Assembly (NCBI GenBank): GCA_024704765.1
Contig: JAKMXF010000221.1
Span: 62,001-126,000 of the forward strand
Length of the DNA stretch: 64,000 bases
Origin: Oopsacas minuta
Taxonomy: Eukaryota > Animalia > Porifera
Reading direction: 5' to 3'
Shown here: positions 1-64,000 of the stretch, one piece after another
How the letters are laid out: every line of letters starts with the position of its first letter
Numbering within the stretch: the stretch's first letter is position 1
The notes under the pieces: generated by a model
Seen by the model: the letters and a program-made list of their open reading frames with translations, nothing else
Database searches by the model: none
What the model was told of the DNA's origin: nothing
Position numbers and translations under genes: made by a program

Positions 1-975
1 TACAATTAGCTGCAGCAACAGCTGAGAATGGTACAAATCTACCGATGAGAGGTGGAGCGTATTTAGCTACATGATTCAAAGTCAGAGCTGTGAATAACGC
101 GCCAAACGTAGCAGATACATAAGGTACCATCATCTGTTTAACAGTAGGAACTACAAATAATACAATAATAAGATTCAGTTGTTGTAATCGTGCATTGTAA
201 ATCTGGTCAATGGAATTTAGTTCAGTCTGCAATAGAATCCAATAAATTACCAATTTACAAATTAACATATTAGAATCTCGATTAAGTGATAGCCAAGGAA
301 GTGAGGGAAACTGTAGGAAAGAATTTAAAAGTTCACATTAAATATCTATTATTGTTTATTGTCCCAGATAAGGTAATTTGGTTGTAAGGCTGCAGGGATT
401 AACTGCATAAGGTAATCATCCAATTCACCTGCTGGACTTTTCTTAGTATAGTTTAATATGTAAAATTAGAATTCACTGACCTGTAGTAGCGCTTCTGTTT
501 GTATAATTGACAATTGCGTTGAACGTCTGATTTACCCATTGCCAGAGAATTACAGCAGCAGGTGATTTATAGAAGGTTAACATAAAGCCTGTTATAAACA
601 TGTTACAAGGAACCTGTGCTGACATTCTCCCTATAGAAACAGGTCAGTTCAAATACTAGAGGAATTGAAAATAGTTCGAATATAATATATTGTACTACCC
701 AAGATGAACATCTTCTCCCCTGTTCCTGGATGGAAAGCTGATTCGTATAAAGCCTTGGCAGCATAGACCTGGTCTTTGCTGGTATATGTAGGTTCCCTAC
801 CCTCTCTGTACTGCTTTACAAGGGTGGCAGCTGCTTCAAGCCTGGAATTGCTTGCAAAAATATTCAATGGGTTTGTGGTTAGAAAGAAATGTTTCGCTCT
901 CCCCATGTAAGTATCTTGGATATACCTTGGCTTGTCAAGATCAATTCTTCTATTGATCAGTTTTGTCTCAGTCAT
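1..975 (-). CDS. SFXN1: Sideroflexin (mitochondrial carrier), 5' part; runs off the window edge
   Basis: Exons 975-699, 630-481 and 150-<1 join in frame through GT-AG introns: ...[10 protein letters not shown]...[13 protein letters not shown]|[10 protein letters not shown]...[18 protein letters not shown]...[18 protein letters not shown]. These are sideroflexin signature motifs. The paralog number (SFXN1/3) is uncertain. Confidence 0.93.
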
Positions 976-1442
976 TATTGCAGCTGCCCCTGACTAATGT
1001 AAATACATACAATTTTAAGGAATATAATGGAATTAAGAAAAGGATTGATGGTAAACTGGTTTATAAGATTAATGGTTGATGACGTATTTACGAAATTGTT
1101 TTGGCCCATTGTCTACAAATCTATCGATGCTAGAGCCTTTATAGGTTTCTCACCATAAGTAATTACAGCTAATTTGTAAGTAACGTTGATGACACAAATA
1201 TTTTATGACAAGTGTTCCCATAATATTTAAATAAATTATAAAAATGAAAATAAAGTATCTGCGGACTTATGTAGCTCCCCCAAGGACAAAACTCAATTCC
1301 CCCAAAAGCAATTAATCGTTGGGAGTACCATGGAACGACAGATATGAGAAAAATCGCGAGTTTTTGTATCAACATTTATATTTAACATACTATAATAGTA
1401 TTCTATGTATTTCCTAATTGTAGACAAATTCACTCTAAAAGA

Positions 1443-1847
1443 TTACTCGTTCTCTTCGCTCCTGACCCTAGCACTAGCATTAGTCACACGAATAGCTAAT
1501 TGTTTGCCTCTCTCTACAATAGCCTTTCTCTTCCTTGAGGATACTCCGTGAGCTATAGTAGCAGCAAATCTGCGATTCTGCATCAACAGGACCTCTAATT
1601 CTCTCACATTGTGAACCAAGAAGTGATACATATGATCTGGATGCAGATGTCTAGTTTTCCTGTTTGAACCGTAACCGATCTTTGGCATCTTAAACTGACC
1701 CTTGAAGCGACGTCTTACGCGATTATCAATACCCTTTGGTTTACGCCATACCTCAGTGATCTTCTTGTAGCGATCTGATTGATGACGAATAAACTTCTTT
1801 GTTCGTTTCTTGACAATTTTTCTTCTGTTGAGCGGAGTCAGCACCAT
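1443..1847 (-). CDS. RPL32: 60S ribosomal protein L32 (eL32), intronless CDS
   Basis: [15 protein letters not shown]...[17 protein letters not shown]; 134 aa. Confidence 0.99.
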
Positions 1848-2018
1848 ACTTGACAGAAGCTATAAACTAATGAACTAAATAAACAATATTATTAAAGTAT
1901 ATGCCTAACATAATGCAATATGTATTTATGATAATAGAGACTGGAGAGTTTATCAGCTCAGGAATCCCACATAAACGCTTACTGTATATACGCAAAGCAC
2001 ACCAATTATATCGTGACG

Positions 2019-4535
2019 TCATTCAAACTGTTCTCCCTCAAAGAAACACAGGAGTTTGTCCAACTCGTAATTATTCTCCAGGAGGTCTAGTAGCGTGTTA
2101 ACACGACTCTTCACATTCATACCTTTGAACTTAAACTTATCAATAAACAGATCTGTAATCATTCCATAAAGACGTTCTAAGTGACAAGGTTGCTGTTTAA
2201 ATTCTTCTCTCAGCTGTTGAGCATTATCCAGAATGTACAGATAATCAGCTGCAAGGAATGATATATCCTGTTCTTGTGCCTTGAGCTCCTGGAGAGCTTC
2301 TATTATATGAATTCGTTTAGCTAGTAGTAACTGGTAGTCTAGCTTAGGATGTATCAGCTGTAAAGTGTAGGGTACTGATTGGTCATTAATCACACAACTT
2401 ATTTCTAGTTTTATGCTATTCTTGGTAGCTTCTCTTGTTAGCACATCCTACAACAGTAATAATATAATAAGAATTACATAGTGCATCCATGGTATATGTT
2501 ACCTTTAGTATAGATATAGTAGAGACATTGTCAGAGCGAAATACTGCTTCTCCAGCTCTGTAGAAAGCATCGAGTTGTGTGTCTAAGAATGTGGACTTGA
2601 AGTGGATGGAGGCGGAGTCCTCGGTGGGAGGTCTCTCAGGGACATCAGGGAGACAATTGTAGATCCAGGAATGCACCTCACTGAGGCTAAAAGGACCACC
2701 TAGTGTGAGAACGTTGAGAGGGCGAGACGAGTCGAACAGGTGAGTACGTTGGTGTAGAGAGAGAGGCTTAATCAGAAATTCTTTCCTGCGACAAGACTTG
2801 GGATGCATACGAGGAGTTATGTATACCTAATACAATGGAGAATGGACTAACGTTAATCCTAATACAATAAATATGAAACTACAGATACACACGGTATCTT
2901 AGGATAACGAGATTGTATCATAAATTAGTATTGTGTTACCTGTAGAGTGCCATACTGTCCCTCAATAGAGCGTAGCTTGAGCTCCATACGAGTAGTACTA
3001 CTTTGACATCTGTAAGTAGCGAGCAAGTAGTTACCGTGATCAGGATCACACGGACAATGACTGACAACAGCTGTGTTCTTATCAGAGTCTAACAGGTCAA
3101 TTGGGACATTACTCTGTAGCACTACACTCTCTATAGGAACGTGTAATTCTACTGAGAGTGTGTATGAAGCATCTTCTTGTATGAGAGTAAATTTAGTACT
3201 AACTGAGAATTTAGGGAGAGCAGAGACAGCTGTTTTAGACTGAGCAGACTGTTCATAACTATCTCTACCTCTTTGTACATTAGTTTCTAGCTCTTCTACT
3301 TCCTTCTTTAATAAGTCAATACGAGCCTAAACATTAATATGAAATATAACAAATTTTTTCTCAGATTTGGTCATTGATAATAAAAGACTAGTATTATTGA
3401 ATTTTATAGAACCATACAGTGTTAAGATAAACGCATTAAACAACTTTCCTGGAGTTCTGGATCAACTGACTCCAGACATGTATTCCCCATATGCACTCCT
3501 CTTGTCTGAGGAGCACTGCTCATAGCTAGGATCTTACCAGAGTACGTGCTAACCACAGCCTCAGGATGGTAAGCCTGTGATACCATGCCTCCCTGAATAC
3601 TAGTCACACCCTCAGAGAGGGAGTGGGAGAATATTAACTGAGGTTCTCCCACCTCATCCAGAGCGTATACCTCAATCTCTCCATCATCTCTAGCAACTAG
3701 GATATCTAGTGACCCGTCACGTGTCATGTCAAACATGTCTAAGTCTGAGATCCCACCCAGTCTCTTGTCATTACTCAGATCCCATCTGTGTATCGGTGTC
3801 TCCTTACCTAGTTTAACTAATCCGATTTTTCCATCATACGTCCCATACAATACCTAATAAAATTCGTAATAGTTATCCTTGGTATATAAGAAGTTAACGT
3901 ACTTCGTCATTACTCTCTCCTCCTGTATGGCTGTAGAGAAGGAGACAAGAAGGAGCACCTGGTACCTCTACCTCGTAGAACATTTCTGAATCCTCCATCA
4001 GACGTAGAACTCTATCCTGACAAGCTAATACAGTGTAGACGTGTGTAGAACCAGGGATAGGTAGACGTAATAATGCATTGATTTTATCAGGTGATAAAAA
4101 GTAGTTTGCATCTTTACACTGCACATAGTGATTGAATATGTAATTACATCCAACAAGTAAGTCAGATTCTGTAGCAAATAGAGACTGTATTGAATCTGTC
4201 AGGTTCGTGTCGAAGACCAGAAACATTTTTCCTTTTTTAGTGTAACCACGGATCTCAGGACCAGCTGCTATGAATATATTCTCAGTGGTACCCTTGTCCC
4301 CGATAGAGAGACAGAGAGAGGTGATTTGTGGGCCAGGAAGACTCTTGAAGGCTAGATTAACTGTCAGGTTACGCATACCGAAACACGTCACAACTCCATC
4401 ATGATCTCCTACTACAATCTTCTGAGTAACAGGAGATGATGAAGCAGTACGTTTAGGAGTAGGTAACAACTTCATGCTACCAGGACTGGTTAAACCCAGC
4501 TGCATAAAGTCTATCCTCTTTAGAGACAATTCCAT
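2019..4535 (-). CDS. BBS7: Bardet-Biedl syndrome 7 protein (BBSome), multi-exon
   Basis: ORF pieces 3894-4535, 3422-3850, 2925-3122, 2416-2808 and 2019-2444 follow BBS7 colinearly (QKIVVGDHDGVVTCFGM, LACQDRVLR, QSNVPIDLLD, IKPLSLHQRTH, HLERLYGMITDLFIDKFKFKG). Confidence 0.97.
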
Positions 4536-4655
4536 AAGTGATCAAAGGCTAATATAGACGATAAAATAACGTATTTTATTAGTAATACATGAAATGCTCA
4601 AGTATCTACAGATAAAGTAATTAACTTGTACTAAGAAGAATGTGATATGTGTTAA

Positions 4656-6167
4656 TTAATACATGTCTTTACGAAACTTTCCATAGATAATAGTTATATT
4701 TTTGTCTTCTATCTTAGGTATTACTTCTTTAGCACTCTGCATTGATACAGCCATTTCTGTCTGGAAAGAACGATTGTCTCTGATATCTACTTTTCTCAGT
4801 TTTGGACAAGTTCTAACTAACTCTACTAAAGCTTCTCCTGTGATTTTAGGTAGACCCATGATATTCAAATATTTCAGATTAGGGCACATTCTATGCATAT
4901 TAAGGAGTGTACGGTCTGTCAGGTGCTTACAGTAGCTCAGGTCTAAATACTGTATCTTGGTTAGTTTGTGGAAGAGAGTGTCCAGTTTCTGGTCTGTGAT
5001 TATATAAGAACAATCTTTGAGTGTAAGACATTCAAGATTGGGACATCTCCGACTGAGTAGAAGTAAAGTAGATTCTGTCACGAAGAAGAACTCCAGACTG
5101 AGTCTAGTAAGCGTCTTGCCGAGAACACATTTTAGAATGGAATTGTTGAATTTTCGCTGACTTTGTAACCGCTTTAACATTAACCGCATAAGATATTCAT
5201 CTTGAAACTCTAGTAGATCAAAGTTCCTGATGTTATCACAGACATATCTCAATGTTATCTCCATTAGCCTCAATACCTTGTAGGTAATACATCAATGAAT
5301 GAAGTAATTATACAAATGAAACAATCAAGTTCAATGTGTTATACTTGTTAACCATTATAGTATAATTATTATAATAAATACAGATTAATTGATTCATATG
5401 ATTATACCTTAGAACCTTCGTGTCTAGGACTGCGATCAAACTTCCTACTATAACAAGCTCTAACTAATTTTTTCTCAGATTCATCTCTTATTTCAAATCG
5501 CTTCTGCCCGCGAGAAGATGTGGATTCTGTAATTTCTCTAAGGATAAATTCAATTTGTGACTTAGCGAGGAGAGGGTGCTGACAGAGATCACTCAAGTTA
5601 ACCCAACCTCCCTCTTCTACAGCTAATCCTTCTACCTAGAAATACATAATATTTTAATAATATTGTTTACTATTAATTATTCAAATCATTACTGTTAATG
5701 AAAAACAGAAAAACAACACATGGATAAAGTAAATAATCATAATAAACTGAGAATGACTTAGTTATTGAACAATCATCTTTTCGCAATAACTACTAATAAT
5801 TTGGTAGTAATCACCAGATGCTGAATTTTCTAAAGTTCATAAATACAAGTAAAATAAATCAATTATCATATTGAATTACTAGCTTAAGTGATCATACGCA
5901 ATCATAAGCTAATGTATAAATTTATGAATTATTTCTTATCTCTTAGCATTCGTGGAATATTTCGACAGATACGAACATGAGTTTAAACCTACTTGAACTG
6001 GAAATTATTTATTTTTACGTATAATAATATCGTCAGGTGGATTTGTTCTGTATTATTTAGCATTTTATTGTTATATTAGCAAATCTTACCTCAGCTCCAT
6101 ACCGCAATAGGTATGCTAATTTTCTCCCCAATTTGACTTGTTTCTCCATAATTGTAGCTTCATCCAT
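4656..6167 (-). CDS. 308-aa protein with an N-terminal Tpt1/KptA-like lobe and C-terminal Cys-containing LRRs (AMN1/FBXL-like)
   Basis: Exons 6167-6090 (26 codons), 5635-5408 (76 codons) and 5276-4656 join by phase-0 GT-AG introns: MDEATIMEKQVKLGRKLAYLLRYGAE|VEGLAVEEGGWVNLSDL...QKRFEI...LVRACYSRK...|VLRLMEITL...LRRs (LxxLxLxxC). Confidence 0.75.
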
Positions 6168-6782
6168 CGCATCGGATAATTGCTATCTCTACACTAATTT
6201 GCGCTAGATAATACACGAAAATATTCAAGCAGAAGGAATAGCCACAATATTGTTGCTGTATTTCAGCATTAAGAAGAGTAAACAAAATTAGTTTACTTGT
6301 TCTCGACATTTTGTGCATTAAAATGTCTATCCCATGAAAAATATACCGTAAATTAGTAGTTACTCGGCAGATATTAACGATAGAAAATGCAGGATAATGT
6401 ATTTTAAATATTTTAGGTGTTAATGGATAGATTACAAAATAATTATAAGAAAAACAAAATTATCTGGATTGAAATTCAATCTTGTTTACTGAATTGTAAT
6501 AATTGGCTTAATAGTTAAGGTTTTGAAGAGAAATGAACTCTCAATAATTGGAAGTCATAACACGTTTAGTGACGATTGCCAGCCAACTCTAACCTATTCT
6601 AACCTGCACCAAACCAACTCGCGATAAGCTAACTAGCTACAATTCTAAGTGGTCATAAAGTATATTTTGGGTGAGTGAATGAAGAAATAAGTTATTTGAC
6701 AAAACACAAAGATAGGTTAGGATTAGGTACGAATTGAATGATCCAAGTCGACTGAAGCAATTTGTACAGTAACAATAATTTA

Positions 6783-6928
6783 CAGGGCCGCTGACAGGAT
6801 CGGAGAGGTTCGGGCCGTATTACCCAAATATTGTGATGATTATTCGATGAAATAGAGATTTTTGGAGGCCCTTAGAGCGTGAGGCCCAGGCCAAATAGAG
6901 CGCCTGGCCCCCCTTCTCAGAGGGCCTG
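6783..6928. mobile_element. hAT-type MITE (146 bp)
   Basis: Imperfect TIRs (CAGGGCCGCTGACAGG vs reverse complement CAGGCCCTCTGAGAAG, 12/16) and a perfect 8-bp TSD ATAATTTA at 6775-6782 and 6929-6936. Confidence 0.8.
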
Positions 6929-7357
6929 ATAATTTATACCATGTAGGTGTATAAAATAATTATATAACTTGTGTAGACGCAATATTTAAAATATCATCAA
7001 AAATATTTTCGTCGTTGATCTCAGTCAATTACCTGTAATATCTAAGTGTCTTTTACAGTGTAGACAAATCCAACCAAAGTAATAGTTTGTTTATTAATCA
7101 TATGAAAGTGGAAAAAGAAAATAGCATTCATACGGAGAATTAACAAAATTAATCATCGATCTGTGGAAAGCTTATACTGATTCATAGCAATAAATTTTTG
7201 ACAGAATAAATCATATTGAATAATAGTTCGGATAATAGATTTGGATAAACAATTCAATTTGTTCTAAGTACATTCAATAAAAGTATAAATAGCTCTGAAA
7301 GCAGTTGTAAACTAACAAATATACTCACTCAACACAATAATACGCTTTCAAATAAAT

Positions 7358-8161
7358 ATGTATTATTCACAATTTGAAGATGAAGCCTTGCTACAGGCCG
7401 GTCGGGAAACTTCCTACAAGCAAGGAATCCTTACAACTCGAACCAAAAAGGGAGATTGGAGGGCAAGGTGGTTCAACCTGACAGACAAAAGTATTCAGGT
7501 TGTGAATAAGAAACCGCGAAATGACATTGTAGAGCAATTTGTGACATTAAAAGAAATCGAGTTGATACAATATCCAGTTAGTCTATCCCAGGGGGAGGGA
7601 AAATTCGATCTGAATAATAAGTCAAATTACTCAGCAACATTCGGTATTCAATATATCGATAGAATGGATGACAACAGAAAGAAACTCATAGCTTATGCTA
7701 GCAATGTAGAAGAGTGTAGGAAATGGGTTTTGTACCTAAAGAGCTTTATCAACAAATACAGAGAGGGGCGTCTAGATGAGATAAGCGAATACAGTGACTC
7801 ATTAGAACTGAGTAACGAGGAGAAGGTTCATCTAGAAGTGTCAGCAAAGGTGTATCTTTACGAGAAAAAGGCATGGGGAGATAGAAAAGTAACGCTTGAG
7901 AATGGAGCGATGAAATTCTATAATACAAAGGGTAAACTGAAGGATGAATTCTACTTATCACATGTGCACGATATGGGATATCCTAGTCAAGTGCGAGGAG
8001 GTCAGAGCCCGCCTCCATACATTGCAACCTTAAAATGCATGGCATTCCGAATTCAATCCTCGCTACACACCTTTTCGACCTGTACCATGTATATCCATAA
8101 AGCAGAGGATTCTAAGCATTGGAGGGAAACTATTAAAAGTATCTTGGAAGGACAGAATTAG
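7358..8161 (+). CDS. Intronless tandem PH-domain protein (267 aa)
   Basis: Two PH-like units: KQGILTTRTKKGDWRARWFNL...ECRKWVLYLK and YEKKAWGDRKVTL...SKHWRETIK. Confidence 0.7.
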   Translation: MYYSQFEDEALLQAGRETSYKQGILTTRTKKGDWRARWFNLTDKSIQVVNKKPRNDIVEQFVTLKEIELIQYPVSLSQGEGKFDLNNKSNYSATFGIQYIDRMDDNRKKLIAYASNVEECRKWVLYLKSFINKYREGRLDEISEYSDSLELSNEEKVHLEVSAKVYLYEKKAWGDRKVTLENGAMKFYNTKGKLKDEFYLSHVHDMGYPSQVRGGQSPPPYIATLKCMAFRIQSSLHTFSTCTMYIHKAEDSKHWRETIKSILEGQN

Positions 8162-9415
8162 GATTACTAAACATGTCATCTTGTTAAAGACGAAAGTCAA
8201 CTAATGCTTTCTATTCCACAGTGATATTTTGAGTTATTTATGTTTGAATATTAATTCAAAACACAATTATTTGTTATCAATAAAAATTATTAATAATGTG
8301 TAAAATATGAGGATTAATAATAATTAAGCATGGGAAATATTTAATGGGCTTCTTACTAGTATTCGAGCTAGTAAAATGTCAATACGGGGGTGGAATAAAA
8401 GAGATATTAAATTGGTATATCCACATCACGAGTTAGTGCAAAAAATCTTCCACGACGAAATTTGAAAAAAGACCAGTCCCGTCCCAAATAAAAAGTTGTA
8501 CAGAATCTAATTAAAGGCGAGGAACTTCCAAAAGGAGATTAAAAGGAGGCCAAATAAAATCATCTAAATTAACCGAATTACCAATATAAAGTTTCGATCT
8601 GAATAGCTTGTAATTATAATACAGCAATTCATTTGTATCCATTTTCTTTGTAGTAGTTTTGCAGTGACAGTCTGATTAATAATAAATAAATGAATATATT
8701 TGATGAATAAATAAATATTCAAAACGCAGAATTTGGTCCTGCCATTTGCAATTCTGAGTAGATGGCGGAGATTGTAACAAAAATATTTCAAAAAGATAGT
8801 TCAGCAAAATCCAACCATAAACTGAAATGAATTCTCTAATTATTAACCAGAAAACAAATAAAGTTAAATCACGAGAATATCCGTACCGATTAAGTGGCAA
8901 AATAGTGAAAATTGAAAATGACAATTTGCTCATTGACAAAAATAATAACAAAGAAAGTAAACGGATGTAACATATGTTTATGAAGAAGTAATAGTTTTAC
9001 TTTCAATGATATTCTTTGAAAATTTAGGTCAAATTGTAACCAAAACTACCAAACTTGTATGTTCAAAACCAATAATTCGATCTGTAAATGCAATGGTTCT
9101 AGATTTAACATATACGTAATTCTCGGGCAAAACGATCCAATACAAAACAAGGCAATATAGGACATTAACTTATTCCCTAATAATATCTAACAGCACATAA
9201 CATTGACAAGCAGTATAAGGATATGATGACGTAAATAAGTTGCAAAATATACAACCGGAGTAGAGTTACAAACCAGCAGTATTAGTAAACGGAGTACATC
9301 ACTCCATCAGTTGTGACACTCTTCTTCTATCCTCGGTGAGAGAGCGAGGTCATATGTCATTAACTAGTTACAAAATAATAATACTAAATACTCAAAACTT
9401 GCTTGGAAGATAAAG

Positions 9416-12400
9416 TCACACATTATTATTCGCTTCAGCAGATTCCGATTTCCCTGCGAATAATGTTGCTTGTTGAGCAGTGAGTAAAGTTTGTCCGCTC
9501 TCTTTCTCTACAATTCTGTTCTTAACGGCTCTCTTGTGAGCTAGATTCTTCATAACTGCAGTGGGTATCAGTGAACAGCTAACTGGATTACGTGTGTTAG
9601 TGAAGAGAGGGTGAGGAGGGAGGGTAGGAGGAGATGGAGACATGAGGCCTCTCTCAACCAAAGGACCAGATTGGAATTCATATAGAGTTTTACATGCAGC
9701 ACTTTCATAGGATTCCTCAATTGTAATTGACGATGCACCTAAGAAAGTCTGTAGAGCTCCATCTAAATTAATTTTAACCATCCCTATAAATCCCTCTGTG
9801 GAGTCGTTATTAGGCATATATTGATAATCAGGGAATCCTAAGCCTAGTGATAAACAATGGAATTCTAGCACATCTCTATAGGAGGATACGTTATGAGGTA
9901 GACGTATGATGGGTGACGTCACAGGGGGTGGAGGGAATGGCATACGAGGGTTTATAGTTCGAGGAGGAGACTGGAAGGGGATAGTAGGGATAAGACCCGG
10001 GGTGAAGTTTGTAGCGTGTGGTGGTTGCTCTCTTCCAGGGATATTATGTGTAGTATTATCTTTACGATCTGTCTCTGAAGCTGAAGGTAGTGGCATAGGG
10101 TTGAATTGGATAGGGTAAGGGAGGAGAGCAGGGTGTGGAAAAGGACCTCTATGTGTGTTGAAGGGGAGAGGTGGTCGCATGTAAGGGGGATTAAAATGTG
10201 GACCCATTCGCATCTGTTCATTAATGTTGAAATTGTTGAATCTTGGAGATATATTTGAGAAAGGAGAGCCAGGACCCACATACTGAGGGTATAAGGGCTG
10301 AGGAGGATAACCTGTGAGGATTGGCATTCTTGCTCTAGGATCAAACATCATCTCATGAGTTCCATTATTCTGCATATTCATATGATAATTGGGCGGGAAA
10401 TATGGATTCATATTATGCGCCTGTCTCTGTTGTTTGGATTTTCTGAAATCTCTCGGAGGTTGAGTTTGGGGGTGACTATCCTCTAGCCATGTCAGATCCC
10501 CAACTATAGAGTTATCGTAAGAAGAAGATGGATAGATGTTAACACTCTTTCCTTGGAGAGTACCTGAATTCTCAAACTCCATAAATTTAGAATTTTCTAG
10601 ATTATCTGTGCTTTCTGCTTCAAATGTATCTATGTATTCTTGTGTATTAGGAGAGGTCCCGTAGGGATCCATCTGACTCTCGTCGTACCTGTTACCAAAT
10701 GATCGAGGTCCACGAGGATTATGTATGTGAGAAATGAATGGTACTGTGGGTAGGACAGCAGGTTTTCCAGGTGTTGAGTCTTTGATTCGTTCTCTGTTGG
10801 ACTTAAATTTCATCACTCTCTGAGATTGATTACTTTCCTTTTTTTCTCGATTCTGATTATCTATATTTTCTAGATCATCACATCCGAATACTCCTTCCTG
10901 ATAGACATGATCTTGACTTTCTCTATTCGACTGTCCATGTGTAAGATCAATTAGAAGTGTAGATTTGAGAACATACGCACGTTTAGCTGATCCTCTTATA
11001 GAAACTGCTCCTGGGAATTCTAAGTCAAACAGAACCTCACAAAGATACTCATTACTAGTTATAGGGTTGTATCCTATTATGGTTCCGACATAGCCGAATG
11101 GTACTTCAGAAGAAATGGACAAAACTCTGTCTAGAATAAAGTACATTGCGTCCCTGTCTGGGGCAAAATCGCTGAATTCAAACATTGGACAAAACAACTC
11201 TTTTGGTTTACATTTGACTACTTTACGATTGCTCTTTAGTTTAGTTGCTATATCCAGATCATTGGTTATCCTCTCTACCATCTTAATACATTCTGTACTG
11301 AGTAGCTCACTTCCACAAGTAACCAGAGGTTGTTCATAGCATGGTAGAGTCTGTAACCATTCCTGTAATTCAGCTAGTCTCTCTGTAGCACTGTCATCTT
11401 CAAACATATCACAGCTGTAATAGTCATCGCATGTTGGATTCATTTCTAGCACAGCAAATACATCAGGAAATCTCTGTTTGTATTCTCGTAAGAAGTCTAT
11501 CATCCTAGGGTTATACAACCAGCCTCTGTCTTCACGGATTGCGTATTCAGAGTGACATAGATTCTTCTTAGAATTCTTAATATTTAAACTTATCATTAGC
11601 TTAGAAGAGTGCTGTTTCTTTCTCTTGTTATCTCCAGTGTATATGAATAGCCCAGAAGTTATGCGAGAGAGTACAATCTTATCAATGTCAGCCTTGGAGG
11701 CTATAATATAGCCGGGGAGATATTTATGGTATCTAGGGAGAGTCTTCAGGTATTTGTCATTAACAGTATGCATATCACTTGAATACACGTCACTGTTGAT
11801 GCTATACATTTTAAGTTGTACATGACGAGAAACTTCATCTACTTTCTCTACTATAGCAGGAGATCCGTAGAGATCCTTACGCATGATATAACACTCCCTT
11901 CCTTTGAAGAAAATATCTGAGAGGGTAAGCTCAGACAGAGAGGGGGAAGGATCGAATACTTTAACCTCATCAAACGTTCTAACAGTTTGCAACAAGTAAA
12001 CGTTCCCATTAGTGTCCCATTCAGCATCCACTCGAACAGGGCTATCTTCCTTCTTCTTACAAAACTGAACACGCTTACCCACGATAACACTAGCATGCAC
12101 CATAAAGTTAGCTTCTCCTATACTGATACCGTTCTTAGTGCTGTACACATGATCAATGTTAATCACATTCTTTTCCCATTTATCGCTCTCCCTCTCATCC
12201 ATATCAGTTATTCTCATTTGTTTGTCACTACTATCTGGGTCTAGTTCGTATACTTGATGACCATCAGAAACAGCTTCTACGAAGGCTCTAACAAAAAAGG
12301 GCCAATTGACTAGACATTCCTTTCCGACCAATTTGTTGGCAAGGCTTTCAAGCGTGGGAGGTACCTCAGGCTCTTCGATGTTTATTTGTATTCTCTGTTT

Positions 12401-14747
12401 ATCAACCATAGCATTATTCGCGTATGCCTGTCTGACTACCTTCTTCATTTTATGTGGTATGAAATTGAACGTAGGGTAACCAGGGATATAATCATCCAAA
12501 TTAACACCATTGAGTAGACCAGTAGGGAGAGAATTAACTTCATAAGGGAATGAATCAGGAGCTAGTTCTTCTTGGGTAGAGAAGCAGGGAGAAATCTCTG
12601 GTAAGTAGTCGAATGGAGGTTTTACAGATTTCTGTCTATCAGTTTTATAAGAGTAGCTAAAAATTCTACCTGGCTTGTTTCTACTAACTTCTGCCTCTGT
12701 TAATTTCTTGTATAGACCTGCCATAACAATCTTCAATCTATCTACTTCTATAAATGGGAGCAGAACAACTGATTCCCATTCGTGTGTTTTACCATTAAGA
12801 TCTGTTTCAAAGGTAGAAGGATAGAAATCAATTATAGGAGAGTTGTTATCAGACATGAGGTACTGGAATGGAGATGGTACTATTTCTTTACTGAGAGTAG
12901 GTAGGACAGACATCAGCTGTTGGTAAGGCTCAAATGGTTGAGACAGATCGAACTCAAGAGTCATATTCTCTACATCAAGTATATCAGATACAAACGGAGC
13001 ATAATGGTAGGGGTAGAACCAGCTCCAGGAGCGTACTCCCTGATAGTAGTACAGTAATACCCACTGTAAGCCTAGAATGTATTGATAAGCTAAGTTCTGT
13101 ATAAACGGTAAGTCAGCTTCTGGAGAGTTTAACTTGAATTTATTCTCATAATATCTACGCTTATACTTCTTGAAGTCTACACTGAAATTAATATCTGTAA
13201 ATGCTTCTTCTCCCAGCTCCATAGGAACCAGGGAATTCTCATTAAGTGTTTGAATATCTAAGAAAGTATCGTCAATATCCTCTTGATCTTCTAGAAGCTC
13301 TTGAGGGATCTGAGAGATACCCAAAGAGGAGAGTTCCTTATTTATATCCTCTGGCGTATCAGTAGGGGTCATTACAAAATCAGGATCCATACCCATGAAG
13401 TCTGTGAAAGGTTCTAACTCTTCATTTTCAGGTTCTTTAGCTTTTTCTTTATTCTCGCTCTCTACTGCTTCTTGAATCTTTCTAGCTGCCTTCTCAGAGC
13501 GCTTCCTCCTTATAAAAGCCATGCTGACGTAATGCTCTTGGAATTCTTGTAAATCAAATTCAGCAAGAGATGAGATAAACTTCTGGAAACGAGGCCGGTT
13601 TATCCTCCCAGCATCAGAGATGTACCCATCTAATTTAGGTAGGATATCCATATATTTCTTGTGTAAATAAGGGAGACCCTCTTGTTTTATGTGTAAGCCT
13701 GGTAGATGAGGAACAAAGTCATTACCAGCTAGGAACCCCATTAATATCCAGTCATCAATCACCCTGTCAATGTCAAACCTAAAGTTCATGTGTTCTTTCA
13801 AGTCTTTGAAATCAAACTCTAAATATTTGCGTACAATATTGAGATGAAGCAGATTGAATGTTTGATCTTCTAAGTGCTTGCTCTTTTTGGCTTGTCCATA
13901 TCTGATAATAAGACAATATAACCAGATAAATTCATAAATGTATATAGTATTACTATCGTACTACTACAGTACAGAGATAATTACAAATAAGATTCACAAC
14001 TAACTTTATCTCTTCTCTGAGGATGGAGAAATGTGGTTCATGTGTAATTAATCCCAACATGATGAGATCTGCGTCTAGTCCGTGTACACAGTGACGTGTG
14101 TTAGGTCCATAATTGGGCTGTGATCTACACCAACGGATATAGTCCATAATCTTGTGCTCACCCTCTCCTGCTACATTATGCCCTGTCAGCATCACCTCTA
14201 CACGAGACCAGAGCGCGTCAGTAGATAACTTCTTTTGAATGAAGTACTTGAGATAAGTCTGTAGCCTGTCCATGAAATGAGTACCTGGTGTAATGCAGTT
14301 AGAATCAAATCTAGGTTTATCTGGTAGATTCTCTCCTCTACTCTCCAGCTCTTTATAATGCTCCATTGCTTCTCTAGCTGCACGGAACCTACACAAACAA
14401 TACAATATCTAATGTTATCAGACCTCAACTAGCTTGTATAAATACCTCCTCCCTCTTTGCTGATTCATTTTTGCTCTAGGAGCTACTCCATCCACAGCAA
14501 GGAAGAACAATTTTCTCGGTTTTATTATCTTGAAGAGATGTTCCAGGTAATGACCTATCTTATGGAATACCTCACTCTCATCAAATACAGGGTTAGGATC
14601 TGAATCATCAGGATGAGAACATTGATGGATTATTCCATTCATGTCAAGATAGAAATTATCAAACTCTGGTATCTGATAATCGACTACAGCCTGGAGCATA
14701 CACGGATATCTCTGACTCAGCCAAGCGAAAAACTTTGGTACTCCCAT
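9416..14747 (-). CDS. XRN1: 5'-3' exoribonuclease 1
   Basis: MGVPKFFAWLSQRYP, FDNFYLDMNGIIH, AVDGVAPRAKMNQQR, FDSNCITPGT, GEGEHKIMDYIR, GLDADLIMLGL, GNDFVPHLP, SWFYPYHYAP. Two short introns are followed by a ~4.5-kb terminal exon. ATG at 14747. Confidence 0.98.
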
Positions 14748-14956
14748 TTCCAAGTAATTAATTAATTAATTATCTGTAATTCTAAGTAAAAAGAGTATAA
14801 ATTTGAGAGAAATGGAAGTAACAATCTAGAACTATTAAGTACTCAGAGTACGAACAAGTTTCAATTTTTGCTTAAATACGCATCGGGAGTTCGTCAAACG
14901 AAAATTAATATTCACGTATCCGGGAGTTAAATAAATTTCCTAAAAACCAGTTACTA

Positions 14957-16240
14957 TTACACAACAGGTACTATGGATACATTTCCCATCCGATTCTTAA
15001 TACTAGTCCTTTCAGCTTTGTATATCTCTCTAGTTTGCTTCTTCCTATCTCTAGCCTCCCGTCTCTCTTTCTTCACAGCTGTCTTCCTCTCTCTCTTATC
15101 CTCACTGGACTCACCCTTGACCCTCAGGTGTATGCCTATACCGGAAAATATACTGACGTCATCAGTAGAAACATTATCAGGATCCTTCATCTTGAGCTCT
15201 GTATTTGTCTGCTTGCTCTTAACAGGTAGAGTTATAAGCTTAGGGTGGTTGTATAGATTAGAATAAGTACTCAATATAGATTCACAATCCCACTGCTCAA
15301 CTTCTGGAGGCTGGAAAAATAATGCTTCTAGTTTGCTATCAATGTCACTGTCAGAAGAGCTCTCTGTATCTCCACATATTACAACTTCGGTATTATCGGC
15401 TTTGATAGTTGTATCATCAAATCGAGTTTGTTTGAATTGCTTTAGAATATGTTCAAGTAGCTGATCACAGCCTGTTGTGACGTCATCAACAGCAACTACC
15501 TCATCCTCTTGTACTCCTGTCATACTCCCATCATACTCCTCTATGAGACGCTCGAACTGAGCGTCAATCAGCTGTTTGCCTTCATTCCTAGCCACTGCTG
15601 ATGAAGTCATTGAACACTCAGTAAATTTAGATTGTCTGTCATCATCACAGGATTGAACCTTAACCTTATCCTCTTTAGACCATGGATTAAAGTCACCCAT
15701 TAATTCTGCCCATTGTTCAGGTGGTGCTCCATACTCTCCAGAGAATAGCTCACCCTCTGGCACCTGGTTTGCTTGGAACACGAAGTCGTCCTCTAACCTA
15801 CCGTCTGGATCAGAGAAGTCAAATTCACCTTCTAGTGCTGCTTCTATATCTTTGTCTACGAACTCGTGCTGGGTCCCTAAGAAGGGATCAAAGGGGGGTA
15901 GAGGGGGCAAGAGGGATCTAGAAGGGAATACATCAGGAGGTAGGTCTAACTGTAGAACAGGCTCCTTTTTGAGTAGAGTTGTTTCTCTCATTGTCGTAGC
16001 AGATTTGATGTGTTGCATATAATTATAATCATCCCCGAAGTATATGCCATACTTTTTCTGTTCTTCCAATTCATCATCAGATTCATCAGATCCTAAATCT
16101 CTACAAAGACCAGTTAGGGGGGCTAGGACCATCTGAGGGTGATCAAGTTCCTTGGAAAGGGGATCATCTTGACTCCTGTAGACTAATTTGTAACATGTTG
16201 CGGTCTTTTTGTTGATCCATGGTTTCTTCTTTCTACCCAT
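14957..16240 (-). CDS. LTV1: LTV1 40S ribosome biogenesis factor, intronless
   Basis: MGRKKKPWINKKTATCYKLVYRSQDDP, YGIYFGDDYNYMQH, WDCESILSTYSNLYNHPKLI, KKERREARDRKK. Confidence 0.95.
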   Translation of the reverse strand: MGRKKKPWINKKTATCYKLVYRSQDDPLSKELDHPQMVLAPLTGLCRDLGSDESDDELEEQKKYGIYFGDDYNYMQHIKSATTMRETTLLKKEPVLQLDLPPDVFPSRSLLPPLPPFDPFLGTQHEFVDKDIEAALEGEFDFSDPDGRLEDDFVFQANQVPEGELFSGEYGAPPEQWAELMGDFNPWSKEDKVKVQSCDDDRQSKFTECSMTSSAVARNEGKQLIDAQFERLIEEYDGSMTGVQEDEVVAVDDVTTGCDQLLEHILKQFKQTRFDDTTIKADNTEVVICGDTESSSDSDIDSKLEALFFQPPEVEQWDCESILSTYSNLYNHPKLITLPVKSKQTNTELKMKDPDNVSTDDVSIFSGIGIHLRVKGESSEDKRERKTAVKKERREARDRKKQTREIYKAERTSIKNRMGNVSIVPVV

Positions 16241-16268
16241 TTGGCCTTAGTAAATAAATACATAATTG

Positions 16269-16880
16269 CAGTATATGCGAGATATAAGAACACCGGTTAT
16301 AAGAACCTTAAATTGATTTACTTATACTAAATCTTTTGTATTCTACTCTCATAGAATTGTTACCGGTTAGTAAGAAAATTTTACTGGAAAACGGTTGCCA
16401 TGCACCCCAATATAATTATGCCGGGTATAAGAACACTCTTATTGGTTCATATTACCTGTATCAGAGGTAATCCTGTTCCCCCGAACATTATTCACTAGTG
16501 AATGATGTTTAGGGAAACATCTTCCCTAGGAAACCTTGTTTCTCCGAGTGTATCTCCTTGCACACTTAGCAACACGTACGCGGGTCAAGGAAACAGAACA
16601 AGTATTCCGTAGAGAATCCTGTTTTCCTAAACATCATCCACAAGTGAATGATGTTCGGGGGAACACTCGGAGAAACAAGATCCCTATGACACCTGTATGT
16701 TTGTAGAATTGGCATAAATTATACAGTAGATATGAGAACAGTTTTCCATAATATTTTCCTACTTCAAAATCTGTATAAATGAAGTCTGTCTAAATGAACC
16801 GGCACCCACAATTTACTACATACCGGTTATAAGAACATTATTTCCAGTTCCGACGATGTTCTTATATTCGGTATCCATTA
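16269..16880. mobile_element. Degenerate non-autonomous DNA transposon (Tc1/pogo-like) with subterminal CCGGTTATAAGAAC repeats and internal palindromes
   Basis: TATAAGAAC motif at ~16283, 16293-16306, ~16421 and 16823-16836, and inverted at 16858-16866. The internal inverted repeats are described under findings. Confidence 0.5.
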
Positions 16881-17483
16881 TATTTGAGTATTTTGCTTAA
16901 TGGCATAAACAATATCTGCCTCGGGATAGTCGCCCACAGACCAGCTGATAAAAATAGTACAAACAATAGATCATGAAATAGGATTGGTGCAATCGTTCAA
17001 AAACGATAAATATGACCAGGTATCGGAGCCATGAGAAGCGCTCCACTTCCAACGGTACTACATCGATAGATTTGAATCTGCGAAATACTGAGGATTCAGC
17101 AATTTGGTTACATGTATATAGTATCGTGGAGAGCAAGCTTTTTCGGATATCGTAAATATATACATGCACCATTCGAGTATTGAATAATAAACATTTTATA
17201 TTACGCATCAATTGGCATGTTAGTATGTAATTATGTTAGCAACGATGAACGTAACAGAAAGATATTAGTGATAATTATAGAATAAATAAGTTTATTCGTA
17301 TATCCTTCACAAGGCAGGTACGCAAGATATACTAAGTACAATAAACAGACAAATATAACTAACACAAGCAAGCAAAGTTCAAACAATAAACGGAAATTAA
17401 CTGTGCGTATAAGGCGAGTCACAACAAACATATATTATACTCTACTAACGATGAGGTGGTTGTAAGAGAGCAATGGGTAAGAG

Positions 17484-20400
17484 TTAAGCCCAGTACATAA
17501 GGCCCTTCCTGATAAGCATAGGCTTACGTTTCTCATCCCAGTTGTTGTGTTCATCGCTTCCTTCGCTCCTGATGGAAGAGGCATCATCCTCAAAATTAGT
17601 AGAATTCATCGCTCTTAATGCTACCCAGTGAGCGTAATACACTGGTGCTGGTATAGATACAGCCTTGGTGCATCTAGCATACAGATGACATAAATGGTAT
17701 GTCAGAGTCTGTAGAGAGTCTGAATCAAAGTTATTGTCATCCCACAAAACGTGGTAGTGAGTAGGGCGACTTGTTCCTTGCAAACCGAAATGACTACACA
17801 GGTAGAAATCAAATTCAACTGGGTGTGTAACATCTTTGTCTAGGACACAACCTGGAGGAACGTTATTCCCTTTCCCAACAGCACAACCTCTGTCTCGACA
17901 GAACATCCTCAAGTGATGACGTTTCTGGACACAAACAATTGTAATACCAGGCTGGTAGTCAGGTGAGAAACGCCTACATGCTCTCCTCATTGACGTCATC
18001 TCTCTATTGAGGACTGCGCGGAACTGACCCTCAGAAACCCCGTCTCTGTAATAGATAATCCTCTCGGGTAGCCTTCCTTTACAGTTCTCACGGAAAGCTG
18101 AAATCAGTTCATAACACATATCATCAAACTTGTCTATCATCTCCAAACGTTCTTTTTTCTTCGGCATACCATCCACCTGGTTCTTGCTCTCCACAGAACG
18201 ACTGTGTTTCTGGAACCTCACAGAACTAACGTATTTAGCTAGCTTAGAATCAATAGACCCTACAGCTGCAGCTATTGACGGCATAACTTCATCCATACCC
18301 ACGTGTGGATGGTTAACATCAGCTCCTATGAACATGATAGGTTTCTTGAATAGCTCACCAAATGATGTATTACTTGTATCAATATCATGATTAACTCCTC
18401 CTAGCTTAGCGTTAATCTTGAGACAAATGTTAGCAAGAACGCTCTTATTTGCTTTAAATATGTTCTTATCTTTTATGCACTGGGATAGGACGCCAAGATC
18501 TGAATCACATATTCTCTTTATGTGTTTGTACATATCCTTATTAGGGAGAGGATAAGGTTTCTTCTCATTAATAAATAACATAAACATCGTAGGATTGTAC
18601 TTCTTGTGCAGATCATCGAATTCTTTTTCAATTTGACTGATTTTCCTGAAATCGTCATCTTTGCTGTTGATTTGAGGTGATTTGACGGTAAGAGGATCTG
18701 ATATCATGACCCCACTGTTCCTTCCTACATCTTTTAACTCATCTAGGAATTTGTAGAATGTGTCTTCTCGAATGCCAACAAAATCTAGAATCACCCAATT
18801 GTCCAGTTTCATACCATTTTTGAATTTGACTCCCCTGAGATCCCAGGAGCCATCTCTTGGAGAAACCTCTTTATTCTGGTACCGTAATTTGGGTGCATCA
18901 AGTACCCTTCCCTCTGTTTCGTACATCCTGGGGTTTATCTTTATTCCGTAGTAATCGAGTAGAGGAGTAGGTACTAACTCTCTTTTGGCAATATCTTCAG
19001 TATTCCACATCCTTTTATCAGCTGGTTTAGCTGCAGAACGAATCATCTCTGAAGTCTGATCAGCTGTGAGTTTTCCCTTCTTATGTTGTCCTCTTACAAT
19101 AGTACACAGCTCCATTGGTAGTAGTGTAGTACCTTTACTCCCAACAGCAAGAAGTGGGAGATATGGACATTGTAACTTTATCTTGTATTTATTTAAATAA
19201 TACTTCTCGATACTTGTTGTAGAGCCATCTCCTAGATCGAATTTATGCTCACTAGCTGATTTCCCTAGAATTTTACGTTTTTCATTGCTCAGCTTGTACA
19301 CACGATTATATCCCATGTGTCTTGTGCTAACCTTCAACCCACAGAGGTGACTCTTGACTTCACCTAGATTTCTTCCTCTCACTGCATCTTCTGGGTACCG
19401 AGAATTTGTGAGGTCAAGAATGAAATCTATAACATTTGTGTCTTGTATCATAGCTGTGTATGTTACATCAATATTGATGAAAGGTTTCCAAGTCCCTGGC
19501 CTGAGAGATTGGTAGTAGCCTTCCCATATGTCACAACCTTGTCCCAGACTCACTTGGTTATTTCCTGGATCGAAGTAGTGGCTCCTACCAATCGTATTAT
19601 AGCGTGATTTAGGGAGCTGACTGAGTATAACTTCGATTACTTGAATGGCAGATCGACCCAAATCAAATTCAGTCTGTCTGGTCTCAGCTGTTTCATATGG
19701 CTTTTGTCTGTTGATAAATTCCTGCAGTAAAGAGAGATCTACAGAACCAGTGTGCGCTATCTTGACTGTATTGGTACGCTTCCTGCCTCCATCTTCTTCG
19801 TCCTCCCAATCAATCTCGAATTTACGCGGTGATCCATTCCATAGTAGTTCACGAGCATATAGAGTAGCTCTACCATCATATACAGGGTGTTTTCCTTGGA
19901 GTTCAGCTGCATATTTTTTGAGGAGAGCTTTCCACACAGACTTGCATACGTGTTTCTGTATGACTGCTCTTTCATCACCACTAGCCATATTGAATGTTAT
20001 GTCTACACGGTATTGATTGATTAGACTATTTTGAGGAAGTTTCATTTCAAAGAAGTTAATCTTCAGAGGAATTTTCCATCCCAGAGTTCCACACCCTGAC
20101 TGGGGTCTTGCGGGAGGGTAGAGGTTAGACACGGATAGATGGGTACTACTGGTAGCGCTAGAACCCATATGGAAGCCATTAGTTGTGTGTGAAACACTTG
20201 GAGGAGAGCACGAAGTCACTTCTGGAAATCGAGATGCACCAGTCGATTCCTCACTTCCAGTTGACTCAGGTGACGGTACAAGATTAGTGAGGGAAGGTTC
20301 TGGTGAGTTCTCATCTGGAGTAAGAGATAGTATATCAGGAGTAGAATCAGGACTGTCAGATGGTGTTGAAATAGGAGGATGGAAGGGTACAGCAGGAGCA

Positions 20401-20528
20401 GTAGTAGCTCGATCATTGATTCTCATTTCTTTGTAAGAGTCATTGCTTCGTTGTTGAGAACCTCGACCCTTTCCTCTTCCTCCACCACGCCCACGGCCTC
20501 CGCGGCCTCGATTACCTCTGCCAGACAT
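17484..20528 (-). CDS. AGO: Argonaute (AGO clade), intronless, ~1014 aa
   Basis: N, PAZ (IEKYYLNKYKIKLQCPYLP...LPMELC), MID and PIWI motifs: KINAKLGG, GADVNHP, RDGVSEGQF, QKRHH, FYLCSHFGLQGTSRPTHYHVLWDDN, SIPAPVYYAH. ATG at 20528 (MSGRGNRG). Confidence 0.98.
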   Translation of the reverse strand: MSGRGNRGRGGRGRGGGRGKGRGSQQRSNDSYKEMRINDRATTAPAVPFHPPISTPSDSPDSTPDILSLTPDENSPEPSLTNLVPSPESTGSEESTGASRFPEVTSCSPPSVSHTTNGFHMGSSATSSTHLSVSNLYPPARPQSGCGTLGWKIPLKINFFEMKLPQNSLINQYRVDITFNMASGDERAVIQKHVCKSVWKALLKKYAAELQGKHPVYDGRATLYARELLWNGSPRKFEIDWEDEEDGGRKRTNTVKIAHTGSVDLSLLQEFINRQKPYETAETRQTEFDLGRSAIQVIEVILSQLPKSRYNTIGRSHYFDPGNNQVSLGQGCDIWEGYYQSLRPGTWKPFINIDVTYTAMIQDTNVIDFILDLTNSRYPEDAVRGRNLGEVKSHLCGLKVSTRHMGYNRVYKLSNEKRKILGKSASEHKFDLGDGSTTSIEKYYLNKYKIKLQCPYLPLLAVGSKGTTLLPMELCTIVRGQHKKGKLTADQTSEMIRSAAKPADKRMWNTEDIAKRELVPTPLLDYYGIKINPRMYETEGRVLDAPKLRYQNKEVSPRDGSWDLRGVKFKNGMKLDNWVILDFVGIREDTFYKFLDELKDVGRNSGVMISDPLTVKSPQINSKDDDFRKISQIEKEFDDLHKKYNPTMFMLFINEKKPYPLPNKDMYKHIKRICDSDLGVLSQCIKDKNIFKANKSVLANICLKINAKLGGVNHDIDTSNTSFGELFKKPIMFIGADVNHPHVGMDEVMPSIAAAVGSIDSKLAKYVSSVRFQKHSRSVESKNQVDGMPKKKERLEMIDKFDDMCYELISAFRENCKGRLPERIIYYRDGVSEGQFRAVLNREMTSMRRACRRFSPDYQPGITIVCVQKRHHLRMFCRDRGCAVGKGNNVPPGCVLDKDVTHPVEFDFYLCSHFGLQGTSRPTHYHVLWDDNNFDSDSLQTLTYHLCHLYARCTKAVSIPAPVYYAHWVALRAMNSTNFEDDASSIRSEGSDEHNNWDEKRKPMLIRKGLMYWA

Positions 20529-20796
20529 TATTAAAGATAATAAATCTGTAGCTAGTATATAGAACAATTGTTCTAGCTAATAAAGATAATTGTTAAATGA
20601 ATATTTAGATATGACAGGCATATTAAAGGTTTTGAAATGGAAGTAAGACAAGTGTGTCTTTAGTTATATAATTGCATAATACATTGCTGTAACTGTCGTA
20701 TTGCCAAAATTATACAGTATAATACGTATGTAATTTCATATTCTACATATACGTAGTCAGATATCGTTACCTATTTATTGTATTTCACATTATATC

Positions 20797-23700
20797 TTAT
20801 TCATAAGCAACAGAGTAGAGATCTTCACCAATCTCAGATATCAACCTGCTAAAAGAGATATTTTCTAGATTTCCTATAATCGCTATAACAATTCCACTGG
20901 GCACATCCTTGGTACCTTCATGGACACCCTCCTCCCCTCTAGGTAAAATCAGGAGGTAGCTAGATGCTCCAACAGCTCCTCCAGAGTGAAATACAGAAAA
21001 TCTCGCTGACTCATCTTCACTACGAACTCTTAACTGCTCTAAATTTGGCTTTATAAACCAACCTAGACCGATACATACTCCCTTATCATTAGTCTCAGTT
21101 TGACAGGCCCACATTTTCCTAACTATTCCCTGAGACAAAGCATACTCATTACTGCTATCTACTTCCTCTATTCGTTCAGAGGAGAGTTGATACACTCCCT
21201 GATAGAAACCTAACATAGTATTAGCAAACCTAGAGATGTCTAGGACATTAGATAAGAACCCACCTCCCGCCCATTTATATGAGTTATCAACATACGGTGT
21301 GTTTGTAAGCTTGTTACTCTTTCTAACGTAGTTCTTACTCCTATGAGAGAGGATAGGGCTATTCTTATCTTCATGAGTGCTGTATAGCTTATAGGGAGTA
21401 AACACGTTATTATGCATGAAGGTTAGATAAGATTGTTTAGCTGCAGTCTCAATAACAGCACTTAACAGAGTCCATGCGAGTGTTGAGTAGAGATAGCGTG
21501 TGCTAGGGGCGTGAACAAGAGAATCATCCTTGAAGATTTCTAAAGACGATTGGGTATCGGAGAAGTGAGTTTTGTTGTGCCATTCAGATCCCTCTTCCAT
21601 AATTTTAACAATCTATATATGGTTATACATATAAATCTAATATAACAATATGAATATTATGAGTCGTGAATTAACCTTGTGTTTCGAGCTGGCCTTATTA
21701 AACTCATCAGCCTTTATATAGTTTCTTATCCCTGACATGTGTGTCAATATGTGTCTAGTTGTTATAGTAACTTCTTTCTCTTCGAATTTCTTAACAGGAA
21801 ACTCAGGCACATAAGTTTGTATCGGAAGGTCAAAATCTATTTTCCCTCTTTGCCAGAGAAGAGCCATACCCGAGGCAGTGAGAGGCTTACTAATGCTAGC
21901 AATACGCATTACAGTGTTAGGGGTGCACGGGACAAGATTTTCTACGTCAGAATAACCGTAGCCTTTACTCCATATCAGCTTACCGTCTATAGATACCGCT
22001 GCACTGATACCTGGAATACCTGAAGGGAGTATGTGATGGTAAATTTTATATGTACGTATATCGATAAACCATCGAAAAGTTAATAGGTGATATCCAACAC
22101 TCAAACATTAGAATAATTACATATGGTAAACTTCTCTAATCGTTAACTACAAGCACAATACAATTAATGGCAGTGTATGAGAGCATACAATTAATGGCAG
22201 TGTATGAGAGCATACAATTAATGGCAGTGTATGAGAGCATACAAATTAATGGCAGTGTATGAGAGCATACAAATTAATGGCAGTGTATGAGAGCATACAA
22301 ATTTAATCCATTCGTGCTAGAATCCTTAAATTCTAATTACTGTAGGGTTTGAATTTCTAAAAAAATTCCATATATGAAGTTAGATAACTATGTGAGAATT
22401 AATCGTACAATTATCGTTACAAGTGGGACCTACAAAGATCACGATCAACAAACACAAGTATTATTAATATCTGCTATACAATTGTATTAAATAAAATTCC
22501 TTACATGAAATAATTATCTTTGAATAATCTTCAGAGTAGAAATAAATGCAAAAATAGATAAATATAATACAAAGGGGGAATAATTAAACATATTTATAGT
22601 TGCTGAAGCAAGGGTTAATTCCTAAACAGGACTAAAATAGAATTTTCAGATGTTACAAAAGAGGTAATTTCCAAACACTCAAATATTATTATTAGACTTT
22701 TAGTATTGCACTAGTTACCATTGAATTATTAATAAGCGAATAATGTCTAATTATAGAAACTTATTAAGCAACTATATATTCAATTTTTCATTAATCAGTT
22801 TGGGAATTTGGGATGATGTAAGAGGAATAAGATAGTCGATAGAAATAGCTATAGTCAGCCATAATATTGTTGACACCCCTCCTGTGAGAATTAACTAACT
22901 CTTGTGAACAAGAGATAAAATTCAATCTCCATTTAACTCATCAATGGTGTCTATGTTGTAAAACAGAAATAAAATAATTTAGGGGAGTTGCAAATTGATG
23001 AGGTATTAGGCGGTTCCACTGTACCAGCAAAAGTTTCCAGTGATTGCAAAATATTTGAGACGAAAGCGAAAGTTCCGTTTTAATACCTTAATTTAAATAC
23101 CAGACTAGTAAATGATAATATGAGATTTGACACTATAGCAATCAATCAATCGTTTTAATCTTCAATCAATTCTTTCTTGCTCTTCGATATCTTTAGATAT
23201 TTCTTAACCCCAGTTCTATACTTGTTCAAATCTTCCCTCAATTTATCTCTCTTCTCTCTCTTCTTCCTAATTATAATCCTACATAAAGGAGCTATACAAA
23301 CTAAACAGGGCAAATAGAGGAAGAAGCAAGCACCTAGAAACCAATCCACTGTGTTCTCACTAACTTGATGTCTCTTGTGGTACTTGCTTTTGCTTCCAAG
23401 GAAACTGTCTACGAATCTTCGTCTTCTCCGTTCTTTATCTCTACATAAACAATCCTCAACCAACATTTTCAACACACCTAGCGTTAGCAGTAGCGTAATA
23501 ATCGTGACAATAATCTTAACAGGGTCTTGCATCTGTTTGATTAAAAAGCAGATATAACAAGGAGGTCTAACATAAGTAATATTCAGAGAGTATAGACTTT
23601 CTGAAGAAAAACATTCTGATTGTAACATACTCATATCAAGCGAGGTATTAGCAGTGGTATTAGCAGTGGAATTAAGTGGTAGTGTAGGTTTCGTACTCAT

Positions 23701-25778
23701 ACCAGTTTCAGGGGAACATAAACACCCACAAGTAACAGGACAATAACAACTCATCATGGCTGCAAATGTCACCTGTCTACTGTCTGTCACTTTACCTAGA
23801 CTGTCTCTGAGAACAGCTTGACACGAATAGTTAGCATTTATGTCAAGAGTGACAGATACTACAAACTCGACAGTACGTGAATCAGAGGGATTGAGCTCAA
23901 AAGAACGGTCTCCTACAGGTAACACAGCATCATCACAGTTCTCTAGCGATAGCATGAACGTACTAGTAAGGTGACCGCTATTAACTACGGTAACCTTAAC
24001 CTCACCACCCCCTCCAAATGCATGGAAATCCTCTGCATTAGCATCAACAATACGACCAGTAGCAACATTTAGGACATAGCTCACGTTACTAGCTCTGAAC
24101 TCAAGACGTATCTCTGTCGTATGAGTTTCCTGTAGCAAATAACGCAAGTATGTTTTAGAAATCTTTCCATTCTTCTGAGAGACCGTAGATTTTAATTTAC
24201 CGTATGCTGAGGGGAAGTAGATGGGGTTCGTCTTGTTACCCACCGCCCATTTGTCACGTTGCCATATAATGAGAGGAGAGAATTGGAAACAAGAACCCCG
24301 GCTACGGTAACATTTTCTAGGTTGAGATACAAATGCTCTAAACTCAGAACCAAGCTTGTTACAAACATAACTATTCCTCTCGTATCTCGAAGCATCGACT
24401 AGCAACCATTCTCTAGCTCCAGCCTTTACCTGCTTGTGGTTTAGTTGGTTGCTCCGTGGGGTAGGAATAAGCAATATTTTAGAAGACAGGTCAGGTAGTG
24501 TACTGGTCAGGAATAAGCTACCTACACCCTCTACCTTGATGTCAGCAGTAGTTTGCATCAATCTAGATACTCCTATCGCACTAGATAGAGTAGCAGAGTC
24601 CACAGTCTCCCACTTCCCTGTTCCTTTACCGGATCTACGTTGTACCTTAACTTCAATATTATATCTTAACATTGGTGGCCCTGGTTTGTAAACTGAATAC
24701 CATAAGGGGGAATATCTAGGACAGTATGAGATACTACGTTGCCATATCTCATAAGAGGTAAGCTTACGAGAAAATCCCCGTCTATATCTTCTTTGTCCAA
24801 ACCTCTCATCAAATGTGGGGTTGCAACAGAAACCTTTGCTGTTTGGTATCATCTTTCCCTTGAGAGTTTTCTCACCCGGACACATGTCCACATTACACGC
24901 ACTGAGCGGGCTCTTCTTAATTAGTAATGGTTGAGATTCTCTCAATTGATTGTTGACATATTGACGAAGATATTTTAGCGGGTAGTCATAATGCACTGCA
25001 GATTTCCCAACAATAACTCTATACGGATCTAGGAGTCTTATCGATTCTCCGGTTTCATCTTTTGTATCTCTGATGTGGACCATTAGACGAGAGCCTTTAG
25101 CATTGTTAGATTTAACAGCTAGTACTATTACAAATGTGGATTTACAATCGTCAGTAGAAACAGTCATTGAGGAAGTACGTCTGTTGCATATTTGTACCTG
25201 ACTGTTGGAGATGATAGAACAGATGATTGGGTTAAGATATGTAATCAATAAGATAAGTAAGAAGTAAGAACGAGTAATATTATAACTCATTTGTTAAAAT
25301 TATAAGCTATCATGCAAATATTATGTAAATATTGAGAATAAGAAATAATTTATGAAAACTAACCGTGTTTTTCTTTGAATACCAGAAGTTTTTGATTGGT
25401 TCGTTTCAGTGCTTCTTTCAGCTCTTTTGATAGAGTATCTCTCTTTGGAAGAGAATTTACTGGTCTCTGTTTATTATGGAATTCAGTTTTATCAACCTTA
25501 TCAAGACAAGATGCAACTTGTAATGGCATCTCTCCCTGAAAAAATATTACCTCAATCTCTTTCTTTTTGAAATAGAATAATGCGGCTAATAATCCACAAA
25601 CTATCCCTAGGATAGGAGATACAGGATTGTACCTATTGCTTGACTCTTCATTTTCATTTTGAGAGAATTTCCTCTGTGTAATAATTGGATTATTTTTCAA
25701 AGAGACTGTTTGTGTGAGAATTCTGTAATTTGCTGATGATATATTTATATGAGGTGATAGCTTGGAGTAAACAAACAT
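20797..25778 (-). CDS. LACTB: Serine beta-lactamase-like protein LACTB (mitochondrial); exons 25778-25364, 22019-21676, 21611-20797
   Basis: The phase-1 intron 25363-22020 (GTTAGT...CTTCAG) joins ...KLLVFKEKH|G|IPGISAAVSIDGK..., matching LACTB ...IKDEVGAPGIVVGVSVDGK. SxxK (ASISK), YST and HSG motifs are present. Confidence 0.93.
22158..22302. repeat. Tandem minisatellite, five copies of a 27-28 bp unit
   Basis: Unit CA(A)ATTAATGGCAGTGTATGAGAGCATA repeated head-to-tail with no spacers. Confidence 0.95.
23155..25290 (-). CDS. HAP2: HAP2/GCS1 gamete fusogen (class II fusexin), intronless, 711 aa
   Basis: Signal peptide; SKGFCC; YCPRYSPLWYSVY; WLLVD...CNKLGSEFRAFVSQPRKCYRSRGSC (HAP2-GCS1 domain); Ig-like domain III (VTVVNSGHLTSTFMLSLENC); TM helix followed by a basic, Cys-rich tail. 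Confidence 0.9.
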   Translation of the reverse strand: MSYNITRSYFLLILLITYLNPIICSIISNSQVQICNRRTSSMTVSTDDCKSTFVIVLAVKSNNAKGSRLMVHIRDTKDETGESIRLLDPYRVIVGKSAVHYDYPLKYLRQYVNNQLRESQPLLIKKSPLSACNVDMCPGEKTLKGKMIPNSKGFCCNPTFDERFGQRRYRRGFSRKLTSYEIWQRSISYCPRYSPLWYSVYKPGPPMLRYNIEVKVQRRSGKGTGKWETVDSATLSSAIGVSRLMQTTADIKVEGVGSLFLTSTLPDLSSKILLIPTPRSNQLNHKQVKAGAREWLLVDASRYERNSYVCNKLGSEFRAFVSQPRKCYRSRGSCFQFSPLIIWQRDKWAVGNKTNPIYFPSAYGKLKSTVSQKNGKISKTYLRYLLQETHTTEIRLEFRASNVSYVLNVATGRIVDANAEDFHAFGGGGEVKVTVVNSGHLTSTFMLSLENCDDAVLPVGDRSFELNPSDSRTVEFVVSVTLDINANYSCQAVLRDSLGKVTDSRQVTFAAMMSCYCPVTCGCLCSPETGMSTKPTLPLNSTANTTANTSLDMSMLQSECFSSESLYSLNITYVRPPCYICFLIKQMQDPVKIIVTIITLLLTLGVLKMLVEDCLCRDKERRRRRFVDSFLGSKSKYHKRHQVSENTVDWFLGACFFLYLPCLVCIAPLCRIIIRKKREKRDKLREDLNKYRTGVKKYLKISKSKKELIED

Positions 25779-25871
25779 CTAAAACATAATTAAGTAGAAT
25801 TGTAGATTAAATAAATTTCGAAATTTTATACCTGAAGAAGAAATGATAAATAACTAGAAAAGAACAAAATA

Positions 25872-26111
25872 TTATTTTAATTTTTTTATTCTTTCTTCTT
25901 CTTCCGTCCAATCTTTGGGACATGGTTTGAGCCCTTCAGTTCTTCTCTCAGATTTAACTTTATTCATCAATTTCTTACACTCCCTGTATGCACGGAAATA
26001 TTTCTGACATTTTGATGGATCATAATTTGATTTAGACATACAGTTGTAAGATGCTTGGGCTTCTTCAGCACACGGGTTATTCCTGGGATCATTGAGTCTG
26101 TTACTATTCAT
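25872..26111 (-). CDS. CHCHD7: Twin CX9C protein CHCHD7/COX23
   Basis: LNDPRNNPCAEEAQASYNCMSKSNYDPSKCQKYFRAYRECKK...RRTEGLKP. Confidence 0.9.
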   Translation of the reverse strand: MNSNRLNDPRNNPCAEEAQASYNCMSKSNYDPSKCQKYFRAYRECKKLMNKVKSERRTEGLKPCPKDWTEEEERIKKLK

Positions 26112-26409
26112 TTAATCCAACTACTAGAAGTGTAACTAGTATGGAAAATTGATAATATTCTTTCATAGCCTACCTCAACTCACATTACTCTTACTATGTT
26201 TTGCATGTCCGTCGTGTTTTAGCTTAGGTCTTATGTTGCACTTTGACACGATTACGCACTTACCAAATATTTGCGTTGTAGTATCTACTAGCAATCATAT
26301 TTTAGTATCCTGGCCTGACCGCTCACCTTTTATGGGCTTCCGCCTTCCGAGTTCCGACGGCACTTCATACATCTACCATGATTATTTTGATTATATAACT
26401 AGCTTATTG

Positions 26410-26814
26410 CGATCAATGATCGCAGGATCACGATCGTTATCTATTTTTGACGATCGGAAGATGATCCATCGCTGATCTTTCTATAAACAGTAATCGAATG
26501 GAAGATCGCGATCATTTTTCCCGAAAAAAATTCCATCATATTTTCGATCGTTTTAAGCAGACATTATTTTACATTCGCGAATCTAGATGCCAAAATGTAT
26601 AATTGTATTTACTAATTTTCATGGTAATCGGACTGGTATATTTCGCATGGCCGCGCGGACGGACGGATGCACGTGACAGAACATCTACCTATTTGAGGTG
26701 CTTATTAATTTCATAAAAGTGATCGTGAACGGAATCGCGATCTCCGGTCATTTTTTAATGAACGATTGTGATCATGATCGCGATCATTAATTTGGTGATC
26801 AACTAATGCCCACT
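26410..26814. mobile_element. GATC(G)-rich degenerate foldback/MITE-like element
   Basis: Dense GATC/GATCG motifs. The left end AATGATCGC..GATCACGATCGTT mirrors the reverse complement of the right end (AATGATCGC...GATCACAATCGTT). Confidence 0.45.
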
Positions 26815-26868
26815 TATTCTGGTATGTTTAAGATAAGTTAGGCCCCAGATTTCATTTTGTCTTGTTGG

Positions 26869-27023
26869 TAGAGGGGCCGTATGGATTACGGATAATGGAT
26901 GTCATGATTATAATCCTTAAAATTCATAATCCATTTGGGATGGATTTGTATTTACAAGGCAAGGGCGGGGGTACAACCCCATATCCATTTGGATTATGAT
27001 TTTAATCCATCCGGCCCCCTCTG
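26869..27023. mobile_element. hAT-type MITE (155 bp)
   Basis: TIRs TAGAGGGGCCGTATGGATTA vs reverse complement CAGAGGGGGCCGGATGGATTA; 8-bp TSD CTTGTTGG / CTCGTTGG (7/8). Confidence 0.75.
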
Positions 27024-27254
27024 CTCGTTGGTATTGGTACAATCTTTAGCGAGACGGTCGAATATGGGAGGGGCATTTTCTAGGCTACTATTTCAAGTCA
27101 ATATGGAAATAACTTTATCCGAATACGCTTGTAAATTGTAAAATTCTTAGTGTTCAGTGCAGTGCATTACGTATACACTGAAATACAAACATGGCAGTCT
27201 AGGCAGCATTTCATAATTTATTATCAGTGCGAATACTTCCCTCGCGTTATTTAT

Positions 27255-27425
27255 GGGGCTGTTCAAATCTTACATAACGCAAAATTCCGTAAATTTTGCC
27301 CTCTCCCCTTCCTATGTCATTATGTTGACCTCTTTTTATACAAAATGAATGGGGCTGTAACCGGCTGTCACACTTTGCATACAACCCTCTCCCCTTGGTA
27401 GCATTACGTAACGTTTGAACGGCCC
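27255..27425. mobile_element. MITE, possibly PIF/Harbinger-type
   Basis: TIRs GGGCTGTTCAAATCTTACATAACGC vs reverse complement GGGCCGTTCAAACGTTACGTAATGC (20/25); TAT flanks both sides. Confidence 0.6.
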
Positions 27426-27477
27426 TATGCATACTAACTCTACTGTTTCTTCTGCCCCTTTTTCATAGCCTATTCAC

Positions 27478-28455
27478 ATGGCTGATTATGAACCTTCTTC
27501 TTCCATTGAGGAATCAAGTGTTTCTAATATCCTAGTGCATAGGATGTTCCATGGCTGCATCGCTGGATATAAATTAGAACTATTATTGCATGACGATATA
27601 GAGTTAGAACTTGTTTGTCAGCTGTGTAATGGTATGCTAAACGAACCCTTAGAAACTAGTTGTGGGCATGCATTCTGCTCTCACTGCATTGAGATCTATT
27701 CCCTGCAGACACCTGGGATTGTGATTTGTCCAGTAACTGGTTGTTGTGAAGTGTTGCCAGATATTAGTGAGTTGAAAGCTGGACATATTCTGTCGAAACT
27801 TGTCAAGAAACAAAAATTTTCTTGCCCCTTCAAAGGTTGCCTTTGGATTGGTCAATGTGATGAGGCGGGGCAACATGTAGCTTCTTGTTCTCAGAAAAAA
27901 CCTACCTGGGAAATAATACAAGGCCTCGCTTATCAGGTGAATGACCTTGCTACTAACAATTCACAGCTGATCAAGACTATACATAGCTTAGATAGAGAGA
28001 TTCAGTCGATGAATAATCCAGCTTTCTATTGGAAGATACATCATGTTTCAAACGCTGTGTACGGAAAATCAGAGCTATTCAGTCCTACCTTCATGACCGG
28101 TAAATGTGGTTATCAGGCCTGTCTGCATGTTTATATGGGAGGGAATTCTATCGGGAAAGGCACTCACATATCGCTCTACCTCCAATTACAGCTCGGTACT
28201 AACAATGATATATTACCATGGCCTGTCAAATGCAAATTCCTTATTTCGCTTATAAACTTCGCAAAAGATGAACACCATTACACACAGAGTGGGAAAACAG
28301 AGTTTGATGGGACCGGGAAGGGTGTGGGCTATCCAAAATTCATCAGTTGGAGGGACTTACAAAAGACTGAACCAAACAAGAAGTTCTTACTGAATAATTG
28401 TTTAATCCTAAAATGCACACTCACTTCTGATTCTCATATAGCTAACTTGAAATGA
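27478..28455 (+). CDS. TRAF-family protein (RING, Zn finger, short coiled coil, MATH), intronless
   Basis: CQLCNGMLNEP..CGHAFCSHC..CP RING; CPFKGC..W...H..C Zn finger; MATH motifs FYWKI, FSPTF, GTHISLYL, LPWP, GYPKFI. Confidence 0.9.
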   Translation: MADYEPSSSIEESSVSNILVHRMFHGCIAGYKLELLLHDDIELELVCQLCNGMLNEPLETSCGHAFCSHCIEIYSLQTPGIVICPVTGCCEVLPDISELKAGHILSKLVKKQKFSCPFKGCLWIGQCDEAGQHVASCSQKKPTWEIIQGLAYQVNDLATNNSQLIKTIHSLDREIQSMNNPAFYWKIHHVSNAVYGKSELFSPTFMTGKCGYQACLHVYMGGNSIGKGTHISLYLQLQLGTNNDILPWPVKCKFLISLINFAKDEHHYTQSGKTEFDGTGKGVGYPKFISWRDLQKTEPNKKFLLNNCLILKCTLTSDSHIANLK

Positions 28456-29227
28456 ATAATTTTAGGTAAATCTTTATTTATTGTAACTTTCGATTTATTT
28501 AGTAATATTTTTACTGATTATTTAAAAAAATCTTTGTATTTACATTCTCGTTACTTATCATTTCCCATCTGTAACAAATCAGTTTAGAGAGCTGGGAATG
28601 AATTCGTATACAGCCCTTATCCTCTTCATCTCTGCTACCCCTCGCTCTATTCACGATGCGAATTATGTCACTACGTCTTAGAGTGTGCGTTCCCTCCTCT
28701 CCCTATCTAGGCGGTGGTTTCTGGTACAGATGGAGATCGCCTCCTTCTGCAGAAAGAATATCATTTCCACCTTCACAGGGATTGCACATAGAATTAGAAT
28801 CCGAGCAATATCCGCTCGACCCTTTACTACAGTCATGATCTTATGCTTCTATACTTTATCTATCATAATATGATAACTCTATTCTGCTTAGAATACCAAT
28901 TATACGTACACTAATGGTTAATGTTAAAGGGGCACTACCTGGTGGATTCCATCCCTCGCTTGTTTTATTGGCGTTAGCTCTAATATTCCATATAATACAA
29001 AGTCAAGCGTGCATGCTCAGTATGTATAGTAGCAATAGGAGGAATGTTGCATGATGTTTAATTAGATATTTCTTAAACTAGAGACAATATCGGATGTAAG
29101 TGGATTTATACACATTATGTAACTCTTCTCCTATAGCTAATGCCATCAAACAGCCACATCCTCCGACAATCGCCACTCAAAACACACCATCCAACACTCC
29201 AGGAGGCCAAGATCAGATCCCAACTTG

Positions 29228-29340
29228 CCACGTAACGATTGTAACGAATCCAAGAAAGAATCCCAAATTCTCTTCTTATACTCTCTATTAGTGAAGAGAA
29301 TTTGGCATTCTTTCTTGGATTCGTTACGATCGTGACGTGG
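29228..29340. repeat. Near-perfect 113-bp inverted repeat (48-bp arms, 3 mismatches, 17-nt loop)
   Basis: 29228-29275 CCACGTAACGATTGTAACGAATCCAAGAAAGAATCCCAAATTCTCTTC pairs with 29293-29340. Confidence 0.95.
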
Positions 29341-30126
29341 ACTCTGTGAGCATGTACACTCAACTTTTTAATACCTCAATATTTACTTCAGGGATGCTAG
29401 TATCAAAAAATTGGTGAATTTGTGGAGTGAATAAATTGGTCTAAAGCTATGAGGGTCGATCAGCTAATGATAAGGTGGCTACCAACACCCATGTAAAAAG
29501 GTTGAAATTCAAAGTAAATATTTGCCAATTACACATTATAAGAACTTACTAAACATAATTGTATATATAATGCTGGTAGCAGTACACGGTATATTGTATG
29601 ACGTTACTGTATCAGCTAATTCCATCCTGGAGGCAAGACTCTCCTTAAGAATTGTGGAACTAATGCGAGTGGTTATTTCGACAGTATAAGAAGTGGTATG
29701 GGACATACTACTCTGATTAAGGAGAGATTGAATATTCTAGCTGTTGGGATTGAGAGAATACGTTTTTATAATAGCGAATGAATTTCTATTTCATTGTGTT
29801 TTAGGAATAATTCTCTATTGAAGGTTTAACCACCTTTTAGCTTATGTTAAGCCTTAGAGAATTTTAATGGTAAATTATTATATTATTTATGTTTATGATA
29901 ATTGTCTTAATTATGAGTTAGTTTGTGGGGTTTGAGGTGATTTCATTGGGAAAAGAATCTTTTACCGCAATTTGTGCGATTCGGATTATCCATATTCTCT
30001 GATTGTTCAATTTTGGGGCCACTGTGGTCTGAGCCAACTGACTGGGACCACGACAATATTATATTTTAGATTACACTATAACCTGAATAATATATCTGTC
30101 ATAGTACATTATACGTGTATCTGTAT

Positions 30127-31502
30127 TTAAGAAATCTTAAGCAGTTCGTTAAGCTCTTCGTTAGTGAGATCTTTCAATTCACAAACTTCAGTCTCATTTT
30201 CTCTCATCTCATCAGCTACTTCCTCAACTACTTCAATATTCCATTCATTATCTTTACTAACTTCTTCTAATTGTATCGATTCGTCTTGTTGAGGAAGAAA
30301 TATATTATTTGACATACAGTTTTCCGAGTTTTTTATTACTTCTTCCTGCCTCTGTAAACACAGCTTAAAACTGCATTTAGGATTTGGCTTAAGACAGTAA
30401 GAAGAGAAGAAATCTTGAATAGAATTATATGCCAATACTTCTGTACACTTCCCGAAACGTAAAATATATTTAAGTGCATTCTGTACTAGCAATCCTGCAA
30501 TGATAGCAGATGTAGTGGGTAGAGAAGCTACACACACTCCTTCCTTCTTCAAACTAGCTTCTAGTCCTGTGGCTACTACCAGAGGAGGAGCACAAGCAAA
30601 GCAGGCTGTTACTCCCGGCACTATGAATTGAATATGACCAGATACCGCATTCTCACTGAGTCCAGACTCTAACCAGGGTACCCGTGCTTCTAGACAGAGC
30701 TGATTGATTGACATACGAGCTGAGAAGTTGTCCACACAACAGAGGACAAGTCGCTGTCTGGAGGGTGTATCTGATTGTATCAATGACAAAATGATGTCAT
30801 AGTTGTCTAGGTTAGTCACATCTAAGTTAAACCCACTAACCTATAGTTATCAATTTATTATGTGGTCCACGCATATATAGTTAAATTTCTTATGTGAATT
30901 ATTAATACTATAAGAATACCTTAACATCTGAGTTGATAATAGTCAGACTCTGTTTAGCAGCCTCCACTTTAGTCATCCCGCTATGTTCTGGTCTATAGAA
31001 CATCCTGTTCATGTTAGCTAGTTCAACACTATCATGGTCTATGAGGATTAGTTCTCCTATACCACATCTAGATAGCATCTCTGCTGCTACTATTCCAATT
31101 CCTCCTACAGTGTATTATACATTAAGTCCCCTTAATGAAAGTTTCCAGTGTATAATATACGTAAGATCTCTTCCAGTTGATTAAATAGATAGATATACGT
31201 ATATGTACCTACTTACCAATTCCTATAATTACGACAGAACATTGTATGATCCTAGTGTAGTCTGAAACCACTCCCATCTTCTGTAGTGCCATCAATCGAC
31301 TGTAACGATTTTCACTGTTTACCTCTCCTGACATACTTCTCTCACACTCATTTGGTATTAGATTGCTGCTTAGTGAGTTTTTGGGATCTTTCATTTGTTG
31401 CATTTCCATCTCTAATTGTTCATTTTCACGTAATAAATTTTGGATTTTTTGCTTGCATGCTCTTAGCTCTTCTTCCAAACCATGTGTAGTAGGATTATCC
31501 AT
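30127..31502 (-). CDS. UBA5: UFM1-activating enzyme E1, multi-exon
   Basis: [18 protein letters not shown]|[45 protein letters not shown], catalytic [11 protein letters not shown]. Confidence 0.96.
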
Positions 31503-32005
31503 TTTTTGGCTAAACTTTTCTGTAAAATTAGTTATGTTGATTCACTTAGATTAACAATAAATATTGAGAGTTTAAATTCTTATTTTATTCGTAAATAATT
31601 AATAGCATATTTAATCTACTCACACATTCCTATACCAAAATACAGTGTGACCTTCGCTTTATCCGGAGTTCGTATTAACCGTGTACATGTTAGCTATCTA
31701 GTTTTGTTACTTTAAGCTAAGTTTCAACGAAATTCATAAAAAAATGCCTTACTTTTTTATTTCTATTACAAATTTTTCCACATTCCTCCTACACCAGTTT
31801 AGTTATGTCTATAATTTATGATTCTATACACATTCCAGACTGTTCTTCTTTTTTTGCTATCATAATTGTCCAATACTTATTCCTATTTGATGTTATATAT
31901 GTATAGTTATATCCCGCCAATGATGCTAAATATTATTCAGCAGGATTAACTGCACGTGCTGAGTAAGTATTCTCAAAACTTATTCGTATTTTTCTGAAAT
32001 TTGTT

Positions 32006-33358
32006 ATGATTAATTCTGTCCAATCCAACGCTAAGATTCCTGCTCAGGGATCTCAGAGTACTGCAGGTATTGATTCACCCGTATTTGATGTAAACCAATT
32101 CCTCTACAATAATGATCCTTTATTTGACACAAGCTTTGATGGCATTCTGAATTCTTCTCCTGTCCCTCCAGAGAATGGGACAGAAATAGAATCAGGTGCT
32201 TTTAGGCCTATATCGCCACCTATCTCTAAAGCACAATATTCATTCATTGACCGCAGTGAGAAACGTCAGCACTCCCAACTTAAGCCAGTTAAAGCACAGT
32301 GTACATTCTCTCCAGTCACTCCTCAAATTAATACATTTTCTCCTCCTGCATTGAACTCTGATTCTTCTTATGAACACTTATCTACCCCGTATAATACCAT
32401 GTACATGACTCCTAATGCTAACCACTTATGTAGAACTCACAGTCCTGAGCATATAATGCATGGATTGTTTCATTCTCCCATTACACAGGACCAATTATTG
32501 TATCCCAATTCTGAGTATACTTGTTATAATCAATCGTGTCCTCACCACGTTACTACACACTCTACGCCTATCTACCTAGCTTCTCGTTGTATTTCTAAAT
32601 ATGTACGTCTTCCTGTTGATTCTTGTGAATGTCCCTACTCTCCCGTTGTAAATAGGAGGGGAGTACCTCAACCAAATGCAAGTAAAGTCAGTCTAACTCC
32701 AAATCAGATAACTTGCGTTAGACCACCACCCCCTGTTGATCAGTTCAGTACCCCCACACTCAGTCAAAATAACTCAAAGAGAAATAATTTTATACAAAAT
32801 TTTTCACCAAACGATCTATCACTCCCAAACTATACTAACTGTACAACTCCAGCCTTCAGGAACTGTGAATTTGGGAATATGTATCCAGAGACTAGATCAG
32901 CTGATTCATTCACAACATTAAGTAGTCAAGGACTGTATGATTCTTGTGTTTCTACTCAGGAAGAAATCTCAAATTATCAAGAAGAATCTATTTTATCATC
33001 TCAACTCTCTTCTTACTCACAAACTCCCGTGATATCAGACATATCTTCACAACTCACAGATCAGTCATCTTTGGAAAGTTTCTTACCTAAAACTACTGTT
33101 ATCAATAATGAAGAATATTTAAATAATCGTAAGAAGAAAGAGAATAAAAAGCGGAACAGTGAGAGAGAACGGACAAGAATTCGGCAAATTAACAAAGCCT
33201 TCAAAGACTTGGGAGATGTGTGTTGTTTCCATATGAACGAACGTGCACAATCTAAAGTAGCCACTATAGAGCAAGCTCTTGTATTGATTCAGGAACTACA
33301 ATATCGGATAGCTCAGAAGAAGGCTTCAGAGAGTGAATCACATACCCAGTTATCATGA
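32006..33358 (+). CDS. Class I (E-protein/daughterless-like) bHLH transcription factor, intronless
   Basis: C-terminal NSERERTRIRQINKAFKDLG..C..H...AQSKVATIEQALVLIQEL resembles the TCF3/4/12 bHLH. The N-terminus is S/P-rich. Confidence 0.82.
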   Translation: MINSVQSNAKIPAQGSQSTAGIDSPVFDVNQFLYNNDPLFDTSFDGILNSSPVPPENGTEIESGAFRPISPPISKAQYSFIDRSEKRQHSQLKPVKAQCTFSPVTPQINTFSPPALNSDSSYEHLSTPYNTMYMTPNANHLCRTHSPEHIMHGLFHSPITQDQLLYPNSEYTCYNQSCPHHVTTHSTPIYLASRCISKYVRLPVDSCECPYSPVVNRRGVPQPNASKVSLTPNQITCVRPPPPVDQFSTPTLSQNNSKRNNFIQNFSPNDLSLPNYTNCTTPAFRNCEFGNMYPETRSADSFTTLSSQGLYDSCVSTQEEISNYQEESILSSQLSSYSQTPVISDISSQLTDQSSLESFLPKTTVINNEEYLNNRKKKENKKRNSERERTRIRQINKAFKDLGDVCCFHMNERAQSKVATIEQALVLIQELQYRIAQKKASESESHTQLS

Positions 33359-33654
33359 CATCAGATAAAGGGTCGATTTAGATAACTTTATAACCCTCCC
33401 TACATAGTACTTGATATATTTTTGTTATTAATTATGAAATTGATTGTTAGAAATTTTCTACTTAATTCTGCTTCCTTGACAAAGAATAAATGTTCTACAA
33501 TATATGTATATAAAGATTCATTAAATTACCGTAAACCTCTTATGTATTGGGAGCTTAGAATCAGCTCAGAGAGGTACGCCTTAAATACAACTATATTTTA
33601 AACAATTATTATAAAACTCTATAGTAGCATAATTGAGATTAGTTAGTAAAGTTA

Positions 33655-36600
33655 TGTCAGGAAATAATGCGGGCGTTACAGCCCCAATTGTAATCCAACA
33701 ACCACCAGCAGTTGTGGTACAAACTTCCTCAACACATGCTGCATCTAGAGGACAGATGAACTCTTCAACTTATGCTGAAGCGAGCGAGAGCCAGGAAATT
33801 GAATTGAATTGTCGAGAACCTCAGAGTGAGACTCAGGAAACAGATCCAAATCCCCAAGAAGAGGAACAACCACGTGGGGAAATATCTGCGACTCAGCCTC
33901 CACCTTCTAACTTAGTTCCACAAATACTCACTCCACTTCCAAATACTTCCCCGAAAATTAACTCCCCACTCCCTCCTAGTGTAATTTTATCAGAAGAGCG
34001 AACCTCTTCAACGGTTTACCAAACCACAGAACAGAAATCTACACAGTCTCCTAGTGTATCTTGTGCTCAGAACACAGATACAACAGATAGTAAGTCAAAT
34101 AAAGGGGAGGGAGATTGCTGTAGTTTGAGTGAAGAGAATAAACCTATACCTAGTACAGTGGAGAGGAAGATTCTAGTTAGAACAGTGAACACTCCTGTCG
34201 TAAGTAAAACAGCTGAGTCTGTTACTGATAAGAAAGAAACAGTAGAGGTGAGGGCCAAAATTAAAATACAAGCAAACGAATCGTTACTTAGAGAAAATCG
34301 TGCAAAAATCAGAGTCAAAGTTGCTCAGCCTCAATCAAATATTTCCAACGATTCCAGACCGAATTTTACAACTATGACGAGATCTATAATAAGATCTCAA
34401 ACACTAAGCACCATATATCGATCTAGAGCAGCTGTTAACACGAAAGACGGGTTGAATAAGTCTATGGATGATATATTTGAGAGGAGAGAAGATGCTCGGT
34501 TGAAAAGGAGAGCTGAGAGGCAAGCAAAACTTAGGTAAGTATCTCTAGCTGCATTTTTAATAAATACAAATACAAATTAGATAACTACAGTAAACATTGG
34601 ATTTAACTACATCGGGTCTAACGATAAATCGCTTGTGGCGACTAATTTCCTTTCCCAGAAATCCGCAACAGTATAAGATATTACATCAGATATAACGACC
34701 TTTTTAGCCCGCCCAAATGAGTGTCGTTAAATCCAATGTTTACTGTATGACCAACAAGAAAATATTACAATACTTATATAGTTAATCTAGAGTAGAGTTT
34801 CCTCAAATTATCCAATGAGGATTCTAGTCTATATTCGAATATATCTTATACTTATGTTATTAGTTTATCAACTTGGATACGTAATAATGAGAAATATCTT
34901 ATTTCGCTTCAAGTTCAATCTATGAGAGGATCTCCTCTCATAGATTGACCCTATAATTATTCTAATACAAATCTCTATCTAGAATAAGTACATTTTATTA
35001 ATAGACCATGAATTGTATGCTGGCGTATTTATTGGGGTAACATATACTGTAATGATTCTATTGAATTTGAATTACAATATTCAGTATTAGCTTTTTCATT
35101 TGGTATTTTAAGGATTAAAGGTGTGTGTAATTCTAGCTCGTTGCCATTGATAGTGTACCTAATTATTTAGCAACTCATCGTATTATAATATAATTATTCC
35201 TTCAATTATTCTACTTGTTTGATAATGTACTTTAAAATATTTCTTATCTAATCTTGTAGAGCTGAAGCAATGAATAATCCTCCCATCCTTCCACATCCCC
35301 CTAGTCCTACCACACAACATATGACTTCAGCTAAAACAATGATGTCATCTTTGGAAGTGAGAGGGCTCATCAGACCTGAAGTATCTTTAATTCAGAAAAG
35401 AGTACAAGATGCTCCAAAAACCACACCCATTCCCTCTCCATCTAATCCCCCTCCCTCTACAGGGGGAGACACACCCCAATCTGACTCCCATTCAGGATTC
35501 ATGAAACTAGAATCACCTTCGATAACAATGAAACCTGGCTCATTCATGCATTACCATGAAGACATGTCTCCGCAAGAGTCTGTTTCTAGAGTAAGTAATG
35601 TTGAGCAAATAGACGAACTTGAAAATGAAATTATTGATTTGTCGGATTCTTCTGATGCTGAGGCTATGGAAGAGACAACTCAAGATACCCCTGAAGAATC
35701 TGATAAAATGGATGCTGAGAAGAGTTCTTACAGAGATACAAGTCCTTCTCTGAGCAGCAGGACTGCTACAGCTACTCCCAGTCGTTCCTCCTCCTATACA
35801 GCCTCAAGGGGTTCAAGATCTGGATCCTGGACTAAATCGAGCACTCTATCTAAGAGGTTAGTACTATTGTTAATAATTCGTTCATTACAATACTGTTATA
35901 ATATATAAATGTTATATTAAGAAATTCAATGAACCATTGGTTCTCAAACCATCTCTCTAACCATCTCACTCAGTGCATTCAGATATTCATCGTTTTCTTC
36001 TGGGAAAACCTCCTTAACTGCAACTACCAACTTCTCCAGGTACTCCCTGTTGGTCCCACTGTGTCCACTTGATTTGGTTATAACCTCTGCAGTATGTTGT
36101 ATCTCTTCGTAACTAAGAAACTCTGGATTATTCTCAGTACCCATATAACATTGTGCTTTGATCTCTTCTCCACTCTCTGAATAGAATGATACTCCCACCA
36201 ATTCGTATCCACACTTCTCTCTAACCGCTAGATCAGCAAACACCTTTTTCTTTGTGTTTCCACTTATCTCGAAAGCATACCCCCAGACCTCCCCTCCCTC
36301 TGATTTAACTAATGTAGCAACACGCCCTGGTGCTCCTGGAACCCCTCTGTGATCAGTTGATTCCTGCCAAAACCTCCTCATGTATCCTCTCACCTTACCT
36401 CTCTTCTTTTGTAAGTACTCAATGTTTGGTTTCCATATAAGTGATGCATACCCGAATATCCATATTGAATCTTCACTCGCCATCTAATTCTGCTATCAAT
36501 TGTGTAGTGGTAGTATGCTCGTAAAATTTTTATTTATATAAAAAAATCTCTTATTTCTATAAGTTCTGGATATAATATTGTAGTGTTATGAACCTTATAA

Positions 36601-37761
36601 CACAGCTTTATTGTACTCCTACATGTGTGGTAGATACTGACAGTATAACAGAGTAGTTATACTGTTCGTTCCCTCCCCTATATAATACACTTAATTATCT
36701 TAATACTAATTTACGTATACTATTTTATACTAGGTCTCGTTCACGATCTCGTTCTCATAACACTACCAGTTCATCCACTACACCTACGAGGGGAAGGAAG
36801 TCTAGACGGACGAGACACAGACACAGCCCAAGTTCCCCTTCCATGCAGTCTCAATCTTTATCCCGGTCTCCCACCCCTATGCCCTCTCAGAATCCCAGAT
36901 ACAGTAGAAAGAAGAGAAAAGGGAAACTCTCTTCAGACTCACCTGTCCCTAGGAAATACAAAAACTCATCTACAGGTATTATATATTGCACACTCTTTCT
37001 GACTATTTGTATCAAAATAGATGTGAATTCATATCCACTATTGAACTTGATTCTATGAATATTAGTATTCATTGTGTCATATTATATTGTTAGATGACTA
37101 TGACCCAGATTATGCTGCGTTTACAGAGGTGCCCCCTGAAATCCGTAATACTGAGGCATTCTGTTACTTCGGGAACCCTCCCCCTAAAGATCGGGAACGT
37201 ACACCCCAGTCTTACGCCGCTTCACGTCCTTACCCGGACCGAGAACGGGATAGAGACCGGTATGTGCAGCAGCCACGCCCCAACAGCTCCCGCTACCCCC
37301 GTACAAACTTCCAACCTTCTCACAGTACACATGGACATAATTTATATGAGCACAATAGTCCGAGGAATCACAATTCCTATCGAGGCTCTAGTACACAGGG
37401 CGGCGGCACAAACAGGAATAGATACAACTATTCAGGAAGCTATAGTACCTCTCCTCACCACAACTATAACAACTATCCACCTCACAAGAGCAATTACAAT
37501 TACAATTACAATAACTATCCTCAACAGAGACAACCTTACAGCAACAACTATCCTCACCAGAGAGGAGGCTACAACAATCATCAACCACAGAGAAGCAGTT
37601 ACACGCCCACTCATCCCAGACCAGGCTACAATCAATACCATCAGAAGGAGAGCTATTCAGCGAAGAGATCTTCCAAACACGAAGGGAATTCTGGAAAGCC
37701 TGAGAAGAACGAAAACGCTGGGTTCGGCGCATTCTACAGGAAAGATGACGATGAATGGTGA
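33655..37761 (+). CDS. Unknown ~800-aa low-complexity Ser/Arg/Pro-rich protein; exons 33655-34534, 35260-35856, 36734-36975, 37094-37761
   Basis: All three introns are GT-AG with matching phases (2, 2, 1). Junctions read KLR|AEAM, SKR|SRSRSRS and STD|DYDPDY. It has an RS tract and an N/Y/Q-rich C-terminus. Confidence 0.72.
34588..34745. mobile_element. Tc1/mariner (pogo/Tigger-like) MITE, 158 bp, intronic
   Basis: Perfect 20-bp TIR CAGTAAACATTGGATTTAAC flanked by a TA TSD. Confidence 0.9.
35944..36483 (-). CDS. CHAC2: ChaC glutathione-specific gamma-glutamylcyclotransferase, intronless
   Basis: WIFGYASLIWKP, RRFWQESTDHRGVPGAPGRVATL, VREKCGY, GHSGTNREYL. CHAC1 vs CHAC2 is uncertain. Confidence 0.95.
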   Translation of the reverse strand: MASEDSIWIFGYASLIWKPNIEYLQKKRGKVRGYMRRFWQESTDHRGVPGAPGRVATLVKSEGGEVWGYAFEISGNTKKKVFADLAVREKCGYELVGVSFYSESGEEIKAQCYMGTENNPEFLSYEEIQHTAEVITKSSGHSGTNREYLEKLVVAVKEVFPEENDEYLNALSEMVREMV

Positions 37762-37919
37762 GTATTGGTCAGTGGAGGAGAGGCCAAAGGCGCTTACCGC
37801 TGAGTGTCGGAGGCCATACTTCCATGGCGTTATTCATAGAACTGAATCATGTATGGCAATATACGTATATTTCCAATTGTTAATATTATATGAATTTAGA
37901 AGAGTTCACTTTTAATTGG

Positions 37920-39367
37920 CTAGATTAATTTCGTCTCTGTCGCTGCCACAACCTGCCACAATCTGATAGTCCTGTCATCAGAGCATGAGGCTAATACACC
38001 TGCTTGCTTTGGGTTCCAACTCACACAGTTGACATCCTTTTCGTGAGCCTGAGCATGTACTACACTTAAACTTAATCCATCTGTATCATCTAATGTGTAC
38101 ACTCGTATTACGTCATCTTCACAGCCTGTTGCTACCATACCGCTGTTCTTGCACCAGTCTACACTGTAGATAACTCTAGGGTGATCTCCTGATACAGTCA
38201 GCATACATTTCCATACTCCTGTCTTCTTCATAGGGCCATCTAGCTCCCAGACCTTCAACGACTGATCTGCACTACATGATATCAATCGTCTCCCTACAAA
38301 TATTATACATTGTTACAAACAGACACATACTTTACTTCGGTATACCTGTTGCATTGAAAGATATCGCCCACACGGTATTATCGTGTCCCGTTAGTGACTG
38401 GTGTAGAGTCCAATCATCATCATCCTGACAATACAGATTGATTTTGTTGTCGTAACTAGCTGATACCAACAGCTCCATACTCGGGTGCCATAGAACTTGC
38501 TTTACGTCTTGACTGTGATGTGTAAGAATACCGGAACACTCATATTCACTACCATCTTCACTTGCCTGATTAAAGTGGACAATTTTTATACGAATTATTT
38601 CTATATTCTAATAATTACTTATAAAACTTTCTACGATTCAAATCTCCATGATTTCTTTTTTGGCTACCTGGTCATTTGTAAAACATAAATTGAGATTTGA
38701 TTCGTAATATTTTTTACGAATTACGTGATTATCTGAATGAACTCACCTCCCACACCCAAACAGATTTGTCTCTACTGCAAGTAGCTAGGTATTCTCCACA
38801 AGCAGACCATCTAGCCCATTTCACTTCATTCTCATGACCTTCTAAGGTAATCATTGATTCAAATTCTCCACTCTTACTGCGATCCCAAATACAGCAAGTA
38901 CCATCAAAACTACAGCTAATAAGAAGATTGCCACAAGGAGAGAATGAAACTGAGCGAATAGTACGATTATGCTCCCCACTAAGAACGTTTCTACACACCT
39001 AAATAACAACAAACAGAATTGTCACAAGCTACTTCGAAGAAATTAATTATCATTAACAATTATATTATTCAGAAATAATTAATTTTTGCAATTTACAACT
39101 TGTTATAGATTAATATTTGTATTTCATAAATGTATTAATTCTATACAAAATAATATCTAATTGTGTTAACTTTACCATCTTTCCGTCTTCCTTAGCCCAT
39201 ATCCTTACAGTCTTGTCAGCTCCACAGCTAGCAAGTATGTTACCTTTAGGGCTCCAAACTACGCACCAAACTCTGTCTTCATGTCCCAACAGAGTTTGTT
39301 CGTGTTGTAGCTTTAGGGTCTGTGTACTGGAGAACTGTATACTCTCTCCTGCACTTGCAGTAGCCAT
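37920..39367 (-). CDS. CIAO1: Cytosolic iron-sulfur assembly WD40 protein, multi-exon
   Basis: [79 protein letters not shown]. Confidence 0.96.
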
Positions 39368-39739
39368 TGTGATAATTATAGAAATCTTTAGAAGTTAGAT
39401 TATCACTTGCTCGGTATATCACTAATAGTAATGCTAGAATTATAAAGATATAATAGCATCTTCAAACTTCTAATATCATCTTGCATCACTAACAACATGT
39501 AAGACAGTATATATTGTGCTATTAGGATGAAATATACTCACATGCCTGAGATTATAATAATAATTCTATTATAATTCACACCAGGTGTGCTATAGGTCAT
39601 ATTTCAATATATCTAGCAGATAATAAGATTATTATTTATTAATATTTACGTATGTTGCATTAATTCATTAGGAAATTATGGTATATCTGCATTTCATACA
39701 CATTTCTGACTAGAAGTAAAACTGAATTATTCTTTTAGG

Positions 39740-40060
39740 GCAGCAGAGAATCGCCGCTTACAGAGAGATGAATCTCCTTCTACGAATCGACAAGTTTCAG
39801 CTCGCTTAGCAGGTAGACTTGGTCCTCTCCCCTCCATCCATAATAAGAACGCGTCTATGAATTGGAAAGGGGAGACTAGTCGAGGTGGTACCAAACTAGA
39901 TAGAAATGTCTACAGAAAATGGCCTACACGTCCATATAACAACAGTGATGATGAATATAAACTAAACCTAAAGATTAAAGATATTATAGCTAAAAATGAA
40001 CAGATACTGCGGAGAAAGATCGAATTAGAAGAGGATAAAATGATCCATGGTTTATCGTGA
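39740..40060 (+). CDS. Small hypothetical protein or terminal exon with a C-terminal coiled coil
   Basis: Open frame from acceptor TTTTAG (39738) to TGA at 40060; first in-frame Met at 39857. The C-terminus LNLKIKDIIAKNEQILRRKIELEEDK resembles the CCDC9 motif. Confidence 0.4.
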   Translation, partial: AAENRRLQRDESPSTNRQVSARLAGRLGPLPSIHNKNASMNWKGETSRGGTKLDRNVYRKWPTRPYNNSDDEYKLNLKIKDIIAKNEQILRRKIELEEDKMIHGLS

Positions 40061-41233
40061 CTGAATCTAGTTATTCCAGTTTGCCTCGTCGTGCAAACTA
40101 CACTTACTTAGACAATGTGTATTCGAGCACGTTATCTTGTCTAAATATTAATATTTCTGTTCCCTCCCTCTAGTATACAGACCTCACTATAGCAGGGGCA
40201 CCCTGCTGCTGAGGTTATATTATAGAGTTGGGAGTAGGAATTCTAAGTAATCAGTTATTCTTATTTGCTTCAATATTAGTGTATAAACTTTGATTGAATA
40301 ATTAATAATTATCATATAGTATATAATAGATACGACGTAAAGGTATTATTTAGGAAAATAATCATGTCTATCGAATCTCCAATATAATTACGCGTAGCTG
40401 TTATTACTTTTATTGCGAACTGTTGCATGCTACACATGATTATCATGAAAGTAATGCGTGACTATATTGACTGCTATTTAGCATCAGGCTGAGGGGCGCA
40501 GAACTTTTAACAGCTTGAAAGATCCAGTGGATCACGCTCACCAATATACTTTGTATTAGCACTATGGGTTGTAACCAAGCAGGGCTCGAGCTCAAAAGGT
40601 TCGCCACGTTTTAACTTTGGTTCAAATCCGCAGAATTTCTTCTGTGAACAAGTTTAGAAACTTGTTTCAGCTCCAACTCCCGTAACACAATTGGATACTG
40701 CACGAATATTGTAACGATTGCCTTGTCATTATTCCACCGAACTCTCGTCATGACGGAGTGCTCGGATCGCGGTTTCATTTCGTTATTAGCGGTATTTCGT
40801 AGTTAGCGGAGTAAATCAATTACTTTTAAAGAAATCCATCAGGTCACCGTTAAGCTATATATATGGGGTAAGGAATCACTTCGTGATATCCGATTTGGTT
40901 ATAATTGGAGTGCACTATAGCCAATGTAGTTCAAAATTCAAAATATGGTCTAAGTCAGTCGAGTTTATGAATACTAATTCTTGAAATAATATAATTTAAA
41001 CGCCGCCTGCCTGTTTGCATCTTTAGCTTGTGATATCGTGGGGCTGACCAACTCATTTGGCAATGTACTTAACCATCATACGTAATTACTATTATAGGGT
41101 ATCATTATCCTTGTAAGATCATTTACAAGTAGTGTTAGGTAACACAATACAAATATACACAATCTGTGGTGGGTATAAATACAGCTAATAGTCTACTAGC
41201 AGTTTATATTATAACAATTTCTGATTCAGTATA

Positions 41234-43430
41234 ATGGCTAGTAAAGAAAAAAGAGATTCAGTGGATCATCAAACAGTGATGGCCACTAACGTTATGTTCC
41301 AACCCGGACACGTGACAAGAGGGATGAGGTCTATGACATTTGGACATCGTGGGAAGTTCACAGGTTGTACAGTTTGGTTCACGGGTCTGTCCGGATCGGG
41401 AAAAACAACAATCTCGTTCGCTGTTGAGAATTTACTTTGTTCTCAAGGCCTCCCTTCCTATGGCCTAGATGGAGACAACATAAGGACAGGGCTGAATAAG
41501 AATCTAGGATTCTCACCAAACGACAGAGAGGAAAACATCAGGAGAATATCAGAGGTATAACTATAATTATTTATATTCTATAAACTATTGTATTATATGT
41601 CTATTACTACAGGTTTCTAAACTATTTGCAGACTCTGGTATGGTGTGTCTAGCTAGCTTCATAAGTCCCTATGCTAAGGACAGAGAGAGAGCAAGAGAAA
41701 TCCATGTAGAATCTGGACTCAAGTTTTTTGAGGTATACCTCTCCACTCCACTTGAGGTAAGATATGCTATAGTATTAGCTGAGAATAGTATGAATTATGA
41801 TTATCATATTACAGGTTTGTGAGAACAGAGACGTGAAAGGCTTGTACAAGAAAGCTCGTGACGGACAAATCAAAGGATTCACTGGAATAGATTCTGCTTA
41901 TGAACCTCCCTCCAACCCTTCTCTGGTGCTAGATACTAGCAAATTTACTGTCCCTGAATGTGTAGAGAAGATAATCGACCTACTGACTGCTAATGACGTA
42001 ATACCTGGTCAGGCGGTTGAAGCTGTGAAGGAACTATTTGTAGATGTAGAAGAGAAAGATAAGCTGATGAAAGCAGCTGATAACATGCACAGAGTTGATA
42101 TTAGCACTCTTGATATGCAATGGTTACAGGTAACATCTTGCCTATTGAATTAATACAAATTATGAAACAATTGACTAACTAATACTCTAAATAGGTGCTA
42201 TCTGAAGGCTGGGCTAGTCCACTGACTGGGTTCATGACAGAGGATCAATATCTACAAACTCTACACTTCAATAACCTCCTAGGACAAGGCTTCTATTCAC
42301 AATCTATTCCCATTGTGTTGCCAATCAGTAGCGAGATTAAACAGACTCTTGCAGAGAAGGAAATCAATGAAGTATCGCTCTACTATCAAGACAAGCTAGT
42401 AGCGTATATGACAGATATTGATGTGTTCCCTCATCGTAAAGAGGAGAGATGTGCACGACAGTTCGGAACCACTAACAAAGGACATCCATACATTGAAATG
42501 ATTGAGAAGTCTGGTGATTGGTTGATAGGAGGAGAACTACATGTAAGTATTTCTATTTCTATTTCTATTACTATTACTATCATATACTAGATATTGATAT
42601 CCATGGTTCTGGTAGGTATTTGAACGTGTGTGTTGGGGAGACGGTCTTGATGAGTACCGCAAGAAGCCAAATGAACTTAAGGCTAAGTTCAAGGAGATGG
42701 AAGCAGACACAGTGTTTGCCTTCCAACTGAGAAATCCTATTCATAACGGACATGCTTGTTTAATGGATGACACTAAGCAACAGCTGTTACAGAAGGGCTA
42801 TAAGAAACCTGTATTACTATTACATCCACTAGGTCAGTGTACTATACGTAGATATGATATAAAATAATTGCTTTAAATTATAATGTATTAATTCCTATAG
42901 GCGGCTGGACTAAGTCTGATGACGTACCTCTACCAGTGCGTATTGAGCAACATCTAGCAGTCCTGAAGGAAGGTATATTGGATCCAGCAACTACTGTGCT
43001 TGCTATATTCCCCTCTCCCATGATGTATGCTGGACCCACTGAAGTACAATGGCATGCTAAAGCTAGAGTAGCTGCTGGAGCAAAGTTCTATATAGTAGGG
43101 CGTGATCCAGCTGGGATGCCTCATCCAGACGGTTCTGGAGATTTGTATGACCCTACCCATGGTCGCAGGGTGTTGAAACTATCCCCTGGCCTCACACAAC
43201 TAGAGATCGTTCCATTTAAGGTAGCAGCCTACAACAAGATTCAAAAACAGATGGCATTCTTTGATCCTAAACGAGCTGACGAATTTGAGTTCATTTCCGG
43301 TACAAAGATGCGAGCTTTAGCTAGGAATGGAGAGAACCCTCCAGATGGTTTCATGGCTCCTTCTGCTTGGAAAATAATGGTTGAGCATTATCGGAGTTTA
43401 AAATCTGGTAGTGCTGAGCATGAGAAGTGA
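41234..43430 (+). CDS. PAPSS1: Bifunctional PAPS synthase (APS kinase + ATP sulfurylase), multi-exon
   Basis: [67 protein letters not shown]. The paralog number is nominal. Confidence 0.98.
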
Positions 43431-43747
43431 GATTATGACCAGCGATAACCTATTAGACAGAATTAGAAATTATACCTTTTTTCTTATTTGCAACTAGGAC
43501 TAATGCAAACTTCTCAGTTTTACTTTCCGTTAGGAAATTCAAGTTTATTCTATGAATGAATACTATTTACTTCTCCTTCCTTCTAGCTATTTTATTCTCG
43601 ATAGGATTCTGTATGAATTGTATACGTTATTATCTTCATGATTATATTCATCATATCTTGAGTTCATAATTCGAATGTGGATTATATTTAATGAAGATGA
43701 TAGCTGATTATTTGCTTAATTACAGGACATAGCACTGTAAACAAACT

Positions 43748-44083
43748 ATGTCTAGACAATCCGGATTGATCCGCTATATAAGGAACTTTCTCTCCGGAAG
43801 AGATCTGAATCTTGATACTCATCATCGTGAAATAAAGTCTCAATCTTCTCGTTCCATACCTGCACCCTATCTCCCTTCAGGTCCCGCACATAAGCTGGCA
43901 GATAATTACTATTACACCCGTGACCTTAGAAGGGAAGTAGGACCTCCTGTCATCATTAGTACTTCCGCTATGCTTCTGGAATCTGAAAGCTCTGAGACTA
44001 AGGCTCTAGACAGGTCACAGGCTCCACCTGTGCCTGGTACCGGACACGATTGGGAAGAGATTATGGACGAATATATCTCGTAA
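43748..44083 (+). CDS. NDUFA7: Complex I subunit NDUFA7 (B14.5a)
   Basis: LIRYIRNFLSGRD...LPSGPAHKLADNYYYTRDLRREVGPP. Confidence 0.93.
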   Translation: MSRQSGLIRYIRNFLSGRDLNLDTHHREIKSQSSRSIPAPYLPSGPAHKLADNYYYTRDLRREVGPPVIISTSAMLLESESSETKALDRSQAPPVPGTGHDWEEIMDEYIS

Positions 44084-44351
44084 ATAACTGTATTGATTTT
44101 CTACACTCATTATGAAACTGTAAATCAATTATTAAACTCATGGACTAAATGATATATCCTTTAATAAAATACACTTATTGCTTCTTATGCAGAAGAATAT
44201 CTCGATCATGAAATTATCGGATCCAAAGGATGATTGAGAGTTAATTAATATGGTCACGTATACACTATACAGTGAGTATATCAGTTAGTATCTTATTACA
44301 TTTAATACACACGTGAATAGCTTGGCATGTGCCGCCTCCCTTTTTACTAGT

Positions 44352-44594
44352 ATGGACAGATCGATATCAGAAAAGAAAGGAAAAGTAGAACTATTCTCCT
44401 CAGCTAACTCCATAAGCTTCATAAAAGGGTTTCTATCAGGATTCGTATTCGCTAACTTGAGTAAGTCACTTGTCATCGGGTTTGTTATTGGGTCAGCTGC
44501 TGGAATATTTTTAGAACAACAGACTCCTAGAACTTTTCCAGACGTGAGAGACTATATAAAGGATTTGCGAGCACGATTATCTAAGAAAGATTAA
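44352..44594 (+). CDS. 80-aa membrane microprotein similar to the SLC35A4 upstream-ORF protein (STMP1/DUF4535-like family)
   Basis: FIKGFLSGFVFANLSKSLVIGFVIGSAAGIFLEQ...PDVRDY aligns with the recalled human SLC35A4-uORF protein FLKGFLAGYVVAKLRASAVLGFAVGTCTGIYAAQ...PNVEKTLRDY. Confidence 0.75.
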   Translation: MDRSISEKKGKVELFSSANSISFIKGFLSGFVFANLSKSLVIGFVIGSAAGIFLEQQTPRTFPDVRDYIKDLRARLSKKD

Positions 44595-45702
44595 TGCAAG
44601 CTATCACAGCATTCGTTTCTACTTTTACAACAGGATTGATAGATTCAATAAAGGGGGTATCTCTATTCATTATACTAATTAGGAAAAATGGCGAGCTTCA
44701 AAACTCATTCCGTAAATCCGTAGTTCTTAACATATTCGTATTGGCATTCAGTGTCCTTACAATTGAATACATTATATTTCCATTATTTTCTCTGTTACTC
44801 TCTCTCGTGTCCTCACTTCTCTTCCCAGACACAGCCAAGCAAAATCTCGAAATGGTTACCATGGTAACAACGGTGGTATGGTATATAATAAATGGTTTAT
44901 GGGTGCTTCCTCTGCTTTGGATAAGTAAGATAATTAATATACTCACATTCCAGAAGATGGCAGTTGCTGCCTACAAGACTTCTTTTCCAGTTAACAAACA
45001 ATCCCGCAGTCCCAACCACAATCTCAATATTTCTCTTAAAAGTGAGTTATTTGCATTATAAGAAAATGAATTTTGTGATTTATTTTATTTCTTATATTTG
45101 CGTTTATAGCTCAGATCTCTCGCGTGCTAGCTGATGGTATATTCAGAATGGTGATAGAACTTCTGTTCATGTTACAATCCCTCTGTATTTCATTCATCCC
45201 TGTAGTTGGATCTATTGTGTATCTGCTCCACCTATCTTTACTAAACGCACTCTATGCATTTGAATACAAATGGATGCATCAAGGAATTGAAACTAAAGCA
45301 ATGCTCAGATACATACAATGTGGTAAGAGTAGGATTTAGAATTTTGACTGCGGATAGTATATATATATATATATATATTTGATTCTTAATACCTGTTTAG
45401 GTTGGCCTTACTTCATTGGCTATGCTTCCATCCTAACACTAGCTACTTATATTCCAGCCTCTTTTGTTCTGAGTGCTTGTATCTATTCAGCTTTTTTCCC
45501 TCTCTACATTGTAAGTGCATATCCTGCTAAGGTTAAGCTGTCTCATCATGCTATCCCACAACTGCGAATATTCACACTATCGAGTATGGTAGCTGATAAG
45601 TTGTTTGTTAAATCTACACGGAGTCCTACGATAGATCGTCGATCAGCTGTCAAAGATGTCACCCAATCCATTTCTGAGAGTTTGACAAATACAACAGACT
45701 AA
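44594..45702 (+). CDS. EI24: EI24 autophagy-associated ER transmembrane protein, three exons
   Basis: GLIDSIKG, WVLPLLWISKIIN..FQKMA..AY, LLHLSLLNALYAFEYKW, GWPYFIGY, LFPL-like motif (FFPLYIVSA). Confidence 0.9.
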
Positions 45703-45836
45703 TAATAATAATTTTAATTATCGTGTGATGTGTTTCAATACGGTAGTGTGTTCAATAAAGATATTAATTATAAATAGCACTATTTCTCCGAATAAACCCT
45801 TATAGCTGTATAGATATATACTTGTTAGTATAGGGC

Positions 45837-46340
45837 ATGTCTCTACGAATGCCATCGAGAGGTGGGGTGAGAGGCGGGAAGGATCAGTTTGATTGGGAGG
45901 ATGTCAAAGCTGATAAATATCGCGAAAACTATCTTGGCCATTCTCTCAAAGCGCCTATTGGTCACGTGCATAAGGTTCGTGAACAGAACTGGTACATGAA
46001 GGATGGTACAGGTGATCAGCAGAAGGAACTGAATGAAGAAGTACGGATGATTAAAGAGATGGAGTCACGGGGGATGGCTATAGCTCTAGGACAAGAAGAC
46101 ACTAATATAAGGGATATGGAAGAGAAGGGAGAGAGCGTGTCTCTATCTGATAAAATGGTTAAGGAAATATTAGGCGTTAGTAGCAGCGGGAAAGATATAA
46201 AAATTAAGAAAAAGAGTAAGAAAATAAAACGGGAAAAGAAAGAAAAGAAAAGAGAGAAGAATGAAAAATCAAAACACAGTAATGAATTGAAAATATCTAC
46301 AAATGGACTGACGAATAAATCTAAGCACAAACAGAAATAA
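45837..46340 (+). CDS. MMTAG2: MMTAG2 / C1orf35 homolog
   Basis: PSRGGVRGGKDQFDWEDVKADKYRENYLGHSLKAPIG, followed by a Lys-rich tail. Confidence 0.93.
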   Translation: MSLRMPSRGGVRGGKDQFDWEDVKADKYRENYLGHSLKAPIGHVHKVREQNWYMKDGTGDQQKELNEEVRMIKEMESRGMAIALGQEDTNIRDMEEKGESVSLSDKMVKEILGVSSSGKDIKIKKKSKKIKREKKEKKREKNEKSKHSNELKISTNGLTNKSKHKQK

Positions 46341-46607
46341 TAATTACATTTAATTTCTTGCATGTCTTGTTTAGAATTCTGAAAGACCCTTAATAAATAT
46401 ACAAGTACGTATAATTATATAAACATATGGACCGGAAATAGTGCCTAAGATAGTGCAATAAGATCCATCCAATGTTTTCTCTTATCCTGGAATTTTACCC
46501 GTTCTAATACCCAGAATTTTGTAATGTTTTTATATGTTAAGGTTTCGGGACTATAATTTGTTAAAATATTGATTACCGTTTTTGACTAAGTTTACGTTTA
46601 TGACTAC

Positions 46608-48610
46608 ATGATGTCTCTGTCTCATGTCAATCGCAAAGAAGCTGAATTTACTTTTCATACATGTGACGATGGTAACAAAGGGTTTCTCGACAAGGAAGAT
46701 TATAAAACTGCCGTAATTTCACTGTTCGGACTAATGCCTACTGATTCGGAGATAGATGAGGTATTTGTGGCAGGCAAAGAACAAAAGGAAGGTAGATAAA
46801 TAAAAATAAAGTATTTGTATACTAATTTTATATATTTTCATCATTTTTAAAATCTCAGAAGATGGTCTTTCCTTGAGGAAAGATAAATTTATCAATCTCA
46901 TGGTTTGGAGGAGTGGATCTGCACTAAATTGTTACAATTATGAACGACTTCTATTTGATTGTTTTGACCCACTACAAGATGGATTTATCAAAATTGAGGA
47001 TTTCGAGAAGATAGTACAAAAATATTTTCCAAAGGTAATTCAGTACAACATTCAAAGACATATTTAATGTCACGTAATTACAATCCAGTACGTAAAAAGT
47101 TCGATACAGTTATAGCTTGAAATCGGAAAGAGTGACAAGCAATATTCCGCAAAGAATGAATACGAATGCACTTAGGAAGAGAATCAGATTCACCTTTCCT
47201 TGAATCTCCCTGAAAACGAGTATACCCCAAATGGAAGAGATAATAGGAGGGCCAGATGATACTAATGGGTACGAAATTGAAGTGGACACTATCCCGTTAA
47301 CGTATATCCATACCATGGTTCCTGTTGCCCATATTCCACCAGAAATTATCCCAGGCAAGAGAGCTTGTGGGTAGATGCTTGGTTTATTCAATTTCACAAT
47401 AGAGTATACTACTAGGATTAGAGTAGCCATAAGGAATATCCCTGTAGTGTAAGGAAATGCATAGTCTAAGCTATCTGCACTATAATACGTATTGTTATGA
47501 GACAGGGTGGTCATTATGCTAATTGGTAGGAACATGAAGCCGTAGAATGTACCCGACATAAACCCCAGACTAACTCCTAGAATCTTTCTAAATATAGGAT
47601 GTAGTGACTCTATACAAGCTAGATCATCTTCATTACTCTTGTCTATTGCTCTAACATCAGCATTAATAGTTTTATAAGGAATAGAAGTGGAAGAGGAATT
47701 GGGTTGCTTATCCTCAGGATCTCCGAGAAGGGGGGTTCTTTCACGATTTTTCTGAGTTTCTTGTTTCTTTAGAGTAGGTTTTACAAATGCGATCAGAAAT
47801 CCTCCTATAATACAAACTAGTACTCCTACATAGTTCATGATCGGATAACAGAGCACTTTCTTATCAATTCCGAACATACCGAATGTACTAGTCGCCCATC
47901 CTACAACCATAGAAGTGATTGCCCATATTAGGAACCCAACAGATAGGCCCAGAAGCTTTATTATTGGAACCACACATACGTTACCCAGTGACCAAATAGC
48001 TCCACCGATTGCTGCCTCTATATAGAAACGAGGGAATTGCTGAATGCCGTATGTAATGAGTCCTCCTATTAGGATAGCTACTGACATTACCCATTGGAAG
48101 AATACTCCATCTCCTGTCTCGAACTTCTTAACTGGGACATAGTTACTTCCATAACATAAAGTCGGTATTATAGTGAGTACAATACCTACTAACATGCCAG
48201 GAGAATTAGAAGTATCATTAGAAGTAGATTTGTTAGTAGCTAGTTCACATGTAGTTTGTGCTGATGCTGAGGGAGTAGAGAGCAAGAGCAAGACTGATAC
48301 CAACAGTATGGATAAAGTGGTAATACAATGAAAATACATTGTAGTGGCAGAGGTAGGCCTAATTGCTAAGATGATAAGCTTAAAATACTAGTTATAGATC
48401 TAGCATTGTCTCAAGGTTAAGATCAATTTACAATTGCATACTTCACTTCAGTCTAGCACCTAATAATAATTTTATGAGTATATCATTGTGTAGACGGAGA
48501 GAGCTTTCACTCAGGAGGTATTCAACAAGATAGATATTGATTGTGACAGTAAACTAAGTTACAAAGAATTCACTATATTCTTGCAACAGTCTGCAAGCAT
48601 ACTTACATAA
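46608..48610 (+). CDS. EFCAB11: EF-hand calcium-binding protein EFCAB11; exons 46608-46791, 46859-47034, 48494-48610
   Basis: CDDGNKGFLDKEDYKTAVISLFG; FDCFD..QDGFIKIEDF; the last exon (phase-0 junction PK|TER) supplies VFNKIDIDCDSKLSYKEF, the final EF hand. Confidence 0.85.
47110..48339 (-). CDS. TMEM144: TMEM144 (DMT superfamily transporter), intronless
   Basis: Signal peptide; YGSNYVPVKKFETGDGVFFQWVM; GGAIWSLGN; YAFPYTTGIF; PGIISGGIW; about 10 TM segments. Confidence 0.93.
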   Translation of the reverse strand: MYFHCITTLSILLVSVLLLLSTPSASAQTTCELATNKSTSNDTSNSPGMLVGIVLTIIPTLCYGSNYVPVKKFETGDGVFFQWVMSVAILIGGLITYGIQQFPRFYIEAAIGGAIWSLGNVCVVPIIKLLGLSVGFLIWAITSMVVGWATSTFGMFGIDKKVLCYPIMNYVGVLVCIIGGFLIAFVKPTLKKQETQKNRERTPLLGDPEDKQPNSSSTSIPYKTINADVRAIDKSNEDDLACIESLHPIFRKILGVSLGFMSGTFYGFMFLPISIMTTLSHNNTYYSADSLDYAFPYTTGIFLMATLILVVYSIVKLNKPSIYPQALLPGIISGGIWATGTMVWIYVNGIVSTSISYPLVSSGPPIISSIWGILVFREIQGKVNLILFLSAFVFILCGILLVTLSDFKL

Positions 48611-49164
48611 CGATTGTATTATATCTATGTCTCAACCTTTGGTAAAATATTTATGAACCAAAATACAAATAACTTTTGAGCTGAATAAACAAAATATGGT
48701 ATTGCTATGAATGGCTTAAACATCTTAGGGCTGCGGTATAAACACATTGAGCATCTGGCATATTGGTTACCATTACTCAGCTCTATATGACTATTATAAT
48801 TATTAATGGGATCTACTTACTCTACTACATCTATGTATTAATTATATCTAATAATTCAGATAATACATTTACTCGTAAACTACTTAATATAAGGAGGGAT
48901 AAATATGAAGCGCTTGTTCGTCTAGCTTCAGTATATTTGCTAATATCACGAGTTATTGACTTTGAATTAACTACATTGCACTTCTTATTTATCCCTGGTC
49001 CAGAAAATAATTGTAATTTCCAGTCCTTATATTACGTAATTCACGATCTACCGTAATTTCTCTGTTGTCTAGTGGCTGAAATATAAACATTTTATTATGC
49101 GTGATTTATATTATATTGAAATACTAGATAATTGTTGTTTTCAGCAATAACTTGGATAAATCAC

Positions 49165-50190
49165 ATGGATAACTCGAAGGTGTTATTTAGGCAGTGGTTG
49201 AAGATAGGGGGAGCCATCATATTCTACTGGTGTAACTCCATAGGGATGATATTCTTTAACAAATTTCTCTTCAGTTCGAAAGATCTAGATTTGAATGCTC
49301 CCTTGTTCGTAACTTGGTTTCAAGGTATCATAACTGTTCTATTTTGTTTGATAGGTGGAATTACAATCGGTGACTCTATCCCAATAATTGGAACATTTCC
49401 TAAAATCACTTTTGACTTTAAAATGGCATCTAACTGCTTGCTACTGTCTGTAGTAACTGCCATATCTATAACATTTAAGAATCTAACACTCACAAAGATA
49501 GAAATCGCGTTCTATAGCGTTAGTTTAGCTATGGGAACTATTTTCACTGTATTATTCTCATGGATGATTTTGAAGCAACGTATTTCAATAGTCATTATGT
49601 TAACCTGTGTTGTTATAGTAGCAGGATTTGCATTGAGTGTGGAACAGCAAAGGGAGCTCGCAGGTTTATCAATGGTTGGCCTATTCTATGGTGTCATGTC
49701 TTCAATCATTGGTCCGCTCTCACAAATCCAGCTCAAGAGAACCCTTTCCATTGTAAACAATCTATGGGTCTTAACTTTCTATACTAATTTCAATGTATTA
49801 TTCATCTATCCAGTGCTGTCTATTATGTTAGGTGAATATGAGAGTCTTATGAAATTTAAACAACTAACCAATCCGTTCTTCTGGGTGCTACTGACACTCA
49901 GTGGATTCGTGGGAGTATCTCTATCAATTGCCATTTCGCTTCAAGTATCATTGACTTCTCCTCTCACTTCCAACATCAGTGGAGTTGCCAAAAACTGCAT
50001 ACAAACTGTCCTAGCCGTTTTGGTTAATCCTGAAGCTAAGTCAGGGACCTGGTGGCTAGGAAATTTGGCCATTCTTGGGGGCTCAGGTGCATACACAATC
50101 GTTCGTATGGAGGAAATGAAAGTTCAAACCGTGAAAGTTGTGTCGAGTGAAGTTAAGATGGAGGAAGGAATAGTTGATGAAAAGTCTTGA
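49165..50190 (+). CDS. SLC35C1: Nucleotide-sugar transporter, GDP-fucose transporter-like, intronless
   Basis: YWCNSIGMIFFNKFL..DLDLNAPLFVTWFQ; TSPLTSNISGVAKNCIQT. ATG at 49165. Confidence 0.82.
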   Translation: MDNSKVLFRQWLKIGGAIIFYWCNSIGMIFFNKFLFSSKDLDLNAPLFVTWFQGIITVLFCLIGGITIGDSIPIIGTFPKITFDFKMASNCLLLSVVTAISITFKNLTLTKIEIAFYSVSLAMGTIFTVLFSWMILKQRISIVIMLTCVVIVAGFALSVEQQRELAGLSMVGLFYGVMSSIIGPLSQIQLKRTLSIVNNLWVLTFYTNFNVLFIYPVLSIMLGEYESLMKFKQLTNPFFWVLLTLSGFVGVSLSIAISLQVSLTSPLTSNISGVAKNCIQTVLAVLVNPEAKSGTWWLGNLAILGGSGAYTIVRMEEMKVQTVKVVSSEVKMEEGIVDEKS

Positions 50191-50369
50191 TTCAAGTATA
50201 TTAACTCATTCTATAGGTCACTATCATAGTAACCCTAGTTTTACGGAGAAATTTTTCAGGCAGTATATTACACAAATCTATATTATTAAATAAATTATAT
50301 TAACAAAGCTAACAACCTTCACACGACAATACAGTTCTTAATTAATCTGGCTTTGATTGGTTGCTATTG

Positions 50370-51395
<1,026 letters not shown>

Positions 51396-51475
51396 TTACA
51401 CTTAATTTCGAAACAGTAGTTAAATATACATACGTATAAGTGTGATAAATGTAGATTATTTTATAATAAGTTTTG

Positions 51476-52075
51476 ATGCTTGGAGGAAAATCTGTTGAGT
51501 TACTTAAGGAGTTGCGTCGCTCCGAGGCTACTGAAGGACCCAATGCAATCCCGGTGTTTAACGATGAACAGGTTCGACAGGTGCTAGAAGAGATGGGAGA
51601 TCTCTTCCAACGCAATCAAGAGGAAGTACGAGCTACATCTGAAGGCGAAAGAGGCCTGTTATCTGGAATACAATTACGTCATGCTGCGTTAGAGAGGAAC
51701 AAACGTTGTTTATTAGCGTACTTACATAATAGAGCAGGAAGGATACGTCATTTAAGGTGGGAGATGGGAGGGGCAGTACCCCCTGAGTTGAAGCCTCGCC
51801 TACATGAACAAGAGATGCAATGGTTCACTAAATACAGTCGCTCATTATCTAAGTATATGTCCTCTTTGGGAGGAGGAAATGGATTGGATCTAACGAGACA
51901 TTTGCAGCCTCCGACAGGACTACACTTACAAGTACGGTGTGTGGTAGATTACGGAGAATTCGAAACAGAAGATGGAATTGTTGTGCAGCTAACTAAGAAT
52001 AGCCAGCACTTTCTACTAAAAGCTCATTGTGAGCATTTGATTAGGCAAGGCATTCTAGAACATGTTGTTAATTAA
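51476..52075 (+). CDS. GINS1: GINS complex subunit 1 (PSF1), intronless
   Basis: LERNKRCLLAYL..R..RIRHLRW, PPTGLHLQVRCVVDYGEFE, LIRQGILEHV. Confidence 0.96.
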   Translation: MLGGKSVELLKELRRSEATEGPNAIPVFNDEQVRQVLEEMGDLFQRNQEEVRATSEGERGLLSGIQLRHAALERNKRCLLAYLHNRAGRIRHLRWEMGGAVPPELKPRLHEQEMQWFTKYSRSLSKYMSSLGGGNGLDLTRHLQPPTGLHLQVRCVVDYGEFETEDGIVVQLTKNSQHFLLKAHCEHLIRQGILEHVVN

Positions 52076-52283
52076 TTATTTCGTAATTATAAATGATATG
52101 CAATTATTTATGCCAATTGTTGTTAATATTCAACAAACATGTTTATCAAATACAGTATGTGATTGCAATGCATTTAGTAATTTCTCGTCTGGTTAGTGTG
52201 AGATAATGAAGCGATTCAATTCAATAGGTATTTGGAAGATTGTCTTATATCAAGATGCCTGTTGATAATCTTTAATTTAAAGT

Positions 52284-53442
52284 ATGATCAATATCTTTGC
52301 TATCATCTTCGTATCTTCTCTTTTCGCAGTGAATACTCTGTGTCAGTTAGAATGCAGTGTCGCTCTTGAGTTCTCATTTGAAATATTTTGGGTTAAACCA
52401 AAATGCGTTCTTCCAATTGGCAGTCAAATCCCTTTTGATTTCATAATGAAACAAGTTTTAATCCAAACTATATTTTAACTTGTATCGGACCATCTAAATC
52501 TGTTGATGTTGCTTCGAACAGTGTAACGTGTATGTGCTCATTATTAGACAATGTGGCTATGAGAGTATCACTTCCTTTGATCTGCGGTGGGTTTATATTA
52601 TCGGACAATACCAGTAATAATAGTGATTCAAATTTAGTTTGGATTATTTTAGGTTCTGTTATCGCCGTAGCATTAGTCATCTTAAATTTGGTAATTTTGA
52701 GTACCGTACTGATACTGTGGATATTTGTAAGAAAGAAGAAGAAATCTAAAAACAATATACACCCTAAAGCTGATCAAGAGAGACCATCAGGTGTTATTGA
52801 AGATGAAATGTATAGTAATACCTTCATTTACCCCAAATTACCTTCCTTACCAGAATGAGTATCGGTAGATTTGAATGATTACGAATTTATTGACAAAGAA
52901 GCAACGGATATGTATACTTATAGCATCTGTTTTGATCATTGTGAAGAGCTATATCAAGTTATTAGGCAAAATAAACCTTATGGTATCAATGAGGAGTTGT
53001 ATCAAACAGTTGAGGATCAAATATCACATATTCGTACTCATTCTTCTAACGTGAATATGTCCGGAAGTAAGAGTTGTATCGTAGTGCCTACACTAGAGCA
53101 AAGAAGTACACTAGATACCAGTCATTTTAACACAGCAACAGAATTCAATTATATTCGATTCATTGATCAAGGTAATGATATAATGAGCAAGGAAGGTGAT
53201 TAGTGGGACCCTTCTGAAGATATGGAAGATTTGTATAGCCAGCTGATCAAGCTGATCAGCGTCCTGACATGAAAGATCTCGTTGCTGTACTCAGTAAGTC
53301 TGATGAGGGTTTGTTAGTTCGTGATCTGCTGGGGAACAGATCTGGTTCAACAGCACCAGCTTCCATGTTGGGTTCTGATCCAATGGCAGCGAAGGAGTTG
53401 TACAAAGATTTGCAGAACATGTTTTTGAATGTGAAGAATTAG
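52284..53442 (+). pseudogene. Disrupted receptor tyrosine kinase paralog lacking most of the kinase domain
   Basis: Signal peptide, frameshift near 52440, TM helix, in-frame stops at 52856 and 53201, Tyr-rich juxtamembrane tail. This is followed directly by the RTK C-terminus (ADQRPDMKDL...AKELYKDLQN, stop 53442). Confidence 0.75.
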
Positions 53443-53849
53443 TCCTCTCCGGCTTATAGTTGTAGCGTTAACTAAGTAATACAAGGTTGTAGATTTTATA
53501 CTTTTGTAAATTAGAATGTTTAAAGTTATATATTTGTGTATTTGTAGTGATAGTAATAGACTGGGCTGTATAAAGCAAATGTGCGTGACCTGGGACATAT
53601 GGCACCAACAGTTAGATATGGATAATTATCTAGTGGGAAGTGCTCCTTAGTGGCCCAAACTGCCTACCGATGTAACCCACATTATTACTGTAATTCTAAT
53701 TTGATAATAATCTAGGACAATTTCCCTACTCCCGAAAGTAACGATTAAACCAAAACTATAGAATTCTATGCGAATACTTAACACTTGTGAATATTTACAC
53801 AACTTAGTCTACTATCTACATACACAAAAATAACAAATTCAATATTATT

Positions 53850-56018
53850 TTATTGCGCTGTAAGGTATTTGTTTTGTAAATCTTTATACAAATGTTTTGC
53901 TTCTGCTGGTTCTGCTCCCAAAATGAAACTCTTTTCTTCCAATCCATCCTCCAGCAGATCACGAACTAACAAACCCTCATCAGACTTACTGAGTACAGCA
54001 ACGAGATCTTTCATGTCAGGACGCTGATCAGCTTTAGGATGCCATGTACTAACCATGAGTTCATAGATAGCACGAGGACAACCAGCTGGAGGGGGCAGAT
54101 TTACACCCCGAGCTATCTTCTCTACAGCACTCCTGTTGTCCTCATACGGCCACGGCTTCCTGCCTACCGACCAGATCTCATACAGTAGCATACCGTAGCT
54201 CCATATGTCAGCCTTGAGAGTGAAACGTTTGAAGAAGATAGCCTCAGGGGCAGACCATTTGACAGGGAGTTTGTTACTCCCTTTCACCCTGTAATAATCT
54301 GATTCAGCTTCTAATCGTCGTGACATACCAAAGTCTGCTATCTTACATACACACTTGTCTGTGAGGAGAATATTCCTTGCAGCGATATCTCTGTGTATAC
54401 ATCCCTTCTCAGCTAGATGCTGCATTCCACTTGCCACTTGTCTGCCGAAGGATAGGAAATGAGGTGATATAGTATCATAGTCTAGTTCTTGATTGTGTTG
54501 TGTCAGTAGAGCGTCTAGGAAACGTTTCAATTCTTCTTGCATCAGTTCTGTCACGATCATGTTAGGAGTTGTGAGTGTTACTACACCCACTAATCTGAGA
54601 ATGTTAGGATGAGAGAATTGACCTAAAATAGCTGCTTCCTGGAGGAAAGAAGTTTTTAACTTCTCTCCACTCGCATCATCTTGTCTCTCTTTCAGCACTT
54701 TTATTGCTACCGCAACTTCTCCCAGAGGACTGTTCCATAAAGCTTTAACAACAGATCCAAACTCCCCTGTCCCTAGGGTTTCAGTTATGCTCATGGTGTC
54801 GGGATTTATTTCTCTTAACTTCATGCTAGACATTCTATCGTACAATTCTACATTCGTATCAGGTGGATATTTGAACGTTTCACCTAGATTCTGATAAATG
54901 TGTGCTGTCTTCCCACCTGGCATCTCATTAGCATAAGCCACAAACCCTGGACTATCTATTTGAGTGCTATTTCTCTCCGTGTAGGAGGGCACCTTAAGGA
55001 AAGCTAACGTTCCTGCATTGTTGACAGAGGTGTTCAATCTTCTCATCTGGATATCGTTTTGAAACCATGGATCATCTGTTTGTGACCCTCTCCAATCTTT
55101 CTCGCTAATAATTGCGTACATATCTTCTGTCAAATCTCTTACATTATTGAGAGAAAATCCGTGAACAACTTCCTCTTCAATACTTCCATAAATGTCCTGT
55201 TCTTGAGTTTTAGAGCTCGTAGGCCTATATATATAATAATTGTGTGTATTATCAGAACCTGTTATGTTTGTATAAAGAGGTATACTTGATAGAGTCGTGT
55301 CTATTTCATTGTATGCAGGTTCTCTTGCTTCGGCCTTTTTTACTTTCTTTCTACGTAACAGTATTATTACCAATATTATGACGAATATTATACCAACTAA
55401 TATTAAAATTATAAATATTATAGGTATGGTTACAACGGCGTATAATTTACTCCTATCTGTTTGTGGTTGAATTGTCACATTTTGAGTTACTGTTACTTGA
55501 GTTGTTTGGCCACTTGTAGTTGTTGAAACGGTTGTGGATTCAAGAGTTGTTGCTAGAGTAGAGCTAGTTGTAGAGCTAGTTGTAGAGCTAGTTGTAGAGC
55601 TAGTTGTAGTTAGTATAGTGTCAAAGGTTTGAGTCGTGATGAGGTCAGGAATGACTACTGATCGTCCATCTATGGTTCTAACACTGCATATGCCTTTCAA
55701 AAAACAATTAAGACTTTGCAAATGACAGATAAAACAACTACAGCTTGCGAAGTCTTCACTCGCTCCCAAACAAGTTTTACAAATGAAATAGTAAAGTGAA
55801 CCGATATCAGTTAAATCTTCCCCCAACATGGTATCATTCCTCCCACTATATAGATCTGGAGGACATACGCGGTTGATAAACCAGTCCTCATTTACTGGAT
55901 TGTTATAGATCACTTTGATATCACAGGTTTGGTCAGTACACTCCTGTGCATTGACATATCCTGTCGCGAAGAGTAGTATACCTATTAAATATTCAAAATG
56001 CAGAGATAAGCAAGGCAT
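53850..56018 (-). CDS. Receptor tyrosine kinase, intronless (short Cys-rich ectodomain, Thr/Ser stalk, TM, TyrK)
   Basis: LGTGEFGSV, VAIKVL, HRDIAARNIL, DFGMSR, LPVKWSAPE, DIWSYG; signal peptide and one TM helix. Confidence 0.95.
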   Translation of the reverse strand: MPCLSLHFEYLIGILLFATGYVNAQECTDQTCDIKVIYNNPVNEDWFINRVCPPDLYSGRNDTMLGEDLTDIGSLYYFICKTCLGASEDFASCSCFICHLQSLNCFLKGICSVRTIDGRSVVIPDLITTQTFDTILTTTSSTTSSTTSSTTSSTLATTLESTTVSTTTSGQTTQVTVTQNVTIQPQTDRSKLYAVVTIPIIFIILILVGIIFVIILVIILLRRKKVKKAEAREPAYNEIDTTLSSIPLYTNITGSDNTHNYYIYRPTSSKTQEQDIYGSIEEEVVHGFSLNNVRDLTEDMYAIISEKDWRGSQTDDPWFQNDIQMRRLNTSVNNAGTLAFLKVPSYTERNSTQIDSPGFVAYANEMPGGKTAHIYQNLGETFKYPPDTNVELYDRMSSMKLREINPDTMSITETLGTGEFGSVVKALWNSPLGEVAVAIKVLKERQDDASGEKLKTSFLQEAAILGQFSHPNILRLVGVVTLTTPNMIVTELMQEELKRFLDALLTQHNQELDYDTISPHFLSFGRQVASGMQHLAEKGCIHRDIAARNILLTDKCVCKIADFGMSRRLEAESDYYRVKGSNKLPVKWSAPEAIFFKRFTLKADIWSYGMLLYEIWSVGRKPWPYEDNRSAVEKIARGVNLPPPAGCPRAIYELMVSTWHPKADQRPDMKDLVAVLSKSDEGLLVRDLLEDGLEEKSFILGAEPAEAKHLYKDLQNKYLTAQ
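55557..55608. repeat. 12-bp coding tandem repeat (Thr-Thr-Ser-Ser) in the RTK stalk
   Basis: (AGAGCTAGTTGT) x ~4 on the + strand. Confidence 0.85.
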
Positions 56019-56627
56019 TTTAAATCCTAGTGGCTGTTAAATTATAGACGTTCTTATATAAACCAGCCATTGTGACCTACACATGCAAAAGGTCTTGTTT
56101 CAGTATACACTTTTAAATATGTAGGCTTTTACAGTTGCAGTTGATGGTGCAGCTTGTATTTACTGTCATATGTGGACAAGTAGTAACGGATTCGGTTGCT
56201 ACATTATTACGCGAATTTGCTCACTTGTTTAATATACTAGAAATTATAGGAACTCTACAACTAATAATGAACTCAATATCCTATTTAAATTGTTAATATT
56301 AGCAGAGCCATGGCCATTGCTGAACTCAAATTACTTTTTTCTATTTTCTATTAGAGCCATTACTTGCTAATATATGTTACACTATAGCAATTTTTTTTGC
56401 ACAAAGGTAATGTATGTAATGTAATTATGCCATAGTACCAGTATAGCGTGAACGGGAATAGATATTCTAAACTACAACACATTGAAATCTGAAATTTCAA
56501 AAAATTCATGAATTTGCATCTTTATCAGATTGTGAAATATGGAATCTTGATTAATTTCCTAGTTTGCCACAACATAATTTATGTAATTCCTACCACTACA
56601 ACCTAGATAATTGTTATATTACTAGCT

Positions 56628-59600
56628 ATGGATCAATACTGTCAGTGTTGTAACACTCATTTCCTACAGCAAGAACTGTTCCTCTCCCCTTGTTCCTGTA
56701 CCACCTCTCTTCCAGTCTCAAACCCCTTTACTCAACCTCGTCTTCCCTCTCCCTCCCCCTCTCTAACCCTCCCTCCTAATATACCAGCTCACGACCAGTT
56801 AGCGAGTATTGAGGAGTCAGGCATACAAGGTTCCTACGATGCTGACGCTATAATGAGAGACTTCCCTTCTAATATGGATATAAATAGAGGTTCTGATAAC
56901 AACGAGACTCCTCTCACTATAGCAGCAGCTGGAGGACATAACGATTTAGTACAGCTCCTGATTGATAGAAAATCTGACATAGAGCACAAAGACAAGAAGG
57001 GACAAACCCCGCTCCTCCTGGCTTCTTATCAGGGACACCACTCCACCGTTCGTATTCTGCTAGACAGCGGAGCTGATATAGAAGCTCAGTCTGATAGAAC
57101 CAAGGATACAGCTCTAGCTGTTGCATGTTCAGCTGGAAGATTAGAAGTTGTAGAAATATTGGTTGCTAGGAATGCTAATCAAGAACATAGGAACTTATCA
57201 GATTACACACCCCTGAGTCTAGCAGCTTCTGCTGGCCACGTGGGGATTATTCGACTACTATTGGATCATGGAGCTGACATAAACTCACGGTCAGGCTCTA
57301 AGCTCGGCATATCTCCACTCATGTTAGCCTCAATGAATGGACACGTACAAGCAGTGCAGATACTACTAGACAGAGGATCTGATGTTAATGCTCAGATAGA
57401 GACCAATAGGAATACAGCTCTCACACTAGCATGTTTCCAGGGGAAGCATGAAGTAGTCACTCTTCTATTAGATAGGAAAGCTAATCTGGAGCATCGTGCT
57501 AAGACCGGACTCACTCCACTGATGGAGGCAGCGAGTGGAGGACACTACGAGGTGGGACGGCTCCTGTTAGACCATGATGCAGACGTAAACGCCCCTCCTG
57601 TCCCCTCCTCCAAAGACACCGCTCTAACTATAGCAGCTGACAAGGGTCACGCTAAATTCGTGGAGCTCTTAGTTTCAAGAGGTGCTGATATTGAAGTGAA
57701 GAATAAGAAAGGGAACTCTCCTCTCTGGCTAGCTTGCCACGGAGGACATCTTGACGTCATCAGGATAATGGTTGAGAATTCAGTAGATGTGAATAGTATG
57801 GATAATCGTAAAGTGTCCTGTCTAATGATTGCCTTCAGACGAGGACATATACATGTCACTGAATACTTGGTGTTACAGGTCACTCAATTCCCTTCTGATT
57901 CTGATTGTAATAAACATCTGAGTTCTCTGCAAGATAAGCCGGAATATAGAAATAAGTGTAAAGAGTGTTTGGACATTATAACGCTAGCTAAAGAGAGACA
58001 AACTGAAGAGGCTAATAAACAGGCTAATAGCTTGATGCAGCAGATAGACTTAGAGAAACAAATGGAAGAGAATAGAAGAGTACAAGCTGCTAAGAAGAGA
58101 GCTAAGAAGAAGAAGCAGAAAGAAAAGAAAAAATTAACATTTATTTCGAGTGAAGAGGGACATTGTGAGGGGGACAGTGAGTCTCTAACAGAGTCCTACT
58201 CCGATCTGAAAGAGGTGGGGGCTTGCCCTATGGGAAAGGGGACTGATATCAGAAGCAGGTCCAGTTCTAGCGAGGAGAATATGAGTCCTCTTATTTCTAA
58301 GACACCTACACTTGGATTGGAGCGGAAGACAAGCGCAGATAATACACTAGTTAGATCTGAATCTCCTGCTCCTGGAAATATTACACAGAATAGGTCTAAA
58401 GCTAGTTCTAGTAGCAGTCCTAACTCTGGCCCCACCACGCCTACAGACCCATCTCCCTGCTCAGATTCCCCAACAGACAGACCTGCCCTCCCTTCTCCCA
58501 GACGCTCTCGTAAAGAGGAAGGCTGGAAAGAAGTAGTGAAGAAATCAAAGAAGATAATAATACAATCAGATGCTGTGAGTCGTGTAATAGGACGTGCTGG
58601 GTATAACATTAATGCTATACGAGAAGCTTCTAAAGCTCACATAGAACTTGATAAGAATGCCAGACCAGGTTTAAATGCTACTATTACTATACGAGGATCA
58701 GCCGACGCTATAAAACTAGCTAACAAGTATATTACTGCTCTCGTTAATGATCCACATGCTACTATAGCAGATATACTACCTATGGGGTCTTATAAGAAGA
58801 CTGAAGCTACGAGAGGTCCTTCTGCTATCACTGCCTCACCAATTACCTCTCAACCAACCCCCGAGCCACAAACTAACTCCACCACTCTCCGTTCTAGACA
58901 GGGACTACTTCCTACACCTAAGAACCAGGGATTATTACCAGCACCTAGTTTATACTCCACTCACACTCCGAACTCAACTTCAAACTCTAAGATATCTCAT
59001 CCACCCCCCACTTGGAAACAGGGCCCCCTACAAGACGTCCCTGCTGGCTCTAAGCCTAAGATCTCTCCTGCTTCTCTCCCGCCAGTCAAACCAAACTCTC
59101 AACCGATCCAATCCTCCTCTCCTGTCAAGCCATCTCTCCCTCTTAAAGTGCCTCCAGACAGCAAACACAAGTCTGTATCTGTTCCTTACACTCCTACTGA
59201 TAAACCTAATGAAGTGTCAGGTAATTCTCAACCAGTGAGTGACTGTAAATCTCCTCCCTTTCTTATGAGCCCTGCTGATACACAGTCTCCTCATAACCAA
59301 TGGAAAACTAAACCTACCAATTCATGCCCCTCCATTGGATCGCCAATAGAATCCAAATGCAATTTGCCAGTCATTTCAGTAGCATTGGGTACATCTCTAA
59401 CTTCCCCTGAGAAAACACGTAGCGTAGAGACACAAGCCAACAAATGGAATGCAGAGATTGATGATAAACCTGAATCTAAAGCCAAAGAGACACAAAACCC
59501 TCCTTGTCCACGTGATCTAGGTCCCATTGGCCCTCCGGCTAAGAAATCATCTCAATTACCCCTGGTCCCCTCCCAACACAACACAGAGCTCCCTCTCATG

Positions 59601-60635
59601 AGAGAACACCAGGTGCCTGCTAAAGCTCTGCCGGTGGAATCATGGAAAAGAAAACTCTCTCTTAATATGGAAGACTCCCGACCAACAGGTTACCATGGCA
59701 GGTCAGCAGAAATGCAATCGTGTGTAAATCCTACTAATCACCCTCCACCCTCTCTCCCTGTTCCACACCCAAACAGAATGGTACCCTATCCACTCCCATA
59801 TGACCTACCTCCTGTATCCAACCTCTCAGCTGATTGTCCCTCCTTCATTCCAAGTGACCACGTACTGATCCATGCTCAGACTCTTGCTAACGAGAATATG
59901 ATCCTTCCTAACATACCTCCTGTCCCCCCTATGCTACCCCAGCCTCCCCCAGAGATGCAGGAAGGTATTCACGGATACGTGATGAACTCTCAAATGCATC
60001 CTCCTCCTCCTCACATTCAGGTTATGGAGGTTAGCTATCCTCATCCCCGTAGACGCGAGTCATATAACCCAGACAGTGAGTCACACTACATAAAGTCAGA
60101 TTCTATGTGGAATGATGCTTTTGAGTATAATGAGTACTCAGGTATGAATCGAGCTAATGACAGTACAGATGATATTCCTACTTACTTCTTGCCTCAGGGG
60201 ATTACTAATGATAAGACTATAGATGAGCCTGTTCAGAGAGAAGATGTACCTCAAGCTGCTACAGGTATCAAGCGGACACCTGGTCCTGTTGGTGCAGAGA
60301 GAAATCAATATCATAAACGTACTTCCTCTCTCCCAAACAACCTTCCTTCCATGAAACAGTCTGAGACAGGGGGTGAGGCAGAGGATGAGGGAGGTAGTGG
60401 ATCAGAGAAAGGCGAGGACAGCCAGATTACTGTATTACTAGTTGCTATTGGGCTTGAGAGGTATGTCGGTCTGTTTGAGAAGCACGAGATAGACGAGTCT
60501 GCTCTCCTCCTTATGAATGATGAAGACTTCTTAGAGATAGGTTTACCTGAAGTTGCTATTTGTAAACTCAAAGAAGTTCTCTCGAATTGTGATGGGGATA
60601 CCTCAACACCAACTCTATTGTCCTCTGAGACATAG
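56628..60635 (+). CDS. ANKHD1: Mask/ANKHD1-ANKRD17-like protein (ankyrin cluster, KH, Pro-rich region, C-terminal SAM), single ORF
   Basis: ~10 ANK repeats matching the Mask second cluster (HRNLSDYTPLSLAASAG, SKLGISPLMLASMNGH, NAQIETNRNTALTLACFQG, HRAKTGLTPLMEAASGG); KH VSRVIGRAGYNINAIRE; SAM-like GLERYVGLFEKHEID..ALLLM..EDFLEIGL. Confidence 0.9.
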   Translation: MDQYCQCCNTHFLQQELFLSPCSCTTSLPVSNPFTQPRLPSPSPSLTLPPNIPAHDQLASIEESGIQGSYDADAIMRDFPSNMDINRGSDNNETPLTIAAAGGHNDLVQLLIDRKSDIEHKDKKGQTPLLLASYQGHHSTVRILLDSGADIEAQSDRTKDTALAVACSAGRLEVVEILVARNANQEHRNLSDYTPLSLAASAGHVGIIRLLLDHGADINSRSGSKLGISPLMLASMNGHVQAVQILLDRGSDVNAQIETNRNTALTLACFQGKHEVVTLLLDRKANLEHRAKTGLTPLMEAASGGHYEVGRLLLDHDADVNAPPVPSSKDTALTIAADKGHAKFVELLVSRGADIEVKNKKGNSPLWLACHGGHLDVIRIMVENSVDVNSMDNRKVSCLMIAFRRGHIHVTEYLVLQVTQFPSDSDCNKHLSSLQDKPEYRNKCKECLDIITLAKERQTEEANKQANSLMQQIDLEKQMEENRRVQAAKKRAKKKKQKEKKKLTFISSEEGHCEGDSESLTESYSDLKEVGACPMGKGTDIRSRSSSSEENMSPLISKTPTLGLERKTSADNTLVRSESPAPGNITQNRSKASSSSSPNSGPTTPTDPSPCSDSPTDRPALPSPRRSRKEEGWKEVVKKSKKIIIQSDAVSRVIGRAGYNINAIREASKAHIELDKNARPGLNATITIRGSADAIKLANKYITALVNDPHATIADILPMGSYKKTEATRGPSAITASPITSQPTPEPQTNSTTLRSRQGLLPTPKNQGLLPAPSLYSTHTPNSTSNSKISHPPPTWKQGPLQDVPAGSKPKISPASLPPVKPNSQPIQSSSPVKPSLPLKVPPDSKHKSVSVPYTPTDKPNEVSGNSQPVSDCKSPPFLMSPADTQSPHNQWKTKPTNSCPSIGSPIESKCNLPVISVALGTSLTSPEKTRSVETQANKWNAEIDDKPESKAKETQNPPCPRDLGPIGPPAKKSSQLPLVPSQHNTELPLMREHQVPAKALPVESWKRKLSLNMEDSRPTGYHGRSAEMQSCVNPTNHPPPSLPVPHPNRMVPYPLPYDLPPVSNLSADCPSFIPSDHVLIHAQTLANENMILPNIPPVPPMLPQPPPEMQEGIHGYVMNSQMHPPPPHIQVMEVSYPHPRRRESYNPDSESHYIKSDSMWNDAFEYNEYSGMNRANDSTDDIPTYFLPQGITNDKTIDEPVQREDVPQAATGIKRTPGPVGAERNQYHKRTSSLPNNLPSMKQSETGGEAEDEGGSGSEKGEDSQITVLLVAIGLERYVGLFEKHEIDESALLLMNDEDFLEIGLPEVAICKLKEVLSNCDGDTSTPTLLSSET

Positions 60636-61028
60636 CATGTCCCTTGTCCCCCTCTCTAGTTAGCTATTTGGGAGTACATGTGCTCTCTGACCTTACTGTA
60701 TACTACTGGACTATTCTTCATTAATGCTTCACTCCATCCAATCAATCAATTCTACTTTAAGCTACTTTATGGACTTGCTTTCTACCTGCTTTCATAGTTG
60801 CTTTATGGTTAAAGCTTGTTCGGTGGATGACGAGATGCCAATGACAAAGGCGTTAATTCTCTTATAATAGTTTCTAATTCAGGTGGGACCAGTGGGGGCG
60901 TATTTAAACTATATTGAGGTATAATAATTAGAACTACACTCTTGACTAAAATGGTGGAGTTTTAACTTTTAAGATATTTGTTATTAAATATACATTTAAT
61001 TCAGTTGGAAAGGTAGATAACATATAAT

Positions 61029-61760
61029 ATGCAACCCTCAGATCTCACAGACCCTCAGTATATACATGATATCAAAGATGACATAATCACATCATCTGTT
61101 CCTATAGCCTCTACTAGAGAGGATTGTTGTGAGTTGAGTATAGAGGACAATCTCCTTGATGAAGAAGAAGTACTCGATGTCAGGGCACTCAACAAGCTAT
61201 ATCACACTGATGAATTTGATCAAGGTAAGTATCTAAGACACGACTAAATACTCGTATTAATAATCTATGATCTTTGTATTTCAGGTAAAGAATTAAACTT
61301 ACATTCGAAAAAGAAAAGCATAAGAGTTGATTTGACATATGCACGTTCAGCTGGTCCCATTGTAGAGATGAGTGTCCGCAAACTGAACTGGAAATGCTAC
61401 AAGGCTCCTCTTATTTCTACTAACAGACTCCCGTGTTCGATACACTGGCATGGAATAACTCATGAGGAACATATTATCCCTAAAGGTGAATAAATTCAAA
61501 CTTATTAATCAACTTAGATATTACGTAATCACCCCCTGTAGGTTGCTATGTTAGTAAATTCTGTGGACTAGGCGAGCTCTGTTATAAGAAAAACTTGGCT
61601 CAAACTTTAAGCAGAATGAAGGAATTATTTCCTGATGAGTTCTCATTTCACCCAAATTGTTGGCTATTACCAGAACAGTATGAAGAGTTTTATGTACACA
61701 CACAGGAGCATCCTAAACCCAATAAATTCTATATTGTGAAACCTCATGAGGGCTCTCAAG
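61029..61760 (+). CDS. TTLL11: Tubulin polyglutamylase TTLL11-like, first three exons (partial)
   Basis: Exons 61029-61224, 61285-61484 and 61542-61760 give RKLNWK...RLPCSIHWHG...VSKFCG...RMKELFPDEFSFHPNCWLLP...YIVKPHEGSQG. No downstream exon was recognised in the window. Confidence 0.85.
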
Positions 61761-64000
61761 GTAAGTATTTATTGTACTCCATTTTTAACTACGTATTATT
61801 TCTCTCGAGTCACGTATCTATCACGGGGCCAGGTGTCATAATGACCCACGTTTACATTCCTGGATACCTTACTAGTTGTCAACCCAACCCTAAGTTCTAT
61901 ATTTATACCATAACTCCGAATTTCCATAGCAAACTGGTCGAGTGGTAGTTATGGTGCTGATAATATAATACACGTAGGCTTTATTTATTGATTTATACTT
62001 TCCTACGTCATCTAATCAAACCACTCTTCCATTATTTTGCTTTTCTGCGTTGGCTAAAGGTAATAGAACTTTAATCTACCAATAGACTGTGAAGGCTAAT
62101 TACGTATTTAATTTAAGGAGAAGTGCATTAATTCAATGATATTTGGAAATCAATTGACTTCTTAGATTTTGTGTGTAACACATGATCATGATCGGGCTAC
62201 GGCATGCAGAAACGGCTGAAGCAAAATTTCATAGTTTCGACAATGCAATGTCGGGCAATAGCTAAATGTATGAGAGAATTTGAATAATTGGGCTGGCTCC
62301 GCCGGACTGGACTCAAATTGCCCAATGTCCAGTTTATCGGTTGGCAAGTTTTAACTTGCTAACGGTGTGTCCTTACTAATATCTCTTGTTACAAGCATCC
62401 TTTCTTTATTTGAAATTATACGTATGTGTATTTCGATACTCCCCGAAATCTTATCGAGTTTGCTTGATAATTTTCCATAAAACAATACATGCGACAATGA
62501 CTGATTCATATATTTATCATAACAACTAAATAGGAGTTTAGGAATGTGTGTTTAGACTACAGAATTTCTATTTGCACACGTGTAACCGCAGTCCCTCTTA
62601 CTCACTTATTTGTACTCGACATTACATACAAGTCCTGACCTGAAACAAATTATTGCATGAGATCATGAGACTTGATTACGTGCATAAGCACTAATATGAC
62701 GCAACTATTTTCAATACATACCAGATTAACATATCGTAACTAGTGATTCACTGCTATGTTTTTTCATATAAATACTACAGCCAATTTAAATGATTATTAG
62801 CATTTATTTGCATTACAAATCACTTGTATTTGAATATGAAAGGTTTATCTTCTGTTCTGATAAATATCTGCGCTAAAAAGTCAGAGAGCAATGATAGAAA
62901 TACAGTAAAGAAACTACTCAAAGTAATAATCAAGAGAATATCCCATTCAAAGCATTCTGAGAGTAAGATACATACTTGTCCCTCTGCTCACCTTACTCCT
63001 CAACATATATCCTCTCCTTCAGAATTCAAACACTTGATTCACTGGCCATACGTACCAACTGTTGATGTTACTGTCAGTTCTTCTACTTCAAGCTAGTTGT
63101 AAAGAATTTCAAGTTTGCATGTTGCACAGCGCTGCGCTTTCTCTCTATTATATTATTAGTTTTCGCTTTTGCTACTGTACTATTCCGATGTACACATTTT
63201 ATCATACACTTGTTTGCGTGCTTTTTACATCATGATTAAACTCATACTTCGATAATAATAATCTCTTTATTAACACGCTGTATAATGACATGCTACAAAG
63301 GTGTACTATAGTAGGGGGGTATTCGGGGCTGTCCATTAAGGTTCGCATGATAGTAAGTAGAATACATACAAATAATAGCTTTATCACGTTTGAAATCAGT
63401 ATTACAAAGCACATCCCTACAACACACATGATTGCTAATATCATAAATTAGATAATTTATTATTACCCCCACATACAAACATACATCTACCGTATATACG
63501 TATATCATTGTAGGTTTTGCTGGTTGCACTGCCGCTAGAAAACAATACACGATAGTCATCACAATGCTGATTTTGTTTCCAATTTTCTAGGTATAGCACC
63601 AATGATGTGGTTGCGACATGTATACTTTGGTAAATCATGTTGTTTGATAAAAGAAGGTAGCTTGAACCCTGACATAGAGTATCTTCATGATATATCACAA
63701 TATTATTATTATGAGTTAGAAACAAATCTAGATAGATGTTTGGTTTATAACCAGAAATTGTTGTTTCTTATTTGTGGTAAAAGTTTATACAACTACCTAT
63801 AAGTCTACATGCTATGTATACGTATATACGTATTGTTTAAAATATATTTGGGGCAGGCGATTCAGTATTTATTCGTTTAACAATTATTATTTTGCAACTA
63901 TACTTTATCAGCCTGTGTCAGAAAGTACACTTCCAAGTTTACAGCATAGATATTTTTCCTACGCTATAACATAATATAATCTGTTTTTGATAAGGTATCT

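Follow-up and report, generated by a model that had tools for sequence, protein, structure and literature searches.

A Tpt1-type RNA lobe joined to leucine-rich repeats in place of the NAD+ lobe in the glass sponge Oopsacas minuta and other animals

A gene on the minus strand of the glass sponge Oopsacas minuta raises the question of what the RNA-binding lobe of the 2'-phosphotransferase Tpt1 (KptA, TRPT1), an enzyme of tRNA repair, may do where it is joined to leucine-rich repeats (LRRs) in place of the catalytic NAD+ lobe. The gene lies in the window G000:C221:62001-126000, the whole stretch of 64,000 nucleotides that was analysed, in which the original prediction had read three in-phase exons encoding such a fusion. 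Exons were searched one by one, and full-length analyses were carried out with the public protein P0001, the residue numbers of which are used here.

The locus is an intact three-exon gene of O. minuta with three phase-0 exons, two GT-AG introns and a product of 308 amino acids. Exon 1 (6090..6167, 26 codons) starts with an ATG at 6167, corresponds to residues 1-26 and supplies the alpha1 helix of the Tpt1 RNA lobe, of which KLGRKLAYLLRYGAE is a part. An intron of 454 nt (5636..6089, GC 0.24) separates it from exon 2 (5408..5635, 76 codons, residues 27-102), which encodes the remainder of the winged-helix RNA lobe and a conserved linker, RKFDRSPRHEGSK, and a second intron of 131 nt (5277..5407, GC 0.21) precedes exon 3 (4656..5276), which contributes 206 codons (residues 103-308) and a TAA stop. 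The splice junctions read GAG/gtaaga at 6090 and tttctag/GTA at 5635 for the first intron, and AAG/gtataa at 5408 and ctacaag/GTA at 5276 for the second, and exon GC content is 0.36-0.41 compared with 0.21-0.24 in the introns. Phases and splice sites match the exon coordinates proposed originally, and the translations of all three exons tile P0001 exactly. The accompanying claim that the list of open reading frames (ORFs) misses exon 1 holds when short frames are filtered out and fails otherwise, as a frame of 36 aa (6057-6167) containing this exon appears once they are included.

Four further assemblies (ENA ERZ25069837, ERZ20067936, ERZ25072730 and ERZ25072740) contain the complete set of three exons, with the same exon boundaries, the same GT-AG sites and the same downstream BBS7 neighbour. 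These assemblies are taken to be hexactinellids, based on their 77-89% identity and common neighbours, and each has 85.5% identity in exon 2. Across the four assemblies dS saturation occurs, and dN/dS ranges from 0.02 to 0.08 where dS is unsaturated; by this measure, every exon is under purifying selection. Furthermore, the full uninterrupted ORF lies on contigs of about 1.3 kb that several sequencing runs yielded for Mytilus, and on a 1.6-kb cDNA-like contig from another species, which has an A-run at its end. This frame holds both domains on cDNA-like contigs, and the two are therefore encoded by one mRNA in these relatives, which bears out the proposed joining of exons 1 and 2 to the LRR exon. 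An artefact of gene prediction that fused two neighbours, or a decaying TRPT1 pseudogene fragment beside an LRR gene, would account for the locus in another way, the transcript-like evidence being from relatives. However, the canonical phase-0 junctions, their identical position in four related assemblies, the purifying selection on each exon, the single ORF for both domains in contigs of Mytilus and another species, and the existence of orthologues of equal length in many phyla all argue against such an origin, which is extremely improbable; it was rejected on the dN/dS values and the cDNA-like contigs and is close to refuted.

The N-terminal part of the encoded protein matches the Tpt1/KptA RNA lobe both by profile and, in its AlphaFold model, by structure, as the original prediction had anticipated. 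PF01885 matches residues 9-91 of P0001 (profile positions 2-82 of 177, E 6.7e-12), and exon 2 by itself matches the same family at the Pfam gathering score (26.7 bits, E 6.7e-6, profile 21-82). A profile built from the N-lobes of the wider family matches the Tpt1 structures from yeast (7yw4, 9.4e-13), mouse (7yw2, 3.3e-9) and human (7yw3, 6.7e-8) as well as archaeal and bacterial Tpt1 chains (~1e-5), and its PDB matches at E ≤ 0.01 are solved Tpt1 structures and no others. This broader profile was required, as the narrow exon-2 profile yielded chance matches only when compared with the PDB. In the AlphaFold2 model of P0001 (mean pLDDT 79.8), a helix (residues 3-24), a strand, two further helices and a beta-hairpin make up the N-lobe, giving the winged helix of three helices and three strands known from the Tpt1 RNA lobe (PMC6333775). 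Residues 6-93 of the model superpose on mouse TRPT1 (7yw2) with a Z score of 13.7 and an rmsd of 1.5 Å over 84 aa at 27% identity, on human TRPT1 (7yw3) with Z 13.4 and on a ligand complex of Pyrococcus Tpt1 (9ld3) with Z 11.9, and a structure search of the ESM Atlas gives TM 0.73 to a TRPT1-like cluster and models. In addition to the fold, the sponge protein has in common with Tpt1/KptA/TRPT1 the motifs LS(K/R)xLxYxLR, (K)RF and RAxY, including the first and second Arg of the R-H-R-R tetrad. The alignments return the same motif changes as those read originally (RH to RY, the KRF Arg kept, ANQGH to ACYSR): LLRY stands in place of LRH, KRF is retained and RACYSR replaces RANQGH, with SR where the enzymes have GH.

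In contrast to Tpt1, P0001 lacks the NAD+ lobe (profile positions ~85-177). The PF01885 match stops at 82 of 177, and residues 103-308, where Tpt1 would have this lobe, form the LRR part, in agreement with the predicted RNA lobe without its catalytic partner. A canonical two-lobe Tpt1 is encoded elsewhere in the O. minuta genome (G000:C356:122134-125110), with profile segments 2-27, 29-86, 118-143 and 138-177. The introns of this canonical gene and of the amphioxus orthologue lie near, but not at, those of the sponge fusion, and common intron positions were discarded as uninformative about its origin. The tetrad reads R-Y-R-(none) in the sponge protein versus R-H-R-R in Tpt1: codons CGG TAT for R22-Y23 (6099..6104) are equivalent to the first Arg and the His, R72 of the KRF motif (K71-R72-F73, 5495..5503) is the second Arg, and the fourth Arg is gone with its lobe. 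Two of three features of the Tpt1 enzyme family, the NAD+ lobe and the R-H-R-R tetrad, are thus absent, and the third, the RNA lobe, is present. Because the NAD+ lobe, the fourth tetrad Arg and the tetrad His are all missing, the Tpt1 reaction (phosphotransferase/ADP-ribosyltransferase) is, as judged from the sequence, excluded for the sponge fusion protein, and the earlier description of the lobe as non-catalytic stands.

An exhaustive profile search with exon 2 returned 33 proteins, many of which are 305-335 aa long and contain LRRs. In the family members scanned, the PF01885 match ends at ~77-84, with the exception of one truncated member of 197 aa in which it reaches 97. Members were identified in Cephalochordata (Branchiostoma), Hemichordata (Saccoglossus), Echinodermata (Patiria, Apostichopus), Annelida (Dimorphilus), Mollusca (Mytilus, Pinctada, Sinanodonta, Lottia, Liolophura, Elysia, Plakobranchus), Rotifera (Rotaria, Adineta), Platyhelminthes (Macrostomum) and Cnidaria (Hydractinia), and the Atlas contains a mollusc cluster of 52 members with PF01885 and LRRs. 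The family alignment is characterised by the succession LAYLLRYGA, STSxRGxKRFE, VRAxYxRxFExxPxHxG, RLLExCLxYV and FPDEYL, followed by LRRs; P0001 conforms to this signature and is returned by the family profile search at E 4.4e-121. The architecture had first been regarded as hidden, but it is neither hidden nor unique, given that the protein was already annotated and that orthologues occur in at least eight other animal phyla, from cnidarians to amphioxus. Judging by this distribution, the fusion is an old, animal-wide protein family and not specific to sponges. No vertebrate or arthropod member was among the matches of these family searches, a provisional result. A word-index protein search with the N-lobe only (residues 1-102 of P0001) returned nothing except P0001 itself; its sensitivity is low, and it was the profile search that found the family. 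PF09511 (Trl1-type RNA ligase) had no match in the O. minuta genome, a negative that carries no weight because the control genomes gave none either.

In Pyrococcus Tpt1 (PhoTpt1), a 2'-PO4 or 5'-PO4 is held by Arg14, Lys60, Arg62 and Tyr74 together with Arg133 of the NAD+ lobe, a 3'-PO4 is held by Arg14 and His15, and the nucleosides are touched by Ser6, Lys7, Tyr11 and Phe3 (PMC12170183). The RNA-lobe contact set of CthTpt1 is identical (PMC6333775). Mapped onto P0001 by alignment with Tpt1 chains from yeast, mouse, human and Pyrococcus, Arg14, His15, Lys60, Arg62 and Tyr74 correspond to R22, Y23, Q70, R72 and Y88, and Ser6, Lys7, Tyr11 and Phe3 to G14, R15, Y19 and V11, respectively. Conservation was counted in 15 members of the fusion family from eight phyla. 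Y19 is present in all of them, R22 in 14/15 and R72, the Tpt1 equivalent of which binds the 2'-PO4 and stacks on the base at the junction (PMC6333775, PMC12170183), in 13/15; Patiria has Gln and Hydractinia has Lys in place of R72. Tyr or Phe occupies position 88, and Lys or Arg position 15, in 13 members each. Y23 is likewise kept in 13 of the 15, with Dimorphilus retaining His, and the position of PhoTpt1 Lys60, which is Gln in the sponge protein, is variable across the family. Mean conservation is 0.81 at the four phosphate-ligand positions and 0.64 over the lobe (p about 0.05); when the nine Tpt1 contact positions are taken as one set it is 0.69 versus 0.64 for the rest of the lobe, which is not significant (p 0.24). 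The family also has near-invariant residues of its own (R85, R90, E/D93 and H98) in and after the RAxYxR motif, and the linker containing them is as conserved as the domains.

Because R22, R72, Y88, Y19 and the basic residue at position 15 are conserved across phyla, binding is probably retained, and the N-lobe would then bind a phosphorylated nucleotide or RNA without catalysis and be coupled to an LRR adaptor. The kept phosphate ligands agree with the function suggested in the original prediction, a reader of phosphorylated RNA ends, which is plausible. Several observations count against binding: the NAD+ lobe, which in PhoTpt1 adds Arg133 to the phosphate cage, is missing in the sponge protein, the tetrad His is replaced by Tyr, the Lys60 equivalent is replaced by Gln, the R72 position differs in Patiria and Hydractinia, and the nine contact positions as a set are not significantly conserved. 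Winged helices often bind proteins, and the Tpt1-derived winged helix could have lost nucleic-acid binding altogether and now be a protein-interaction or structural domain, in which the kept basic and aromatic side chains would contact a new partner. Such a change of role would agree with the substitution of His by Tyr and of Lys by a variable residue at two ligand positions, with the overall contact set not being significantly conserved (p 0.24), and with the most conserved residues (R85, R90, E/D93, H98 and the linker) lying outside the known Tpt1 contact set. Nevertheless, we consider it unlikely, since R22, R72, Y19 and Y/F88, which are kept across phyla, are precisely those with which Tpt1 encloses the phosphate and contacts the neighbouring ribose (PMC6333775, PMC12170183).

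Exon 3 begins with three cap helices (5118..5276, residues 103-155, delimited by the secondary structure of the model), which are followed by FBXL/AMN1-type cysteine-containing LRRs (4683..5117, residues ~156-300) with Pfam matches to LRR_4 and LRR_6, and by a C-terminal tail with the TAA stop (4656..4682). PDB profile matches of the LRR part include FBXL2 (7.6e-44), FBXL17 (2.8e-30) and SKP2 (3.6e-21), and further matches are to KDM2B, Rad7 and ZYG11B. The LRR model aligns structurally with Rad7-Elc1 (Z 17.5), FBXL2 (Z 17.2) and SKP2 (Z 16.3). In language-model features, the nearest named clusters after the protein's own family are AMN1 homologues (0.91-0.92), which together with the FBXL2, FBXL17 and SKP2 profile matches supports the earlier assignment of the repeats to the AMN1/FBXL type. 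In the Atlas, the family's own cluster ranks first, with TM 0.87 to the mollusc fusion cluster versus 0.70 to AMN1. The placement of the two domains relative to each other is uncertain in the model, with a linker pLDDT below 50 and a pTM of 0.60.

Like FBXL2, FBXL17, SKP2, KDM2B and yeast Rad7, the sponge protein has cysteine-containing 26-residue LRRs, but unlike FBXL receptors it has no detectable F-box, and its repeats are preceded by the Tpt1 lobe and the three cap helices. No Pfam match to F-box or F-box-like domains was found among 8 family members scanned, save one at E 0.3, and hhalign against an SKP2/FBXL alignment aligned the repeats only and no F-box. The identity as an F-box protein that the NCBI name implies was rejected at sequence level on these two results. 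AMN1, a small LRR-only protein (about 260 aa) without a Tpt1 lobe, has a cap similar to that of the fusion family at its N-terminus (L-x3-C-...-(L/F)P-x-E/N) together with repeats of the FBXL15 kind, and the fusion family clusters apart from it. P0001 is named 'F-box protein SKP2B-like [Oopsacas minuta]' at NCBI and '2'-phosphotransferase' in UniRef, and the Mytilus orthologue is named 'AMN1 homolog' at NCBI. As the catalytic lobe and the F-box are both missing, the names '2'-phosphotransferase', 'SKP2B-like' and 'AMN1 homolog' are wrong for dozens of entries. No description of the fusion family emerged from the literature searched on Tpt1/KptA/TRPT1 in connection with LRRs, paralogues or pseudoenzymes, in which its architecture appears to be undescribed. 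A nucleic-acid-binding module is joined to an LRR protein-interaction module in NXF1 (an RRM with LRRs) and LRRC47 (LRRs with a PheRS-type B3/B4 domain), as in the sponge fusion; the domains of these proteins are unrelated to those of the fusion, and the likeness is limited to the general logic.

The cap helices contain a BC-box-like motif, R-L-x3-[C/T]-x3-V (5241-5270, residues 105-114), and the hexapeptide FQDEYL (residues 126-131, within 5118..5276), in which F-x-D is invariant. Across the family, the motif in the first cap helix reads R/T-L-x3-C-x3-V/I/L. The BC box, which binds Elongin C, has the consensus [STP]LxxxCxxx[AILV]; residues 105-114 and FPDEYL resemble the BC box and the Cul2 box of ZYG11/ZER1-type receptors. 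As in these Cul2 receptors, a BC-box-like helix and a (F/L)P-x-E helix precede the LRRs, but ZYG11/ZER1 are much larger, contain ARM repeats and lack an RNA-binding domain. The fusion could accordingly be read as a substrate receptor of an Elongin BC/Cul2 (VHL-box) cullin-RING ligase, with residues 105-114 as BC box, F-P-D-E-Y-L as a Cul2-box-like element and the Tpt1 lobe selecting RNA-marked targets, which would be a more specific form of the binder and adaptor explanation. In favour of this reading, L106, F126 and D128 never vary, 15/15 members have Cys or a small residue at position 110 and V, I or L at position 114, the best structural matches (Rad7-Elc1 at Z 17.5, FBXL2 and SKP2) are cullin-RING receptors, the structural alignment with ZYG11B-EloB-EloC (model 98-308 versus chain 10-341, Z 12.8) begins at the BC-box region, and weak LRR_Zer-1 Pfam matches occur in 5 of 8 family members. 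The motif is, however, short and degenerate, and AMN1-type LRR caps have the same pattern without known Elongin C binding. Furthermore, O. minuta has Thr and not Cys at position 110 and Gln and not Pro at position 127, and there is no profile-level match to an F-box or a SOCS/VHL box. A role as an Elongin BC/Cul2 receptor is therefore quite improbable.

Returning to the preferred reading of a non-catalytic phosphate binder, the protein has kept the Tpt1 RNA lobe alone, which the strongly conserved linker connects to the cap helices and to an LRR solenoid of the AMN1/FBXL type. It is most likely that the lobe can still bind, but not turn over, a nucleotide or RNA that bears a phosphomonoester; candidate ligands are RNA with a 2'-PO4 junction or a 5'-PO4 end, or some related small nucleotide. 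With less confidence, the LRR part may recruit or act on a protein partner, and a link to the ubiquitin-ligase machinery is possible because the LRRs most resemble those of cullin-RING substrate receptors. As a long shot, the family may represent an ancient animal adaptor in which a dead Tpt1 lobe reads an RNA phosphate mark and couples it to cullin-RING ubiquitylation or another protein machine. Such a mark could be the 2'-PO4 that 5'-P-type RNA ligation leaves behind, or an end carrying either a 5'-PO4 or ADP-ribose, and the coupling would proceed via the BC-box-like helix and the FBXL/ZYG11-like LRRs. If true, this would link RNA repair or splicing intermediates directly to protein turnover.

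The phyletic pattern of the family, which extends from sponges to amphioxus, with vertebrates and arthropods not seen in these searches, can be correlated with RNA-ligation pathways, and a binder without turnover could be used as a trap that provides a handle on its natural ligand. Tpt1 has been studied as a two-lobe enzyme, and the role of animal TRPT1 itself is unclear. A conserved one-lobe paralogue joined to a protein-interaction solenoid suggests that animals may 'read', and not only erase, phosphate marks.

The gene for the Tpt1-lobe/LRR fusion protein of O. minuta is followed downstream, on the same strand, by BBS7 (window 3894-4535 and downstream, minus strand), whose beta-propeller begins MELSLKRIDF. 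The related assemblies have conserved this arrangement, in which a PH-domain gene precedes the Tpt1-lobe/LRR gene and BBS7 comes after it, and RPL32 and sideroflexin come after BBS7 in those of their loci that extend far enough. The genomic sequence also contains an additional ATG on the minus strand (6172-6170), 5 nt 5' of the annotated start of the fusion gene and in a different frame, which opens a short frame of 18 codons (window 6116-6172, minus strand) that ends in a TAG stop and overlaps the fusion-gene start codon.

O. minuta also encodes a canonical two-lobe Tpt1/TRPT1 (G000:C356:122134-125110, minus strand), located on another contig, in which the motifs LRH, QRF and RANQGH are present. 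Its first intron differs in position from intron 1 of the fusion gene, lying approximately 8-10 codons further downstream.

In public databases, proteins of the fusion family are named '2'-phosphotransferase' (UniRef) or 'F-box protein SKP2B-like', 'F-box/LRR-repeat protein 7-like' and 'protein AMN1 homolog' (NCBI); the NAD+ lobe is absent and no F-box is detectable in any of these annotated proteins. In the amphioxus (Branchiostoma) orthologue, an intron holds a second copy of part of an LRR-cap exon (L017:3385-3453; 91% identity), and a 487-aa model from a hybrid amphioxus genome repeats the LRR-cap segment several times, which is likely due to exon duplication or a model artefact. Outside its own family, the LRR part of the O. 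minuta protein (P0001) reached its highest structural similarity (TM 0.80) with the ESM Atlas cluster 'si:ch211-214j8.12', a cluster of an uncharacterised fish protein (563 aa). This cluster could be a vertebrate relative, since diverged, of the LRR module.

A Tpt1 RNA lobe reading LRY, KRFE and VRALY was identified mid-protein (residues 190-271) in P0073, a 437-aa protein from the transcriptome of the dinoflagellate Biecheleria cincta, for which neither LRRs nor an NAD+ lobe were detected. This lobe shares the His-to-Tyr change (RY type) with the animal fusion family. Because an RY-type lobe occurs in this dinoflagellate sequence, either the B. cincta transcriptome may be contaminated or the RY-type orphan lobe may be older than animals.

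Follow-up and report, generated by a model that had tools for sequence, protein, structure and literature searches.

A HAP2/GCS1 gene nested on the same strand within the first intron of LACTB in Oopsacas minuta, a glass sponge

The host gene: structure and affinities of LACTB

The window analysed here is a stretch of 64,000 nucleotides of the O. minuta genome (contig JAKMXF010000221.1), and all positions given below are those of the window. From ~1.4 kb to 26.1 kb its genes lie almost all on one strand and are separated by short spacers; e.g. 93 nt separate the stop codon of a CHCH gene from the ATG of LACTB, and ~230 nt separate the LACTB stop codon from an Argonaute ORF. LACTB is encoded on the minus strand in three exons. 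Exon 1 (25364..25778) is an ORF with 138 complete codons that also supplies the first base of a Gly codon split by the intron; it ends as CAC G|GTTAGT. It is followed by intron 1 (22020..25363; 3344 nt, phase 1, GT..AG), exon 2 (21676..22019; preceded by CTTCAG| and flanked on both sides by RNA joints), intron 2 (21613..21675; 63 nt) and exon 3 (20797..21612, stop codon included). The end of exon 1 at 25364, the resumption at 22019, the minus strand and the intron length of 3344 nt, as proposed in the initial annotation, all hold.

The joining of exon 1 to position 22019 was likewise borne out at the RNA level. The 25364/22019 junction, suggested earlier as a check, is carried by an RNA-derived contig from the X4 run, which skips 3344 nt with GT..AG borders on the minus strand (as aligned, the skip is 22017>25362; a shift of +2 brings it to 22019/25364). 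This contig extends 67 nt into exon 1 and shows no branch at the donor. X4 behaves as RNA in that it has TruSeq adapters, its depth is uneven and its joints include spliced ones; the evidence consists of assembler contigs from one run of one adult, so that minor isoforms are dropped and depth is only a rough measure.

Joined in frame, the three exons amount to 1575 nt encoding 524 aa. Exon 1 supplies an N-terminal presequence, a hydrophobic segment and a helix just before the beta-lactamase fold, which begins in exon 2 with the SISK (SxxK) motif, while the YST and HSGG motifs lie in exon 3; Pfam PF00144 matches both exon 2 (E 3.9e-29) and exon 3. In BLASTP alignments with the LACTB proteins of spider, millipede, human, scallop and nematode the spliced product is unbroken across junction residue 139: the alignments start at residues 105-125, so that the last 25-35 residues encoded by exon 1 are aligned. 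The N-terminal extension is thus contiguous with the catalytic domain in the LACTB mRNA, by the RNA joint as well as by the alignment with animal LACTB. Searched alone, exon 1 retrieves only chance TRPV matches from PDB and only hexactinellid exon-1 ORFs from 1.84 billion representatives, and it is therefore assigned to LACTB by the RNA joint and the alignment of the spliced protein. The best PDB matches of exon 3 are human LACTB chains (structure 7ulw, E 1.6e-40, versus 5.6e-05 for the next family), and outside sponges named LACTB proteins are the top matches. With its beta-lactamase fold, its SxxK, YxT/N and HxG motifs and its closer affinity to LACTB than to other PF00144 proteins, the predicted 524-aa product is shown to be a member of the LACTB family with intact catalytic motifs, for which a mitochondrial location is predicted from the family.

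The guest gene: HAP2/GCS1 within LACTB intron 1

HAP2/GCS1 (23155..25290, minus strand) lies wholly within LACTB intron 1 (25363-22020), on the same strand as its host, and the removal of this intron is seen in RNA. We consider it nearly certain that HAP2 is nested inside LACTB intron 1 on the same strand, with LACTB exon 1 spliced to 22019. As the initial annotation had it, the gene is complete and intronless, with an uninterrupted ORF of 711 aa whose ATG lies 73 nt past the LACTB donor. The ORF matches Pfam PF10699 with E 7.8e-81 and 272.6 bits versus a cut-off of 27.4, over profile positions 3-468 of 515. Read directly from sequence, it has the layout of a type I membrane protein: a signal peptide, an ectodomain, a transmembrane helix and a Cys-rich basic tail. 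The hydrophobic N-terminus is kept in the orthologues, and the transmembrane stretch IIVTIITLLLTLGVLKMLV precedes the basic tail, in which a 60-residue Cys-rich/hydrophobic block is almost invariant among hexactinellids. Orthologues are 69-73% identical and their N-termini match; dN/dS is 0.03-0.17 (dS being saturated against the window), and by its substitution pattern HAP2 is under purifying selection and selectively maintained. The HAP2/GCS1 family comprises class II fusion proteins (PMC5332557), and by family membership the window's HAP2 is a putative gamete fusogen.

The exact 711-aa product is absent from the public record, in which the 'HAPLESS 2-like' model is a chimera of LACTB exon 1 and HAP2 without the signal peptide and the LACTB model LOD99_2601 is truncated (349 of 524 residues). 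Partial ORFs on RNA contigs were sought by protein search with the first 80 aa of HAP2, and none was found.

The 73-nt gap between the donor and the HAP2 ATG (25291..25363) contains, besides that of the donor, a single AG at 25308-25307, and an in-frame TAA is present 3 nt ahead of the ATG. At the other end, an ATTAAA hexamer (23154..23159) overlaps the HAP2 stop codon and a second copy follows at 23079-23084; the two are likely the HAP2 poly(A) signals. The remainder of the intron (22020..23153) is AT-rich and non-coding, with an X4 depth of 5-79, and includes a tandem repeat of 27 nt x 5.2 at 22158-22300. An Rfam search of 20000-27000 returned no credible match, and hence neither a snoRNA nor an RNA of any other known kind within the intron.

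Conservation of the nested arrangement

The same gene order, the synteny envisaged as a check in the initial annotation, is found in six other hexactinellid-like assemblies (seven further loci), five of which have the full layout. The order exon-1 ORF, HAP2 and beta-lactamase exons is seen in L001-L005; L006 and L008 have the same exon-1 ORF with its donor, again upstream of HAP2, which is called beside it in L008; and L007 shows the gene order only. The orthologous introns measure 3017-3793 nt and keep the split Gly codon, and each of the five lineages checked splits it with the same donor, CACG|GTTRGT, and the same acceptor, YAG|G.

Conservation extends past the donor itself into a motif, GTTAGTTTTCATAAA (25349..25363, minus strand), recovered as GTTRGTTT(T)CATA in 6 of 7 lineages; the donor-proximal 11-mer occurs once in the window. 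This motif is a candidate initiator or start site of HAP2, or a candidate intronic splicing enhancer. Upstream of the donor, synonymous codons are kept at 83% in the last 10 codons of exon 1, a level reached by only 0.7% of 10-codon windows of HAP2; the share is 56-59% in the remainder of LACTB and 52% over HAP2. Within the donor-to-ATG gap, AG dinucleotides number 8 across lineages against 17.7 expected (related lineages being treated as independent), and the gap of L004 has none, which argues against a conserved leader acceptor in the gap. Downstream of HAP2, a block is conserved among the three closest relatives only, with no clear counterpart at that place in the window.

RNA levels, transcript ends and the spliced leader

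In X4 contig depth, as roughly as it measures abundance, LACTB exon 1 (537), the 25364/22019 joint (546) and the intron-2 joint (553) stand at one level, and HAP2 (1210-1636) is 2-3x deeper; since exon 1 is only as deep as exons 2-3, the abundant HAP2 RNA does not carry exon 1. No exon 1 joined to any acceptor in or before HAP2 was found among the X4 contigs, which can miss minor isoforms. Past HAP2, depth falls from >900 (bin 23092-23275) to 79 and then to 5-16. Contig depth thus shows HAP2 RNA to begin within ~100 nt of the ATG and to end soon after the stop codon, near the ATTAAA signals and inside the LACTB intron. HAP2 RNA is thus plentiful in the adult, sampled whole, of a species whose adults brood embryos (PMC10280926).

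Spliced-leader trans-splicing is known in hexactinellids (PMC10282587, PMC7986045) and is evident at this locus. An X4 loose end at 25780 marks the acceptor AG of LACTB (25779..25780, minus strand), 0-2 nt before its ATG, to which the 3' part of a leader, AATCTTCATAAAAAACTTAC, followed by AG, is attached. The identical 18-20 leader letters are also found on the CHCH gene, at 26137, and the 3' part of the leader is not encoded anywhere in the window. No leader was found at HAP2 among the 14 of 45 X4 loose ends listed. An 8-mer, TTCATAAA, common to the leader and the donor-proximal motif was set aside as a coincidence, with 11 copies in the window against 6 expected.

Mechanistic interpretation

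The reading that we favour as probable is that LACTB is spliced over HAP2, with HAP2 an independent nested gene that has its own start near the donor; the placement of that start just past the LACTB donor is, taken by itself, held with comparable or marginally lesser confidence. LACTB mRNA is shown to acquire the spliced leader at the AG that immediately precedes its ATG and to be cis-spliced from 25364 to 22019 over the entire HAP2 gene, and again across the 63-nt intron. The HAP2 start would lie a short way past the donor, at the conserved TTT(T)CATA motif, with a core promoter predicted to overlap the closing codons of LACTB exon 1. RNAs starting upstream would carry the donor and be spliced over HAP2, while those starting just past it would undergo no cis-splicing and yield HAP2 mRNA. 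The two genes would thus be physically interleaved, perhaps mutually interfering, rather than forming one switching unit. Alternatively, the conserved donor motif and the synonymous constraint could serve the splicing of the unusually long LACTB intron. The objection of the initial annotation that the 73-nt gap leaves HAP2 no room for a promoter of its own carries little weight, as the neighbouring spacers are only 93 and ~230 nt, and regulatory sequence overlapping the upstream gene is therefore normal here.

The initial annotation had instead proposed one transcription unit that switches between the two products by RNA processing, and this went unsupported: HAP2 is 2-3x deeper, its RNA lacks exon 1 and no joint between them was found. 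The foremost variant of this idea, possible but rather unlikely in our estimate, is a shared precursor from the LACTB promoter that is either cis-spliced into LACTB mRNA or given the leader by trans-splicing at an AG ahead of the HAP2 ATG, with polyadenylation past the HAP2 gene. Leader trans-splicing does operate at the locus, on LACTB and the CHCH gene, the strand bias and short spacers of the ~1.4 kb to 26.1 kb region would suit such a precursor, and HAP2 RNA without exon 1 is what a trans-spliced product would look like. The AG at 25308-25307, which follows an AT/pyrimidine-rich tract and lies 16 nt before the HAP2 ATG, could be the acceptor, but its position is not conserved, being missing in L004 amid a general depletion of AG in the gap, and the listed loose ends include no leader at HAP2. 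Moreover, since a donor lies 56 nt upstream, this AG would rather be used for cis-splicing, a joint that the X4 contigs do not have. The greater depth of HAP2 would require most precursors to be diverted, and operons are unreported in hexactinellids (PMC7986045). The stricter form, in which each precursor from the LACTB promoter gives either the protease or the fusogen through leader trans-splicing and intronic polyadenylation, appears slightly more doubtful still. If true, it would amount to an intron-embedded operon and to the first polycistronic unit known from a sponge, and could account more generally for the many intronless guests that occupy first introns on the host strand in this genome; a shared precursor, if real, would extend operon-like expression to sponges. 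In favour of a separate HAP2 start, Conrad and Blumenthal reportedly found in C. elegans that an acceptor undergoes cis-splicing, and not trans-splicing, when the same RNA has a donor upstream of it.

Improbable, though permitted by the sequence, is a bicistronic RNA made by cis-splicing from the exon 1 donor to the AG at 25307, with reinitiation at HAP2. The joined sequence would read CAC G|CT TAT AAT TTT AAC AAA TGA, so that the exon 1 ORF would stop at a TGA overlapping the ATG of HAP2 (ATGA), and the 56-nt intron so removed would be near the 63-nt size of intron 2. Against this, the joint is absent from the X4 contigs, exon 1 has the depth of LACTB, 2-3x below that of HAP2, and the AG lacks conservation; ribosomes, moreover, generally reinitiate inefficiently once they have translated an ORF of 145 codons. 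Still less credence can be given to a fusion protein of LACTB exon 1 and HAP2 like the public model P0001 (813 aa), in which the donor at 25364 is joined in frame to an AG within the HAP2 ORF (25125|25124). The NCBI model exists, but such a fusion removes the signal peptide conserved in all orthologues, has no RNA contig and is at odds both with a 25364/22019 joint as deep as the rest of LACTB and with the homology of exon 1 to the LACTB N-terminus. A misassembly, or two unrelated genes with an exon 1 foreign to LACTB, found no support and is refuted by the RNA joint, by the homology across the junction, by the seven loci in six other assemblies and by a continuous 9.7-kb X3 DNA contig that spans the whole stretch, with a 110-nt difference in tandem-repeat copy number as its sole gap.

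LACTB/HAP2 is a clean example of RNA-supported, conserved same-strand nesting with only 73 nt from host donor to guest start codon, and a good locus at which to test how splicing, initiation and polyadenylation of interleaved genes are kept separate in a compact genome that uses trans-splicing. The structures given here also correct the public record for a key gene of sexual reproduction in the first glass sponge genome. A separate lead is the robust level of HAP2 RNA, given that the animal is syncytial and that fusion of blastomeres makes syncytia of its embryos; no paper tying HAP2 to glass sponges or their syncytia came out of a literature search.

Comparison with known systems

Like the HAP2 proteins of animals, plants and protists, that of O. 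minuta has a full-length profile match, a signal peptide, a single transmembrane helix and a cytoplasmic tail, but its gene is intronless and the Cys-rich 60-residue tail block is a hexactinellid feature.

A precedent for the layout is the cholinergic locus, where the intronless VAChT/unc-17 gene lies in the first intron of ChAT/cha-1 on the same strand, and both mRNAs, whose products act in one pathway, have a common 5' non-coding exon and promoter. LACTB/HAP2 resembles it in having a long-conserved, intronless guest of the same orientation in the first intron, directly past exon 1. It differs in that LACTB exon 1 is coding and is missing from HAP2 RNA, as judged from contigs that can miss minor isoforms, and in that no functional link between the two proteins is known.

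With the spliced-leader-resolved operons of nematodes, tunicates and flatworms (PMC7986045) the locus shares same-strand genes, very short spacers and a trans-splicing organism, with the leader present on LACTB and the CHCH gene. However, no polycistronic RNA was seen, nor a leader on the inner gene among the 14 of 45 loose ends listed, and HAP2 does not follow a poly(A) site but occupies an intron.

Parallels are also found in glass sponges themselves. The initial annotation had held same-strand nested genes to be rare, which does not describe this group: in Aphrocallistes vastus 2432 genes, or 12.4% of the total, are nested and many of these are conserved, one example of nesting being a single-exon glassin inside another gene (PMC10282587). 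The LACTB/HAP2 pair is unmentioned in both glass sponge genome papers, that of O. minuta mentioning neither HAP2 nor nested genes nor trans-splicing. As in those cases, a single-exon guest lies wholly in a host intron and is conserved between hexactinellids, and the automatic O. minuta annotation, which is known to make chimeras (PMC10282587), has made the same error at LACTB/HAP2. What sets the pair apart is that strand, 73-nt donor spacing and RNA junction are documented; nested genes as such are already on record as abundant in glass sponges.

A complete HAP2 gene within the first intron of LACTB

The ORF of the first LACTB exon lies on the minus strand at 25778-25364 and ends at the boundary CAC G|GTTAGT, and the second exon starts at 22019 on the same strand (boundary CTTCAG|GT ATT CCA). 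The intervening intron holds, on the same strand and separated from exon 1 by a gap of 73 nt, an uninterrupted ORF of 711 aa (25290-23155), which belongs to the Pfam family HAP2-GCS1 (E 7.8e-81; profile positions 3-468 of 515) and shows 100% identity to a public protein from the glass sponge Oopsacas minuta. The remaining 1135 nt of the intron, 3' of the HAP2 ORF, are AT-rich and non-coding. ORFs beyond 22019 match the beta-lactamase family in Pfam. When joined, the three LACTB exons give an in-frame coding sequence of 1575 nt (524 aa) with the motifs SISK, YST and HSGG; the spliced protein aligns unbroken through the junction with LACTB from spider, millipede, human, scallop and nematode, and structures of human LACTB match exon 3 (E 1.6e-40), with every other family far behind.

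The stretch is present in five public sequencing runs. X1 (Nextera adapters) and X3 (a single 9.7-kb contig) are DNA-like, and X4, with TruSeq adapters, very uneven depth and spliced joints, is RNA-like; reading X4 as RNA fits the data types of the O. minuta genome paper, namely Illumina RNA-seq and DNA-seq, mate pairs and PacBio, with each extraction made from a single adult (PMC10280926). An X4 contig skips 22017>25362, which with the cut moved by +2 becomes 22019/25364, a GT..AG intron of 3344 nt on the minus strand, at a depth of 546. In a second contig the 63-nt intron 21613-21675 is spliced out (depth 553), and the exon-1 contig has a depth of 537. From these joints and their closely similar depths, the 25364/22019 junction predicted in the initial annotation is real and is used by essentially all LACTB mRNA. 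The RNA junction, the ORF with its Pfam match and the gene order conserved in relatives together confirm the same-strand nesting of a complete HAP2 gene in a LACTB intron.

Intron 1 also contains a tandem repeat at 22158-22300 (27-nt unit, 5.2 copies), where the long X3 DNA contig lacks 110 nt (about 4 units); the repeat is either polymorphic in copy number or was assembled differently. Low-depth, DNA-like contigs of a further run, X5 (organism B), cover 20717-22134, 23014-24162 and 25431-25712; they are 95-99% identical to the window, with small indels in the introns, and point to either a close relative or an O. minuta population that has diverged, sequenced in another study.

Conservation of the arrangement

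HAP2 orthologs in other large assemblies show 69-73% identity. Five orthologous loci from hexactinellid-like assemblies (L001-L005) share the order CHCH (where present), exon-1-like ORF, HAP2, beta-lactamase exons, Argonaute and LTV1, and the gene order of L007 matches too. In one further species, loci L006 and L008 each carry the CHCH gene together with the same exon-1 ORF and donor; in L008, HAP2 is called beside that ORF. The donor CACG|GTTRGT and an acceptor YAG|G splitting a Gly codon are identical across the five lineages checked, in which intron 1 measures 3017-3793 nt and the donor-to-ATG gap 56-85 nt. HAP2 dN/dS is 0.03-0.17, and synonymous sites are saturated between the window and the others. 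The conserved order and boundaries, together with these dN/dS values, show that the nested arrangement is old and that LACTB and HAP2 are both maintained.

Several further features emerged from this comparison. The HAP2 tail (residues about 615-680; window 23353-23394 and surroundings) contains a 60-residue cytoplasmic block, EDCLCRDKERRRRRFVDSFLGSKSKYHKRHQVSENTVDWFLGACFFLYLPCLVCIAPLCR, which is nearly invariant in five lineages, holds a second hydrophobic, Cys-rich segment and includes the strongest synonymous-site conservation of the gene (up to 87.5%). L003 has an extra fragment 5' of exon 1 (6746-6847), 66% identical to LACTB residues 180-214, which probably represents a pseudo-exon or what is left of a duplication. 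The three closest relatives (L001, L003 and L004) share a non-coding block, GTAGTGACTGGAAT...CTGCCCATGCCCGACAC...AATAAGTTTAAATAAGCTTCTAATTATA, about 120-230 nt past the HAP2 stop codon, and a similar AATAAGTTTCTATAATTAG lies about 390 nt past the stop in the window.

HAP2 RNA lacks LACTB exon 1

In X4 the HAP2 contigs reach depths of 1210-1636, i.e. 2-3 times that of LACTB, and depth falls to 79 directly beyond the stop codon and then to 5-16 deeper in the intron; given this fall, HAP2 RNA terminates soon after its stop codon. A further ATTAAA follows 75 nt after the one that overlaps the stop codon, and the HAP2 poly(A) site is expected at about 23080-23150. At the other end, exon 1 is absent from HAP2 RNA: the X4 junction contig crosses the donor without branching, and the depth of exon 1 equals that of LACTB, which places the HAP2 5' end within roughly 100 nt of the ATG. 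No X4 contig joins exon 1 to an acceptor before or inside HAP2. Transcript-derived HAP2 ORFs that would show the 5' end were sought and not found. The nested structure proposed initially is confirmed and its interpretation partly supported; one transcription unit switching products by RNA processing finds no support in X4, where HAP2 RNA lacks exon 1 and no contig joins exon 1 to HAP2.

The greater depth of HAP2 over the housekeeping LACTB comes from whole-adult RNA of a syncytial, embryo-brooding animal. Adults of O. minuta brood embryos year-round (PMC10280926), and embryonic syncytia are described as arising by blastomere fusion (Leys 2006, as cited in PMC10280926). HAP2 could conceivably act in somatic or embryonic fusion; a literature search for HAP2 in glass sponges found no paper making this connection, or connecting HAP2 with glass sponges at all.

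Trans-splicing at the locus

In two X4 contigs, the 5' ends of LACTB (25780) and of the neighboring CHCH/CMC4-like gene (26137) bear the same 18-20 non-genomic letters, with attachment sites at 25779-25780 and 26136-26137 on the minus strand; that of LACTB directly abuts the ATG. On the mRNA strand they read AATCTTCATAAAAAACTTAC followed by AG, with the 3' part ...AATCTTCATAAAAAACTTACAG, and the window contains no copy of them. These shared letters are the product of spliced-leader trans-splicing, which is already known from hexactinellids (PMC10282587; PMC7986045).

The minus strand carries nearly all large ORFs across about 25 kb (1443-26111), including CHCH, LACTB/HAP2, Argonaute (near LACTB; 1027 aa, intronless, its N-terminus rich in RGG), LTV1 and an ORF of 1461 aa. 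The spacers are short, 93 nt between CHCH and LACTB and about 230 nt between LACTB and Argonaute, and such a one-strand cluster in a trans-splicing organism has an operon-like look. No hexactinellid operons have been reported (PMC7986045).

How HAP2 transcription may start

Three nucleotide-level signals coincide with the exon 1/intron 1 boundary. Over the final 10 codons of exon 1, 83% of synonymous codons are retained, versus 56-59% elsewhere in LACTB and a HAP2 mean of 52%; just 0.7% of HAP2 windows attain 83%. Six of seven lineages conserve the first 13-15 bases of intron 1, GTTRGTTT(T)CATA, a stretch well in excess of what a donor requires. AG is depleted between donor and ATG (8 observed versus 17.7 expected, Poisson 0.008), a weak signal because the lineages do not count as independent; in one of them AG is missing from the gap altogether. 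Taken with the X4 depths, these signals suggest that HAP2 probably has its own start site immediately 3' of the LACTB donor; its core promoter would then overlap the final codons of exon 1. RNAs initiated upstream would carry the donor and be spliced over HAP2, and those initiated beyond it could not be.

The same boundary signals could instead help to splice out this unusually long intron and to avoid cryptic short-intron acceptors. We regard as rather unlikely a precursor common to LACTB and HAP2 that would begin at the LACTB promoter and be separated through trans-splicing at AG 25308-25307: the use of spliced leaders at the locus and the missing exon 1 would both agree with it, but this AG is not conserved, HAP2 RNA exceeds LACTB RNA, and the donor 56 nt upstream should favor cis-splicing, and no such joint is seen among the X4 contigs. 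In C. elegans an upstream donor favors cis-splicing over trans-splicing at an acceptor. A bicistronic ATGA reading of exon 1 and HAP2, like the LACTB exon 1-HAP2 fusion protein of the public model, is without RNA support among the X4 contigs.

Annotation and comparison with known nested genes

Both public O. minuta models over 20797-26300 are wrong. P0001 ('HAPLESS 2-like', 813 aa) is a chimera: two dubious mini-exons at its 5' end, which straddle CHCH, precede LACTB exon 1, and this exon is fused to an AG within HAP2 (25125|25124), with loss of the signal peptide; P0011 (LOD99_2601) is truncated, retaining 349 of the 524 aa of LACTB from an internal Met in exon 2. The locus offers a useful annotation correction.

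Neither HAP2 nor the HAP2/LACTB pair appears in the two glass sponge genome papers (PMC10282587; PMC10280926). Nesting itself is a documented hallmark of glass sponge genomes, with 2432 nested genes (12.4%) in A. vastus, many of them conserved, and a count of 83 in O. minuta that was ascribed to the annotation method (PMC10282587). LACTB/HAP2 is a newly documented conserved case of an already known phenomenon, and its misannotation is of the same type as a published example in which a nested gene was annotated as the starting exon of another gene (PMC10282587).

Follow-up and report, generated by a model that had tools for sequence, protein, structure and literature searches.

In the 64,000-nt window of the Oopsacas minuta genome, i.e., the whole stretch of DNA that was analysed, a predicted 80-aa microprotein of the two-helix STREMI/SLC35A4-MP type is encoded immediately upstream of EI24, and the stop codon of the small open reading frame (ORF) shares its last base with the EI24 start codon. 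The two ORFs likely reside on a predominantly bicistronic mRNA, and there is about an even chance that EI24 is reached on this shared mRNA by scanning rather than by ribosomes that have finished the microprotein.

Organization of the microprotein-EI24 locus

The window represents the compact, intron-poor genome of a eukaryote, and its RPL32 falls into the same 90% cluster as a Vazella pourtalesii protein; as V. pourtalesii is a glass sponge, this points to a likely hexactinellid host. On the forward strand, the genes are arranged in the order PAPSS, NDUFA7, 80-aa ORF, EI24, MMtag gene and EF-hand gene. As already noted in an earlier sequence-only reading of this DNA, NDUFA7 (PF07347) is the direct neighbor, and its 3' end lies 268 nt upstream of the locus; other same-strand intergenic gaps range from 68 to 1173 nt (n = 7 measured). 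The microprotein ORF (44352..44594, +) is intronless, and the final A of its TAA (44592-44594) is the first base of the EI24 ATG (44594-44596). The coordinates proposed for this TAATG overlap (-1; 44592..44596, +) were thereby confirmed. None of the runs X1-X4 displayed an indel in the region, and the overlap is therefore not a sequencing frameshift. Twelve juxtapositions of a stop codon and an ATG with at least 50 open codons on each side occur in the window; the one -1 overlap among them is the TAATG described here, and, by reading, only the microprotein/EI24 pair unites two recognisable proteins. The pentamer itself is not rare, as it was found at 3 of 21 other picked gene starts.

The predicted EI24 gene consists of three exons (44594..45041, 45110..45322 and 45401..45702 to the stop, all +) encoding 320 aa, and both introns were seen as GT..AG joints in run X4. 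Exon 2 matched PF07264 with 32.3 bits (cut-off 32), and 222 of the 320 residues of the spliced product are identical to the full-length relative P0109, which itself matches PF07264 at E 2e-10. The first Met is conserved in all eight relatives covering exon 1, another Met does not follow until residue 87, and the EI24 frame contains an in-frame stop at 44582 upstream of the start. On this comparison, the start at 44594 is correct, as had been assumed before. Its context, with T at -3 and C at +4, is not diagnostic: among 21 picked starts, 4 also have T at -3. EI24 has been associated with roles in ER-mitochondria contact and autophagy (cf. PMC6063967, PMC12875698).

Several further features were observed in the window. 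The PAPS synthase gene (41234-43430) is located two genes upstream of the locus. A loose end in X4 connects 37756 to about 39739, indicating an intron of about 2 kb in a forward-strand gene (37094-40060); this intron encloses an entire WD40 gene on the opposite strand (37920-39367, -), which is thus nested and which we take to be CIAO1-like. On the minus strand, a tight run (23155-26111) comprises a CHCH-domain gene, a 139-aa ORF without a match in the Pfam scan, and the gamete fusogen HAP2/GCS1 (PF10699, E 8e-81; apparently a single exon), with spacings of 93 and 68 nt. An ORF resembling nucleotide-sugar transporters, presumably of the SLC35 type, is located 3.5 kb downstream of EI24 (49165-50190); its proximity, given SLC35A4 as the vertebrate partner, is probably a coincidence.

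The 80-aa ORF is a predicted member of the STREMI/SLC35A4-MP family

A phmmer search against 1.84 billion proteins identified 26 homologues of the microprotein ORF at E<=0.001, one of which (P0018) is named 'SLC35A4 upstream microprotein-like'. A profile built from 17 vertebrate-type rows scored 49.8 bits against the ORF, whereas the highest-scoring of 1000 shuffles reached 5.2; the test is mildly circular in that the rows had been found using the query, and they were labelled by a motif and by two mammalian rows that carry names. With a profile restricted to helix 1, residues 23-36 scored 16.1 bits (4.6 for the top shuffle), and leads from the ESM Atlas gave values of 0.89 and 0.82. All five glycines of the GxxxG and GxxxGxxxG motifs are present, G26/30/43/47/51 corresponding to human G50/54/67/71/75; the numbering was verified on P0038 against the published positions G54/71/75 and L52/A69/C73. 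By these sequence matches, the sponge ORF is a homologue of STREMI/SLC35A4-MP, as proposed earlier, where homologue covers both one-to-one orthology and deep paralogy, which a tree of 58 columns does not separate.

In the profile search that had been proposed earlier, the DUF4535 model (PF15054) recognized many relatives but not the ORF: the latter had no match at E<=0.1 and no Pfam match of its own, whereas in alignment A1, which comprises the ORF and 27 homologues, 19 of 28 rows matched, from helix 2 onward only. As the DUF4535 matches start at helix 2, the ORF is of the two-helix STREMI type rather than the one-helix STMP1 type.

With low confidence (pLDDT 63.5, pTM 0.29), a structure model of the microprotein displayed a single extended helix spanning residues 19-57, and a C-terminal helix (65-79) was also predicted; a search for a solved structure of a relative returned none. 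The N-terminus, which was left unmodelled, is about 24 residues shorter than that of the human protein. In human STREMI, an N-terminal amphipathic helix (11-28) is required for mitochondrial import (PMC13303939), and this helix has no full-length counterpart in the sponge microprotein. The microprotein is predicted to form a two-pass glycine-zipper hairpin in the mitochondrial inner membrane like STREMI, and its mitochondrial location and binding to MIC10/MICOS would follow from the same family resemblance.

The exact microprotein sequence was absent from a collection of 15 billion proteins in which the neighboring RPL32, NDUFA7 and a ChaC-like ORF are present. A two-helix member is named from the choanoflagellate Salpingoeca rosetta (P0066, PTSG_07539), in line with the earlier view of an ancient family, and besides it about 30 further rows are of non-vertebrate type. 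Rows P0049-P0065 represent a large non-vertebrate subgroup of two-helix proteins. STREMI homologues have been described as exclusive to vertebrates (PMC13303939), and PMC12183330 likewise reports no homologue earlier than vertebrates; both statements rest on BLAST-level searches. In the STREMI supplements, as far as covered here, no Salpingoeca, Amphimedon, Porifera or Oopsacas was found, and the trees in the figures may file such proteins under STMP1. Our own tree of two-helix homologues was built without STMP1 rows, and its deep forks are not resolved.

The microprotein and EI24 are likely encoded on a shared transcript

Run X4 was treated as RNA-like, as it is the sole run showing splice joints (8), although it is not on record as RNA; it represents one sample, possibly the source of the window. 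X4 record 1 (44319-44388) begins at an AG (44319..44320, +), a likely spliced-leader acceptor that would constitute the 5' end of the shared mRNA, and carries three unplaced letters at its 5' end, from which we infer the spliced leader. From 44319 onward, X4 pieces chain with 30-letter overlaps through the microprotein and the stop/start overlap into EI24, although each of the listed records falls short of 31 letters on at least one side of the overlap, and the contigs do not equal a single transcript. Upstream, between NDUFA7 and the locus, X4 has a hole in its cover (44130-44313), which is given no weight regarding linkage to NDUFA7.

No 5' branch was found in the X4 contig chain between 44319 and EI24. 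Depths along the main path were 1638-2530, with the EI24 splice joints at 2022 and 2438, and no depth step was seen along it, depth being a poor measure here. In the bin 44613-35, the unlisted depth amounts to 2425.0 x 17 letters, equal to the values at 44608 and 44626. With a 5' branch at 44584-44599, this bin would instead rise by 104-1670. As the depth of the bin is thus accounted for, there is no room for such a branch, and elsewhere an error bubble of 6x sufficed to split the X4 path. A single hidden split is compatible with a piece that ends at 44609, for which adaptor is the simplest explanation. The trans-splice site at 44584/44585 that had been considered as freeing EI24 was accordingly not seen in this one RNA-like run.

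Leader joints are apparently visible in X4, because neighboring genes break exactly 29 nt past an AG acceptor, at 45812 and at CAG 41227; these breaks are likely spliced-leader joints. The AG at 45812..45813 (+) is the likely leader acceptor of the MMtag gene (PF10159) and the outer limit of the unit; it is preceded by 11 non-genomic loose letters, and X4 record 23 (45670-45841) stops 29 nt after it. The 11 letters are A-rich, end in TTAC ahead of the AG and likely represent the 3' end of the organism's spliced leader; the window does not encode this putative end, with 0 matches where 0.23 would be expected. Glass sponges possess a spliced leader (PMC10282587). The pyrimidine-rich AG at 44349-50 does not qualify as an acceptor: record 1 crosses it unbroken, and organism B changes the AG.

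In X4, low-depth contigs (136 and 289) extend at 39738-41256 and 45670-45841 from the end of one gene to the likely leader acceptor of the next (PAPSS and MMtag, respectively), as would read-through precursors of an operon-like cluster or, possibly, DNA carry-over. Operons had not been reported in hexactinellids as of 2021, according to PMC7986045. X4 also contained second alleles, C/T at 44420 (silent, in the microprotein) and A/T at 47668.

We therefore consider it probable that EI24 and the microprotein reside on a predominantly bicistronic mRNA, in line with the shared mRNA implied by the earlier reading. At the protein level, both ORFs are conserved. As both EI24 introns lie after the first stops, the persistence of this RNA suggests that EI24 is translated from it or that the RNA evades decay.

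Translation of EI24

Up to EI24, the shared mRNA would contain AUGs at 44327, 44352 and 44594 and none between. The first opens a 7-codon uORF (44327..44350, +; inside X4 record 1), the TAG of which ends 1 nt before the microprotein ATG. Neither this uORF nor the AUG-free stretch that follows figures in the earlier reading. The pyrimidine-rich AG described earlier as preceding the latter ATG is indeed present, but one T intervenes, and the AG is part of the uORF stop. The microprotein AUG is in a strong context (A at -3, G at +4). In organism B, which is represented by one contig at depth 6.3 with 15 of 18 differences listed, the tiny uORF is retained with 5 codons, owing to a 3-nt deletion that stays in frame and a stop that comes sooner; indels upstream of the uORF are 1, 2 and 4 nt in length (one case).

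Inside the microprotein ORF, 237 nt are devoid of ATG in any frame, which applies to 3 of 98 coding stretches of this length in the window. When the codon order of the microprotein was shuffled, 6813 of 20000 sequences (34%) were ATG-free, so that composition accounts for much of this corridor; the shuffles are often ATG-free since Met, Trp and Cys are missing from the protein. A core without these residues is found in 4/4 EI24-linked microproteins and in 0/36 other homologues, where the linked four are kin and count as one event. Such a pattern is a requirement of scanning access to EI24, not of coupling.

As proposed here, the mRNA would start with a spliced leader at 44321. Ribosomes leaking past the first AUG (44327) would produce the microprotein, while those translating the tiny uORF would terminate too near the microprotein AUG to restart there. 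The latter may resume scanning across the AUG-free ORF and reach the EI24 start, as after uORF1 of ATF4/GCN4, and plain leaky scanning may contribute additionally to EI24. Human STREMI also functions as an ATF4-like uORF (PMC13303939). PMC10275272 states that reinitiation is favored by short uORFs, that distance matters, and that reinitiation drops with ORF length, long ORFs usually requiring an RNA element. For scanning, the exact -1 overlap is dispensable. An ATG within 40 nt upstream is present at 5 of 21 picked starts, which counts against the proposal. We put the chance that scanning is the route at about one half; weight remaining beyond scanning and the alternatives below belongs to mixed or unlisted routes.

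Possible, if rather unlikely, is that EI24 is produced from the same mRNA mainly by termination-reinitiation at the UAAUG after the 80-codon ORF, by which the amounts of the two proteins would be coupled. The exact -1 overlap is like those of influenza B M1/BM2 and SART1, the microprotein AUG has the strong context described above, and cellular coupled cases are known (PMC3923131). In addition, all four linked microproteins are 80 aa in length and end in KKD, all eight EI24 relatives share the Met start, and organism B has no listed change across 44510-44607, which includes the overlap. However, a change-free stretch of 98 nt arises by chance in 32% of trials and is thus not significant, and a conserved overlap alone is no proof of coupling because a lost spacer cannot drift. 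Also the recurrence of TAATG at other starts and the AUG-free corridor, for which coupling has no need, argue against this route. Influenza-type termination-reinitiation, as formerly suggested, was not borne out: the UGGGA core (viral-type TURBS motif 1) is absent from the forward strand between 44055 and 45894. The last 100 nt ahead of the stop contain three one-mismatch sites, but near-matches of this kind are at chance level, being carried by 439 of 639 comparable pieces. Folding z-scores upstream (0.2 to 1.0) were no better than those of shuffles, although viral TURBS are also weakly folded, and an aspartate-rich tail as in the CASQ cases is missing.

It is quite improbable that EI24 is mainly translated from an mRNA of its own, started or leader-spliced within the small ORF and confined to a minor isoform, tissue or stage, while the long RNA mainly serves the microprotein. 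The spliced leader of glass sponges and the trans-spliced appearance of the neighboring genes would allow for this, AGs are present at 44584 and 44588, and a single sample with five X4 loose ends not displayed was available. On the other hand, X4 has no branch at 44584-44599, the six loose ends displayed were all sequencing adaptor, and the path is free of depth steps. Finally, it is highly improbable that the small ORF serves chiefly as a regulatory uORF, or is a relic in decay, with an unimportant peptide, as its absence from the protein collection, the missing Pfam match and the low-confidence model might indicate, given 70-81% identity in three relatives, the five retained glycines, and 5 silent versus 2 replacement changes in organism B, both to residues present in relatives; nor is a frameshift fusion of both ORFs any more probable, as the EI24-frame stop at 44582 leaves three codons for the shift and no canonical slippery heptamer was found by eye.

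Possible conservation of the pairing in relatives

In three of the eight EI24 relatives, the microprotein and EI24 exon 1 have longest contigs of equal size (1,522,452; 1,019,073; 288,322), and RPL32 is likewise present in two of the three; linkage here refers to these matching contig sizes. The other five relatives have no microprotein record, which carries little weight as the microprotein of the window itself is equally missing. The contig of P0109 measures 1350 nt and the predicted spliced unit 1347 nt, which is a match in length only. Several other homologues occur on records of 540-940 nt; if these are complete, they leave no space for another long ORF, which hints weakly that the pairing does not extend across the family. 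Searches of metagenome and genome contigs yielded 576 and 104 pattern matches for EI24 and 381 and 83 for the second microprotein subgroup, none of which was confirmed.

Relation to known systems and origin

Bicistronic microprotein mRNAs and UAAUG overlaps are already known kinds of arrangement. The closest is STREMI (SLC35A4-MP, AltSLC35A4) with SLC35A4 in jawed vertebrates, which shares the two-helix family with its GxxxG and GxxxGxxxG motifs, the position as upstream cistron before a membrane protein and likely a uORF-type control. The sponge locus differs in its partner, EI24, in the 1-nt ORF overlap, in its non-vertebrate host and in a microprotein of 80 instead of 103 aa with a short N-terminus. 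In addition, the intronless member is the downstream SLC35A4 in vertebrates but the upstream ORF here, followed by EI24 with its two introns. STMP1/DUF4535 (PF15054) has the second helix and the following motif in common with the sponge ORF, but its 45-position model begins at helix 2, whereas the ORF also has helix 1. Termination-reinitiation at UAAUG (influenza B M1/BM2, the SART1 retrotransposon, CHV1) involves the identical pentanucleotide overlap after a coding ORF, and the stop-start distance (-1) is inside the range of about 20 nt applied there; however, the sponge case is a cellular gene pair without UGGGA motif 1, known here from sequence. As in the ATF4/GCN4 uORF switch, a short first uORF is followed by a second upstream ORF and by the main ORF about 240 nt later, but in the sponge the second ORF encodes a conserved protein starting 1 nt past the first stop, and stress control is putative. 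Spliced-leader-resolved clusters such as nematode and tunicate operons likewise consist of densely arranged genes on one strand, with probable leader acceptors and read-through RNA, whereas the microprotein/EI24 junction is apparently not resolved by a leader.

According to PMC13303939, STREMI became paired with SLC35A4 in jawed vertebrates only, when the downstream gene, which is intronless, was retroposed. Therefore, the sponge and vertebrate arrangements are probably convergent rather than inherited, and the earlier notion that the family 'keeps' an upstream-cistron lifestyle was not supported. The microprotein-EI24 pairing likely originated when neighbors in a compact genome lost the spacer and the trans-splice site that had separated them, and such a loss in a packed cluster would be the simplest route. 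In the literature searched, no report was found of the microprotein-EI24 locus, of EI24 as a bicistronic partner or of this range of the family. A farther-reaching scenario, in which true UAAUG coupling without a viral TURBS occurs glass-sponge-wide and ties a MICOS-type microprotein to an ER-mitochondria contact protein, and in which a pre-animal STREMI was captured at least twice as a stress-responsive upstream cistron, is unlikely.

Implications

The two-helix forms of the sponge and Salpingoeca rosetta would shift the origin of the family to before animals, and the non-vertebrate members represent natural variants for testing the role in cristae. The ORF had been missed by gene callers, and similar pairs may hide in other compact genomes. 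The genome is seemingly able to part neighbors by trans-splicing, apparently not at this junction, making the locus a clean test case for second-cistron translation in an animal. If the family was captured independently a second time in the sponge to serve as an upstream cistron, by the reverse of the retroposition route, it would be prone to such use.
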